A stretch of 64,000 bases of DNA from Bugula neritina (GCA_964035545.1 OZ037769.1:13174633-13238632), one strand, 5' to 3'. Counted from the stretch's first letter, positions 1 through 64,000 are shown. The notes: generated by a model from the letters alone, not told the origin. Translations and numbers: made by a program.

Positions 1-321
1 CTCCACTATTCTTTTGAATAGTGGGAGTTGTGCCGCCTCTCGGTATTTAGGACTAACGTATAACTCTTCCATACTGATTGATCTGCCCAAAAATACGCAA
101 TATCCATGAGTGTAAATTGCATAGCCTATGACTCTAGCATGAGCTGTTTCACATACTAAACAGCAAAACTTTGCGGGCTTACTGTAGTAGTCCTTAACCA
201 ACTTATTAATATCCGCTACATCGTTAGTTGCTAGACTAAGCTCTTCTGCTCTTTTCACAATCAGTGGATGGATTTCTGTGAAATCTTCCCCAGTAGCTTC
301 TCTTATAATCACTTCATCCAT
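1..321 (-). CDS. SAT1/SAT2-like GNAT protein, array copy 1 (3' part runs off the window; not in the ORF track)
   Basis: Manual translation from ATG at 321: MDEVIIREATGEDFTEIHPLIVKRAEELSLATNDVADINKLVKDYYSKPAKFCCLVCETAHARVIGYAIYTHGYCVFLGRSISMEELYVSPKYREAAQLPLFKRIVE. Open to the window edge and clearly paralogous to 6171-6674. Confidence 0.85.
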   Translation of the reverse strand, partial: MDEVIIREATGEDFTEIHPLIVKRAEELSLATNDVADINKLVKDYYSKPAKFCCLVCETAHARVIGYAIYTHGYCVFLGRSISMEELYVSPKYREAAQLPLFKRIVE

Positions 322-2390
322 GACTTATTAGTAGTCCCAGCTATAAGCACTACGCATGTAAAGGCCACCAGGCTTATTACTGAAGCAGGAGTGTACCTAC
401 AGAAAGGTTTCTAGTACTCTAGCTGATTAGAATGACATAATGCTGGGATACTGATAGGGGATAGATCTGCAACCAATCGCGTAGCTTTAAGAGTCTGTGA
501 TATATAAATGGCTGCAAAAATGCAGTCATTTATTTACATAATCATTATTACACTAGACTTTACAGAGTTAACAAAGAAGGAAGTATAGCCTTGAATCCTT
601 ATTTGAGTAAAAATATGGGTGCCTGTGCAGCCTCCTTTCCTCATATACAAGTGGAGCTTCACTACTACTCATAAAATATATTTAGTACAAGTGTACTTTG
701 ACCTTTCTGTTTATGGTCTTATATATCTATCACTGAATAATATGAGTGGGGAGGTTTACTTTTGTTTAGTACATTTTACGTGAGCCACCACGGGTATTTT
801 TGATAAATATGATATTATATATTACTTTAATGCATGCACTGCATCTTAAAATTATTTTTTACACGCATGTGGATTAAATATATTAATATAATAATATAAT
901 ATTGGCTTGTAGACTAAGTTTACGTCATTTAGGTAAAAGTATGGGTGGGTGTGCAGCCTCCTCTCCCCATATTCAAGCAGAACTTCTTTGTAACAAAAGT
1001 CACAGGTTTGTCTTATTAGATGAATTGTGTGCTGCAAGTTCTTTTCGAAAATCTATTTATTTATTGGAAGTCAAAATGCGGTTCTGGAAAAGATTTTCTG
1101 CTAAATTCACAGCACACACAAAATTCCAATTTCAATAGTTTTAAAAGGTGCCATCCAACATTTATTTGTGGTGCTCAAGCTTATAAGCGTGATCCATGTG
1201 TGTTTTAATTCAAGAAGCATGACTCCAAAATGATAAATTAAACAATAGGACAATTGCTTTATACCGATAACTATAGAACTTAGAACTGCATGCTTGTATA
1301 AGTCATGAAATTAATTGAATACAATTTATATGTTATATATTGTATTTCAACAGTATATATACATGTATTCCATGTAGCCTGTGCTCGATGTTTTTATTGA
1401 CAGATACATGAAGAGTTAAACTGTATATATAGCAATTTCCTAGTTTCCATTGCATCAAATGAATCACCCATCAATACCCCTTGATGAATTACTGTTTTCC
1501 TGTTATGCTAAATTTGAAATTTGTAAATTTCGAGAAAGATATACATTACATAATCTGGGGATAATCTCCTATAGTGAAAGCATGAATAGTATGACACAAT
1601 AATACTACATGCTTTTCTTTTTAGTGAGAGTTTTACACCCTTGTCATGTTTATAACTGCTATAAGAAGTGTATGCACTTATCATACGCCAACTTTATTTT
1701 ATTTGTATTTTAATATAATTTAGTGCAAAATATAAGCAACAGATATGTCATGCTGATTTTTTTCTTTTTATCACCTGAAATATACAGTTTAGCTAAAAAG
1801 ATATATCATGAACAGTCAGTACTTTTGTAAACATGTACCAGCTTAGTTCATGAATTTAAAATTAAAGAATTCTTGACACATTTCAGCTATGCAGCATTAA
1901 GGTAGTTAGTTATCGCTGACTTCCATTACATGCTATTCTTAGCTGCTGCAACACACAGCTTTATCGCTGACTTGGCTTAAAAGTTTAAACTTCAAATTTA
2001 CAAACAATGCAGAAAATACTTCCGAGAACAAAACTTTTAGAAGTACATGCAACTATGGTATTGAGAGTTGAGTGTGCCAGGAATGACTTATTGTGTTAGA
2101 TAGCAACAAGCATGGAGCAACAATCTTAATCTTTGAATTTATTGTTTACTCTTTGTCTTGTACTCTATCAAAATATCAAAACATGAGCTCTTTAAACCGT
2201 CTTCCTGGCAAGTGAAACTACTAACAATTATAATACAAGCAAAAATAACATAACAAAAAGCCAAAAACTAGCTGAACAAGCTGCAAAAAGCTAATATATA
2301 CTTTCATTAAAATATTGGGCAAACAGTTTTCTGTTATCTATACAGGTTATAATAATAAATCTATTAGTCAAAATTCTAACAAAAAATGTT

Positions 2391-2873
2391 TCATATTTGT
2401 GGCATTGGACCAAGTTTTTTAAAATCTCCTGCCTCCAAATTATACAGCAAATATCCATCCTCCTTGGACATTACAGACGTGCCATTCTCAACTAGAAATT
2501 TACTGAACTCTGTATTATCAGGAGCAGAACATTCCATCTGAAGACACTTGAATTCTAGAGCGATGTCGACTAGTCTGTGTAACATTGGGAGTTGTGCTAC
2601 ATCTCTGTATTCGCGTAGCACATAGAGTTCATCTATGTTAATAGACCGGCCAATCCACGATGAGTAGGCGTAAGAGTAACTCAGATAGCCTATAATCCTA
2701 GTGTCTAGTTCACAGGCTAAACAGTAGAACTTTGCGGGCTTGCTGCTGTAGTCCTCAATCAACTGCTTTATGTTAGGTACATGGCTAGTTGGCAGTCCAA
2801 ACTCTTCTGTTCTTTTTATTATCAGTGGATGAATTTGGGTGAAATCTTCTTCTGTAGCTTTCCTTACAAGCAT
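2391..2873 (-). CDS. SAT1/SAT2-like GNAT protein, array copy 2 (160 aa)
   Basis: The ATG at 2873 (MLVRKATEED...) aligns with the paralogue starts; the ORF-track start at 2969 is a GTG. Diamine-acetyltransferase signatures: R-x-A-x-x-x-D N-terminus, IIGYLSYSYAYSSWIGRSINIDELYV. Confidence 0.85.
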   Translation of the reverse strand: MLVRKATEEDFTQIHPLIIKRTEEFGLPTSHVPNIKQLIEDYSSKPAKFYCLACELDTRIIGYLSYSYAYSSWIGRSINIDELYVLREYRDVAQLPMLHRLVDIALEFKCLQMECSAPDNTEFSKFLVENGTSVMSKEDGYLLYNLEAGDFKKLGPMPQI

Positions 2874-3011
2874 TTTGCTAAGTTGAGTTCTTAATGTCAC
2901 CGCACAGAGGATATTTGAAATAGCGGAATGAGTTTGAGAGAGTTTGGTTATAGTACCCTCATTACTCACGAGTGTGTAGCAGCTAGTAGTTTTGGAAGTG
3001 ACTGAAGCAAT

Positions 3012-3152
3012 AGGGAATCACTAGAAGCAGCACAACGTTAGGGGCCATCCAATGTTTTATAGACATCTATGTTTGAAAAACCGAACTCAATACTCTACAG
3101 TCTACACTAATGCGCTCAGTGAACCCCAACTTTGTGCTGTTTCAAGCGACTC
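3012..3152. mobile_element. Small MITE, family A (degenerate copy)
   Basis: Imperfect terminal inverted repeats (TIRs) gaatcactagaagcagcacaacgtt...aactttgtgctgtttcaagcgactc, similar to the copies at 28169, 36986 and 41304. Confidence 0.55.
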
Positions 3153-6100
3153 TCAATGCAGCGATCAGCTGGTGGTGCTATTATTATGCTCTTTAACCCT
3201 TTGCTGGTAACCACGTGATCACCCACATGGCACTGCATGCAGAGAATAACTTGTTAACTTAGTTAATTCTTCAGTTGACATCTAGTGCTCTATCAGTACA
3301 GCACTAAATGCCCAAACTATAAGTCTACACTCTACTATTTACAATGTAACACAGAAATATAATAGTTGTAATGGTGCTGCAACTGACAAATTAAGCTAGC
3401 CACTCATATGCACAAATTCAGACAACACTGTGGGCTGAATGATGAAATTTGGTCAGAATTGTAAATAGAAATTGAATAACTGAACTGTTGATTTATATGC
3501 AAGACATATATTTGGTGTGATTGCTATCATTATAATAGCCATTTATTACAGAGTTGTATTAGAGTATACTAAGAATTAAATCCCATGCTCAAGATAATAT
3601 ATATAACTGTTATGTTTCTAGGTGTCAGTCAGAAATGTGAGATCTTTTGTTATTCCGTACTATAATTTTTTTCCTATTGCTTCATTTTGGTGCTATATTT
3701 GTGTTATTTTTAGTTTTGGAAATGAAAATTTGAAAAAAGTGTTGGGGACAAAGTTAGGAAATATTGTAGTGAATTTACGATTCACTATAATTAGTGGGTC
3801 TACTTATGCAAAGCCACTTCACCAGATTTCGTACAAATTGAAAAGACTTTATTATTGCGAATTATACAAGAAATAAAACTGTTAACACTAGTACACACGA
3901 TTACATAATATAGAGTGATTTACACACAACTGTACATTATTAGAACTCGATCCACTCTGCTTAACTCTAGGCTGCCTAACAAGCTTCCACTACACACTTG
4001 CAGCTCCGCCTACTAATTAATTGTTAGTCACATCCCATTGGTCAACACGGTGGTGCCATCCTAACGACATGATGCTGACTGCATCATGTAACTGTCCGAG
4101 ATAGAGTTATCCTTTCGATATAAACTAACTACTTGGGAACACAATACTAAACTCTTTACAATATCTCAGCACTTAACCAGCACCTTTTGCTGATAATCTT
4201 TTTAAACTACAATACTCAGTAGGCTTTGGTGGGGGGGGGGGTTATAAGTATAAGTATATAATGAACATTACCGTGTAGCCAGAGCTACAGAAATACATTT
4301 ATAATTTAAATGCTTTAGTTTACCAATAAGCATTCTTCCACCATTATTCATACCTAAAATTCATACATATATAATTGACCAGTTAAGTGGGCTTGGTGGC
4401 TAGAGCTGTCCAAGTACAACATAACTCACCTACTGTATGATTGATCTGTTGTCACCAGTAAATAATTAATGGGGGTTTATATCTCACCCAATCGACTGGA
4501 AGCAGGACTGCTTATAGCGTATTATTTGGTACTTTGTGGGCAAAACATATGAAACTCTGAAATTAAGTTTTTATGAGAAGCATTCACAGCCCTTCCCTGT
4601 AGTTTGATACATAATAAAATATTCTTTATTCCTGCACACAATTAACATTTGATAAACATCAATATGAGATTCAATCTATATGCATGACAAATTAATATAG
4701 TTTGGCATTAGCTGGTATGTTGGCATTGCAGTAACTGCAGTAAGGAAACCTAGCACAATATTAAAATAAAGACAGGCTGATTGTTGTAAAATTATCGTTT
4801 TGGCATAGTTAGGAGTTATGACATCATGGTTGTTAGTACAGTGTAAAAGGCGCAAGCTGAATGCAAATGTGAACAGCTGGGGCATTCTATAGTAAGGCTG
4901 GTGACTTGTGATAATTCTACAACTTCATAAATATGCCAGACTTTGATACTATAACATAATTGTTACTAAGCAATATCTGTAGTATTGAGATTTCTCTGTT
5001 ATAGATCCTATATATAAGTGTAATGTTGAAGGTCTTCGGTTTGATTTGTGGTAGGGGGGGGGGGGTACAAAAGTTCATTATATTCAGTAATAAGTTCCAT
5101 GTACCAAATTTAAAGACAAATACATAAATATATTATAGTATTGTCAACAAAGGCAATATAATAGTGCTTCATTCTACCCATTGAACTATAACCCCATAGT
5201 TTTAGTTTCAGTTCAGTGATTCTACCATTTCAGCAGTACTCATGCTAAAATACAAGGTGAAGGCCTATGTTTTCACTTAGTAATAGCATATTGTATAGTT
5301 TATAATGCACATAGTAATGGTCTATTGTACTGTGCTAATACCCTCAAGTATTGGCAGTTTTAGATCTTCGCAACAGTGTCTACAGTCCACACTGAATTAG
5401 AAATATTTATTTTCCAGTTCAAATTGAGCTTCTAGCTACATAAATATTATAGCTAGATAGATATTATATAGCCACATAGATATTATATAGCTACATAGAT
5501 ATTATATATAGCTATAACCAGCACTGAGTGGGTGTAAACCCAATGAGACTCCAAGGCCAAACACACCTCTTTACGTGCTGGTTAAATAAGAAATATCTTA
5601 AACTGTATAGTGTATACGTTCAATTTCAACAGCAAACAAAAATTGTTATTTATAAAAGTCTTTGAGGTACAATGTATATTTAATTCAAGCTTTAATATGT
5701 AGCTTTTAGCCTCTCAGCCAAATTAAATTCCATAAATACAATATAAGAAAAAACGAAAAAGACGTAGTTGCACACGCTGTATGCAATTTTTTCCAGATTA
5801 AGTTTGTTGAAAAATTTATTCACATGTTAATTCACATCACCATTTCCTTTAAAAAGAAGTAGCCAAATAATTTAGGAGCTTTATGGGTTTACAGAAACAA
5901 CATACAGTCATACACCATCTGTGTTGGTGCTAAACTCTATATAGCCCTTAATTCTACATTTAGACCCAGATCAGAGAAAGCTGAATATAGTTGAACTTCG
6001 GAAACTTTTTTGAAAAGACTTGGTTTGGAGCGAGTGTAAATTCTTGCAAAAACATAACTTATTTCGCTAAGTTCTCATTTTCAGCTAGTCCATTATAGCA

Positions 6101-6170
6101 CATGTCTCTAATGCTAAGGAGTGATTGGGTAAGGCAGTGCATTAGACATGCTGATACTAGATATTAGCAG

Positions 6171-6674
6171 TTAGTTGAAACCCAGGCAATGCTTCTCCTG
6201 GATTGTCGATTTGTCCAGACGATACTGCAAATATCCCTTCTCTTCAGAATAAACTGTAGTTCCATGCTTTACCCAAAACTCATGCATCTTCAAACTGTTT
6301 GTAGATGAAAGCCAAGCTAGTCTAAGATGTCCAAAGTTGTGAGTTATTTCAACTATTCTTTTGAACAATTGGAGTTGTGCCGCTTCTCGGTAATCGGGCA
6401 CCACGTAAAATTCATCCATACTGATAGATCTGCCCTCATGCACACAAAATCCAAATGTGTAAATCACATAGCCTATAATCCTAGTGTCTAATTCACACAC
6501 TAAACAATAGAACTTTGCGGGCTTGCTACAGTAGTCCCTAACCAGTTTGTTAATGTCCGAAATGCCACCATCTGACAATTTTAATTCCTCAGCTCTCTTA
6601 ACAATCAGTGAATGAATTTGAAAGAAATCTTTTTCTGCTGCTTCCCTTATAATTAAACCTTCGACTTGATTCAT
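6171..6674 (-). CDS. SAT1/SAT2-like GNAT protein, array copy 3 (167 aa)
   Basis: IIREAAEKD...KPAKFYCLVCELDTRIIGYVIYTFGFCVHEGRSISMDEFYV; single-exon ORF. Confidence 0.85.
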   Translation of the reverse strand: MNQVEGLIIREAAEKDFFQIHSLIVKRAEELKLSDGGISDINKLVRDYCSKPAKFYCLVCELDTRIIGYVIYTFGFCVHEGRSISMDEFYVVPDYREAAQLQLFKRIVEITHNFGHLRLAWLSSTNSLKMHEFWVKHGTTVYSEEKGYLQYRLDKSTIQEKHCLGFN

Positions 6675-7800
6675 GTTTGTTACTGGTTTTATCTGTGTCC
6701 ACTAGTGTAGCTAATACAACTTATAAAATATGATCTGTTAAAGTAATAAAATTATCACCCTTGGTAGACCTAGGCTATGGGTTATACAAGCAACTAGCAA
6801 TACCTTCACGCGCCACTGCACATGAACAACTAACAAAATGCAAGCATTATACATACACCCTGTACACATACACAAATACTTCTTCCTTTATCTTTGAGGT
6901 ATGTCTTTGTTTAAATATAAACCACCATAAGTATTTCACGCTAAGCATAAATTAAACCCAACACTTTATGCGGTATTAAAATATTTTATTATCTACTAAC
7001 TGTTGGAGAGTTGTCTGCCCAAATAACTTTGTTGTATAATACATTTTGTGCAAGCATGTCCTGAATTTATTTGAGAATTCTTAGTGACTCCAGATGATGT
7101 GCTCAGTAGGCTCACAGTCGGAGTTATGACACTACCCTGCTATAATGTGTTTGTTTGTGCGTGTACGTGTGTGTAGACAATGTTTTATGAAAAACGCCAA
7201 CTAACTGTTGAAGCCACTGTAGAAGTATATTTTTAGATTGTGATATTTCGGGCTTATAGCTTTGCATCATGAGATGTTGTTTGACTATGAAGTAAAGCAA
7301 CCACACTCTCAATCACAACTCAAAACCTTATAAGTCCAAGCTTATAAGCAAAATTTACATTTCCGTCCAATCAGAAACTAGAATCTATTAATTGTCCCCA
7401 AACTCTTTTAATTAATTCTGCAAAACTGTGATATCATAAGCATTGAAGTGGGCTTGTTATTCAGAATAGCTCATACAATTTCCATAAGTACAGGCAAAGA
7501 TTTCATGGGATGATCATTTTGAATAATTTGACAATCCAACATATTTAGATATACACTGATAGCAAGCAACCAGTTTTATATAGACTTTATAATAGTAATA
7601 TATAAAATATATAACTATATCAGTATTTTTGACTATAGTATATAATAAGAAGTTTTCTTTTACTCCAAGACCCAAGTATCACCACATAGATTTTATTCAT
7701 TTCAAAAACATATAAGAAAGCAATTTGGAATACAAAATTACAACCATTTATCAACTTAAAGTATCATTATATTTTAAAACAATTAACGTTTATTTTTTAG

Positions 7801-8292
7801 CTAATAGTCAAAATCATCCTGTAACACATAAAATTGAGAACTGTCCAAATGGTATCGAAGGGATCCATTTATTTCAGAAATAACTTTGGCTCCATTCTCA
7901 ATGGTAAACTTATGAAATTCAATGTCATTTCTGCAAGCAACACATCGTAACTGTTGGTATCCCAACTGCAGAGTAACATTGGTCAGTTCTTTCAACAGCC
8001 AGATCTGTGCTTCTTCTCTATACTCAGGTAATACGTAGAGTTCATCCATGTTTACACACCTTCCAGATCTTGATGAGTAGCCATAGGAGTAGATTGCATA
8101 ACCCACAATCATAGAACCAACTTCACAGACCAGGCAGAAGAACCTAGCTGGCCTGCAGTTATAATCATGGAGTAACTTTCTAATGTTTGGCACTCGACTA
8201 GCCGTAAGTTTGGTTTTTTCTGCCTTTTTAATAATTAAAGGGTAAATTTGCATCAAGTCTTTCTCACTAGCACTTCTGATAACTATAGACAT
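7801..8292 (-). CDS. SAT1/SAT2-like GNAT protein, array copy 4 (163 aa)
   Basis: IVIRSASEKD...RPARFFCLVCE...IVGYAIYSYGYSSRSGRCVNMDELYVLPEYR; single-exon ORF. Confidence 0.85.
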   Translation of the reverse strand: MSIVIRSASEKDLMQIYPLIIKKAEKTKLTASRVPNIRKLLHDYNCRPARFFCLVCEVGSMIVGYAIYSYGYSSRSGRCVNMDELYVLPEYREEAQIWLLKELTNVTLQLGYQQLRCVACRNDIEFHKFTIENGAKVISEINGSLRYHLDSSQFYVLQDDFDY

Positions 8293-9066
8293 TTTACCAT
8301 CAATTAATTTATTGAATTTAGCTGCCGATGTTTTTCAAGTGTATAATAAATTATGATGGAGCTTAGCCTGTCCAAGTTAGAGTGTTTATCTGTAGCTTCA
8401 ACTACCATTTATCTTTTGGTCCTTTTCTCCTGTCCTATATATATATATATATATATATATATTTTTTTTAGAAATTGTTTGTACACAAAATATATTTTTT
8501 GTTGTTAAATACGTAATTGAATAAAATAAATAGTGATAAAGCTAGAATGACTTTGCATATTTATTTATCAACAATTTTTTATGTAAATTTTTATTGTTCG
8601 GTATAAACTTGTTTTATAAAAAATGGGGTATGAATCTTTAATACTTAAAATAGTAGTATTATTAGACAGTTTCATATACCCCTTGGAAGAAAATATATAG
8701 TGGTTTGTGAGGTTCTACTGTAACAAGTATGCAAGATCAAATGATTCTTTTTAATATACAAGAGCTAATAGTTACACACACAACACGAACGCAAGGGTTG
8801 TTCAACAAGCAGCTTCTAGTTGGGGGTGAAGCACAATTTTAGTTTGAGAAACCTCAATTTACCATCATTATACAGCAAAACTTAGAACTATGCACAATAT
8901 TACAAAAATATTGGTGTTAATTAATTATTGATGAGGTCACTAATAAACTTTTTATTAATATAGTGACTGAATTCTTTATTTATTTGTAATAACCCAGATG
9001 TATACACTCCTCAACTAATACATATAGCAAAACAATAATGAAATAGCGTGGCGGTGGTAATAATAT

Positions 9067-9205
9067 TTAATGGGTACTGCCTAACATTAATTAATGGGTA
9101 CTGCCTAACATTAATTAATGGGTACTGCCTAACATTAATTAATGGGTACTGCCTAACATTAATTAATGGGTACTGCCTAACATTAATTAATGGGTACTGC
9201 CTAAC
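9067..9205. repeat. Perfect 24-bp minisatellite (TTAATGGGTACTGCCTAACATTAA) x ~5.8
   Basis: Identical head-to-tail units with no spacers. Confidence 0.95.
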
Positions 9206-9818
9206 GACAAAAATCAACTTCTAAATATCAATAATTCTTTGCTGTAGTTGTTATAACAGGAACTTGTGGTATTCCGCTACAACTTACTGTATAGCTGTTA
9301 CTAATATGGCTAAGCCTCAGTGATTTACTATAACAGTATTATATGCATATAATTTATGGTAATTACCTTGTAGATGACTCCTCTCGTTCTGGTACGTCTA
9401 CCTGAAGCTGGGTCTTACAGAGAAGTGACTTCAGATAGCAAGAGACTTCTTGCCGGTTAGTTTCACATCAGCTGCTTCAGGATAGGTTGCAGTATTACAA
9501 GGGTGGCTGCATCTTCATATAAGGATATAAAGTCACATAGCTGCAGGATCAGGGTGTTTGACCTATGGGAACTGACTTCAAAGCGAAAATGTAATTATAA
9601 TTGTTACGAAATTAGTGCATGTTACAGACAGTAGGAGACAGCTTGGCTATTGTGATGACATATTGTCTCTAATCTGTATACCAATGAAAAGTTAATTTAT
9701 GTGGGGGTGGAGCTGGGCGTTATGAGATGAGAATGTAGAATGAGAATTGAATAAATCTAAAGTCCATAATTCCACTACAACATAGTTACTGTGGATTCTC
9801 TTACAGGGTTAGTTTACT

Positions 9819-10295
9819 TTAGCTTGCTAGAGTGTTAAAATTAGATTTGTCTACCCTGCACTGGTGCCATGCCTCAGTTACTGTAACATCAACTGCACCA
9901 TGCTTTGTCCAGAACTCATTGTGGTCCGATGCTGGAGAGGTCCAAGCTGTTCTCTTGCAATCTTTTTCTATAGCAATCTCTACTAACCTCTTCAACAACT
10001 TATACTTCACTTCATATTCACACTGAGGCTGCGTGTGAAGGTCATCAATATTCAACACTCGAGCCATCCATGTTGAATAGCCGAATGAATAGATTGCATA
10101 TCCCACAATTCTATCACCTTCTTCACAGACAAGACAGTTGAATTTCGGAGGTTGACTTTTTAAACAGTCTATCGCCAATTTTTCTACAGTAGGTAGTCTA
10201 GTTACTCCCAGGTCTTGTCTCGTAGCATTCTCTACCATTAATGAATGTAGCTCTGTAAAATCTTTCTGTTCAACATCTCTAATGATGGCAGCCAT
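9819..10295 (-). CDS. SAT2-like (diamine/thialysine acetyltransferase family) GNAT protein, array copy 5 (158 aa)
   Basis: IVGYAIYSFGYSTWMARVLNIDDL matches the family YSTW-x-G motif, and GAVDVTVTEAWH resembles the SAT2-type C-terminus. A minus-strand acceptor (ttttag) just upstream of the ATG suggests a 5'UTR intron. Confidence 0.85.
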   Translation of the reverse strand: MAAIIRDVEQKDFTELHSLMVENATRQDLGVTRLPTVEKLAIDCLKSQPPKFNCLVCEEGDRIVGYAIYSFGYSTWMARVLNIDDLHTQPQCEYEVKYKLLKRLVEIAIEKDCKRTAWTSPASDHNEFWTKHGAVDVTVTEAWHQCRVDKSNFNTLAS

Positions 10296-11658
10296 CCTTG
10301 TTTAAACCTAAAATTCAATTGAAATATCACAAAAGTGCAGCTAGTTGAAGTTAGTAGAACAAGCTGTGCTCTGACTATTATAGACTAGCTATAGCTTGTA
10401 GTAAACCACTATTCACTGACAAAGGAGTTCATTCAATTAATTAGTACTTCAAAGCTATACTACATATACTATCTTCAGTTCATTGTTATATTTATATATT
10501 ATATCCAAAAGGACACTCTATTACCCGCCCTCATTGTCACATGCTAAAGCCAGGGTAGCAAGCTGATACTTAGCTAAAAGCTGTGCCAATACAAATTAAA
10601 TGCATTTCTAAATTTCATAAATGTGAACATAGTACAGTTGTGATAGTTGAATTCTATCAGATTATAATTTATAGTAGGCTACAAACGAGGCAAGTCAGCA
10701 AAATGTTGTTGACTTGAGTATCTCCCATAGTGATGCAACGGCTTATATATCTTATATGATTCTAATTAGGTTTTGAATAATAACTTTGCTAAACTAATTA
10801 CTCATCTATTTCTTTTTTTACCATCATTCATAAATTACCTAAAAGTAAATACAGTTGTGGGGAAATGTGTGATCCATTATTACTGTGTAAAAAATACTGT
10901 TTTTAATCATCGTGATGTATCATGAATTATTTGCTGATTTTGCTTAATTACTTTAATGGCAATATTGTCATATAAATACTTATTTTTGGCTTAGCCTACA
11001 ATAATAATAATTTAAACAATTATGCTCTGAAAATATGATGTTATTGATTCAGATCATTTGACTAGCTTTTGTGTGAGCTTCTGAGCCTAATGTTTTAATT
11101 TAAAAGGAGCACAGTTGGTTAGAGTGCAACAGTAGAAACTTTGAGCACAGCAATGTTTTGATATTGATACATATATTATATTTTACTGTCATAAAGTCTA
11201 ATTGTAGAAAATTATGCTAGGAAGTAAAAAAATATATCATAGAAGGAATATGATGAAACATTAGGCCTGGGCCATACAGCAATATATTATGTTATAAATG
11301 CAACAAAAACCGAAATAGTTTTAACTTTAGAAAATGAATTTATAATATACATGTATTGTGTCAAAAAAATGTATAACTATACTCAGTCAAATGGTTTTAT
11401 GAAAATAAACCATAGGCCCCTAGTGTACTGCACTTTTTATGAACATTATCAAAAAAATCTCAGGAATTATCTTCTCGGTATAAAAAGGTAACAACCTCAA
11501 ATTACAAATTTTTATTCAACATGAAAATTAAGAACTTACTGCAAACCCCTTTAATAAACTTAGTTTAGGCTTGAAAGCATGTGCTTCGTAGAATACTTGA
11601 CTGATATAGATACAATCTCAAAGTGTACTTAGGTCTCATACTAATTTTCTGGCCAACT

Positions 11659-12891
11659 TTAGCTATCAACAAGCATGTTGTCTGTGTATTGAAAAGCCTT
11701 GAAGTCGCATGTTTTTTCACCCTGAGCATTATAATGAAACATTTTGAAACAAACATCACAGTAGTGAGCTGGGTCACAGGGTGAGTGCACGCTGTTGGCA
11801 ACCATCCACTTCACGGGCCTGGTTTGGCACGCATTGCACACGGTGAACTTGAGCGAGCTTGTTGTAAGCTGGAGAGGATATTGTGAAAGCATCTGGCAGT
11901 CATCAGAGTGCATTAGTCTCATATCTGTGAACTGAATAACGTGCTCACAGTTTCCTTGGTGAATAAACACGTAGGGCATGCCAAACCGAATTTTCAGATC
12001 TATCATTTTAGTTAGGCTCATAACCTTAACTGGAAAGCTCTGCGTTACACCTTTTTTTCTTAACCATTCAACGATAGGTTTGCTGTAGTCTAAGGACTCT
12101 AGATTCTGCCGCTCCACATAAAATGTGTTTTCAATAAAGAATATGGCAGAAGTGAATAAGTCCTTTGCTCGCTTTGAGTTTTGCCCACTGTCAGGGGCCA
12201 TGCTAAAGTCTCCGGGAATTTCCAAATCTTTTGGACATTTGATGGCGCCACGAAGCTGGGTGAGACTTGTCTGAGTGAGAATGTGCACGAATAGATTTTT
12301 ATGACCTCGTCTAAAGTTTAACTTCCCAAATGTACTTTGAGGTTTGTGTATGTGTACAGTAATGATTGCTTCAGGTATAGTCATGAGCTGATCGTCTCGC
12401 TTGCTTTTCTTCTTCTTAAGCCTTTCTCGCTCATAATCCATGGCAGCGTACTTGTGCGCCAAATGCTCCTCCTGCTTTGTGCTGTAATCTAAGGCAATGT
12501 TTGACAGCTGCTGATGGGACTGATAGGACATTTTCCTCATATCTCTGTTATTTTTTGAATGTCTTATTGTTTGTAACTTGCACTCTGCGGGTACATCTTC
12601 CAATTTTATGGGTTTTAACGGAGTCATGCCCTCACAGTATAATGACTCTATAGGATTGGTTACAATAAACAATTCCTCTAACAATTCAGCAGGGATATGA
12701 TCGTTTGAACTGACTACCGAGCTGTAAGGAAGGGAGGCAACTCCCTGTAGTGTCAACTCATCTTTAGTGAGGGCAGCCCGCCATCTGGCAATAAAGTCTT
12801 TGATTGACACAAGCTTAGAGACATCAGCAGTTGCTGCTGATATTTCATCGATTTTTTTCAAAAGATCAGGTTCATGGTCCATAGAAGTCAT
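11659..12891 (-). CDS. SNAPC3: snRNA-activating protein complex subunit 3 (SNAP50), intronless CDS, 410 aa
   Basis: Family motifs SAIFFIENTFY and KIRFGMPYVFIHQGNCEH, plus the C-terminal zinc-binding region CNAC...PCDPAHYCDVCFKMFHY. Confidence 0.93.
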   Translation of the reverse strand: MTSMDHEPDLLKKIDEISAATADVSKLVSIKDFIARWRAALTKDELTLQGVASLPYSSVVSSNDHIPAELLEELFIVTNPIESLYCEGMTPLKPIKLEDVPAECKLQTIRHSKNNRDMRKMSYQSHQQLSNIALDYSTKQEEHLAHKYAAMDYERERLKKKKSKRDDQLMTIPEAIITVHIHKPQSTFGKLNFRRGHKNLFVHILTQTSLTQLRGAIKCPKDLEIPGDFSMAPDSGQNSKRAKDLFTSAIFFIENTFYVERQNLESLDYSKPIVEWLRKKGVTQSFPVKVMSLTKMIDLKIRFGMPYVFIHQGNCEHVIQFTDMRLMHSDDCQMLSQYPLQLTTSSLKFTVCNACQTRPVKWMVANSVHSPCDPAHYCDVCFKMFHYNAQGEKTCDFKAFQYTDNMLVDS

Positions 12892-13559
12892 TTCTAAAAC
12901 ACAGCCATAAGTAAGACTTACCTTTAGTATTTAGCAAAATGTAACTGCTGTAATCACATGGTGAGTAATTGTGTAGGTAAAATGTAATTTATTTTTCAAC
13001 TTTTTACCAGCACAAACCAGTTGAAATTAATTTACTATAAAACCAATCTTCAAAAGTGTAATGTAGTGTTAAGCAGTGATTTCAGTCATAACATAATCCA
13101 TAAATATTTTTATGATCAACTTTAGATGCATTAAACAATACTTTTACTGCAAGTAATTACATTTAAAATGCTAAATTTTTTGACCACTGCCAGATGTTAC
13201 AATTTGCTAAAGTATTTTAAGCTATTAAACAATTCTGTCAATAGGGAAGAATGGGATAAACTTCATAGCTCCAAATTGCCTATCACTGTCAATGCAGCAG
13301 CAAATTGACTACAATTGTACTTTTAAAGATATAGTATCATGACTAAAGTTTATTTTAGTTTTTTATAACAGCTTATAGCTTTAACTTATTGATAATTATA
13401 CTACGATAATAACACATTTAGTTTAATTGGTGACTGTCACTGTGAGAGTTTAAAAATAAAAGTAGACCAAACTGAGCATCACTTATAATATTAGTTGAAT
13501 AACAATATTGTAACTCTCGCTACCCGAACAGAACAAAGCGGAGAATAGGTGAGAAAAAT

Positions 13560-14900
13560 TATAATAACTAATTTTACTATTAGAATAGGTATTACATTTA
13601 CTACTAACATTAGTATTACTATCACTATTACTATTTGTATTAATAACTAATTTCAATTTTCATTTTGACTGAAGCTGATGCATCTAACTTTCTAGGTTAT
13701 GCTCATATTTCGTATTCATACTATTTGATGCCAATTACTTATTGGTTGTTACATTTAGTTTTACTAAGCTTAAGCCTAATAGACAATAACAATTCGTTAG
13801 AATTTAACCTTAATTAAAATTTATACTAAAACTAAAAGTAAAAGTAGTATAAAATAAAGATGAAAATAGTTTTACCAAAGCACGGTTTGAGTTATTGTTG
13901 AAACTAAAAAGAAAATAAAATTAAAGTATTACTATTAGTATTAGTATAAAAGTTAAAACATAAAGTTTAACTAAAACTAAAAGTAAAACAGTTTTAGTAA
14001 AACTAAAAGTAAAAGTAAAAGTAAAACTAAGTCATACCGGTACCTGGCTATGTTAAACTTAATATAGTATAAATAGGCTCTAAAAAAGCAAAGTAAAAGT
14101 AAATTATTTCGACCACATAAAATCTGAAGCACCTTAACAATATTAACAAGCGTGTTTCATAGAGACTGAGTAATATTTTTATCCCTTTGAAATAACCACA
14201 AACTCAAAAGAATAAAAACAATTTTAGACTTCTCGGAAATATTTGAGAACGTTATGATACCGGTTGTGAAGTCAGTAGAATACTCTGTTACACGTTATTT
14301 AAAACGCAAAATTTTTTAATTAATTTTTAATAAAAATTTTAAAAATTTTTAATAAATTAAAAATAATTTCTTTTGCATTTAAGTTTTACATAAACAAAAG
14401 CGGTAAAGTATACTTTCTCTATTTTAACTTCAGCTTTATCCGGTTCATAGTGCAATGGGAAAACCCCCTTTTACAATATTTTATTTGTTATACTAATAGA
14501 TTGTAAATGTTGACGCTATCACAAGGCTCATATTTTAGCTAGAATACTTTTATTACTGCGGGTCACCCTATTCTTTAATGATAATTAATGACGTTGTACA
14601 ATAATCAATAATGAATATTTAGTGATGCTAATACTAATACTAATAGTAATAGTAATACTAATAGTAATACTTGTACTAAATCTAATAGTAAATCACTAAA
14701 TGTAATACTCATACTGTAATAGTAATACTAATAGACATTCACATAGTGATACTGATAGTAAAACTAGAATTAAATGTATTACTAAGAGTAAGTATAACAC
14801 AGTATTATTAATAATACTATTAATAGAAATACTAATGTAATGCTAGTGCTAATAGTAGTTTACTAATGAGCATTGAGTTTATCGTAGTACTAGTTGAATA
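13560..14900. promoter_or_regulatory. Intergenic region between divergent SNAPC3 and AMACR (probable bidirectional promoter, with AT-rich low-complexity tracts)
   Basis: Head-to-head ATGs ~2.2 kb apart (12891 minus, 15102 plus). Transcription start sites cannot be determined from sequence. Confidence 0.4.
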
Positions 14901-15101
14901 TTAATTTTTTTATAATTATAAAATTAAATTAATAATTATTAGAATTAACATTGCAAATATAATGCATTTCAAATTTCTGCCTGTTATCTGCATTGCGCCA
15001 GATGCATATGCATACAAAACATGTTTTGCTTCAGGCTCACAAACTGTAGACACTCCTTCTATGGTCCCACACACCCCTAGACACCAGCACCCTGATTGGC
15101 C

Positions 15102-18100
15102 ATGGCACTAAAAGGCATTAGAGTTGTTGAGATGGCCGGGCTGGCCCCTGGACCCTTCTGTGGTATGGTACTGGCCGACCATGGTGCTAATGTAATACGA
15201 ATTGACAAGGCAGGCAGAGCTATAATAAACATGCTATAAAAGTGTTTGATTTTCACATTACTAAAACCAATTTACATGTTTATCTTGCATGCTACAGTTA
15301 AGAGGTGCATTACCTGACACTCTATCCAGAGGAAAAAGGTCTTTGGCTGTAGATCTGAAGCACACTGAGGGTGTTGGTGTCGTTAGAAGAGTGTGTCAGC
15401 ATGCTGATGTCTTCATTGAGCCCTTCAGACCCGGTAGGATTTCACCTCTTATCAATTTCTTCTAGCGCCTTGGCTGTAGTAGCTCATTGTATGGGAACTA
15501 ACTTAGTGAAGTATGAATTTGTAGTGTTGAGTTTACTCAGTGGCCCATGTGTAATGGTAGTGTGCCTGCTTGCAATCCGGAGGTCTTGGGTTCGGGTCGT
15601 AGTGGGGTAAAAGTTTTATAGAATCTGAAAGAATTCCTATATAAATGTTAACAATAGTTGAGAAATTCTTAGTTAAACATAGTTTATTTTCATTTTTAAG
15701 TCTGAGAAAAAGGGCTGCGTATTTGTCCTACATTCTTATATAAGAAAGTGTCTTGATTCTTTTATGTTGATGACAAATAATCACATTTACTTAAAAGTTT
15801 TGGAATTAGGAATTTTGTCTAGAATGAATAACAAACAATGTAGATATTTTTACCACTCTGAAGTAGACTGACATTAGATGAACAACAAGATTTAGTTCTC
15901 GCCTATTTGTGGCAGTCGAGTTTCTAATTAACAAGGCTACAGTGTTTATTCAGTAGGTTTGGAGTGGAGAGTAGATTTTATCATGCAGCTAGATCAGTTA
16001 TTGTCCAGTGCTAGTCTTTCATACTCATTCTTTAATTCTCAAGATGATTGATAATATTAAATTTGAGTTTATTGCAAGGAAGTAAATAAAATCATGGCTG
16101 CAATAACATGCTTGCTGGGAGTACAGCATATATAGCAACTGGGTAGTAGTAGTAGTAGCAACTGGCTCTCACAGTTACAGAGAAGTTATTTATAGTTGGT
16201 ATTCGTATTATCTGTGATAAACCCTTGTTGGTTTGAAACCAGGTGTGATGGAGAAGTTAGGACTCGGACCGGCTGTTCTGTGTGGAGATAACTCTAAACT
16301 CATTTACGCTAGACTTACTGGGTTTGGACAGACTGGTGACAATAAGCATATGGCTGGTCATGATATTAACTATATAGCCACTTCAGGTACGGTATCACAT
16401 ATTATGTGTAGACTAAGTGTGTGTTTGTGTGTGCGGGTGTGTATGTTATTGGTTGTAATATTTGTTGCAATCAGTAAAATGTTGTTGGAATAACGTAATT
16501 AGAGAGAGCAGCTGTGGTCTAGGGGTTAGAGGGTTTGCCTTGTAAACACGAAGTCATGGGTTCGAGCCCAGACAAAGGCCATTGGTGATGTTAGGAAGAG
16601 CATCCAGTCATATTTGCTCCTGTGCCACATCTGAATAAGTCCTTTGCCTGCCTTAAAAACACTTTCTATTAAGTGTTTCTCACAGAGGTTGTGAAGTTAA
16701 ACTTGCTTCAGTTTTTTTATTGAAATAACATCAACAAGTTCTTTCTTCAACTGTGCCTAACTTTTTTTAACATCCAGGTGTTTTGTCACGATTTGGTAGA
16801 CGAGATGCTAAGCCTACGCCTCCTGTTAATCTAATGGCAGACTTCGCAGGAGGTGGACTCATGTGTGCTGTTGGTATTCTATTAGCTCTCTTAGAGAGGG
16901 CAACTTCTGGGAAAGGTCAAGTTATTGACTGTAACATGGTGCAGGGGTCAGCATATGTTAGTAAGTTTATTCTACATACAGTAAATATATTATATTATAT
17001 AGTTTATTCTATTAGTTTTTTATATATAATAAATATATATTTCTAGTGTAAAGCCTCCAAGTTGTATTTATGCACTCATTTGCTGCATGATTAGGAGTTA
17101 TCTTTTCTTTACAACATCCATACCTCTTTCTAGTTCATATTTATATATTTGTAGGGCATAATGTGGTATCTTCAAAGTTAAATGAAAAATACATTTAAAT
17201 TGGCCTAAATTGAGTTTTTGTCTAGTATCTTCACATTCTAAACTGTGATCTACATAATACTCAGGTTCTTTCCTCTGGTCCTCTCTCGGTGCTACGTATG
17301 GTGAGGGGCTGTGGGGTAAGCCCCGCGGGGAGAACCTCCTGGATAGTGGGGCTCCCTTCTATGACACATACAAGACCAAGGATGGTAAATACATGGCTGT
17401 GGGAGCTCTAGAGCCTCAGTTCTATAGCATTTTACTTGAAGGTTAGTGGGTCATACCACCCCTACTTTACTCTGAGTTGGTATTGAAGTAATTATCTCTC
17501 AGTGAAATAAGCAGTGTGATCGTTTTGTTTTAGTTTGTGAATGGGTTTAGATGATAATATGGCAAGATAAAACAGTAAAGATGTGGAGATTATTTAGCAC
17601 ATTTATTTAGCTGTAACGGATCCAGTTAATGCATTTTCAACTCATAGACATAGAGTAGACAACTCTTAACACAAATAACATAAGTGATGTAATTTATATG
17701 GTAACACTAGGCAGACAATTCCCAATATTTCCTTGTTGCCAAGTAATAGCTGCAGCTCACTACAGGCGGGTTATTATTGCATCCAGTTAGTTGCTACTAA
17801 ATTGTTTGTGATGTTTGCTGTTTATTTGCTGCCAGATGCAGTATGTTAGTTATTAGTATTTATTAGCATTGTTTCAGTTTCATATAGGCATTGCTTGGTG
17901 CAAAATCTACACCCTTTATTTGCACATTAAGTTCTATTGAATTTTCATTAGAGTTTCATTTTGTTAATGGGTATCATCTATTAATTATTCTAGTGTCTTG
18001 TTATTCAAGTACTGAGTTTGTACGTATAGCCTTAGGTTTAGATGAAGATAAGTACTCACAGTTTGGGGAATGGACAGCTCTTCGTGAAAAGTTTACCGAT

Positions 18101-19513
18101 ACCTTCGCTACAAAGACTCAATCTGAGTGGACAGCCATATTTGCTGGTAAAGACGCTTGTGTCACTCCTGTGGTGGAGTTGGAAGATGCGCATAAACAGT
18201 CTTATAACAGACATGTATGTAATAACTATATGCAGAGTTACTATACTAACTATACTAACTACACCCATAGTTACTGTATACAGAGTTACTATACTAACTA
18301 CACCCATAGTTACTGTATACAGAGTTACTATACTAACTATTCTTACTACACCCATAGTTACTGTATACAGAGTTACTATACTAACTATTCTTACTACACC
18401 CATAGTTACTGTATACAGAGTTACTATACTAACTATTCTTACTACACCCATAGTTACTGTATACAGAGTTACTATACTAACTATACTAACTACACCCATA
18501 GTTACTATATACAGAGTTACTATACTAACTATTCTTACTACACCCATAGGTACTATATACAGAGTTACTATACTAACTATTCTTACTACACCCATAGGTA
18601 CTGAACTAACTACACCCATGGGTACTGAACTAACTATACAGAGTTAGGCTAGGGCCACACGGCGCGGATTTTCTGCATGCGGATCCAAATTTTTGTAAAC
18701 CCGTCCCGGGAACAACCTGCCACACACAATGTGTGAGTTGTAGGTGCGGAAATTTTTTAGCTAATGATCTTGGAATTTAACTTTACTGCTCGCCTACAGA
18801 CTTATGTTTTTAAATCGTCATCAGCAAATTGACTTTAGATAATATTATAAAATCAGAAATGCAAACTATATGAAACTGTTTTAATTCAGTCCGCTAAAAA
18901 ACTAAAACAAGAATTGAAATTAAAAAAGTGTGCTTGCTAAATGGTAATCGGCCAATTAGATTAAACACGCACAAGCTTTCTGCACTTCCCGCTCAGCATG
19001 CTACCCGCATGAAAACCCGCACACAACAGCCTATGTTTGGGCTAGACGGGTTTCCCCGTCGTGTGGCCCTACGCTTACTATACTAACTACATCCATAGTT
19101 GCTATAAGTACTATACAACTTGTAAGTGTATATTTGGCTATATTTGTGCTACCAAGTTTAACCTGCTCAATACTGGTCACTTGAGACTGTAGCAATAACT
19201 TTGAATTTACTCTACTCCTATATGTGCTGGTAGAGCATTTAATCTGTTTATTCTTTTGCTGCGTTTCTTTTTTGTTGTGAATTATAATATATGTTCCATA
19301 TTCTAGCTGTTTGTCAGGGATGATGGAGGACGTTACCAGCCCACTCCTGCTCCAGTTCTATCTCGTACTCCTGCTCATCTAACTGCGGGCTCTCTACCCA
19401 GCCCCGGACAGCATAGCACTAGTGTTCTTAAGGAATGTGGTCTAACCTCTGTAGAAATAGACAGCCTGATCAGTAAAGGGACCATATTTCAGTCTGTGAA
19501 CAGCAAATTATGA
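15102..19513 (+). CDS. AMACR: Alpha-methylacyl-CoA racemase (family III CoA-transferase fold), 7 coding exons, 379 aa
   Basis: Exons 15102-15209, 15298-15433, 16243-16386, 16778-16960, 17265-17441, 18030-18214, 19307-19513 join in frame (1140 nt). Motifs: [58 protein letters not shown] (catalytic His), [10 protein letters not shown] (catalytic Asp), [21 protein letters not shown]-terminus is SKL (PTS1). Confidence 0.95.
15537..15612 (+). mobile_element. tRNA-derived SINE-like repeat, family 1
   Basis: A-box-like tgtgtaatggta, anticodon-arm-like gcttgcaatcc and B-box-like gggttcgggtc; related copies at 38499, 40597, 42521 and 59085. Confidence 0.55.
16506..16666 (+). mobile_element. tRNA-derived SINE, family 2
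   Basis: A box tggtctagggg, B box ggttcgagccc, then the body ggtgatgttaggaagagcatccagtcata; homologous minus-strand copies at 21690 and 32734. Confidence 0.75.
18224..18646. repeat. ~42-bp minisatellite in AMACR intron 6
   Basis: Repeated unit tatacagagttactatactaactattcttactacacccatagttac; it is the source of the three overlapping repetitive ORFs. Confidence 0.95.
18647..19074. mobile_element. MITE family B (PIF/Harbinger, Tourist-like) with TTA target duplication
   Basis: TIRs tagggccacacg...cgtgtggcccta; TTA at 18644-18646 and 19075-19077; second copy at 42564-43004. Confidence 0.85.
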
Positions 19514-20059
19514 GCAGCGTTTATGTGTAACATGGAAGGACAACTCTATAAAAGAATAAATACTAATTGAAGTTTAAAAGTTTTAGGTTCAAATTTTTAT
19601 AAAAGCTTACTATTCTATTAGATGTGCAATTTTAGATGCTATGCGCGTAAATATAATTCACTCTGCTTTGTGATGTGAGATATAATCACTGCTCATGTGA
19701 ATTATTGATAATTAAAATAACCTACAGTGGGTACAGCCTTCCTGGTCTGTTATACCAAAGCCTTCTAGAATGTTCTGCCATGTTGAATCAACATAGTTTT
19801 TTTCTGATTTCATCATAAATTTTGTAATTTTCATGTATCCTAAATATATTTTACTAAATTTTGAAAGGACAAAGTTTTAACTACATGTTTTTGCCTTTTA
19901 TAAAATGATACATTTGTTACATCATTTTGCAAAGATCATGTAGCATTCTATTTAGGTAATATGATTCAGTATTATTTACAGAATTTGAAAAATAAATTTT
20001 TACCCGGTCATGTTGAAATGATACTTTATGCAGAAGTATTATGTTAAAGAGATGTAAAA

Positions 20060-20200
20060 TAATATTTATATTATATTATATTCTATTATATCATTATATT
20101 ATATTATTACATTATATTCTATTATATTTTATCATTATATTATATTATATCATTATTATATTATATCATTATTATATTATATCATTATTATATTATATTA
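20060..20200. repeat. AT-rich low-complexity (TAT/TATTA)n tract
   Basis: Seen directly in the sequence. Confidence 0.85.
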
Positions 20201-21009
20201 TTTCCGCTGAGCTGGATGAACTTTTATAGTTATTATTTTTTTCATCAGGAAGTGTTACAAACAGGATGTAGCTTTTCTGCAAGGTGAGTCTCAATAGAAA
20301 CTTCCGGAAGTCTCTTTGCAGCATCTAAGGATTGTCAGCTAACATTGAGTGACCGGGTCATGATAATTTAGCATGTTTATCTTAAAAGACGAAAGGGCAT
20401 TGTTGAAAATTAATTTTCACCGGAAGGCGAAGTAATGCAATCAGTGGAAATGCATCTAACCAGCTAGATGTTGCAATTCATTATTAGCTACAGTTGTCTA
20501 GGAAGTTGCATAAAATCACAAAAAGGTTAAGATGGCCTCCAGAGAAAAACTCTCTTCCTTCCACCACCAAGTCTATTGACTGCAGACTATATGAAACCAG
20601 TAAATATATAAAATCAGTCACAATTGGAATGGTCAAATACAGGCTTCGCAAAAATAATTATAATCACAATAATAGCAATACATATGGGAGTTATATGTGA
20701 TATATTGAGTTTATCAATTCAGAAATAGCACAAAGTCAATAAATTGCTACCCTTTTTGCTGATTGGCTGCTAAGAGTGAATGCAGTTCAACTGCTTTTCA
20801 AATCGAAAGTTGAAATACAACAGTGGTACAAATTGGATGCTAGAATATCCGTAATAATTTGATGGTTTTTATAGAATGGGGTAGAATCAGTATTACCTTA
20901 TCATTGACAACCCTATACCATATTGTATTACTGTGCGGTATCAGTATTGTGTTATCTATGCTATAAAATCATTAATGCGTACTGCAGTTTCTATGGCGTG
21001 TACTAAATT

Positions 21010-21080
21010 TGTGTGTGTGCGTGCGTGTGCGTGCGTGTCTGTGCGTGTGTGTGCGTGTGTGTGTGTGCGTGTGTGTGTGT
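21010..21080. repeat. (GT)n/(GCGT)n microsatellite
   Basis: Seen directly in the sequence. Confidence 0.9.
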
Positions 21081-21689
21081 AATGCTACATGCACATAACG
21101 CACAGTATCTATTATATGCATCAATCATAAAAATATTGATGAAGGAAAAGAAGCTGTTATAGAAATAAAGTATATACTGTATGTCTGTACAGCAACAGAG
21201 CTGGGACAAGATTTGCATTTAATAAACATTTAGAAGCCTCTGGCAATATTGTATACTGTTCTATATTTAGACAACATTTTTACGTTGTTTACATATCGAA
21301 CAATGCTGTGCCAATTAGCATCAATTGATCGTTTACTAAGCTTAAAAATTACATTAATGCATGCGTGACTGACTGAATGGTGAGGAGAACAAACTTGATC
21401 CAGCACACAGTTATATAGAATAGTCAACTAATCTTCAACAATGCTTTTGGATAGTGTCTAAGAAAGAAGGCTGTTTGCATAACTATATAGGAATTAATCG
21501 CTATAGTTTGTATTATTTGTATTTCTCTATTTTCTACTATTTGCTGCCAGCTTTAAGCAACGTTCGCTGCCCACTGACACTCTTGTGTCCACTCAGCGCT
21601 GCTTTAATAATTCACCTCTTGCCTCGGTCTAATTTAAACCCAACTGCTTTTCTCATAAGTCTGATTATCTAATAGCTCAAGGGGCTTTG

Positions 21690-21863
21690 TAGTCGCTATC
21701 CCTGATATGGAAAGGGTTTTTTTTAGAGCGGATAAGGATTTTCTCCAATGTGGCAAAGGAGCAATTATGACTGAATGCTCTTCTTAACATCGCTGTTGGT
21801 GTTTGAACCACTGACCTCATGCTTACTAGGCCAGCACTCTAGCCACTACACCACGGCTGCTCC
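21690..21863 (-). mobile_element. tRNA-derived SINE, family 2
   Basis: The reverse complement aligns with 16506-16666 and the forward sequence with 32734-32926 (ggagcaattatgactgaatgctcttcttaacatc). Confidence 0.7.
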
Positions 21864-24800
21864 TACTGATTAATAACTGAAATGGTAAATTATAGCACTA
21901 CAAAATAAGTTTTAAACATTTTCCACTTTACTGAAAAGTATTAGTGCAATCTGAAAAAGAATAACGGAAAACAAATATAAAGTTGAAATTTGTCAACTGT
22001 AAGCCCTACAGTACTGATTTTTTAATAAATTTATTTTCTTATTGAGTAACACAATTAGTTCCCACACTAATCCATACCCCTCGACAGCCTTTTTTATAAC
22101 ACTTGGGCTATTTTTATAAAAAAGAATTCCCTTGTGCTTTTTTCCATGAAACTTTAATGCAGTCAGTTTAGTGCAGCTTCAAAAGATCCATTTTAATAGT
22201 TAGATTTGTAAAATTGAAGGAGGTGAAAAAGCAGCATTGATCTTCCAGTAATAGAGGTTTCGCATCAATGCTCTTAATTTTTAGTGCAAATATTTCAACA
22301 CCACTTTATTCCTTTTTAAATTAGTGCAATTTTAAACTAATCATAATTATCTTTCATATACCGTGCATTACAAAATGTGTATATTATAAGTGCATTAAAA
22401 TAAGCCGTCAATTAAAAATATTGTTTTATGAATAAAGCAATTAGTAAAGCTTTAATTAAATTCTTCAGAAGCTAAGAAGGCAGATTAATTAATAAACCGT
22501 TTATTGTGTTTTCACAGGAGCTTGAAAGAAAATGATTTTTGTGCACCTGAGCTGTAATATTTATGGATTGAAATTAGCGCTATTGTCAACAATGTAGGAA
22601 TTCATCTACCAATATAAATTAAGCAAATTATGTTCTATAGAATATAATAGTGTATAATAATAATAATTGCTATGTTAGCAGACATTATACAGTAGTATAA
22701 TGAGTCTATAGTAATTTATAATGCATATCATCATTTTCCAAAGATATAACTTTATATAGCAGCCAAGTCAGTTACCTGCTGGTACCTCCTCCAGACTAAA
22801 ACCTTATCTAATGTCTCAGCCATTATGTATATATTATGTTATCATTCTATACTTTAGCTCCATGTTTTAGGTTTTCGGTTTTGCATGTACACAATATAAC
22901 CAACTTACTGTGTTTTAAACTTTTTATCAGCATCATAAGCTGTGGAATGAGAAAATTTGACCTTCATTACTGCTGCTTAAGTTTATAAGTTTTAAAGAAG
23001 GCATCGGGCTGAACAATTTTTCACAATTCTCCCAGTTATTCAATTTGCATTTTGTGCTGCAGGTAATTTGGTTTAACATTTTTTTTTAACACGACAGCCT
23101 TAGTTGGAGTGTCTCAACTGCTTGCAATACTCTCACTTATTAATGTTATACATGCAATATTTCCTTCCTTATACATGCCAAATGTTTGCTAGTAGAGAGA
23201 GCAAATAACTTAAAATAAAATGCCAGATATTATTGTAGTCAAAAGATATTTATTTCACTTGCAGGAAAAAGCCTTTTTTTTAATTTTTCAACAACTCCCT
23301 ATACTTCATTACAGAGAGGTTTTCTGTGTCATTGGGTAGAACAGAATTAATGGGGTAGTTAGTTCAAAGGATAGTCAATGGCATAAATTTACTTTGCACT
23401 TTCGCCAAATATATAGCTTTATTTTCAACACCGAACTTCATATAAACAAATATCACATTTAATTTAAGCTATAAATTGCACCTGCAGCACACCGTGTGTA
23501 TTTGTGTCCTTGGTTCTATTTCAGTATTGATTTTAGAAATCAAACCATGAAAATATAAAAGCAACTTAACATCGCACTTCCTCTTTCTCAAGATTTGAGA
23601 TGAACACACAAAGGGGCCAGCAGTGTGTTTACTAATGGCTTCAGTGGACACGTTGTGTTCAGGAAAGTGAATTAGCAAGTAGAGGCACTTCCTCTTGCAC
23701 TTGAGTCGTCGGTTGGTATCCTAGCAACTGAAATGGTTAGTGAGACTTTAACTGTAGCTATGACTGTGACTATCTGGGACTGAGACTGTGAAAGACACTG
23801 ACACTGAAAGGGTTAGTGATCGAGGCCTTAACTGACACTGAAACTATAACTATGACTGTGACTTTGACTATTTGGAATTTAGACTGTGAAAGAGGTAGTC
23901 TCAGCTCCCTCTAGTCTTAAGCAATATGTTATGAAAGTAATAGCCATATATATTTCAAATTTCATATCGCAAAAAGAAACATGACCAGATAATAAAGGTA
24001 TGATTCTGTTTTCAAGTATTTTACTAGGTGACTAAATCAAGTGAAACTGAAAAAAAACCCAGAAAAGTATGACTTTAATGATGTTACTACAGTGTATTCA
24101 ATCAAAACCAGTCTAACGTTTAAAAAAGCTGCAGTTATTTTTCTTATGATTATTGTCACACTTTTGCTTGTCATTCCTACCCAAGCGGTAACTTTTTGTG
24201 ACTTGCTTATTTAATTAAAAACAATATCAACTATTGTTAGACATCAATTATTGTCCCTCCATGAACAAATAGCCTCTGGCTAGAACTACAGCATAGAGTT
24301 GAGGCTAAAAGCAATGTTTCATAAATAATGAATGAATGAACTACATGAAGTGTAAAGATTCAATCATTCAAAATACTGACTTAGTTTATTGAAGGCCCTT
24401 AAAGTTATATTTTAGTTCTACTCAAATTTCATTCACCAGGTCTATAAATAGAAGGAATTGTTTGACTTGGACTCGTACCTTTTGTTTATTGCATACACTT
24501 TGAATTATCCAAGTATTACATTTATTTTACTAATTGTCTGTTTGCTCTACTATATAACAGTTAACACACAACTTGCATAATATATTATAGTTCTTGAAAC
24601 AGCCGCGCTGCTATATTCATTTACGCACAAGTTGAAGCTTTGCGCTAGGTACTTGCACTTTTGACTAGAAACTTTTTAAATGCAAAAGTGGTTCTCTTCA
24701 AGCATCAATGTTTTAAAGAACAGGCTTTAGTGTTGAACAGTTATTTGGTTCAATTGGCTTTTTATTTTCTTCAAATTAAAGGCATTACTGAAACATCTGC

Positions 24801-27059
24801 CCAGTGTGGTTAAGAACAAAAGAACACAGAATTTATTTTGGTAGTATTAGTCAAACTCTTCAAAACTCTAGAAATTTTCAATCAGCAAGCATTTTGATTG
24901 TAGGAATGTTGACTAGATTCAGCATATTTGACTAGTTGTATCATAACTTTACTGCCAAAAATTTAGCTTTCAATAAATATTATACGGTCATTGCAAAACG
25001 CCCATCCGAATTTTCAAAATTGGAAAATTTTGTCTTTAGAAACAACAAAGTATGCAGAAAATACTATGAGTTTCTATTATGTTTTTTTAAATTAAGTCTC
25101 CATATTGTGTTGTTTGATACCATGCACTTTTTTGCTGTAATAAAAATCACAATGTTTAAAGTCTTCACAGGGGTTAAAATATAGGACACAATTAACTAAA
25201 TTTTGTAGGTTATCATATAAATTTAATGTTTAGCAAAGTTTATCATGACTAATTTACAGAGTTAAACTTTTTTTCAAACTGCTTTCTTCCCAATAATCCA
25301 GACAAGTTTTGAAATTTTTCTTAACAATCTTTGCCGAGTTTTATTTTATTTACAGTAAATTATAATCAATAATCCCTTTATTAACGATAAATTCAATGAC
25401 ATAATATTTCTTTTGTGTGCCATTATCGGAGACTGTTCATAAAGCTTATTGTCTGCAGATTATCAATGCATTCCTCATTAAAGCCAACAGTCAATTCTCA
25501 CAGCACTCACTGCGCATACAATTCTTGCATACATGATTAGCCGCGTTCAAAGACTTCTACATGTCAGCAACTGTGTGTGTTCTAACAGCGTAGCAAATTC
25601 GATTCATCAGTCGTACCTCGAGAGTCGTACAAAGTAAATAACATCGAGTACTGCATACTAATTTCTCATTGCTTCTTGTCACAAGAACACATTACGAAGT
25701 ACCAGTAGCGCAGCTTGTCTAATATTATTAATGACTAATACTAAAAGGTCATTTTATACCCGGACTAATTAAAGCTATTCCCAATGGCACTGCCCATCGA
25801 CTGCTGTCTTGATGCTGAATGGATTAAGTTCTCATCAGCTTCGTCTTAATGCATCAATTTAAAGATTAAGCTAGTAGACATTAGCTGCACACCATCTTTT
25901 CTCCGGAACCTTCTTGTCTATTGGATATGCTGCGCTTATAGGCACTGTTTCTCCCTTCGAAAGGTAGGTCTGAAATGCATAAAATAAGAGAGTTCATACT
26001 TTCGTACCAGCAGTTCACGTTTAATACTGAAACTGTTATTATATTTGATTTCTTGTATCTAAAAAACATCAGTTTATAGCTTTCAAAAAGGGGTTATGGT
26101 CTTAAAGTTGAAGATATATTACAGAAAACCTCTGCCTAAATACAGCATTCAATTAATAAACAAAGTATTACGATACATTAACACTTTCATGGCTATAAAA
26201 CGTTGCTGTAGTTTAATTTGTAATCTCAGTGTGATGTTTTGGTATATTAAAACGGCAGAGGGTCGTGTAGAAACTAGCTGGCCTTCATTAAAAATACTTT
26301 GTTTTGCATGGCCGTTATCTTTGATTGGAACCACTACAACAGTACTACATATTGTTCTATACTCCTATGCAATTACATCTTTTGTCCTTTTTTATTTTGG
26401 GGCAATTAGCTCCAAAAAAGGTCTCTATATGAAGGATTAGAAAAAATAGTTGCTTTAAACTAATGGGCTATGTTATAATTAAATGAGGAATATATGTAAT
26501 TGCTGCTAAAAACTGTGTAACATTAGAAGATGGGGAAAACAACAGTTTTCAAGACAATTTTGAAAAGCATAACTCTTCAAGTTTTAATGTTGGTAGAGAA
26601 ACAGCGGCTCCCGCTGCCTTCACTGCATCTAAGCTATTATAGTTTGGTGTGGCTACATGTGTAGTAAGTTTATAGTGTAGCATAGTGTGTAGCCTTCACT
26701 TATAGACTAAGCAAACTGAGCAATTCAGATTTCTCCTAAAAATGTTTCAAAATTCTTTCTTCATTAGAGTAACAGTTCAGCTAATAACAATTGGTCAAAC
26801 CCTAGATCTGTCAAAATCGAATCAAGAGTAATGGAAGGAATGCAAAGGAATGAAAAGCACTTATGATGTATAACTAGCGATAACTTCATTTTGAATCAAC
26901 ATAATGGTTCCTAACCAGTACTAGACCATGTTGCTGGTATGCTATATAATGGACATATTAACTCACCACAATGGTGATGACATCATGTAGCCCTAATGCT
27001 ATTCTGGGAGGGGCTACTATAATTCTGCTTTTTGTAGATTATATAAGCCTAAAAGTATG

Positions 27060-27255
27060 TTGAAATGGGGTATTGCTCTCATCTCTTTCACCTGGCAGCT
27101 CAGTTCTTTCTCATTTCCAGGATGGCCACCCGAATAGAAAAGGCGTTTTTTATAGGTCGTGTGGCTAGTGTTTGCTTCAGGGTTAGCTTCATGTGCAATA
27201 GCTTCAGTTCTTCATGTAAAAAAACTGTTCAAGCAACAGGGTTTGCACCTACTTG
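27060..27255 (-). mobile_element. Possible decayed 3' fragment of a CR1-like LINE ORF2
   Basis: Minus-strand translation HMKLTLKQTLATRPIKNAFSIRV resembles the CR1 ORF2 C-terminal H-x-x-KL...R-x-N-FFS-x-RV motif; flanked by stops. Confidence 0.3.
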
Positions 27256-28168
27256 AAAGCCTTTTAGTATTGACATAGTATTGACTGTTTTGCATAAAGT
27301 TAGCTTGGCACCGAGTGTGACACTTAGAAGGTAGTTTTTACTTAGTGAGTATATATATATTGTAGGATAAGTTTGAAGAACCTGCTATATAGTGTCATGA
27401 AGATATAATATAGACTAATGAGTGATAGCATTTAAAGCCACTCTGTAAATACTATACAGGTTATGATAAACAACTTTTTATCGGAAATATAATATATATA
27501 TATGTACTATTCACATTCTCTGTTCTCTTGAGCCAATTAATATCTGCTATTTTTACAAAAGAGATGCTTAGAATAGTTATTTTGACTCTACTGGAACTCT
27601 AGTCTCAGTTACTAAACCCGGAATATCATAATTCATTACTAGTTACTTTGTGAATACAGAAATTGGCAACAATGCTGTGCATGACGACATGCAGCTGTGA
27701 GTTTATTATAATAAAATATTCTATTGAGTTAAAATTATCTTAACAAATAAATTTCCAAGAAGCACCTGGACATTGGTTGAAATCAACATTCTAGGTGCTT
27801 CTTGGAAATTGGTTGAAATCAACAGAGAAGTTATAACTCAAATCCTTAGGTTATTAGACATTCGGAGCATTGAAATCATTTAGATACTGAAAGTTATGAA
27901 TGATGCATGCACAGATTCGTGCCTTGTAGTGCTTATACAGCCTAAAGTATAATAATGTGACGCTGGAAGAAGAATATAAGGCCTCTGGGTGCTTTTTCAA
28001 ACCCTAAGGGCTGAATTATAATATTTTCTAGCCTCGGGCTGTTCCTCTTTCTATATATCTAGTGCTCGGAATGCTACTGGTAGCAATATTCTTCACATTA
28101 ATTGACTGGCTGGTTCTGTTGCTTTTTCAACTTATTATTTCATCAACAACTTAGTGACTAAACTCAAT

Positions 28169-28332
28169 GAATTGCTCGATAAGTAGCTCCGAGCTGGGGG
28201 TGACTGAGTTTCAAAGTAGGAGGTTCTGGAGTTTAAACTGGGGGTTTAGGGTAAGCTCCCAACTCCAACCTTAAAAACCTCAAACTACTGCAGTTAGTCA
28301 CCCCCAACTCGAAGCTGCTTATAGAACAGTTC
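28169..28332. mobile_element. Small MITE, family A
   Basis: ~40-bp TIRs (ataagtagctccgagctgggggtgact / agtcacccccaactcgaagctgcttat); flanks aaactcaat / aaacttgat are a 7/9 match to a 9-bp TSD. Confidence 0.75.
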
Positions 28333-31300
28333 AAACTTGATATTTATAATGCTATATTCTTGAGTTTGAAAGAGTAAATTATAATTTTTTCGCTATTGCA
28401 CTGGCTAATGTGTACTAAAATTGAAATATGAAAAAGCATATATATGCATATGAAGTTATAGTATATTAAGATATTTCAGTGTCAACCACAACATTTATAG
28501 TGCTCTTCATATATAGCATGTTATTACATATATTACAGCTTTATCTTCTAAGTTAGATTTTATTATAGTTGCTTACATTGGTTAGACATGGTCGAACACC
28601 TGTCGATAAGTTGAAGTTTTATTTAAGTATTTTCAAAAACAATTAAATCTCATTGAATAGCTGTACCAGTGAAAAATATTTAAAGATGTCTGTCTGGAAC
28701 CCATACCTTGCAAACATTCTTTATATAACAAATAAATGAACACATTGAAGTTGAAATTTTAACTGTCACTGCATGCAAGCAGATAATTAATTTGAGAATT
28801 TAAGTGTTATTAGTATGTGATTTGGTGCCCAGGACTATTTGCTTGGCTTTACTTCATAATACTAAGCATGCTGAAAAATATTATATTTAACATAGTCTTT
28901 TCCTATATTCTGAAAGGCCTCAATATATTGTATTATAATGTACTCAGTTTAACATCTTCTACAAAATTTATATATTTTTAGTTTTTTTAAATACCAAATG
29001 ACAAGGTTATAGAATAGTTAAATCAAGATCAAACTAATATCTGCTTAAGATGTAAAAGCTACAATTTAATTATAATTAGAAATGTTACTAAAAGGTTATA
29101 TCTGTATTTTGTTAGTTTAACTATATTTATAATTATGCTACTTCTACGAACGAAATAATAGTGAAGTTGGTCTAATTCCAATTAAACAATTTAAATGGGG
29201 GACAAATTTTTAAAAGCCTAAATTTTAAAGCATATTTATACTATAAAGAATATCTCGTTAGTAAAATACTTCATAAACCTCTAGAAGTAACTAGTTTGGC
29301 AATTTTGCATTTTCTAAATTCTAAACTAAGCTCGAATTTCTGTTTGCAGTTTAAACAAGTCATTCAATTAGTTTGCATAGTTTTAATAACTTGTTTTACT
29401 TATTAGTGTAAACAATTCCATTTCTTGTGTTTGCCTTAGCAATTTACCAGACCAAAACTGCATATTAATTATGATTGCCATTGATGATGAATGCTGACTC
29501 ACGTGACCACAATATGCCTATGAATATGTAATAGTCTCTAGTGTGCGGCTTAATAGAGGCACTTAGCTGGTTAGACAATCGATAAGTTTACACTAATCCG
29601 TCTCACTCGGGATACTCTCTCATTAGAGTTAACAGCTTTTCTGTCATGGAAAAAAGCATTAGACTTGATCGGACTAGAATAGGAATGGAGTACAGTGCTG
29701 ATCCATAAAAACTTATTTCATTGTAATAAAATAGAGTTCCTTAATTTCAAGAGAAGCATAATTGTTAATAAAGATAAAAAGAATAACTAGTATAACATAC
29801 TAGTATAATAATGAAAACAAAACTACTAAAGGTTAAAATACAGAAATTGTTGCACAATTTTTCTCCTGTAAACTTTTGCTTTTAATCGTTGCTTTAACCT
29901 GGTTTCTCAGCTTCCGTGAGCTGAGTTAATTAGGGTGAGCCTATCTTTTCTTTTGAAAAGCCAGTAGGTGTTAGTTCTTATAATACTATATAATTGTATA
30001 AGAATAGCTAAATATAGGATATTTTTTTGCAACAACCCAAACCCTTAGAAAAAAATTTTCTCTTACAACTTTTTAGGACTACGGTTTTTTAAAAAAGTCC
30101 CACGCCAACGCATCAAAGTTTTTATGGGTTAACAATTTAAATTCAATGACAATGGGTTACATAAAATGCAAGTTAAAAAAGGGGCCTTGTAGTTTTTGAA
30201 TAAGTTCTGGAGCTAGTTTAGCTTTATTGAACATTCATAAATACTTTAGGTAAATCAATAGCATTTCAACTAACAAAAAAGTTGATTCATTGCAGTTGCT
30301 TCATGCCTTTTGTTGTTAAGTGCAAAGTTAGTGCTTTTGATTAATCATTCAACATAATATTCACGCATTTATTATTTTTCTAAATAGGATAGTAAGATAT
30401 CTACTTGCTTGACAAAGTAGCAATTGTGGGGGGGGGGACAACACACACCAGCCAGAATAAGTAACTTGTTCTATATACTTTAGGCAACACATTTTTGTTG
30501 TTTCAATGATTAGTGCAAACAAATATTACATACACACTAGTAGAAAACTAGCCTTACTAAAGTCCATGGATCAGCCATTACTACTTAAATATTTACTTAT
30601 GTTGGAAATTATATTTTCATTGTCAAGGTTGCAAGACCAAAGAATTTATGTTAGACTGGCCAATACATTTACTTGCAATAAAATCACTGCATCTATGATT
30701 TAAATTTAGACAAAATTAATTTTAATAAAAATATTATTATTCAGTTTATATACCATATTATATCAATCTGTGTACAGCAGCTGGTTTAAGGGTTGTCCCC
30801 TCATCAGCACAGCACATTAGTTTCATGACTGACACCTTCCAGATTTTAAAAAAAAGTTATGAATGTGTAAACTACAGGCAGAGCTTACTGATTTATCTTT
30901 TTATTGATTTATTTATTGATTTGTTTATTTATTAATTCATTTATTTAATTGTTTATGTATTTGTTTATTTATTTAGTTAAATTTATTTATTCATTTTTAT
31001 TTACTTATTTATTTATTAGCATATTGAGAGATTGATAATGCTTTTCATTGTTGACATAAATTACTAACTTAGTATGGCTGATTTCAGAATTAGATCACCA
31101 ATTAGCACTTTATAATGCAGATGGACAAAGGTTTTTTATGCTGATGTCCAGTCAAATTAGAGACCCAACTGAAGAAATGTTAATAATTTTTTTCCTTTCT
31201 CTCACCTATCTCCGCTTTGTCCTGTTCGAGTAGGGGGGGGATATTTACCATATAAGCATTAAATAGGGGCAAAAGCTGTTTTTTATAGTGTCAGTTAAAA

Positions 31301-32733
31301 ATAATGCTGCATAGCAAAAACCCTCCCCTTCCCACAGTCTGACTTATATAGGAGAACTCTGTGGATAGTCTGAAATCTTAGATGTTCTAAAATTTGGTAA
31401 TGCTGTTTGCAATAGCATGGAACTATATTTTATTAACATGTCCCATCAAACTTCTACTTTCTAATTTTACTTTGACCTACTTTAGGTTTTCCATAGACAC
31501 TAATCCCAGCTGTTTCCCTCTTATTGTTACATCATGACATGTTATTATAACTATCAGCTCAATAATCTGATTAGATTAGTTCAATATCAAGTGTTACATT
31601 GATGGGGCCTGGGCAATAAATAGCTAATGATAAATGTGAAAGAATAAGGCTGAAGTAGCAATGATAATTGGAATAATTATCTCAATCCTTTCATAAAACT
31701 AATGAAGTATTGCCCTGTCACATATGAACTAAACATCAAAATATTTGGGTATTTCCAGAAGTGCTTGAATTTGGGTAAAACTATTTTTTTCATCTTTCAA
31801 TTTAGCCTCGCTGTTACTATCAGATTAGTAAATTGAAAGGTTATAATAATAGTAAGAGTATAGTGAAAGAAAGTACACGCACTCTTAGGTAAAATAGTTA
31901 ATAGAAGTACTTCTAAAGATAAGTTTTGATGAAAGCGAAGTGGCGTAGTATTATAAAAGAATAAAGATAATATCCACAGTGCGTTACATTACACCCTACT
32001 TAATATCTTGGCATCTATCATAATGGCTCTCTATTATGAACAAATTACCAAGTAATATAATTATGGTCTTATTTCATTTGTATTTACAGCTGCCACTGTG
32101 TTGAGAGGTGATTATAGAGAGCGTTTGCTGGTGCATCATCGAGTAACGGCAGGATAAAGTTCTAGGATATACTTGAAAATTTTAGCATCCATATTTGAGT
32201 CGGCTCATCCAATACTGGCGTATAATCTAGGCTAACGGTTAGTGTTTATCGCAAGTATAATATAATATGTATTATGATATAATGCATGTAATATAATGTA
32301 TTGTGTGTGGTGTTGTGTACATCATACAATGTATATGGTATAACATGAGTTATATAACACAATATATAATGTATATAATACAATATGCACAACGTATATA
32401 TTACAATGCATATAACATGTATAATACAGTATAAATAACATATATAATACAATGTATATAACATATATTGTAATAGTTCAAATAATAATTTATCAAAGAG
32501 TTTACCAGTAATGAGTTTATTTAACGCACCCTCGAATATATAAGATGTTATACCTCCATTAAACTTTGTTGTTTTTATAGGAGTTTGTATAAACTTTTTG
32601 GGACCATTGTTTTATTTGCTAATTCCTTATCAGCAAAATTATTTGGAATTTGAAAATTTGCTCTTAAGTAGTGCAGTATAAGCTTTTCACCCATAGCTGA
32701 AAAGTTAAAAAAACTCACAAAAGCTTATAGTCA

Positions 32734-32926
32734 CTATCCCCTGTGAGAAACCCCTGATGGAAAGGGTTTTTGTTAAATCGGGCTAAGGACTTATTTAAAT
32801 GAGGCACAGGAGCAATTATGACTGGATGCTCTTCCTAACATCACCAATGGCATTTGTCCGGGCTCATACCCATGACTTCGTGTTTACTATAAGCAAATGC
32901 TCTAACCCCTAGACCATGGCTGCTCC
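32734..32926 (-). mobile_element. tRNA-derived SINE, family 2
   Basis: High similarity to the reverse complement of 16506-16666. Confidence 0.75.
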
Positions 32927-33864
32927 AAATAACTAAAAAATTAAAACATGTCAACAAAAATTAAAATTTTGTAATACTTTATTTTATTGCGCTTCTTATA
33001 CTATGCTAGAATTGTACAGCTTATTAGGCTGAATTTTTCTTAAAAACTACCTTTTATGTAGGCGGTATAAAACATACTTTTAGGAAAAATTAGCTTGCTT
33101 TACCATACAGTGTTACCATAATTACACACATAAGCATTACTGCAAATTACTGAAAGCTATTCAAGTTGGTAGATTAAGCAATAAACATGTATCCAATAAG
33201 AAATTAACGTTAAGTATAAAATATGCTAACATTGTTAGCATATAAGAGAGTAGCTAATTATAAACACCATTATGCTTGTATTAGTAGCAATAAAACAAAA
33301 TATAATCAGATTCATGAGCCTTAATTACTCAAGTAGATACTCTATTTATAAATTTATTGCAAACTACAAACAACACTATATACTAAGATGAATGTTATTA
33401 GTTTTCATTCTGCTACAGAACAGTTGTATAATAATTATTGTGTTGCTTATAGTTCTTCAATGTTAGTTTAATAAAATTGTGACTTATGAAGCATTTTATC
33501 TATTTGGATGCTTTTCTTTATATGGTTTTGTTTAACAAAAGTTAATTGGAATAAAAATTCGAATTGTGTTTTGATTATTTTTATCAGTTTTAAAAATTCA
33601 AACCAATTTATGAAAGGCTTACAGCTACTGTATATTTATTTACCGCATTGCATATGTATGTATTTTACAATTATATGCAAGAATTGAATACTATAATTAA
33701 GCTCAAGGTCTCAAAAAAAGGATATAAACAATAAAGTTACTCTGTATATTATAAGCACTGGTTGATGGAATGCAGTACATTAATATTTATCATAATAGTA
33801 TATAATATATCATAATATTGTATTATATATTGTACTACTTTGTTCGCCTCTAAGTATTAGAACT

Positions 33865-34110
33865 ACTATATTATAATGCATTGTCATATTGCTACATATT
33901 ACTACTACATATTACTACTACTATATATACTACTACTATATTACAACTACTATATATACTACTACTATATACTACTACTATATATATACTACTATATATA
34001 CTACTACTATATACTACTACTATATATTACAACTATTATATTACTGCTTTGTCATACTACTACATACTAATACTAGTATATTACAATTACTCCATCATAT
34101 TACTACATAT
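33865..34110. repeat. (TAC/TATAC)n low-complexity repeat
   Basis: Seen directly; source of the Y/T/L-rich spurious ORFs. Confidence 0.9.
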
Positions 34111-34211
34111 CAAAACTGCAGTAAGTAAATGTGAAAGGAACATGATAGAGATCTAATACTGTCATTGTAGACCAATTAGCCACTACCACCAGCTATAGAA
34201 GAGGAAAAGTA

Positions 34212-36810
<2,599 letters not shown>

Positions 36811-36985
36811 AAGCACATCAACTTCCTTTCAGTTTACCTTGACCCATGAAAATATTAGGTACGGATTCAAAACAGCTGCTTAAGCTAGTATATTATCTAT
36901 AAAAGAGTATCACTTTATCTCAGTAATAGTTATGTAAATTTGATAGGGGGACCTGCTAAAATCTGGACATTATGCTGCTTAAGTA

Positions 36986-37108
36986 GGAAATTGCTAAAAG
37001 CAGCACTGAGTTGGGAGTGACTGAATACAGTATTTGCGCGAACTTCAAATCTGATCACAAGCTAATGCACTTGGTGACCACCAACGTTGTGCTGCTTCAA
37101 GCACTTCT
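36986..37108. mobile_element. Small MITE, family A, in the probable 3'UTR of the dopamine receptor
   Basis: aattgctaaaagcagcactgagttgg...ccaacgttgtgctgcttcaagcactt inverted ends. Confidence 0.55.
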
Positions 37109-38498
37109 GCTCAACTAAATATCAAGTGTGATATTATAGTATTTCAATCTTTAGGCGAAATGGATAGCAATATATTTTAAAATGTGATTGCCTGAAACTT
37201 TGTCATCTTGACAAATGCATGTCTACTCAATGGTGTGTTCATATCCGTCCGAACAATGTGGAATGAGTTAAATATATAAATATATATTTTTGTTTATAAG
37301 TATTTCAGCTTGATTATAATTTTGTATGATTTGGAATTACTTTACCTAATATATTTTGCTGTACATAATAAGTTATTGCTATTTATAACAGTATATAAAC
37401 ATCCTTTTTGTAAATACATTGTTTATTTGACTGCTTGATTTTATTTTAGTATATATTTTTATAATTTGAAAAAGAAGCTTATTTTTTGGTGCCAAAATAT
37501 AAACAGATTCCAACTCATCCTAATTTTAGATTTGGTTTTAAATTTGGTTATTTTTGTATAGTTTTGCTCATTTATCTCAAGCTACTTTATACCTTAGTTG
37601 TACATAGAACATGAGTGGCTCATAGTCTAGCTCTGTTCTTAATATATGAACTGTTAAATAATGAGAATGGCTTCAGATATAATATGCATATATTCTTTGA
37701 CTGGTGTAATTCTGATGTTGAAGTTTTTGTATTACGACTATTGGGTCCAACTTATTAACCCACAACAAACGGAAACTGCTATATTTTTGTAGAATTTTGT
37801 TTTTATTGCTCCAATAAAGTTTAAGCAAATAAAAGAATTGACATATAAACAAATGATATGAATGATATATTTCCTTCACTTCAAGAAAGTTATCTCCACA
37901 TGACCAAGCTAAAACTCCTTTATTCTACTTGCGCTGTCACACAATATAAGCAGCTATAAAATAGTTACGCATAGCATCACTGAATAGTAGCACTATAAGA
38001 TTACCCAGGAGAAAATAACACTACACAAAATTAACAAGTAAGGTAAATGTAAAACTCAACATAAATAAAACTATTATATACGTTAAAGCTTATATCAAAA
38101 AGAGCGCAACTCTGAAAGCAATTGAAATAGCAGCATTTTACAGTCCGTTGGAAATTCAAAATAATTTTGAGCACCAACAGAACTTGAAATGAGAAAGGAA
38201 ACTGCAAGAGAAGATGAAAAGTTGTGCATGCATTTTAATGTGCATGTATGGCTATATCCATTCAGCATTGAACAAATGAAATTTCTTTATAAGTTCATAT
38301 TGATGCTAACCCTGAACTAACACTTAAGTATTTTCAGCTATATAAGTACTGCTAATTGAAATATTATATATTGTTGCAGTTGCAATAGTGCGATACTATA
38401 TTTTATTAAATTTAAATGACGGTTGGAGTAAATGCCTGCTATAAGTCATGTATGTAGCTTATGAGCGAGTGACTTAATTGTATTAGGGTGTTCAGTGT

Positions 38499-38605
38499 AA
38501 AATAATTGCCTCCATCGAGAGCCGAACCACAGACCTCCGGTTTGCAAGCACACGCACTAACCAATTACACCACAGGGGCGTCGGGATTTTTATAAGCAAC
38601 ATACC
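38499..38605 (-). mobile_element. tRNA-derived SINE-like repeat, family 1
   Basis: Reverse complement reads cccctgtggtgtaattggttagtgcgtgtgcttgcaaaccggaggtctgtggttcggctc (A box, TGC anticodon-like loop, B box); no proper acceptor stem. Confidence 0.6.
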
Positions 38606-38714
38606 ATCCAGTTCCCTCCAGAACTGCACTGGCCTCCACCTACTTTGTCAGTTTATGAGCTCCACTCGCCACTCAACTCCCTGAGACTACTGGCACAACA
38701 CAAGGCCGAAATAG

Positions 38715-40600
38715 CTTGTAAAACTAAACAAAAGATGCTTTTCATCAAAACTGTATTCGGTTGAGGACTCTGAGACCATGCTAGATAGCAATATGGATAT
38801 AGCTAACAATTTCAATCTGTATTTTTCAACAATAGCCCAAAAACTAGCTTCAAATTTTACAAATTCGAACTCCGATACCTACTCAATGCTGACAAATATT
38901 ACTAAAGAAGAATTTCATTTAAAAAAAACTGATGAATCTCAAATAATTGAGATCATTGAAAAACTAGATTCCAAGAAAGCCATAGGTTTAGACAATATCC
39001 CGACTAAACTTATCAAATTTTGCAAAATTTCACTATCTACACCACTTGCCTATTTATTTAACAAAAGCATAGAAGAAAAAATTGTTCCAGCGCAAATTAA
39101 AACTGCTAAAATATTACCATTCTACAAAAAAGGTTCTCATGACAGATGTGAAAACTACCGCCCTATTTCAATCCTCCCCATTTTTAGTAAAATACTTGAA
39201 AAAATTGTTAACAATCAAATTTTAAACTTTTTAGAATCTAAAAATTTGATTTCTAAGAATCAATATGGCTTTCGAAAAAATTTAAGTACTGCAGATGCTG
39301 TTGTTAAATTTAAAAATAATACGCTCGAAGCTTTTAACAATGGAAATTGCGTTCTCGGAATTTTTATAGATTTTAGTAAGGCTTTTGACACTATAAATCA
39401 CAATATTTTACTTGCAAAAATGAGAAAACTTGGTTTTAGTGAATCCACAGTGTCATGGGTTGCTAACTACCTATCAAACCGAAGTCATTCCACACTAGTA
39501 AATGCAACCTTATCAAGTTCACGATCAGTGACCTGTGGGGTTCCCCAGGGATCTGTCTTGGGCCCTACCTTATTTTTGATATATATAAACGATCTTGCTC
39601 AACAATTTAAACTTTTTAATCCCATTTTCTATGCCGACGACACTAATTTATTTTTTGAATCAAAAGATTTGAACTCCCATTTGGAAGCTATAAATCAAGA
39701 TCTAAACTCTCTGTCAATTTGGTGCAATAAAAACAAACTCACTATAAACTATGAAAAATGCAACTATATTGTTTTAAAAAACTACCAAAATCCTTTTCAA
39801 ATTCTAGAAAACTGTATATTATTAAATAAAAGACCTATAAATTACTCTAACAGCATAACTTTTCTAGGTGTACAAATAGATAAAAATTTAAATTGGAGCT
39901 TGCACATCTCAAACCTACTTACAAAATTACGACCACTTAGTGGATTAATATACCGATGTTCTGAATATCTCCCTCAAAAAATTTTACTTTTGATATATAA
40001 TTCTTTCATCAATTCCAAGTTAAATTATTGTGCAGAGGCCTGGGGAAATGCAGCTAATACCCATCTAAACAAGATTTTTATTTTTCAAAAAAAGGTAATG
40101 CGTATCATGAACAAAAAACCGTTTGACCATCCATCAGCGCCTCTATTTACTAAGCATAAAGTTCTCTCAATATACCAGATTTACCGTTTTAAAGTGTTAA
40201 AGAAAGCTCATTCTTTTTTCTACTCTGACAATTTTTTTCCCACTCACTCTATCAATACACGTCAATCATTCATAAATCTCCCCCTTCCTCACTCTCAAAC
40301 AGCAGCAGGTCACAGAAGAAACTGTTATCAGGAGGTGGCACTATGGAATGAACTGCCAATCCCTTTACGGTCAATTAGCAACCCTAATGAATTTGGGAGG
40401 AAGTTGAGGCTTTATCTGTTAGAATAGTTGTATTTTTTTTGTATTTTTCTGGATAGAGTCGCTGTCAGCTCGTGTTGGCCCGCGCATGACTAGCTAGGCT
40501 ATAGCGCAATGGGCCTCATCATCGCCTCCTTGGCATTTTCTAATGTCCTTGTGTTATTAAATACCTTTGATGAAATAAACCAAACAAACAAACAAACAAA
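38715..40600 (+). mobile_element. 5'-truncated non-LTR retrotransposon (CR1/L2/Crack group) with an intact RT ORF and a (CAAA)n tail
   Basis: RT motifs KAIGLDNI, NYRPISILPIFSKILEK, QYGFR, FIDFSKAFDTINH, GVPQGSVLGPTLFLIYINDL, YADD, FLGV. No endonuclease domain. AATAAA and a (CAAA)n tail at ~40574-40600. Confidence 0.92.
38778..40427 (+). CDS. LINE ORF2 reverse transcriptase, truncated (549 aa)
   Basis: Uninterrupted ORF carrying all RT motifs including YADD. Confidence 0.85.
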   Translation: MLDSNMDIANNFNLYFSTIAQKLASNFTNSNSDTYSMLTNITKEEFHLKKTDESQIIEIIEKLDSKKAIGLDNIPTKLIKFCKISLSTPLAYLFNKSIEEKIVPAQIKTAKILPFYKKGSHDRCENYRPISILPIFSKILEKIVNNQILNFLESKNLISKNQYGFRKNLSTADAVVKFKNNTLEAFNNGNCVLGIFIDFSKAFDTINHNILLAKMRKLGFSESTVSWVANYLSNRSHSTLVNATLSSSRSVTCGVPQGSVLGPTLFLIYINDLAQQFKLFNPIFYADDTNLFFESKDLNSHLEAINQDLNSLSIWCNKNKLTINYEKCNYIVLKNYQNPFQILENCILLNKRPINYSNSITFLGVQIDKNLNWSLHISNLLTKLRPLSGLIYRCSEYLPQKILLLIYNSFINSKLNYCAEAWGNAANTHLNKIFIFQKKVMRIMNKKPFDHPSAPLFTKHKVLSIYQIYRFKVLKKAHSFFYSDNFFPTHSINTRQSFINLPLPHSQTAAGHRRNCYQEVALWNELPIPLRSISNPNEFGRKLRLYLLE

Positions 40601-40692
40601 ATAATTGTCCCACCTAGATTCGAACCACAGACCTCCAGCTTGCAAGCAGGGGCTCTAACCTCAGAAGCTTTGGGATTTCTAACAACATACAA
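40597..40692 (-). mobile_element. tRNA-derived SINE-like repeat, family 1 (partly deleted)
   Basis: aaataattg...cgaaccacagacctcc...ttgcaagca...gggattt...caacatac parallels 38499-38605. Confidence 0.6.
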
Positions 40693-41303
40693 GTTACATT
40701 ATGCATTAAAGAATTTTGCTACATTTGTTTTAAAGGGCTGTGAATAATTTACATAGTTTCAAGCTTTGGCTAAAAGTTGCTATCTTTAAAAATAAAATAT
40801 CATAAAAAAAGGCAAAGCCCAGATGTCGCAAAATTCTGTTTAATATAAAATATACTGCTTAGTCTGTCACGCATTCTTGCATTTAACAATCCATTAAAAT
40901 ATTTTTATTACATGCTTTACAGTAGATCTAATAATTTTAATTAAAAACTATAATTATGTTGTCAAGTTTTGCATTTGCCTGCTAGTCCCTATGAAATTTT
41001 TGAGATAGTGTAATATTCTACTTGGTGCTGCTTGTGACTTATAACCATGAATCTTTGTACTTTTATGTCATCCAAATATGAATCTCAAATAAAAGAACAG
41101 TATCATAGCATTTTTCGGCCCAGGATCAGCCAAGCCATGCTGTTAAACTGCCAAATTTTAATAAGTGTAAATACCTGCAGCAGCATGAGAAATTGAGAGG
41201 CTTTAAATTAAGCAGTTCACTTAAAACCAAATAATAGCGTAACGTTATGAACTCAAGCTAAGCATAGCGCTCTCACTGCTGTACTTGGCAGATTCTGCTA
41301 AGC

Positions 41304-41460
41304 GAAGGGTTCTATAAGCAGCTTCGAGTTGGTAGTGAATGAGTGCATTAGTTAGAGAGGTTTCGAGTTTGGAGTTGGGGACATAACTCCGAGAGTCAGA
41401 CGTCCCCCCAAACTACTGCTTTTATTGACCACCAACTCGGAGCTGCTTATAGAACCATTT
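41304..41460. mobile_element. Small MITE, family A, with a perfect 9-bp TSD (Mutator-like)
   Basis: TIR ggttctataagcagcttcgagttggt / accaactcggagctgcttatagaacc; CTGCTAAGC at 41295-41303 and 41461-41469. Confidence 0.85.
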
Positions 41461-42329
41461 CTGCTAAGCACCTCCTTTCAAATAAAGTTTCCATTTTAAA
41501 AGTGGCTTTCATTTCAAATAGAGCTTTCATTTGAATAGGTTGTGAAACTTGGGGTTTCATTTAGCTGAGGTTAGATAAATAGAAACTTTTGTAGGGCATG
41601 TGATAGTTCACTAACTCTGTTTCTGTCCAAAAGAACAATTCTATAGCATAGTTTTGCATTTATGTAGCAGTTAAACTCTAGGCTTTTTTTTCTTTTTTAA
41701 TAACAAGGTTAAAGGTTGGCACTGCAAGGGGAACACGACTCTGCATTGTAAATTTTATAGCATCAAGGAAGTTGGAAGGCCGGTCTATTACGTGAAATTC
41801 CTCAAATAATGTGCCAATATGCATATTGCAAACAGGTGCAACCTTAGTTGAGGTGGCTTTTTATTAGATTTAGTTAAACTTCAGGCTAAATTGTGACAAG
41901 CAGGCAACACACATACCACCCACAGATCAGTAACACAAGTATCAAAGAACTGAAACTGCATTGTGAGATAAATTTATGTTTAATCCACTGAACTGGAACT
42001 ATACTATTATTTGTAGAACTTTCAGTGGTTTAATCAGCGTGATCATCAACGTAAACTTTGAGCCTGTGATGTTCCGTGAACTGGAACTGAAAAAATTATT
42101 TCTAGTTCCGTGTTGATGTTCGTCCTGTGAAATCAAAAACCAATGCAAGCAATCCTCTACTTTCATGGGAGGCAGATTGTACTAACTACTTTTTAAAGAA
42201 GCATCTAATTACTAGTATAATTATTTACTACTTAAGCAAGAAAAAATAACTATTTTTCAAAAGGTCGTCTTTTTTAATTTCTCTTCTAGTTCTCAAATCT
42301 TGAGATAAATTTAAAGCAGAAAGAAGCAA

Positions 42330-45300
42330 ATGGTACTGTGTCTGCCTATTGCTGTGCTGCTATCGTTTTTGCTGTGTGCTCACTCACATGCAGGTAAGAA
42401 TTCTTTCTTAGCATGACTTAAAGGAAAACATTCTAGGCATGAATCTCAGGTAAATTAAAAGTACTATAATAAAGAGATCAAGAGTCTAAAGGTGTGTTCA
42501 TGCTGTAGTGTTGAGATTCCCCAGTAGCCCTTGTAGTGTAATGGTTAGCAAAGTGGCTTGAAAGCGTAGGGCCACATGACTCGGATTTTCTGTATGAGGA
42601 TACAAATTTTTAAAAAGCCGTTGCGGGAACGACCAGCCACATACAATACGTTTGTTGTGGGTGCGGAAATTTATTAGCTAATGATCTTAGCATTCAACTT
42701 TACTGATCACTTACAGTTGCTTGTTTTTAAATCTACATCATCGGCAAAGCGACTTTAGATATTATAAAAGCGTAAAATGCAATTTATAGGAAACTTTTTT
42801 AATTCAGTTCGTTAAAAATTAAAACTTGAATTGAAATTCAAAAAAGTGTGCTTGTTAATGGAAACCGGCCAGTTAGATCAAACTCGGACGAAACTTCTGT
42901 ACCCTTTGCTCACCATGTTATCCGCAAAAAAACTAGCACACAACAGTCCATTTTTGGGCTAGACGGGTTTACCCGCATGTTGGCCGTGTCGTGTGGCCCA
43001 ACGCTAGTTGGAGGTCTTCAGTTTGACTCCTAGTACAGGAAGTTATGCTATATTCGGACATAATAAACATTTCAATAGTCCAAGGCGTGTCAGTCTCAAG
43101 CCTTTTGTTATCCCATTCATTCACTAACACAGTAGTACTAGTAGTACTAGTAGTATATAGTCGATTAACAACACTGTTTTACTAATTCAGTGATGAACAT
43201 TTTGTGTGATGTTTTGTCATCATGGGCCCTAAGTTATTGAAAAACAAAAATTTTGACTGGTGGCTTTTACAACGCAGTACAACTCATGAAATTTCAACTA
43301 GCACAAATAGAAGTTTTGACAGAAAGCGATAAAGAAGGAAACGAAATCCCTTCTCCAATGAGTAAGTTAAAGGGCAGCGCTTCTAATAGAGCTTTTGTTT
43401 GACTACTATTTTAAATGGTATTGCATATAAAGCTGTCTATGCTGAGGTTATGTTCACAAAAATTTAAATAGCAATAGTGCAGCAGATAGTAAAAACTAAC
43501 AACTGATTATTGAAATCATTACATATTATGTACGCAGATTGTGAAAAGGGATTTCTTAATCCAGAAGGAAACTTCACTTCACCAAACTTTCCTAGCAACT
43601 ACCCAGACAATGCAGACTGTACTTGGACAATTACCACGCTGTCTGGATATGTGAATCTGACAATTTTTGTCATTATTCATAATATAGAACCCAGTTACAC
43701 TTGCGAATATGACTATTTAGAGGTATGTGTGCAAGCAATGGGAACGAAGTGCACATGATGATTAATGATATTATTCTGTCTGAGATATTTGTGCATTAGT
43801 GTATGGCCTCATGCAGTTGGTTTATTGAAAGCAGATAATAAAGTTGTATGTCTAAAATCTAAATGTTGCAGTATACATTTCAATAATTCTTAACAATAAA
43901 TTAAATTTAGAACTTTTTGGCTCATATAGTCACAGAATCATGTTCTACTTTAATGATCAATGAGTCAATTACATTTCTTAATTGTATGGTATAGACATAC
44001 CCAGTACTGTTGACTTAATGAGCTTTTATATATTTGAAAGGTTATAATTCATTGAATGTGTTATTTTTTCAGTTTAATTTAAAGCAATTTATTTGCAATA
44101 TGGTAGAAGTAATTAAGTTAATGGCTAGCAAAAATATATTTTGTGAAATGAAGAGCGGCACTCTTTGGCAACTAAAAATGTAGTTTCTCTTGTTTCGTCA
44201 AAATAAAACTTGCATAGTCAACTTTAGATATTCTACTGTGAATAAAGTTCATGATTTACTGATATGTTTAACGGTACACAAAACTCAAGAGTGACACATT
44301 TTACCAGCACTTGGTTATATAAACCCGAACTGCAGGACAAAGCAGAGCCAGGTAAGGATAGGTGAGGATATACACTTCTCATTCAACCAGCTGTTCTGTT
44401 ATTTTTTCCTGCAGATAACTGACAGACTCACAGGTTCTGAACTGGATACATTCTGCTCCAGCAACGAACTTAAGCAACTAAAACCATATTCTAACTCAGT
44501 TAGTGTAAGATTTGTCACCAACAACGATAAAACAGCAAAGGGGTGGGAAATAATCTGGACAAGTAAGTTCTTAATATACATTTGCTAGCGCAAGTTAAAT
44601 GATCAAGTAACCCTTCATAGTTCAACACATTGTGTTTTAGGGATTCAGACTCTGTATTAGGTTAACCTTACAAACTAGGAAAGTACTTTATATAAACTAA
44701 TATTCTAATAATTGAAAGGTACACTTTCAAAATTCAGGTTTATATTATTAGGATCAGGGCTTACAAATCTAAAACTTAGTTTCCCTTGGTATACATATTT
44801 ATATATTATTCTTCATTCTATATTATTCTATATATTATTACTTTTTCTTTTTCTGCTAGTGAAACAACTCCATACACAATTTCCCTAAGTGATAATTATA
44901 TGCCTACATAATATACGCAAAAAGATATCATTATTAGTAGATGCATATTATAATATAAGGAATTATTAGCTAAATTTGCAAGATATATAATCCCTTTCAC
45001 ATTGCATCTGTATTATAGGCAGTAAAGTAGATGATATACCTAAAAGACGCACTGTTCAATGGCCTAATAACACGAAAACCTCTTTAGATGATTACCAAAT
45101 GCTTAATATTGTTGGTAAGCGGCACATCCTTTTATTTCTTTCGTTTTTATGCAGACTTTCTCAAGTTATATACTTTTGATAATATTTAAAGCATTTAGCT
45201 GTTTAAAAGCAGTGTTTAATTATTATAGGTTTTAACAAAATTAATTGCGTTTGTTATAGATTTTATTCCTTATCAAAACACTATCTTAAACCAAATGCTG

Positions 45301-46575
45301 CCTATTTTCAATTTTTGTTGTAAAAGCAGGCTGCTGTGGTAAAATGAACAATTACAGCAAGCAATTCTCACTTTCTGGTTCAAAGAAAAAGCCATTTATT
45401 GGTCATTATTTGATTAGCCATGCAGTGCCATTTAATGGGCTTCTTAGCCAATGCACTCACACAGCTAATGAATATTATATTGGTTTATATTTTATGTTTG
45501 CTACAGTCTTTTAATATAAGTCTTTGTTTCTGGTAGATCTCTTAAGTTCTAGAACCTTTCCCGGCTTTGGGGTTTCCTTGCTGACAGATGGAAACTTGGG
45601 TGTTGGAGGTTTTAGTGAAGGATATTACTTTTGTTCTAACCAGGTATGAGTTTGTGCATGCCCGTGAACACATTAAGGGATAATAATCTTGTTGAAACTT
45701 TGTACTGAAAAAAATTATAACAAGAGGACAAATTAGCTAAATCAATTTATAACATTTTTTATTCGATTACTGTTATACAGGAACCAGAACGATACGTCTT
45801 AGCAGACATTGGGGATAACCATCAAATTATTGCCATCAAGATACACTATCGACTTTCACACCGTAAGTAAAATGTATAACAGCAATCATCTTTGTTATTG
45901 TTGACTGAACAATTTGATTTCTATACTGTAAGGTTAACATAGCAGGACCTGTATATCATATCAGTGGTATCTCTACTGATAATTTCTATTGTATTATTGG
46001 TGATGAATATCAACTGCAATAAGTGAAAAGAGTTTTAAAATTACAATAATGGTACTGGTGCATATTATGTTCTTATTGAAAAGTTTATTCAACTACTTTA
46101 ATATAGCAGTTTGAGCAGTTAGAACAAAAATGTGTACTATATACTTTTTTTATGATGGATGCATGAAAAGCTTGCATCAAACTGTGCGAATTATCAAAAA
46201 TGAAGTAGCTCTAAATATTGTTTTCAGCTGAGTTGGTGCAAAACCTAAAAATATCTGTTGGAAAGAAACTGCAAGATTTAGAGCTGGATAACTCCTTCTG
46301 TGCATACAGAGAAGGGAATCCTAAAGGGAATACTACCCTGGAAGTGCTGTACTGTGAAAGTACTATGATTGGGCGATATATTAAAGTTGCAATGCTGGAT
46401 GCTTCCGCTGGACAATCTTTCTGTTTTTGTGAATTGCAAATATTTGGGTCGAATCAAACAGGTAAGGCGATAATACAATATTCTAGATTTTTTCTCTACC
46501 TGCACTGCCACAACTTGGAGGCAAAACTTTATAATCATTTAGGTGTAAATTTTCTAAATTTGGTAGCAGTTTATA

Positions 46576-46613
<38 letters not shown>

Positions 46614-49600
46614 CATTAACAGTATGAAAACATTTTGATTTAATACTAAGATTGCAACTTGCAGCTGAAGTACTGGCTTTAGAGCCCAACAAGTTTGAAT
46701 TTACAAACTAAATTGTATTTTCCTTGTGGATATTGTAACTTGCAACTAAAAGTATTACGTAATATAACATAACTTTTATGACTATACATAACTATCACTT
46801 TACATAGTTCTAAATTCATGTACTAAGATGAGTTGTGTTTCATTCAATTGTTAAAAATATAATCTGAAAAGTATGCCCATTTTATATACTTCTGAGCATC
46901 ATTCAATGCTATTGCAGATACTACCCCTTGTTTTTCGTTGCTTGTGGTTGCAATAACTGCCACATGCTTGGTGATATTAGCGATTATGGGAACCATATTT
47001 GTGATCCTACTGGTACGAAAATATTGTGCTAGAAGACCTCATTTAAGGTAAAATTGACATCAGAAAAGCAACTGAAAGGCTGGTTTTAAAGTGAAAAGTG
47101 ATTTTTAAATACTGTATGTATATATATATGTATTTGAGGAGAACCAAACTACAAGCTTCAAACCGCTTCTTAGATAACTTGAGCTAAAATTCAAATTCAT
47201 AAAGTTCTTCCTATAGGCATTGGCATATAAAAAGCTGAACTACAATTATAGCTATAAGGTGATGGCATCAATGATAGAAGAAACATTCTATTTGTTAAAG
47301 ACTTATATTTCACTTGCAGAGCACATATATTTATACTACTATATGAGACTATGCAATATGCCAGTTGTAGAAGGCTGCATAAAATTGTGTTAATTAGGTG
47401 CAAGCAAAATTTTTCATCTCACATAATTGTTGATCTTGTCTTTTGGAAACAGGTTCCAAACAGCTTTTTTATTAAAAGACAGAAAGTGTTGCATTTTAAA
47501 TGCATTTTTGAATAGAAAAAACTGAGATAATGTTAATGAATTCTATAATTAAAGTGAACTACATCAAGTAGTTTCTATATCTTGCCTATAATATAGATGT
47601 ATAGAGATTTGTGCAAAACTTCCGGTATGTTGCTAAGACACTGGACAATCTGAACTACCAAAATTTTTGAAGGACTGAAAATTATTTAGATAGCAAAAAT
47701 GCAACATTTCTTTCCATATTAGTTATAAAATAGTTTTGGATTATCACTTCAAGTAAAAACGTTGAAAAAAAACTATGCTCTAAGCTGTTTTATACAAATT
47801 TCTGTAAAGTTTAAAATATAATTTATTTGTTACAGATTTTTTACAGTGCAATACATATATAATGCAGCCTTTTTATCTTCATAATACGAAAAATTAAATT
47901 AAATTATGTAACTGTTGCTGTTGTCTTTTAGACTTTACCACGTATTCACACTTTGCCGTATCGTACGCGGTAACGTAAAATGTCAGCCATTTTTACAAAT
48001 GTTCGTGAGCTTCCTGTGCAGCGTCGTGGTACGTTAGGATCAAGCACTGCTTAATTTAAAAAGTTGCTTTGAGCTCCTACTGAACAGGAAGATGTTTGAG
48101 TCAGTTTATTGTATATAAATGTCCAATGAGATGTCATAAATCTTACCCAATAGCAGAATTTGAGAACTTCAGCCCGGACGTATTGAAACTGGCTCTCCAT
48201 TTTACGTTATGGTGTACGGTGCGCAAAGTGTGAATACGGGTTAGAGTTTAGTCACATAAGCATTTACCTACCTTCAATCACATCATTGATTGTGAATAAC
48301 ACTTGCACGCAATGCAGGTACTTAAACACTCTAAAGTTTGGTATCAAACATTGTAGATCTGCAAGCTGCAAGGCACAAAGTACTGAAGAGTTTGAAATGA
48401 TGGTGAGATTGAGAAATACTGAACTTGAGGGTAGACATCAGGGTAGTCATTCCATCCAACGTAAGAAGCATTCTTTTTTTCTGTCAGTACATGTTTAAAA
48501 AACTTAAAAGTCAGTTCGCAAGTTCACAATTCTTTCATGATAAGTAAGTTTTTATAAATAGTACACTGATATATTAAATGAATACATCAAGTATAAAATG
48601 TTTTATAGAAGAATCAGAAGCAGATGCACAAGAACAAGGTAATTCAACTGTTCTACATCAGATTGTCACAAAACTATGGTAGCAGTGTGACGAGTTCGAG
48701 AAGTCTGGTAGTCAGAAGTGTATAGACAAGTAGCATACAGCTTGCTAATCCAGTTGAGAGCAAATAGAGTTGTGAATATAAGTGGACTTTATTTCTCCAA
48801 CAAGATATACACAGATCAACTTATGAAAATGAACTGACTTGTAAACACAACTGCCTCAGCATTTATAGTAAACAGAAAAACTCTAGAACATTCCCAAGCT
48901 TTTCAGTATAGAAAATTTTAGTAAAAAGGATTCCCCACATGCCAATACTATTCAGATAGAAAATCAAAACTAAACAAAACACCTTGTTTACATTGCTGGG
49001 CAGTAGTTAACATGACTAATGAATACAATAACATAATGAACAATGACCATCTCTTTTATCAGTCTAGAATATTCATGAACATTCTTTTGCTACCATTGGG
49101 GAAAAACCGTCAAGTCCATAGGTACATGTACAGTCAGAACTTGTGACACAGATACTATAGTGCTGGCCAAGCTAATGCATTAATCATACTTATACTTATT
49201 AGAAATATGTATTGGGTTACAAAGTTGATTAAAAACTTGCAGCTGTCTTTATCTAACTAGAATTTATGCAATATGGTGCTTGTTGACTTACTACAAACTT
49301 TTACCTATACGGTATGTATGTTTTAAAGCTGCTAATATGTAAAAGCATATTAAGCTGCAGGTACTTTGCTATAGGCTATCTGCTATAAGCTTAATATTTT
49401 ACCACTCCATCTACAAATGAAAATTAATTATTCATTTTTACTAGATGATGGATGCTATATTAGATAGATGAGCTGAGCTATTTGTGAATAAGCAAAAAGC
49501 AGAACATAATAATATTATAGTAACCACACTTGTAAATTTTTTAGGTATTTTGCCAATACCGAATTGGAATCATAGTGATAGTAGTTCATCCGACGACAAT

Positions 49601-52016
49601 CACCACACGATTCCAGGTATTTTTAATTGTATTTTAAGCTGCTTGTGTGTAAATGAAACATTAGGATACAATTACCCATACAGCAGTTTGCATACGCCTG
49701 CATTGCGCATGTTATTTTATTATTTATTATTATTTGGTTACCAGCTTATATACCCACCTGTGATGTCATCACTAAATAGTTCTGCTGCAGCTGTAAACGA
49801 AAGCTAATAAAATTTAGTTTGGCAAAATCTGAAGCTTTCAAACTGGTGTCATCAGCTGCAGCATGTTAAGTTAAGTTAAGACTCCTGGACTAAAGGCATG
49901 CTATTCTCCCAGTTTGAGTAATGAAGTGTATTTTTTTTTGGTTTTTGCTCTTTATAACGCCTAAGTTTTTTTCTTTTCACAGCAACATTTGATTCGCGGT
50001 CTTTACCTATATCGGGTGCAACAAGACACTTTTATGGTAAGAATTTATTGTTTACTTCAATTTATCAGGATCTTCTATTATGGTATTTTATTATATAAAG
50101 TGTTACCGGATAATGAGTCAGGAAGGAAGGAATATGGTATAATAAAGATATGAATGCTCAAGTTGTTACTGAGAATATATTTAGTTGCATGTACTTTGCT
50201 ATGCTTATAGAAACTTATTTGATTTGCAAATAAAATTCAGTTACTTCTATTTCATTTATTGATCACTATATGTTTCCCAGCTTCTCAATATGCAAAATAA
50301 TAGACTTTTCATTTGATATGTTTAGAAGCAGCTGCATTTAATAAAACCACAACGAAAAGTTTCTGCAAACCGCAACTACAAATTCATCCATACCAGCAGC
50401 CATTCGCATAATGCGAAGCAATGGAAATGCAGTGATTGTATTTACAATATACACACTTGAGTTTTGCAATAGAGTTAGGTAACCACACGAGTCATATACT
50501 CATGCATGTTTTAGGTGCTCCGCTGACTAATGTTATTAATAACAAGCCAGAAGCATCTTGTAGCAACATTCCATGCAGGTATGTTTTAAACACTCTGATT
50601 ACCAACAAAATATGAAACTGATATAATATTTGCACAATGGTAATTTTTAATTTTAGTACAAATATGTACTCAGTGACATATTTAAGATGCTTTACTATCA
50701 TGATCAGTTGTTCTTTACATCTTGAATAATGACATATATATAATCTATTTTTCTGATATTTATGTCTGTCTTTTTTCTTTTTGCAGCAAAGAAAGAGTAA
50801 CATTTTTATTTGATCGGAATGTAATAGAGAATATTGATGGTAAGAGTTCCATTATTTATCAAGATCTTTATATGCTGACCTTTTATTTGAAATATCACAA
50901 GGTTAAAAGGTGACAAGTTGGGAAAGAATAATATATGAAGATTATGTTAAAATGATTTGCAATTGAAAACTATGTCTATTACATGACTGCTTGCAATCCA
51001 TAAAAATATGTTCAGAATAAAGTGAAAACTTTTATATGATATAGAGTATGGCTATACATAATTTACATTTCATCAGAAAAAACATATGTATAGTTTGTTT
51101 TCACAAGATATATCAAAGACAGATATCGTATTATTGTGCGGATTAAATCAGTTATATTTAACATTGGGAATACGGCAATGATGAAGTTATAGGCCATGCT
51201 TTTAAGATATATAGTCTCACAGTGCTAACTTTTTAACCATAAGCATGTTCATAAGGAATTTTTCCCCAATTCAATCCAAGAATCAAATTTTGGCTGCTGA
51301 GAAGTCTACAGAATCGCCCAGCATTGTCCTCCAAATTAAAAAGAAGTTAATTATTTTGGAAGTGATTAAAAATATTTTACTACTTCTATTTAATTTAAAT
51401 TATATTATCATTTTATATGGTTTGTTCAAATAATAGATTGGTTACAATAAAAAATACAATTACATAGAAAAAAAATTCACCGCATACTCAGATATTGCAA
51501 AATATACATATAAGTGGAAATTGTATAGCTGATCTTTAGGGAGGTATGGCCAAGAGAATTTTGCCTATATAATTGGAAAAGGATGGTTTAATAAAGCTCT
51601 CACATTTTTGCATAATTCCCTTTCACAGTTGTGTGAGTTTTGTCTAGTGTGTTAGTATTTTAACTTGATGGCTGTACATGATTCAGCAAACAAAAGCTAC
51701 CAGTAAAAAGCTATTGCAAAAGCTTTCACAAATAGCTTTCCTCAAACAATATTTTACTAAAAGCTAAAAAAAGCTCTTGCAACAATAAATCAGTTTTTAT
51801 ATATAAATAATTGGTTTTTGTCTATATAAACAAAGTTAGATGTCTAATCGGTAAATTCCCAAATTTTATTTCCTAATCCTCGAATTGAAATAATGGAGTA
51901 TAAAAAAATTTCTGTAAAATATAGAAAAATTACATTAAACTGATAAAAACTGTTTAATTTTATTTGAAGATACTCAGAGTACAGACCATTCAACTGAAAT
52001 GCAGAGTCTCTGTTGA
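42330..52016 (+). CDS. Type I membrane protein: signal peptide, CUB, F-type-lectin/galactose-binding-like domain, TM, cytoplasmic tail (~479 aa)
   Basis: Phase-compatible GT-AG exons: 42330-42393 (MVLCLPIAVLLSFLLCAHSHA); 43538-43722 and 44415-44562 (CUB: GNFTSPNFPSNYPDNADCTWTI...CEYDYLE...FC...NSVSVRFVT...KGW); 45019-45114; 45537-45643, 45781-45862 and 46228-46461 (LTDGN...GRYIKV...FCELQIFG); 46918-47047 (TM then RKYC). The tail exons are less certain: 48357-48430, 48609-48638, 49545-49616, 49983-50036, 50515-50578, 50787-50839, 51970-52016. Confidence 0.75.
42521..43045 (+). mobile_element. Family 1 tRNA-like repeat split by a nested MITE
   Basis: The 5' half (cccttgtagtgtaatggttagcaaagtggcttgaa) ends at 42563 and the 3' half (tagttggaggtcttcagtttgactcc) resumes at 43005. 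Confidence 0.55.
42564..43004. mobile_element. MITE family B, second copy
   Basis: TIRs gcgtagggccacatgac / gtcgtgtggcccaacgc; internal sequence colinear with 18647-19074. Confidence 0.85.
47932..48247. mobile_element. MITE family C
   Basis: ~60-bp imperfect TIRs: cgtattcacactttgc...taacgtaaaatg / cattttacgtta...gcaaagtgtgaatacg. Confidence 0.75.
48664..49148 (-). mobile_element. Solo LTR (485 bp) with a perfect 5-bp TSD
   Basis: TGTCACA...TGTGACA termini; CAGAT at 48659-48663 and 49149-49153; minus-strand TATAAA (~48865) upstream of AATAAA (~48790). Confidence 0.85.
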
Positions 52017-52859
52017 TGTAATATACAAATGTTAGAGTTAAAGAAGTAAAAGAAATGGAAGAATTTTCATCAGAGTTATCATCACATGAAACTCATATTA
52101 CTGTTGAATAAGTTAATAATTTACTCAATATTTTTATGGGTTTAATATTTATTTTAGAGCAATAAAAGAATAACTTCTAAGAAAGGACAATTTTTAAATT
52201 ACTTTAAAAGTTATTATGAAAGTGCAATGATACAATTTTACCTTAATTGCCATATATATGCCTAAATAAGTTTAGTTTGCGCAAGGACCATATATTATTA
52301 TAATAATGCTACAAGTTTGAAGTAAGCCTACATAAGCAAAACTAAGTGCTGCTTGTGTAGCAATACCTTAACAAATGACTTAAACAACAATTTTTTTTAA
52401 AGAATCGATGGACAATTTCTTGAAAGCAATTGCAATACTTTCCTGGCAATTATATTAAGTTGTTTCTACAGAATTAGAAAGTATGTTAATACCAGTAAAT
52501 GCCACAACTTTCAGACATAGCTTTGGTAAAATGAGTTATATCATGGAAAGATAACTTCTGAACTAATTTTTAAACTGCTGTAAATTTATGTGTTTTTACT
52601 TCTTTTTATTTTATGTATGTTTTTTTTACCCAATAAACTTGCTGAAGAATAAACTAAGGAATTTGAGATGGATTCTTTTAACAGACTTAATCAGTGACGA
52701 AATTTTTATAAATTTATAGATTATTATTTATATTCATGACTGCAGAACACATAAAACTCATTTCGGAAAGTGTTTGTGTACATTTTCTAATATTATACAG
52801 ATGATATAAGAAGTAAAAAATCGTAACATTGAAAATAATTGCGGTATATATATTATTTT

Positions 52860-53195
52860 GGGGTGTTCTTAACCTTTTCAGGGTGAGGGCCACTAAAAGT
52901 AAATATTCCGGTGGTGAGAGCCACATTGTAAGCTTTAGCTTATGGTGGGGGCCACAGCATAAGTGTTTTTAAGCTACTTTATTCTAAATTCTTATGAATA
53001 TTACAAAATAAAGTCTAAATTATAGGTAATGCAAGTTGCATGTTTTGTAGCAAGTGTATCATAAATAAGACATTTAAAAGGTGGTTTTTCACTCTAATTC
53101 ATGCTTATACTGTGAAAAATAATTTTAGTTTTATGCCTTTGAGGGCCACATAAATGTAGGCTGGGGGCCTTGGGGCTGCCTGTTGGACAGCCCTG
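52860..53195. mobile_element. Degenerate hAT-like MITE
   Basis: Left end gtgttcttaacctttt...gagggccac, internal gggccac repeats, right end gttggacagccctg; no TSD visible. Confidence 0.4.
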
Positions 53196-54876
53196 CTTTT
53201 GCGATATTAAAAATATAATTAAAATGTTGTATAGAAGTATTATACATAATAATATACAGAGTATAATATGCTTGTAATTGCACTAGATTGTTTAACAAAG
53301 CATTTTATTACTGACAGTGACCGATGTATTTGGATTGAATTTCATTTTCGATAAACTGAAACTTTAAAGATGGAGGACTTGTGTACCTGAGAATTATATC
53401 TCAACACTGTAACACCTGTTTGATATTGCTTCTTCTGACCACTTTTGTCTTTCTATATCCTATATTTGTTATACAGAACATGACTGATGATGCAAAGTGG
53501 TTGAAGGTTTAAATTGTAAAAGATCTATGCAATAGTTTTTCCAGAATAAATGCAGTGAAGACATGAAGGAAAAAGACTACATGTAGTTACAGTGTGTACC
53601 ATTAGTATAGGTACTAACAAAATCAGTACTAGTACTAACAGTAACAGTACTAGTACCTGGAGGAGTTACATTAGCCAGATAGTAGTAGTACTAGCAGTCA
53701 CAGTCAGTAGTCACAGTATTAACTATATTAGCGACTAGCCAGTGACTGAAAAATACAGAATATAATTTTATTCTAAAATACAAACCGGGCTAGCACAGTA
53801 AGGACCAAATAGAAAAATAAATATAATATTACCAAAATATTTTTACTTTGAAACTTTTCTATAGTCAGCATAACGTTGTGACAGGCAAACTTGACAGTAA
53901 GAAATGTGAATACATAGTAACTATGTTAGAACGTAATATACATCTGTAGTTTTAGGAATCGTGCTTTCTCTAAGCATATCACAGTCATCAGACAACTCCA
54001 AACTCTTTCAGCAGTACAGCATATCCATGAGATTCAAACATGGCATAGACATAGAAATATGTGATTAAAGTGCATCGAAATTCACTTATATGTCTATGAG
54101 CATATTTTAAAATATCTACCAATCAGCTTTCAGCATACACTAGATGAGAATTACTTAAAATGACAAAAAATACATGTAACTTTTGGCTAGATACATAAGG
54201 CAAAAGTGACTAAAGTATTTGAAACATGACTTACAAGTATGATATAAAGTAGAATACGTATATAGACCCAGTGACAAATAAACATTACAAAATAATAACA
54301 TTCACTTTGAGGAAGAAACATTTTACACAAGGGAGCTAAGGCTAAATGCTAAAGCTAAGGCCGAGCAGATTATATCGTCTACTAAACTAAGATATGAGTG
54401 AAGGGTACAGAGTTTCAGTGAAATCTTCTACAAAAATAGTAACTCCTTCCAATTAGATATACATAGAAGTATCTGGATATATAAATAGAGATTACCATAG
54501 ACACCTAACATTGCTTCTTTAGTAGACAAACACATAGCATACCATACAGATTAGATTAATATAAAGCGATTTAGAGCATAGAATAACTAAGTGCCATGAG
54601 AAAATAAATAGTATGTTACATCTCTACATTTGTATAGATACAGAAATAAGCAGTGGATACGCTGGATTCCAACTTCTCTATAAAAATATTTTTAATTGCA
54701 ATGAATATAAACATCTAGAAATCCTTTCAATATGAAAATACTACCATTCTTCTATGATCCATAATCTTTTTAAACTAGTTTTCCTATAATCCATGTAGTC
54801 AAATCAATCCAATAGAGCTTAAGAGTTGAATTTTGTTCGAAATGCATGAAGCCTTCTTGAAAGAATAACTCCAAAT

Positions 54877-57800
54877 TTACTCCATCTTGGGAGTTGAAGA
54901 CGTAGTGTTATGACTAAACGGAAAGAAGAAGGGGTTTGGTGAGAAAGGCAGAGTTGGAGATCTGAAGGCTACTTGACTATGTTGAACCAGATGAGCGTAA
55001 AACAGAGCCTCATTGGCTACTTTGATGTGACAATGAGGGCATTCAAAGTGAGGCACAACTGCAGACGACGTGCTCGGTACGATTCTAGAATCTTCCAAAG
55101 ACTCCGACTGAGTCCCAAATAGTTCTCCGCTCAGAGAAGATGACATAAGAGACGGAGGGGAGGCCTTGACATGGGACATCAAATGGTCCACCAGCTTCTC
55201 CTGTCCAGAGACGAGTTTACCGCAGACCGTGCAGCCGTAGTGGTTGTTGAGGAGGTGCGCAAGCGCCTCCGTAACGTGTGAACATCGCACGTGAGCTCTC
55301 AGGCCGTCTATCCTTTTAAATGCTCGTCCGCAAGTCACTATGGGACAGAGGTAAGGCTTGATGTCGCTATGACGACTTTGACAGTGACGCTGTAACTTAT
55401 CGTTACGTTTGAACGCAGCGCCGCAGTCGTTGCAGACGAATTTCCTAGGTCCATGAACGTTCTTAATGTGCTGTGTCAGCCGGTCTCGGAGATTGAAGGT
55501 GCTGTCGCACTGCTCGCACCTGTATGACTTCCCTGGGGTGGTGGTGTGGGAGAGAACATGCTTCATGAGAGAGAGGCGTTTCACCTACAATGACAATAGA
55601 AAAATCCAGCAAATCATGACAAAATACAGGAGGGCACAAGAACTGAATATATTAGAGGAAATAGAAATCACAGAACGCCAGGTGTAACACACATCACTAG
55701 CTCCAGCCCAGGGTTGTGATACAGTGACAATACAGGATCAAATCAACCAATAGCATGTTTATAGATGTAGATTAGATAGATTAGAGGAATGAAGAAATTA
55801 AGGAAGCCTGTGTTCCAGAAGAAACGAGTAGCAAAAGAAGTTATGTTCTCCTCAGAACTTCAACCCAAACCAAAATTCATTAAGTAAATAATAGAATTTA
55901 GGCTATTTAAGTCTCTCATTATTGTACCTAAACAGTTAGTTAACTACCTACTATCACAAGTCCCATGAAGTTCACAGAGTTAAGAATCACCAACTCAGGG
56001 CTTCGTGACCTTGCTGGCAAGGTCAACTGGATAGCCGACCTTCTAACTAAGTCAACATTGGTGACCTGCCAGTACACACAGATGCTGTGGCACAGAGAGA
56101 GGACACTGGTGTATAGTAGGGAGCTATGTTGTAGTTCATTATTGTTTGTTCAAGTAAGAGAGCCAATTTCATTGAGTGTGATCCAAAACGTATATTGAAA
56201 AGTTATAATTTAGACTTGCTTGATGGACCCAATTATACAAACAAGCTGTTGCTGTGTATTACATTCTTGTACAGTAAAGGAAAACTAAAAAGATCATATG
56301 ATAAAAAACTACTTTGCTGCCTGCGACAGCGGAATCTCTGACCTTTTCATTACACTCCGGACAGCTGACGAGTTGCTGAGAACATTTCATACGATGCAAC
56401 TCCATATTTTCATCAACGGTCGACTGACAGTACGTGCATACTGATTGGACAGCTGAACTCAACTTGTGAGATTTGCTGTGATTGGCTAAGCCAGCAGGAC
56501 TTGGCTGATGATCATTACACACCTGCAACAATAACAAAGGAAAGACTGTAGGAATGCCATCACACCGGTGCACCTGCACCAATGTATAATCGTATAATTT
56601 AAAAACGCATTTAGTTTACTCCCAAGAGAGCCCTTGTGAGAAGAACTTCCAGGTGGCTATAGACATTTCGCCTCAAACCATACTAGCAATTCTTACGCGC
56701 CGGAACAACATTAACCAAAGTAATCTGTGACATCACTAAGGAGACTTGTTTCACGGTTCAAATACACAAGACAGGTGCTGAACCCACAGAGCCAGTTTAA
56801 AAACACATGCATTCAATTTTTTGTTTGTTTGTTTAAACAGAATAAGAGCAGTTGTGGAGGTCAAGAGAACAACATTTAAATGGGTAGACAACTCTTTGAA
56901 CTTATTTAGCAATGGGTAAACTCGTACTGCTATCAGCAATACCACAGGCCAATTATTTATAATATATAAAGAATTCATCCAATCGACTTTTCGTGACAAC
57001 TGAAAAATAATGTAGCTCAACTCATGGATGTAATATTCATATTTGCAAATTTAGCAAAACCCACACTTTTAATTAAAATTTACAAGTCAAGGTCATTAAA
57101 TCCTCTAAACTCCTGGAAAGGTGCAAAGGCAGTTGATATGAGTTTCTACTTATTATTTAATTCAAGTTTAAAAGATACTAAAATTGATTAAATCAAAATA
57201 TGTAACTAGTCTTAAATGCACTAATAATTTCACGCTACTTGATAAGTTCCCTAACAGATGCAGTTGAATGGTGGACAGTGTAAACAGTACATAAAATAAA
57301 TGATTTATCCAGAGATCCATTCTGCATGTGTTGGGTGGGGAGGGGAGGTTGCCATACCAGTCAGTAGGCATTACTCAGTAGGCATTTTCAATCTTGTTTC
57401 ATTCAGAAGGTGACTAAAAGCGCTTTATTAATTTTATAAAAGTGTTCAGAAAAATTATTTAAATAAACAGTCTACCAAGAACAATTAAATTGACTCAATA
57501 ATTCAATAATTGAACGACCTTGAACTACGAAGTTATAGCGATAGACGACATTTTACCGCAACACACGGTCGAATCAGTGCACGAGGTCTAATCAGAGAGT
57601 GCACTTACATAACACTTTTCAATACGACACAAAATCCAGTTAATTGTTGCCGGAGGTAAGCTGCTACAACACATTCCGATGGAAATGAAAAGGGGCGGAG
57701 CCCCGTGTCATAAGTCATAATTCAGGTTCGTTAGCAACGATTAAAGCTTAATATAATATCATTTAATATGAGTAAAGAAAAACAAATTTTTTCTACCTGT

Positions 57801-60800
57801 TTTTTTATAATAAAATTGTAGAAAGTACAACTAAAAACACCATCAATTGGCTAAAACCAATGAAATTGTTGAGTACACAGTGCGACATGGCTGAGTTTTT
57901 TCAGCGATTATAAACAAGTTAAGAATTAAACACAAGAAACATTTTTAATATAAATTTAACGTAAAAAGTTCAAACAAATTAGGATATGTTTATACATTTA
58001 TTTTACACAATGTTGAAAAACTAAAAAGTTTTATAACTAAAGAATTCTTTAGCTGATTTGAAATATTGCATTTTGGAAGTAAATCGTTAAACTAGAATTT
58101 ATTATATTGTGTCATTATTAGGCTATACATTTCTCGAAAAACTATAGAATATTTTTTCTGTCGAAATTTCTGCTGTTTCCTACTTAAAACGTGACACAAA
58201 AACTGAACTGCAAGTTAGTGGAAGCATGCATGGCGTTGGATTTGAATATGTTAAAATTATGAATACATCTTTATCAGCCAACACCAACAAAAACTGCTGC
58301 AAAAAGTGAGACGCAGTGATGCGAGGATCTGTAAAGAAAACCTTCAAAAGGTCGTTGGTTTCTCATGGCTTGAAACGGAGGCTTATGGCTTCTACCAACT
58401 ACCACTTAGCACGGCAGTCATTATTCTAGAAGCATTTTAACTTGAAGAATTATTGCTCATTTCTCTGGAAGGATGAATATATATTTCTAATTAAAATTAT
58501 AAATCTCGATTAAAATGATTGCTGAGAAAAACTGCTCATTGTTGATTACAGAGTTTCCATTAGAATTTGCAGTGAGCTGTTTTATTTTAGGAGTTGGCAA
58601 TCCCACGTTCTCGTAATTCCAAAAAAGTGAATAATAAAATCACGGCAATGTAGAGAGTCACCCAAGGGCTGACATTGGAGCAGATGTTGACATTAGCTAA
58701 AATATTTTCCATTCCAGTGATGATTGTACAGAACAGAGAGAGAACAGATGGCCTAATTTAAAATTTCTACTGAGCTGGTGATTCATTTAACAACGTAGAA
58801 AATGCTAGAATAGAAACTAACTCTGAACCTAATAGACCAACTAATGGCTTCCTAAGTCAGTGCACAGTTCTTGAAAATTGTGTTTTAACCAGAAATCTTT
58901 GTATTTCAATGCAAATCGAAAGGCTAACAGTCAATGTCTGGCAGCTTAAGACCGTATTCGAAACCACAGTCATAACCCTCTTAAGTCCCGCAATTCCATT
59001 ATCACGTCAACCACAATAAAATATCTACTTTTTGCCGAACCCTCGGAACTCAAGCAATGGCCCTACTGATTAAGGGACCTTGACTCACAAATCTTGGGCC
59101 TCCGCTTTTCAAGGTGAATGGGTTTAACCACCAGTCGTCTTAATTGCCAACATATACAGAGTAAAACCACTGAATTTAAATAAGAAAATACTTAAAATCA
59201 AATGTTAAGGGAATTAATGGTGAAATATTAATTAATTAATGAGGACTGCCCCATTTTTCAACCTTTGCAAGAATTTTCTGGAACCAAGCGTGGGGCTGAC
59301 GAGCCCAAAAAGCCAGTTTAGAAGTCCATTTTAAGCAAAGCTGCGAATATTACCAATGATATTAATAATAACTCCCCTCAATATCAATCTACTCAATCAG
59401 CAATTATCAATTTTAACCCGCAAAAATAAACAAACAGAAAAAACGGAGTATACAGCTGTTCAAATCTTTGGGCAGACATAATTTTCTGAGTGCACGGAAC
59501 TAATACAAAATGGCTCCGAGCTCCCTAACTCTTGTGATGTATTGTATTCAGCTTCCTGACCAAAAACCCAGAGATTTTCTAATAATAAATTGGAAAAGCA
59601 ATGAGTTGCAGGTAGAACTAAAATATAAACCAGTGAAACTGGTAAAGTATAGCATAGAGCTCTCACCTTGCAGACATAGGCCTTCTGGGAGTGTTCTACT
59701 TCGTGATCAGACAACTCCAACCATGTGTGGAACTCCAGCCTACAGTCCGCTACTACACACCTAAACAGTAGAAATCTTTAGATAGAGAAATAGAGCAACA
59801 CTATACAAATAGAAAAATTCTAGAGTTCCTATAAAAATAGCTTTAGATGTACTAATAGAATAATTCTAGATGTTCCTTAGAATCATCCTAAATGTACTAA
59901 TAGAATTACTCTAGATGTACTGATAGAAGGAAGCTAGATATACTAATAGAACACTTCTAAATTTACTAATAGAAAAATTCTAGATGTCATAATAGGATAA
60001 TTATAGATATGTTAATAAAATAAAACCAGGTGTCTCAGTAAATCATAGCTGAAGCTATTATAATGTGATAAGAGAACATATATACAGTAGGTATTATACC
60101 TGTTTTAAACATATTTATAAAACAATTATATACACATAAATAGGGGAGCTGTGGAAATAGTAGTATGGATATTATATAGAGATGCAAATTATGACATTTC
60201 GGCTGCAGGACAAATGTTGAAATCAACAAAATAAATTTTAAATGGCCATCAAGAAAAAGCAATAAAATAATATTAATTATTTCCATTTTTTATTTCCAAG
60301 TGTCAACCACTGTACCAAAATGTTGAGTCTAAAATAATATTATAGGATTAAAATTCAAATTGACAAAGGCACAAGGGGCAATTTAAAAATTTAATTCTTC
60401 AGTATGGGCGAATGATAAGCCCAAGTTATACCAGGAGCAGACGATTATGGCCTAACCAATATTAATTAAAACTTTAGAATGTTATTATACTCTTTGTGCA
60501 CTTTTTAACTCCTGAGAAAATATACCTTTAGAATTATGATGATTGATTACATTGCTAATTAATATTAAATGACCTTGAGTTTGAAATTCAACCACCTTCC
60601 GGCAGAATCTTAAGTAACGGATAAGTATTGTTACTGAAAGAAGTGGGGCACCGCAAGTATTACGACATGTGTACCATAATCCCGGGGTCAATGTTTGGCC
60701 TTACAGATTTCATGTGTTAAAGTGCATATTTATTTGAAAGAAGCTAACATTAAATAACACAAACTTTAGGGTTCAAATGCTTTTTGTTTCAAATACTAAC

Positions 60801-63134
60801 ATGTTTTATTGACAAAAACTATCTAATTAGGAAGTTTGCACTACAAAATTTAAATCTTGAAATAACACACAAACCAAAATAAAAACAAATCTATTCAGAA
60901 AAGTGTTTTTCGATATTGTGGTACAAATTCTATTGAAATATTAGAATAGAATCTAAGCCATGTTTTATGTAACTCACTGGAATATCGTTTGAGAATAATT
61001 TCTATAGCTTCCAGTTCCAGCAATTTATAAACATACTGGTTTATGAAAACAATATAATTAAACACTCTACAAATAAAATTGCAAAAATTGAAAATTTTAA
61101 CTTTCAAAAACTGACAATAATTTATATCCAACCATCCAATCCCATTGGAAATACAAAGGGTGATAAAACCATCTAATCACTTCTTGGCATTGTCCATGTT
61201 ATAATTATATATCTGAATAGTTGGATCCATTTTGGTTAAAATGCTTAGATTTGTATTTAGTATACAGTCAAGAACAGCCCACATTTCTTTAATACACACC
61301 AGATCTTCATACTCAGCAACATGACAAAACATTTGATACGCCTTAAAACTTCATAAACAACTCCATCCGCTACTCGAACTACTCATGTACAAAACAAATA
61401 AAAAAGTTTTTCTGGTACTTTTCATATTTTAGTACTTTTTACCTCCATAATGCAATTAAATACTCATTCAACCAATCAAAATCAATTTAAATGACAATAA
61501 GACTTCACCTAAACTTAGAGATTCTTGTTTATAAAAAAATAAAGTATAAATTAATTTTAATTTATTTATAAATATTTTGACACAGGAAAAAACCATTTCG
61601 ATAAAAAAATAATTTATGATCATTGAGGAATTTATAAAATCATTATAATTCAGAAATCTATCAATACACTACACAAAGCTGCATAGAAGAGCTGTTAGGC
61701 TAAGACCTGTAAGTGAACTACTATTGCAGTCAACCATCTACTACTACAACTTGCTATCTTATCTTCTTTCCACCACAAGCCAGTAAAAGCACATATATAT
61801 TACAAACTTTACTGTAATATAAAAATTTCTCAAACCGACAGTAACCGCATTGCATTTACTCCTTCTTTTAAATTCAATTTACGTTTTTAGCAGCATGAAA
61901 AATGATACAGCTAACAAAATGGCACAACAGAACATCCAAGATTGATAAATTATTGTTTGGGTACTTAACGAGTATATAATAGAGTGAAGGCAGATTGATG
62001 CAGGTTACGAAACCAGCAAGTCATAAAGTATAATAAATTATCTTCCACCACAGCTCCATGTCATTATATCGGTCAGCCCCATACCACCAGCCATAATACC
62101 AGAATACTATTGTATTACATTACAATATACTATAATATTGTATTACATTACAATATACTATAATATTATAATACCATAATACTATTATATTACATTACAA
62201 TATACTAGAATACCATAAACATTATATTATATTGCAATATACTATAATACTAAAATACCATAAACATTATATTATATTTGAATATACTATAATACTATAA
62301 TACCATAAACGTTATACTGCATTACAATATAATTACAATTATATTACATTGCAATATACTATAATACCATAAACATTATATTACATCACAACATATTACT
62401 ATATAACAAGAACCTAGTAGCATCATATCTCTTTACTGTGAACATTGCTCAGCTATGAGAAATAAAATTTACTAAATAAATTAATAAACACACTGCTTAA
62501 AAAGCTAGACTTTTAGTAAACTTTGTGTGAAGTTAAATAACGTTCTCAAACTAAGATTTACAACTAGTAGTAACGCATTAATCAGCTTTAAGTTTTCATC
62601 ACCAAAAACTATTATTAAAAAATAAACAAGAAACGTATTAGTTTTGTGGGTCAAGAAATGTTACACCAGAAAAAGTGATTTCATATTTTAAAGCAAAGGC
62701 AAACAGTTCATCATCATTGGTTTGTATTAAAATGTATTTTTAGGAAACAAATGAAAATGTCATTAATTTATTTAATTACCTTTTAGGAATCAAATACTGT
62801 TCTTTATTTTCATCTCCTAATAATTTAGATTGACAATCACAGCCTTATTTTTTTATTCACTGTAATATTCACTATACTGACTATACATTCCACTTATATA
62901 TGCTGTAATATATTGCCTATACACAACAAGCAGTTGACTTATACACAATACATATATTACCTATACACAAAGGGTATATTACCTATACACAATGGGTATA
63001 TTACCTATACACAAGGGAGATGCCGTGATCAGTTCGCACATGCTCTCTCAGTGTTTCCAGCTCTGCGTGCTGATTGGTGCATAGCCAACAAGGATAGTCC
63101 AATGCAACTCTTTCTTCTGGACTGCCATTTGATT
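54877..63134 (-). CDS. Multi-C2H2 zinc-finger protein (~10 fingers visible; 5' end not found, probably beyond the window)
   Basis: Exons 63134-63005 (YPCWLCTNQHAELETLREHVRTDH), 59760-59667 (CVVADCRLEFHTWLELSDHEVEH..YVCK), 56522-56343 (VCNDHQPSPAGLANHSKSH..CPECNEK) and 55584-54877 (VKRLSLMKHVLSH plus five more fingers). All are GT-AG and phase compatible, and split fingers are rebuilt across the junctions. Confidence 0.88.
59805..60015. repeat. Degenerate ~22-bp tandem repeat (aatagaaxaattctagatgtact)
   Basis: Seen directly in the sequence. Confidence 0.7.
60400..61200 (-). mobile_element. Highly decayed Helitron Rep-domain remnant in a zinc-finger gene intron
   Basis: Colinear minus-strand motif traces: PFVFPMGLDGW (cf. 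YPLLFPxGxxGW), NQY, VVIL and KVVEFQTQGHLILI (cf. VIEFQKRGLPHAHIL). Many stops and frameshifts. Confidence 0.45.
62095..62405. repeat. AT-rich degenerate minisatellite (tattacattacaatatactataat...)
   Basis: Seen directly in the sequence. Confidence 0.85.
62953..63017. repeat. 22-bp x3 tandem repeat spanning an exon/donor junction
   Basis: TATATTACCTATACACAAnGGG units at 62953, 62975 and 62997. Confidence 0.85.
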
Positions 63135-64000
63135 CTAAAAATAACAATTTTAAATATTATATATTACTCTACACATATGCAGTGCTGCCTCCGTATCTCA
63201 CCAAGTTCCGGGCTTAAAATCTTAATTCGTGACATAGTAGAATACCATATTTAACTTTTCAGGTCCATTACATTCGGCCATTTTGTCCCTATACACATAC
63301 ATGGGCCACAAACCATGGTCTATGAAGTTTTGTAATAAATAGAACCGTGAGATACAGAGGGAATGCTGTATTACTCTAAACATAATATATCATTCTAAAC
63401 ATCCATTACTTGGTACTTCAAATCAACAGAAGTAAAAAAAATATTTATTGGGTAGCTCATGGGTTTGCATTTGTATTATTAAATAACTCATTAGTTGCCT
63501 GAAATATTAAATTAACCACTCGTCATGTATTAAACAGTGAAGTAATAATTTTACTAGTACGAAATGCTGGTAGAGCCAGGAGAAAAAGATAGAAAATGGA
63601 AAATATAAGCTGAGATATTTAATATTTGAATCATCATCAATACTTCAAATGCCCTTCCCAGAAAGTCACGTCAGTTCAAATCAAACGCAGCTATGAAGAG
63701 TATGTGAAGCAGAAGAGATGATGACACACTAGATAACCGGCATCATGACACAAATATTGTCAGCTGGTAGGAAATACTTCAGAGAAAAGTCATTTCATGT
63801 GATTTTCAAATTTGGCCTATTTCATTACAAAAGTTTTATATACTTTAGTACTATGTAACAGTATTATATATTATGCTGGCTTCATGTATTATATTAGTTT
63901 TATATATTATTATATTATACCATACTAGCATTAAATATCATGGTATAATAGTTTTATATATTATGCCAATATATATTCTGATAGCAAAACGCCGGAATTT

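What the first reader, a model, noticed from the sequence alone, without database searches (positions are those of the whole stretch)
1..10295. Tandem array of at least five SSAT-like GNATs that have all lost the acetyl-CoA-binding loop: candidate pseudo-enzyme or neofunctionalised family
Seen: five same-strand, single-exon, stop-free paralogues. Where SAT1/SAT2 have YR-GxGIGS-x-IL (GNAT motif A, R/Q-x-x-G-x-G/A), these read YREAAQLPLF, YRDVAQLPML, YREAAQLQLF, YREEAQIWLL and CEYEVKYKLL. No glycine remains, the loop is about one residue shorter, and an acidic residue is often introduced. Established: this loop binds the CoA pyrophosphate through backbone amides. Inference: intact ORFs despite deep divergence imply selection for a function other than canonical acetyl-CoA-dependent acetylation, such as amine/polyamine binding, inactive partners in SSAT dimers, or use of another acyl donor.
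Basis: partly seen in the sequence, partly recalled or inferred. Interest (0 to 1): 0.8.

Follow-up and report, generated by a model that had tools for sequence, protein, structure and literature searches.

The report
Tandem dead SSAT-like acetyltransferase genes
A bryozoan genome carries seven side-by-side copies of a polyamine-acetyltransferase-like gene that has lost every sequence hallmark of acetyl-CoA binding and catalysis yet is kept by natural selection, so it probably works by binding rather than by catalysis.

Summary
The array has seven intronless minus-strand genes, not five; two lie just before the window start.

All are SSAT/thialysine-acetyltransferase-like GNAT-fold proteins:
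- A profile hits human SAT2 and SAT1 at about 1e-17.
- The AF2 model has pLDDT 90 and TM 0.73-0.79 to SSAT structures.

All have lost the usual catalytic and cofactor hallmarks:
- No P-loop glycines remain, and the loop has a one-residue deletion.
- The catalytic Tyr (hSSAT Y140) is W, S, L or T.
- The motif-B Asn is gone.
- The general-base Glu is kept in only one copy.

Three canonical copies with these motifs intact sit elsewhere in the genome.

Six copies have Bugula neritina orthologues with dN/dS 0.13-0.30 (pooled 0.20, p 2e-28). The family is an old clade (support 99/93). Watersipora subatra has a single Gly-less gene in the same SNAPC3-WDR35 slot, so the array is a Bugula-lineage expansion. 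Copy number turns over: c6 is broken in B. neritina.

Best reading: a conserved pseudo-acetyltransferase family. Loss of activity is inferred only. No RNA data were available and no biochemistry exists. This is a new variant of a known kind (pseudoenzyme).

The parts
1..321 (-). c3: first 107 codons of a 165-aa SSAT-like gene. The rest lies before the window (full gene L002:2874-3371). Motif A reads YREAAQLPLF.
   Evidence: B. neritina orthologue is 93% identical, dN/dS 0.15.
2391..2873 (-). c4: 160-aa SSAT-like gene starting at the ATG (MLVRK). Motif A reads YRDVAQLPML. The catalytic-Tyr position is Leu.
   Evidence: The orthologue L011:5640-6122 starts at the same ATG, dN/dS 0.26.
6171..6674 (-). 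c5: 167-aa SSAT-like gene, used as the representative for the structure model.
   Evidence: Orthologue dN/dS 0.16-0.22.
6363..6398 (-). Degenerate motif A of c5 (PDYREAAQLQLF). It corresponds to hSSAT S98-I109 with one residue deleted and no glycine. The AF2 model shows it as the start of a continuous helix (residues 93-113) directly after strand beta4.
6273..6275 (-). Trp codon of c5 at the position of the catalytic Tyr (hSSAT Y140). The other copies have W, S, L or T here.
7801..8292 (-). c6: 163-aa SSAT-like gene, motif A YREEAQIWLL. It is intact here, but its B. neritina counterpart is broken.
9819..10295 (-). c7: 158-aa copy next to SNAPC3, the most divergent. Motif A reads CEYEVKYKLL (the Arg is also lost). 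It is sister to c1-c6 in the tree.
   Evidence: Orthologue L013:1596-2075, dN/dS 0.30.
11659..12891 (-). SNAPC3 gene, the upstream syntenic anchor of the array. It is not part of the family.
   Evidence: Pfam PF12251 6e-59. The same neighbour sits beside the single Watersipora gene.

Best explanation
The array encodes a bryozoan clade of proteins derived from spermidine/spermine (SAT1) and thialysine (SAT2) N-acetyltransferases. They keep the GNAT fold but have lost acetyl-CoA-dependent catalysis, which makes them pseudo-acetyltransferases. The ancestor was a single gene between SNAPC3 and WDR35, as still seen in Watersipora subatra, and it had already lost the glycines. In the Bugula lineage it was amplified by tandem duplication to seven genes, with continuing gain and loss of copies. 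The proteins are kept by purifying selection.

Shown by the data:
- SSAT-like fold and homology.
- Loss of the hallmark residues.
- Purifying selection.
- A single origin of the clade.
- Conserved synteny.
- Presence of canonical paralogues in the same genome.

Inferred:
- The pyrophosphate-binding loop is replaced by an N-terminal extension of helix alpha3, often with an acidic residue, so CoA is no longer bound.
- With the catalytic Tyr also gone, no acetyl transfer occurs.
- The proteins therefore act by binding as SSAT-type dimers. I estimate about 0.35 that they hold an amine or polyamine-like ligand. I estimate about 0.25 that they act as non-catalytic partners that modulate the canonical SSAT-like enzymes, in the manner of a prozyme.
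For: Homology and fold:
- A single sequence hits SAT2 (2bei) at 3.7e-8.
- A family profile hits SAT2 at 2.8e-17 and SAT1 at 1.1e-16.
- The AF2 model with 89 sequences has pLDDT 90.2 and pTM 0.86.
- The top Foldseek hits are mouse and human SSAT1 and SAT2, TM 0.73-0.79.

Lost hallmarks:
- hSSAT G102, G104 and G106 correspond to E/D/K, A/V/E and Q/K, with a one-residue deletion. Y140 corresponds to W/S/L/T. E92 corresponds to D/S/E.
- In 62 canonical relatives these positions are Gly 87% and 95%, Asn 98%, Tyr 98% and Glu 69%. In the Gly-less clade all are lost and variable.
- Entropy in the motif A and B windows is higher in the Gly-less set than in the canonical set (2.12 vs 1.91; 2.09 vs 1.98), although the set is less diverse overall.
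- Pfam Acetyltransf_1 scores 0-21.7 bits for array copies and 56-73 bits for the three canonical paralogues.
- The model shows strand 81-91 followed directly by helix 93-113, with no loop.

Selection:
- dN/dS is 0.13-0.30 in six orthologue pairs with dS 0.16-0.26. The pooled value is 0.20, Fisher p 2e-28. The canonical paralogue pair gives a similar 0.24.

Age and origin:
- The 14 Gly-less rows form one clade at 99/93, and the seven copies form one clade at 100/97.
- Watersipora has the order SNAPC3, one Gly-less gene, WDR35, which is the same slot as here.
- An unnamed run also has the gene tail-to-tail with WDR35.

Precedents from the literature:
- The human OGA pseudo-AT lacks the P-loop consensus, carries an Asp there and binds no AcCoA. 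Swapping the Gly residues in its active homologue abolishes binding (PMC3814719).
- SAT1 Y140F abolishes activity (PMC7271128).
Against: No biochemical data exist for any member. No RNA run was available, so expression is unproven.

PaiA/LcGNAT-type polyamine acetyltransferases have degenerate P-loops and are still active (PMC10416765). In GNATs the pyrophosphate is held by backbone amides, so glycine is not strictly required.

Five of seven copies keep the Arg of the motif. The W-type copies keep a Lys near the 3'-phosphate site.

The helix-extension claim rests on an AF2 model. No canonical control was folded the same way.

Orthologue comparisons show no difference in constraint between the N-terminal (acceptor-side) half and the C-terminal (cofactor-side) half: 8.3% vs 7.3% differences, p 0.6. 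So there is no positive evidence for a preserved ligand site.

Dimerisation, whether with itself or with the canonical enzymes, was not testable.
Confidence: 0.6

Rival explanations
1. The proteins are still active acyltransferases. They bind acetyl-CoA or another acyl donor in a non-canonical way, use different catalytic residues, and have a new substrate range that diversified through tandem duplication.
For: Degenerate P-loops occur in active PaiA/LcGNAT-type polyamine acetyltransferases (PMC10416765). Purifying selection is as strong as on the canonical paralogues. The GNAT fold is intact. The Arg of motif A is kept in five of seven copies, and an acidic residue is kept at the general-base position in five of seven. 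Three residues are newly conserved in the clade: P52, K54 and C60.
Against: The active degenerate-loop enzymes keep the catalytic Tyr and Glu (PMC10416765). Here Tyr, the motif-B Asn, all three Gly residues and one loop residue are lost together. The replacement residues differ between paralogues (W/S/L/T; E/A/V/K), which is not what a new conserved catalytic site would show. An acidic residue sits at the loop position, as in the non-binding OGA pseudo-AT (PMC3814719). c1, c4 and c6 have Glu where SSAT has the CoA-phosphate-binding Arg.
Confidence: 0.27
2. The copies are neutral or decaying duplicates without function. Their open frames are intact only because they are young.
For: No RNA evidence was found. 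c6 is frameshifted and split in B. neritina. An extra c5-like copy there starts with TTG instead of ATG. Copy number differs between the two genomes.
Against: dN/dS is 0.13-0.30 with p from 2e-3 to 5e-9 in six independent orthologue pairs. Paralogues are saturated at synonymous sites (dS above 1) yet keep open frames. A syntenic orthologue persists in Watersipora and in at least one further lineage. The clade is deep. No relic fragments lie between the genes in this genome.
Confidence: 0.05
3. The proteins are prozyme-like regulators. Dead subunits heterodimerise with the three canonical SSAT-like enzymes and tune polyamine or thialysine acetylation. This is a sub-case of the pseudoenzyme reading, listed separately because it predicts a specific partner.
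For: Canonical paralogues exist in the same genome. SSATs are obligate intertwined dimers; the large rmsd at high TM to the crystal dimers is consistent with a swapped C-terminal strand. Two-domain SSAT-like proteins that pair a degenerate domain with a canonical one exist in a shrimp and in chalcid wasps. Dead paralogues regulate polyamine enzymes in trypanosomatids (PMC5201418, PMC3663545).
Against: Identity to the canonical paralogues is only about 18-25%. The fused proteins belong to other clades. No co-expression or interaction data exist. Seven diverging copies are more than a simple regulator needs.
Confidence: 0.25

Closest known systems
Spermidine/spermine N1-acetyltransferase (SAT1) and thialysine N-epsilon-acetyltransferase (SAT2) of animals
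   Same: Best sequence and fold matches. The length is similar, about 160-170 aa. They share fold residues including the FxCLVxE strand, GY, YS and GR..L.D.YV. The C-terminal G(W/Y)..(F/Y)(R/K)(L/I)D strand is also present.
   Different: The array proteins lack the R-x-x-G-x-G loop glycines and have one loop residue fewer. They also lack Y140 and the motif-B Asn. E92 is kept in only one copy. Pfam Acetyltransf_1 is at or below threshold. They form a separate clade.
C-terminal pseudo-acetyltransferase (pseudo-HAT) domain of human O-GlcNAcase
   Same: A GNAT fold without the P-loop consensus and with an acidic residue at the loop. It was shown not to bind acetyl-CoA, and it is conserved (PMC3814719).
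   Different: It belongs to a different GNAT subfamily and is a domain of a large enzyme. The proteins here are free-standing, SSAT-derived, multi-copy and untested.
Prozymes of trypanosomatid AdoMetDC and deoxyhypusine synthase
   Same: They are catalytically dead paralogues of polyamine-pathway enzymes, are kept by selection, and act through oligomerisation with the active enzyme (PMC5201418, PMC3663545).
   Different: The folds and organisms are unrelated. The resemblance is in proposed logic only, and no interaction has been shown here.
PaiA / LcGNAT-type polyamine-class acetyltransferases with degenerate P-loop
   Same: They are polyamine-acetyltransferase-like GNATs whose P-loop departs from the consensus (PMC10416765). 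8osp is among the fold hits.
   Different: They are active and keep the catalytic Tyr and Glu. The array proteins have lost the Tyr in all copies.
Two-domain SSAT-like proteins of Penaeus japonicus, chalcid wasps and a cuttlefish (P0007, P0018, P0023, P0019)
   Same: They are SSAT-like domains with a Gly-less motif A. In the shrimp and the wasps the degenerate domain is fused to a canonical domain.
   Different: They are separate clades in the tree, so of independent origin. Most keep the FY tyrosine. They are fused proteins, not tandem genes.

Membership tests
GNAT superfamily (fold) | Mixed alpha/beta GNAT fold with the beta4/beta5 core | tested here: met
   The AF2 model has pLDDT 90.2. Foldseek gives at least 500 GNAT hits, with top TM 0.73-0.79 to SSAT1 and SAT2.
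SSAT / thialysine acetyltransferase family (homology) | Significant full-length sequence similarity to SAT1/SAT2 | tested here: met
   The profile hits 2bei at 2.8e-17 and SAT1 chains at about 1e-16 over residues 2-157. The nearest named canonical relatives are annotated thialysine or diamine acetyltransferases.
Active GNAT acetyltransferase | Motif A pyrophosphate loop R/Q-x-x-G-x-G/A | tested here: not met
   The loop reads R-E-A-A-(gap)-Q or a variant of it. No Gly remains in any of the seven copies, and one residue is deleted.
Active GNAT acetyltransferase | Catalytic Tyr (hSSAT Y140) | tested here: not met
   It is W in c2, c3, c5 and c7, S in c1, L in c4 and T in c6. Tyr is present in 98% of 62 canonical relatives.
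Active GNAT acetyltransferase | General-base Glu (hSSAT E92) | tested here: inconclusive
   It is E in c3, D in c4-c7 and S in c1 and c2. Only 69% of the canonical set have Glu here.
Active GNAT acetyltransferase | Motif B Asn (hSSAT N133) | tested here: not met
   The aligned position is S, D, A or W. Asn is present in 98% of the canonical set.
Active GNAT acetyltransferase | Binds acetyl-CoA and transfers acetyl to an amine | not testable with these tools
   This needs recombinant protein, binding assays and activity assays.
Pseudoenzyme (as defined in PMC10211241) | Homologue of an enzyme family that lacks the conserved catalytic motifs | tested here: met
Pseudoenzyme | Retained as a functional gene under purifying selection | tested here: met
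   dN/dS is 0.13-0.30 in six orthologue pairs, pooled 0.20, p 2e-28. A syntenic orthologue exists in Watersipora.
Pseudoenzyme | Expressed as protein | tested here: inconclusive
   The only run that holds the stretch is DNA, with uniform depth. No RNA run is on record.
Prozyme-type regulator | An active paralogue is present in the same genome | tested here: met
   There are three canonical SSAT-like ORFs with intact motifs, in L008, L010 and L009.
Prozyme-type regulator | Physical complex with the active paralogue that alters its activity | not testable with these tools
   No multimer prediction or interaction data were available.

The most novel reading that the evidence does not exclude
Bryozoans have evolved a dedicated family of dead SSAT subunits, and Bugula has amplified it sevenfold. 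These proteins would act as polyamine or diamine sensors or buffers, or as prozyme-like partners that set the activity of the canonical SSAT-like enzymes. If so, this would be the first non-catalytic regulatory layer found on the catabolic (acetylation) arm of animal polyamine metabolism. It would parallel antizyme inhibitor and the trypanosomatid prozymes on the biosynthetic arm.
Probability: 0.25. Interest if true: 0.7.

Novelty: new variant of a known kind. Interest (0 to 1): 0.5.

Why it matters
Dead paralogues already regulate the biosynthetic side of polyamine metabolism (antizyme inhibitor, prozymes). I found no description of a conserved dead SSAT. This family is a clean natural case. 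The active and inactive paralogues sit in one genome. There is a single-copy syntenic orthologue in one bryozoan and a seven-gene array in another. There is also clear purifying selection. It shows which SSAT residues can be lost while the fold is kept. It also provides a small, easily expressed set of proteins for testing what a GNAT fold does once it no longer binds CoA. The practical consequence is for annotation. Public records name these genes SAT1, SAT2 or 'thialysine N-epsilon-acetyltransferase-like', which probably overstates their activity.

Tried and rejected
- RNA evidence: the run search returned one holder, X1, and no RNA run. Laying X1 showed uniform depth of about 100-120 over genes and spacers, so it is DNA, probably the source sample. 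It says nothing about expression.
- Logan contig L012 (SRR4020084) carries the c3 orthologue with 1.1 kb of upstream spacer. It cannot be told apart from genomic DNA, so it was not used as transcript evidence.
- The first AF2 run used only the 15 family sequences and gave pLDDT 71.8 with a weak beta4. It was replaced by the 89-sequence run.
- Accession searches in the literature did not resolve the organisms of the SRR255697xx runs. Only the marine-biofilm origin of P0010 was found.
- I tested whether the acceptor-side half is more constrained than the cofactor-side half. Orthologue differences are 8.3% vs 7.3%, p 0.6, so there is no support and the argument was dropped.
- I looked for relic copies between the genes in this genome and found none at E 1e-3.
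- The ML dN/dS script did not return. NG86 was used instead.
- The longer GTG-start ORF for c4 (2391-2969) was rejected in favour of the ATG at 2873, which the B. neritina orthologue shares.
No spliced models were involved, because all genes are single-exon.


Full report
**What is there**

The window is G000:C5:13174633-13238632 of a 216-Mb assembly.

A six-frame search of the whole assembly finds seven adjacent copies on this contig and nothing else close. The two extra copies are c1 (L004:1498-1983) and c2 (L002:1474-1980). They lie just before the window, and the full c3 is L002:2874-3371. All seven are uninterrupted ORFs of 158-168 codons.

The array is bounded by SNAPC3 on the same strand (window 11659-12891, Pfam 6e-59). 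On the other side is WDR35/IFT121 on the opposite strand (L022 matches the B. neritina and Watersipora WDR35 regions).

**What family it is**

A single copy hits human SAT2 (2bei) at 3.7e-8, and also hits thialysine acetyltransferases and SAT1. A 15-sequence profile raises this to 2.8e-17 for SAT2 and about 1e-16 for SAT1 over nearly the full length.

An AF2 model built on an 89-sequence alignment is confident (pLDDT 90.2, pTM 0.86). Its best Foldseek matches are mouse and human SSAT1 and human SAT2, with TM 0.73-0.79.

Pfam's Acetyltransf_1 scores the array copies only 0-21.7 bits, against a cut-off of 20.7. In four of the seven copies the match stops before motif A. Three canonical SSAT-like ORFs elsewhere in the same genome (L008, L010, L009) score 56-73 bits over the whole profile.

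**What has been lost**

The HMMER alignment to hSSAT maps the motif as follows.

| hSSAT position | Array residue |
|---|---|
| R101 | R (Q in c2, E in c7) |
| G102 | E, D, K or Y |
| G104 | A, V or E |
| I105 | deleted |
| G106 | Q or K |

So no glycine remains and the loop is one residue shorter. Five of seven copies place an acidic residue next to the Arg.

- Y140 is W in c2, c3, c5 and c7, S in c1, L in c4 and T in c6.
- The motif-B Asn is replaced.
- E92 is E only in c3, D in c4-c7 and S in c1 and c2.

In 62 canonical relatives the two main Gly positions are 87% and 95% Gly. The Asn is 98%, the Tyr 98% and the Glu 69%. In a non-redundant Gly-less set all of these are lost and variable. 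Fold residues such as R10, D16, D47, F55, E61, G68, Y72, G81 and G138 (c5 numbering) are shared between the two sets.

The Gly-less set is less diverse overall. Even so, its entropy in the motif A and motif B windows exceeds that of the canonical set (2.12 vs 1.91 and 2.09 vs 1.98). This is the pattern expected if these sites are no longer used.

Both AF2 runs model strand beta4 (81-91) running straight into a helix from residue 93, with no intervening loop. I could not fold a canonical control, so this point is inference.

**Are the genes alive?**

The word-index protein search found relatives only in Bugula neritina data. The B. neritina assembly contig (L011) and a JGI contig (L013) carry the orthologous array. 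Intron and spacer identity between the two genomes is about 84-86%, so they are different but close species.

NG86 estimates for the orthologue pairs:

| Copy | dN/dS |
|---|---|
| c1 | 0.17 |
| c2 | 0.13 |
| c3 | 0.15 |
| c4 | 0.26 |
| c5 | 0.16-0.22 |
| c7 | 0.30 |

- dS is 0.16-0.30 across these pairs.
- Each pair departs significantly from neutrality (p from 2e-3 to 5e-9).
- The pooled value is 0.20 with p 2e-28.
- The canonical paralogue pair gives a similar 0.24.
- Older paralogue pairs are saturated at synonymous sites yet keep dN/dS at 0.1-0.4.

The genes are therefore under purifying selection. Expression could not be checked. The only run that holds the stretch is a DNA run with uniform depth, and no RNA run is on record.

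**How old is it, and where did it come from?**

A profile search of 1.84 billion representatives found a tight group at 95-132 bits. Its members also lack the glycines, and most read FW where SSATs read FY:
- P0008 is Watersipora subatra XP_067931106.1, annotated 'thialysine N-epsilon-acetyltransferase-like'.
- The others come from unnamed Logan runs and a marine-biofilm metagenome.

In a careful ML tree the 14 Gly-less rows form one clade (ultrafast bootstrap 99, SH-aLRT 93). The seven copies of this genome form a clade within it (100/97), with c7 sister to c1-c6.

In Watersipora a single Gly-less gene lies between SNAPC3 and WDR35, which is exactly the slot that holds the array here. One unnamed run also shows the gene tail-to-tail with WDR35. 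Another has two tandem copies.

The simplest history has three steps:
1. The catalytic motifs were lost once, in an ancestor of these bryozoan lineages.
2. The gene stayed single-copy in Watersipora.
3. It was amplified in the Bugula lineage.

**Turnover of copies**

In B. neritina the c6 counterpart is broken. One contig (L023) keeps its 5' two-thirds with a frameshift, and homology ends at codon 119. The last 39 codons sit as a relic after a c5-like copy. dN/dS of c6 against the broken copy is 0.43, and two otherwise invariant residues are mutated in the broken copy.

B. neritina also has an extra c5-like copy that starts with TTG. No relics lie between the genes in this genome. Individual copies are therefore dispensable, while the family is kept.

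**Interpretation**

The combined loss of the P-loop glycines, a loop residue, the catalytic Tyr and the motif-B Asn, with purifying selection and intact canonical paralogues in the same genome, fits the definition of a pseudoenzyme (PMC10211241).

The closest experimentally characterised analogue is the pseudo-acetyltransferase domain of human O-GlcNAcase. It lacks the P-loop consensus, has an Asp at the loop and binds no acyl-CoA. Transplanting its loop residues into an active homologue abolishes binding (PMC3814719). SAT1 Y140F is inactive (PMC7271128).

The main caveat is that PaiA/LcGNAT-type polyamine acetyltransferases have degenerate P-loops and are still active, although they keep the Tyr and Glu (PMC10416765).

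My probabilities are:
- about 0.6 for a non-catalytic protein,
- about 0.27 for a still-active enzyme with an unusual cofactor site,
- about 0.05 for neutral decay.

Within the non-catalytic reading, two roles are open:
- Ligand binding by SSAT-type dimers.
- A prozyme-like partnership with the canonical enzymes. Precedents are PMC5201418 and PMC3663545, and fused dead-plus-canonical SSAT-like proteins occur in arthropods.

I found no positive evidence for a preserved acceptor site.

**Novelty**

I found no description of a conserved Gly-less SSAT clade in the literature searches. Public annotations call these genes SAT1, SAT2 or thialysine acetyltransferase-like. Pseudoenzymes and pseudo-GNAT domains are known, so this is a new variant of a known kind. 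It is moderately interesting and directly testable with recombinant proteins.

An earlier scan note called this genome a bryozoan. The B. neritina and Watersipora matches bear this out.

Noticed in passing
window 11659-12891 (-): An intronless 410-aa ORF encodes SNAPC3 (Pfam PF12251, 6e-59). The same gene sits beside the single Gly-less gene in Watersipora (L018:6968-8221).
   Followed up: partly
window 9067-9236 and 9137-9530: A perfect 24-bp tandem repeat (5.8 copies) lies between c6 and c7. Next to it is a stretch with 10-30 times the normal contig depth in run X1 (1200-3200 vs about 110), so it is a high-copy repeat or transposon fragment.
   Followed up: no
window 35166-35717: An (AC)276 microsatellite. 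It explains the GC-skew and AT-skew spike at 34-36 kb in the composition profile.
   Followed up: yes
window 6487: Run X1 holds a short alternative contig with T>C at this position. On the coding strand this would change c5 residue D63 to Gly. It may be an allele or cross-mapping of a paralogue.
   Followed up: no
L011:2299-2802 and L013:5283-5786: B. neritina has an extra c5-like copy that is absent from this genome. Its frame is open but it starts with TTG instead of ATG, and the public annotation calls only an 82-aa product.
   Followed up: partly
L023:2850-3613; L011:1594-1710; L013:4577-4693: The B. neritina counterpart of c6 is frameshifted near its start and split. Its last 39 codons lie downstream of a c5-like copy, which suggests a duplication was inserted into it.
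   Followed up: partly
P0007 (Penaeus japonicus), P0018 and P0023 (chalcid wasps), P0019 (cuttlefish): These are two-domain SSAT-like proteins. One domain (both in the cuttlefish) has a Gly-less motif A. They fall outside the bryozoan clade, so the degeneration is independent.
   Followed up: partly
contig of P0017 (SRR25569782; no DNA served): Two tandem Gly-less genes (164 and 165 aa) sit on a 1.9-kb contig of an unnamed organism. Tandem duplication of this gene is therefore not confined to Bugula.
   Followed up: no
L008, L010 (contig C4, 6 kb apart) and L009 (contig C2): Three canonical SSAT-like genes with intact motifs, also intronless. Two of them are close neighbours. L010 and L009 are recent paralogues (dS 0.45, dN/dS 0.24).
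   Followed up: partly
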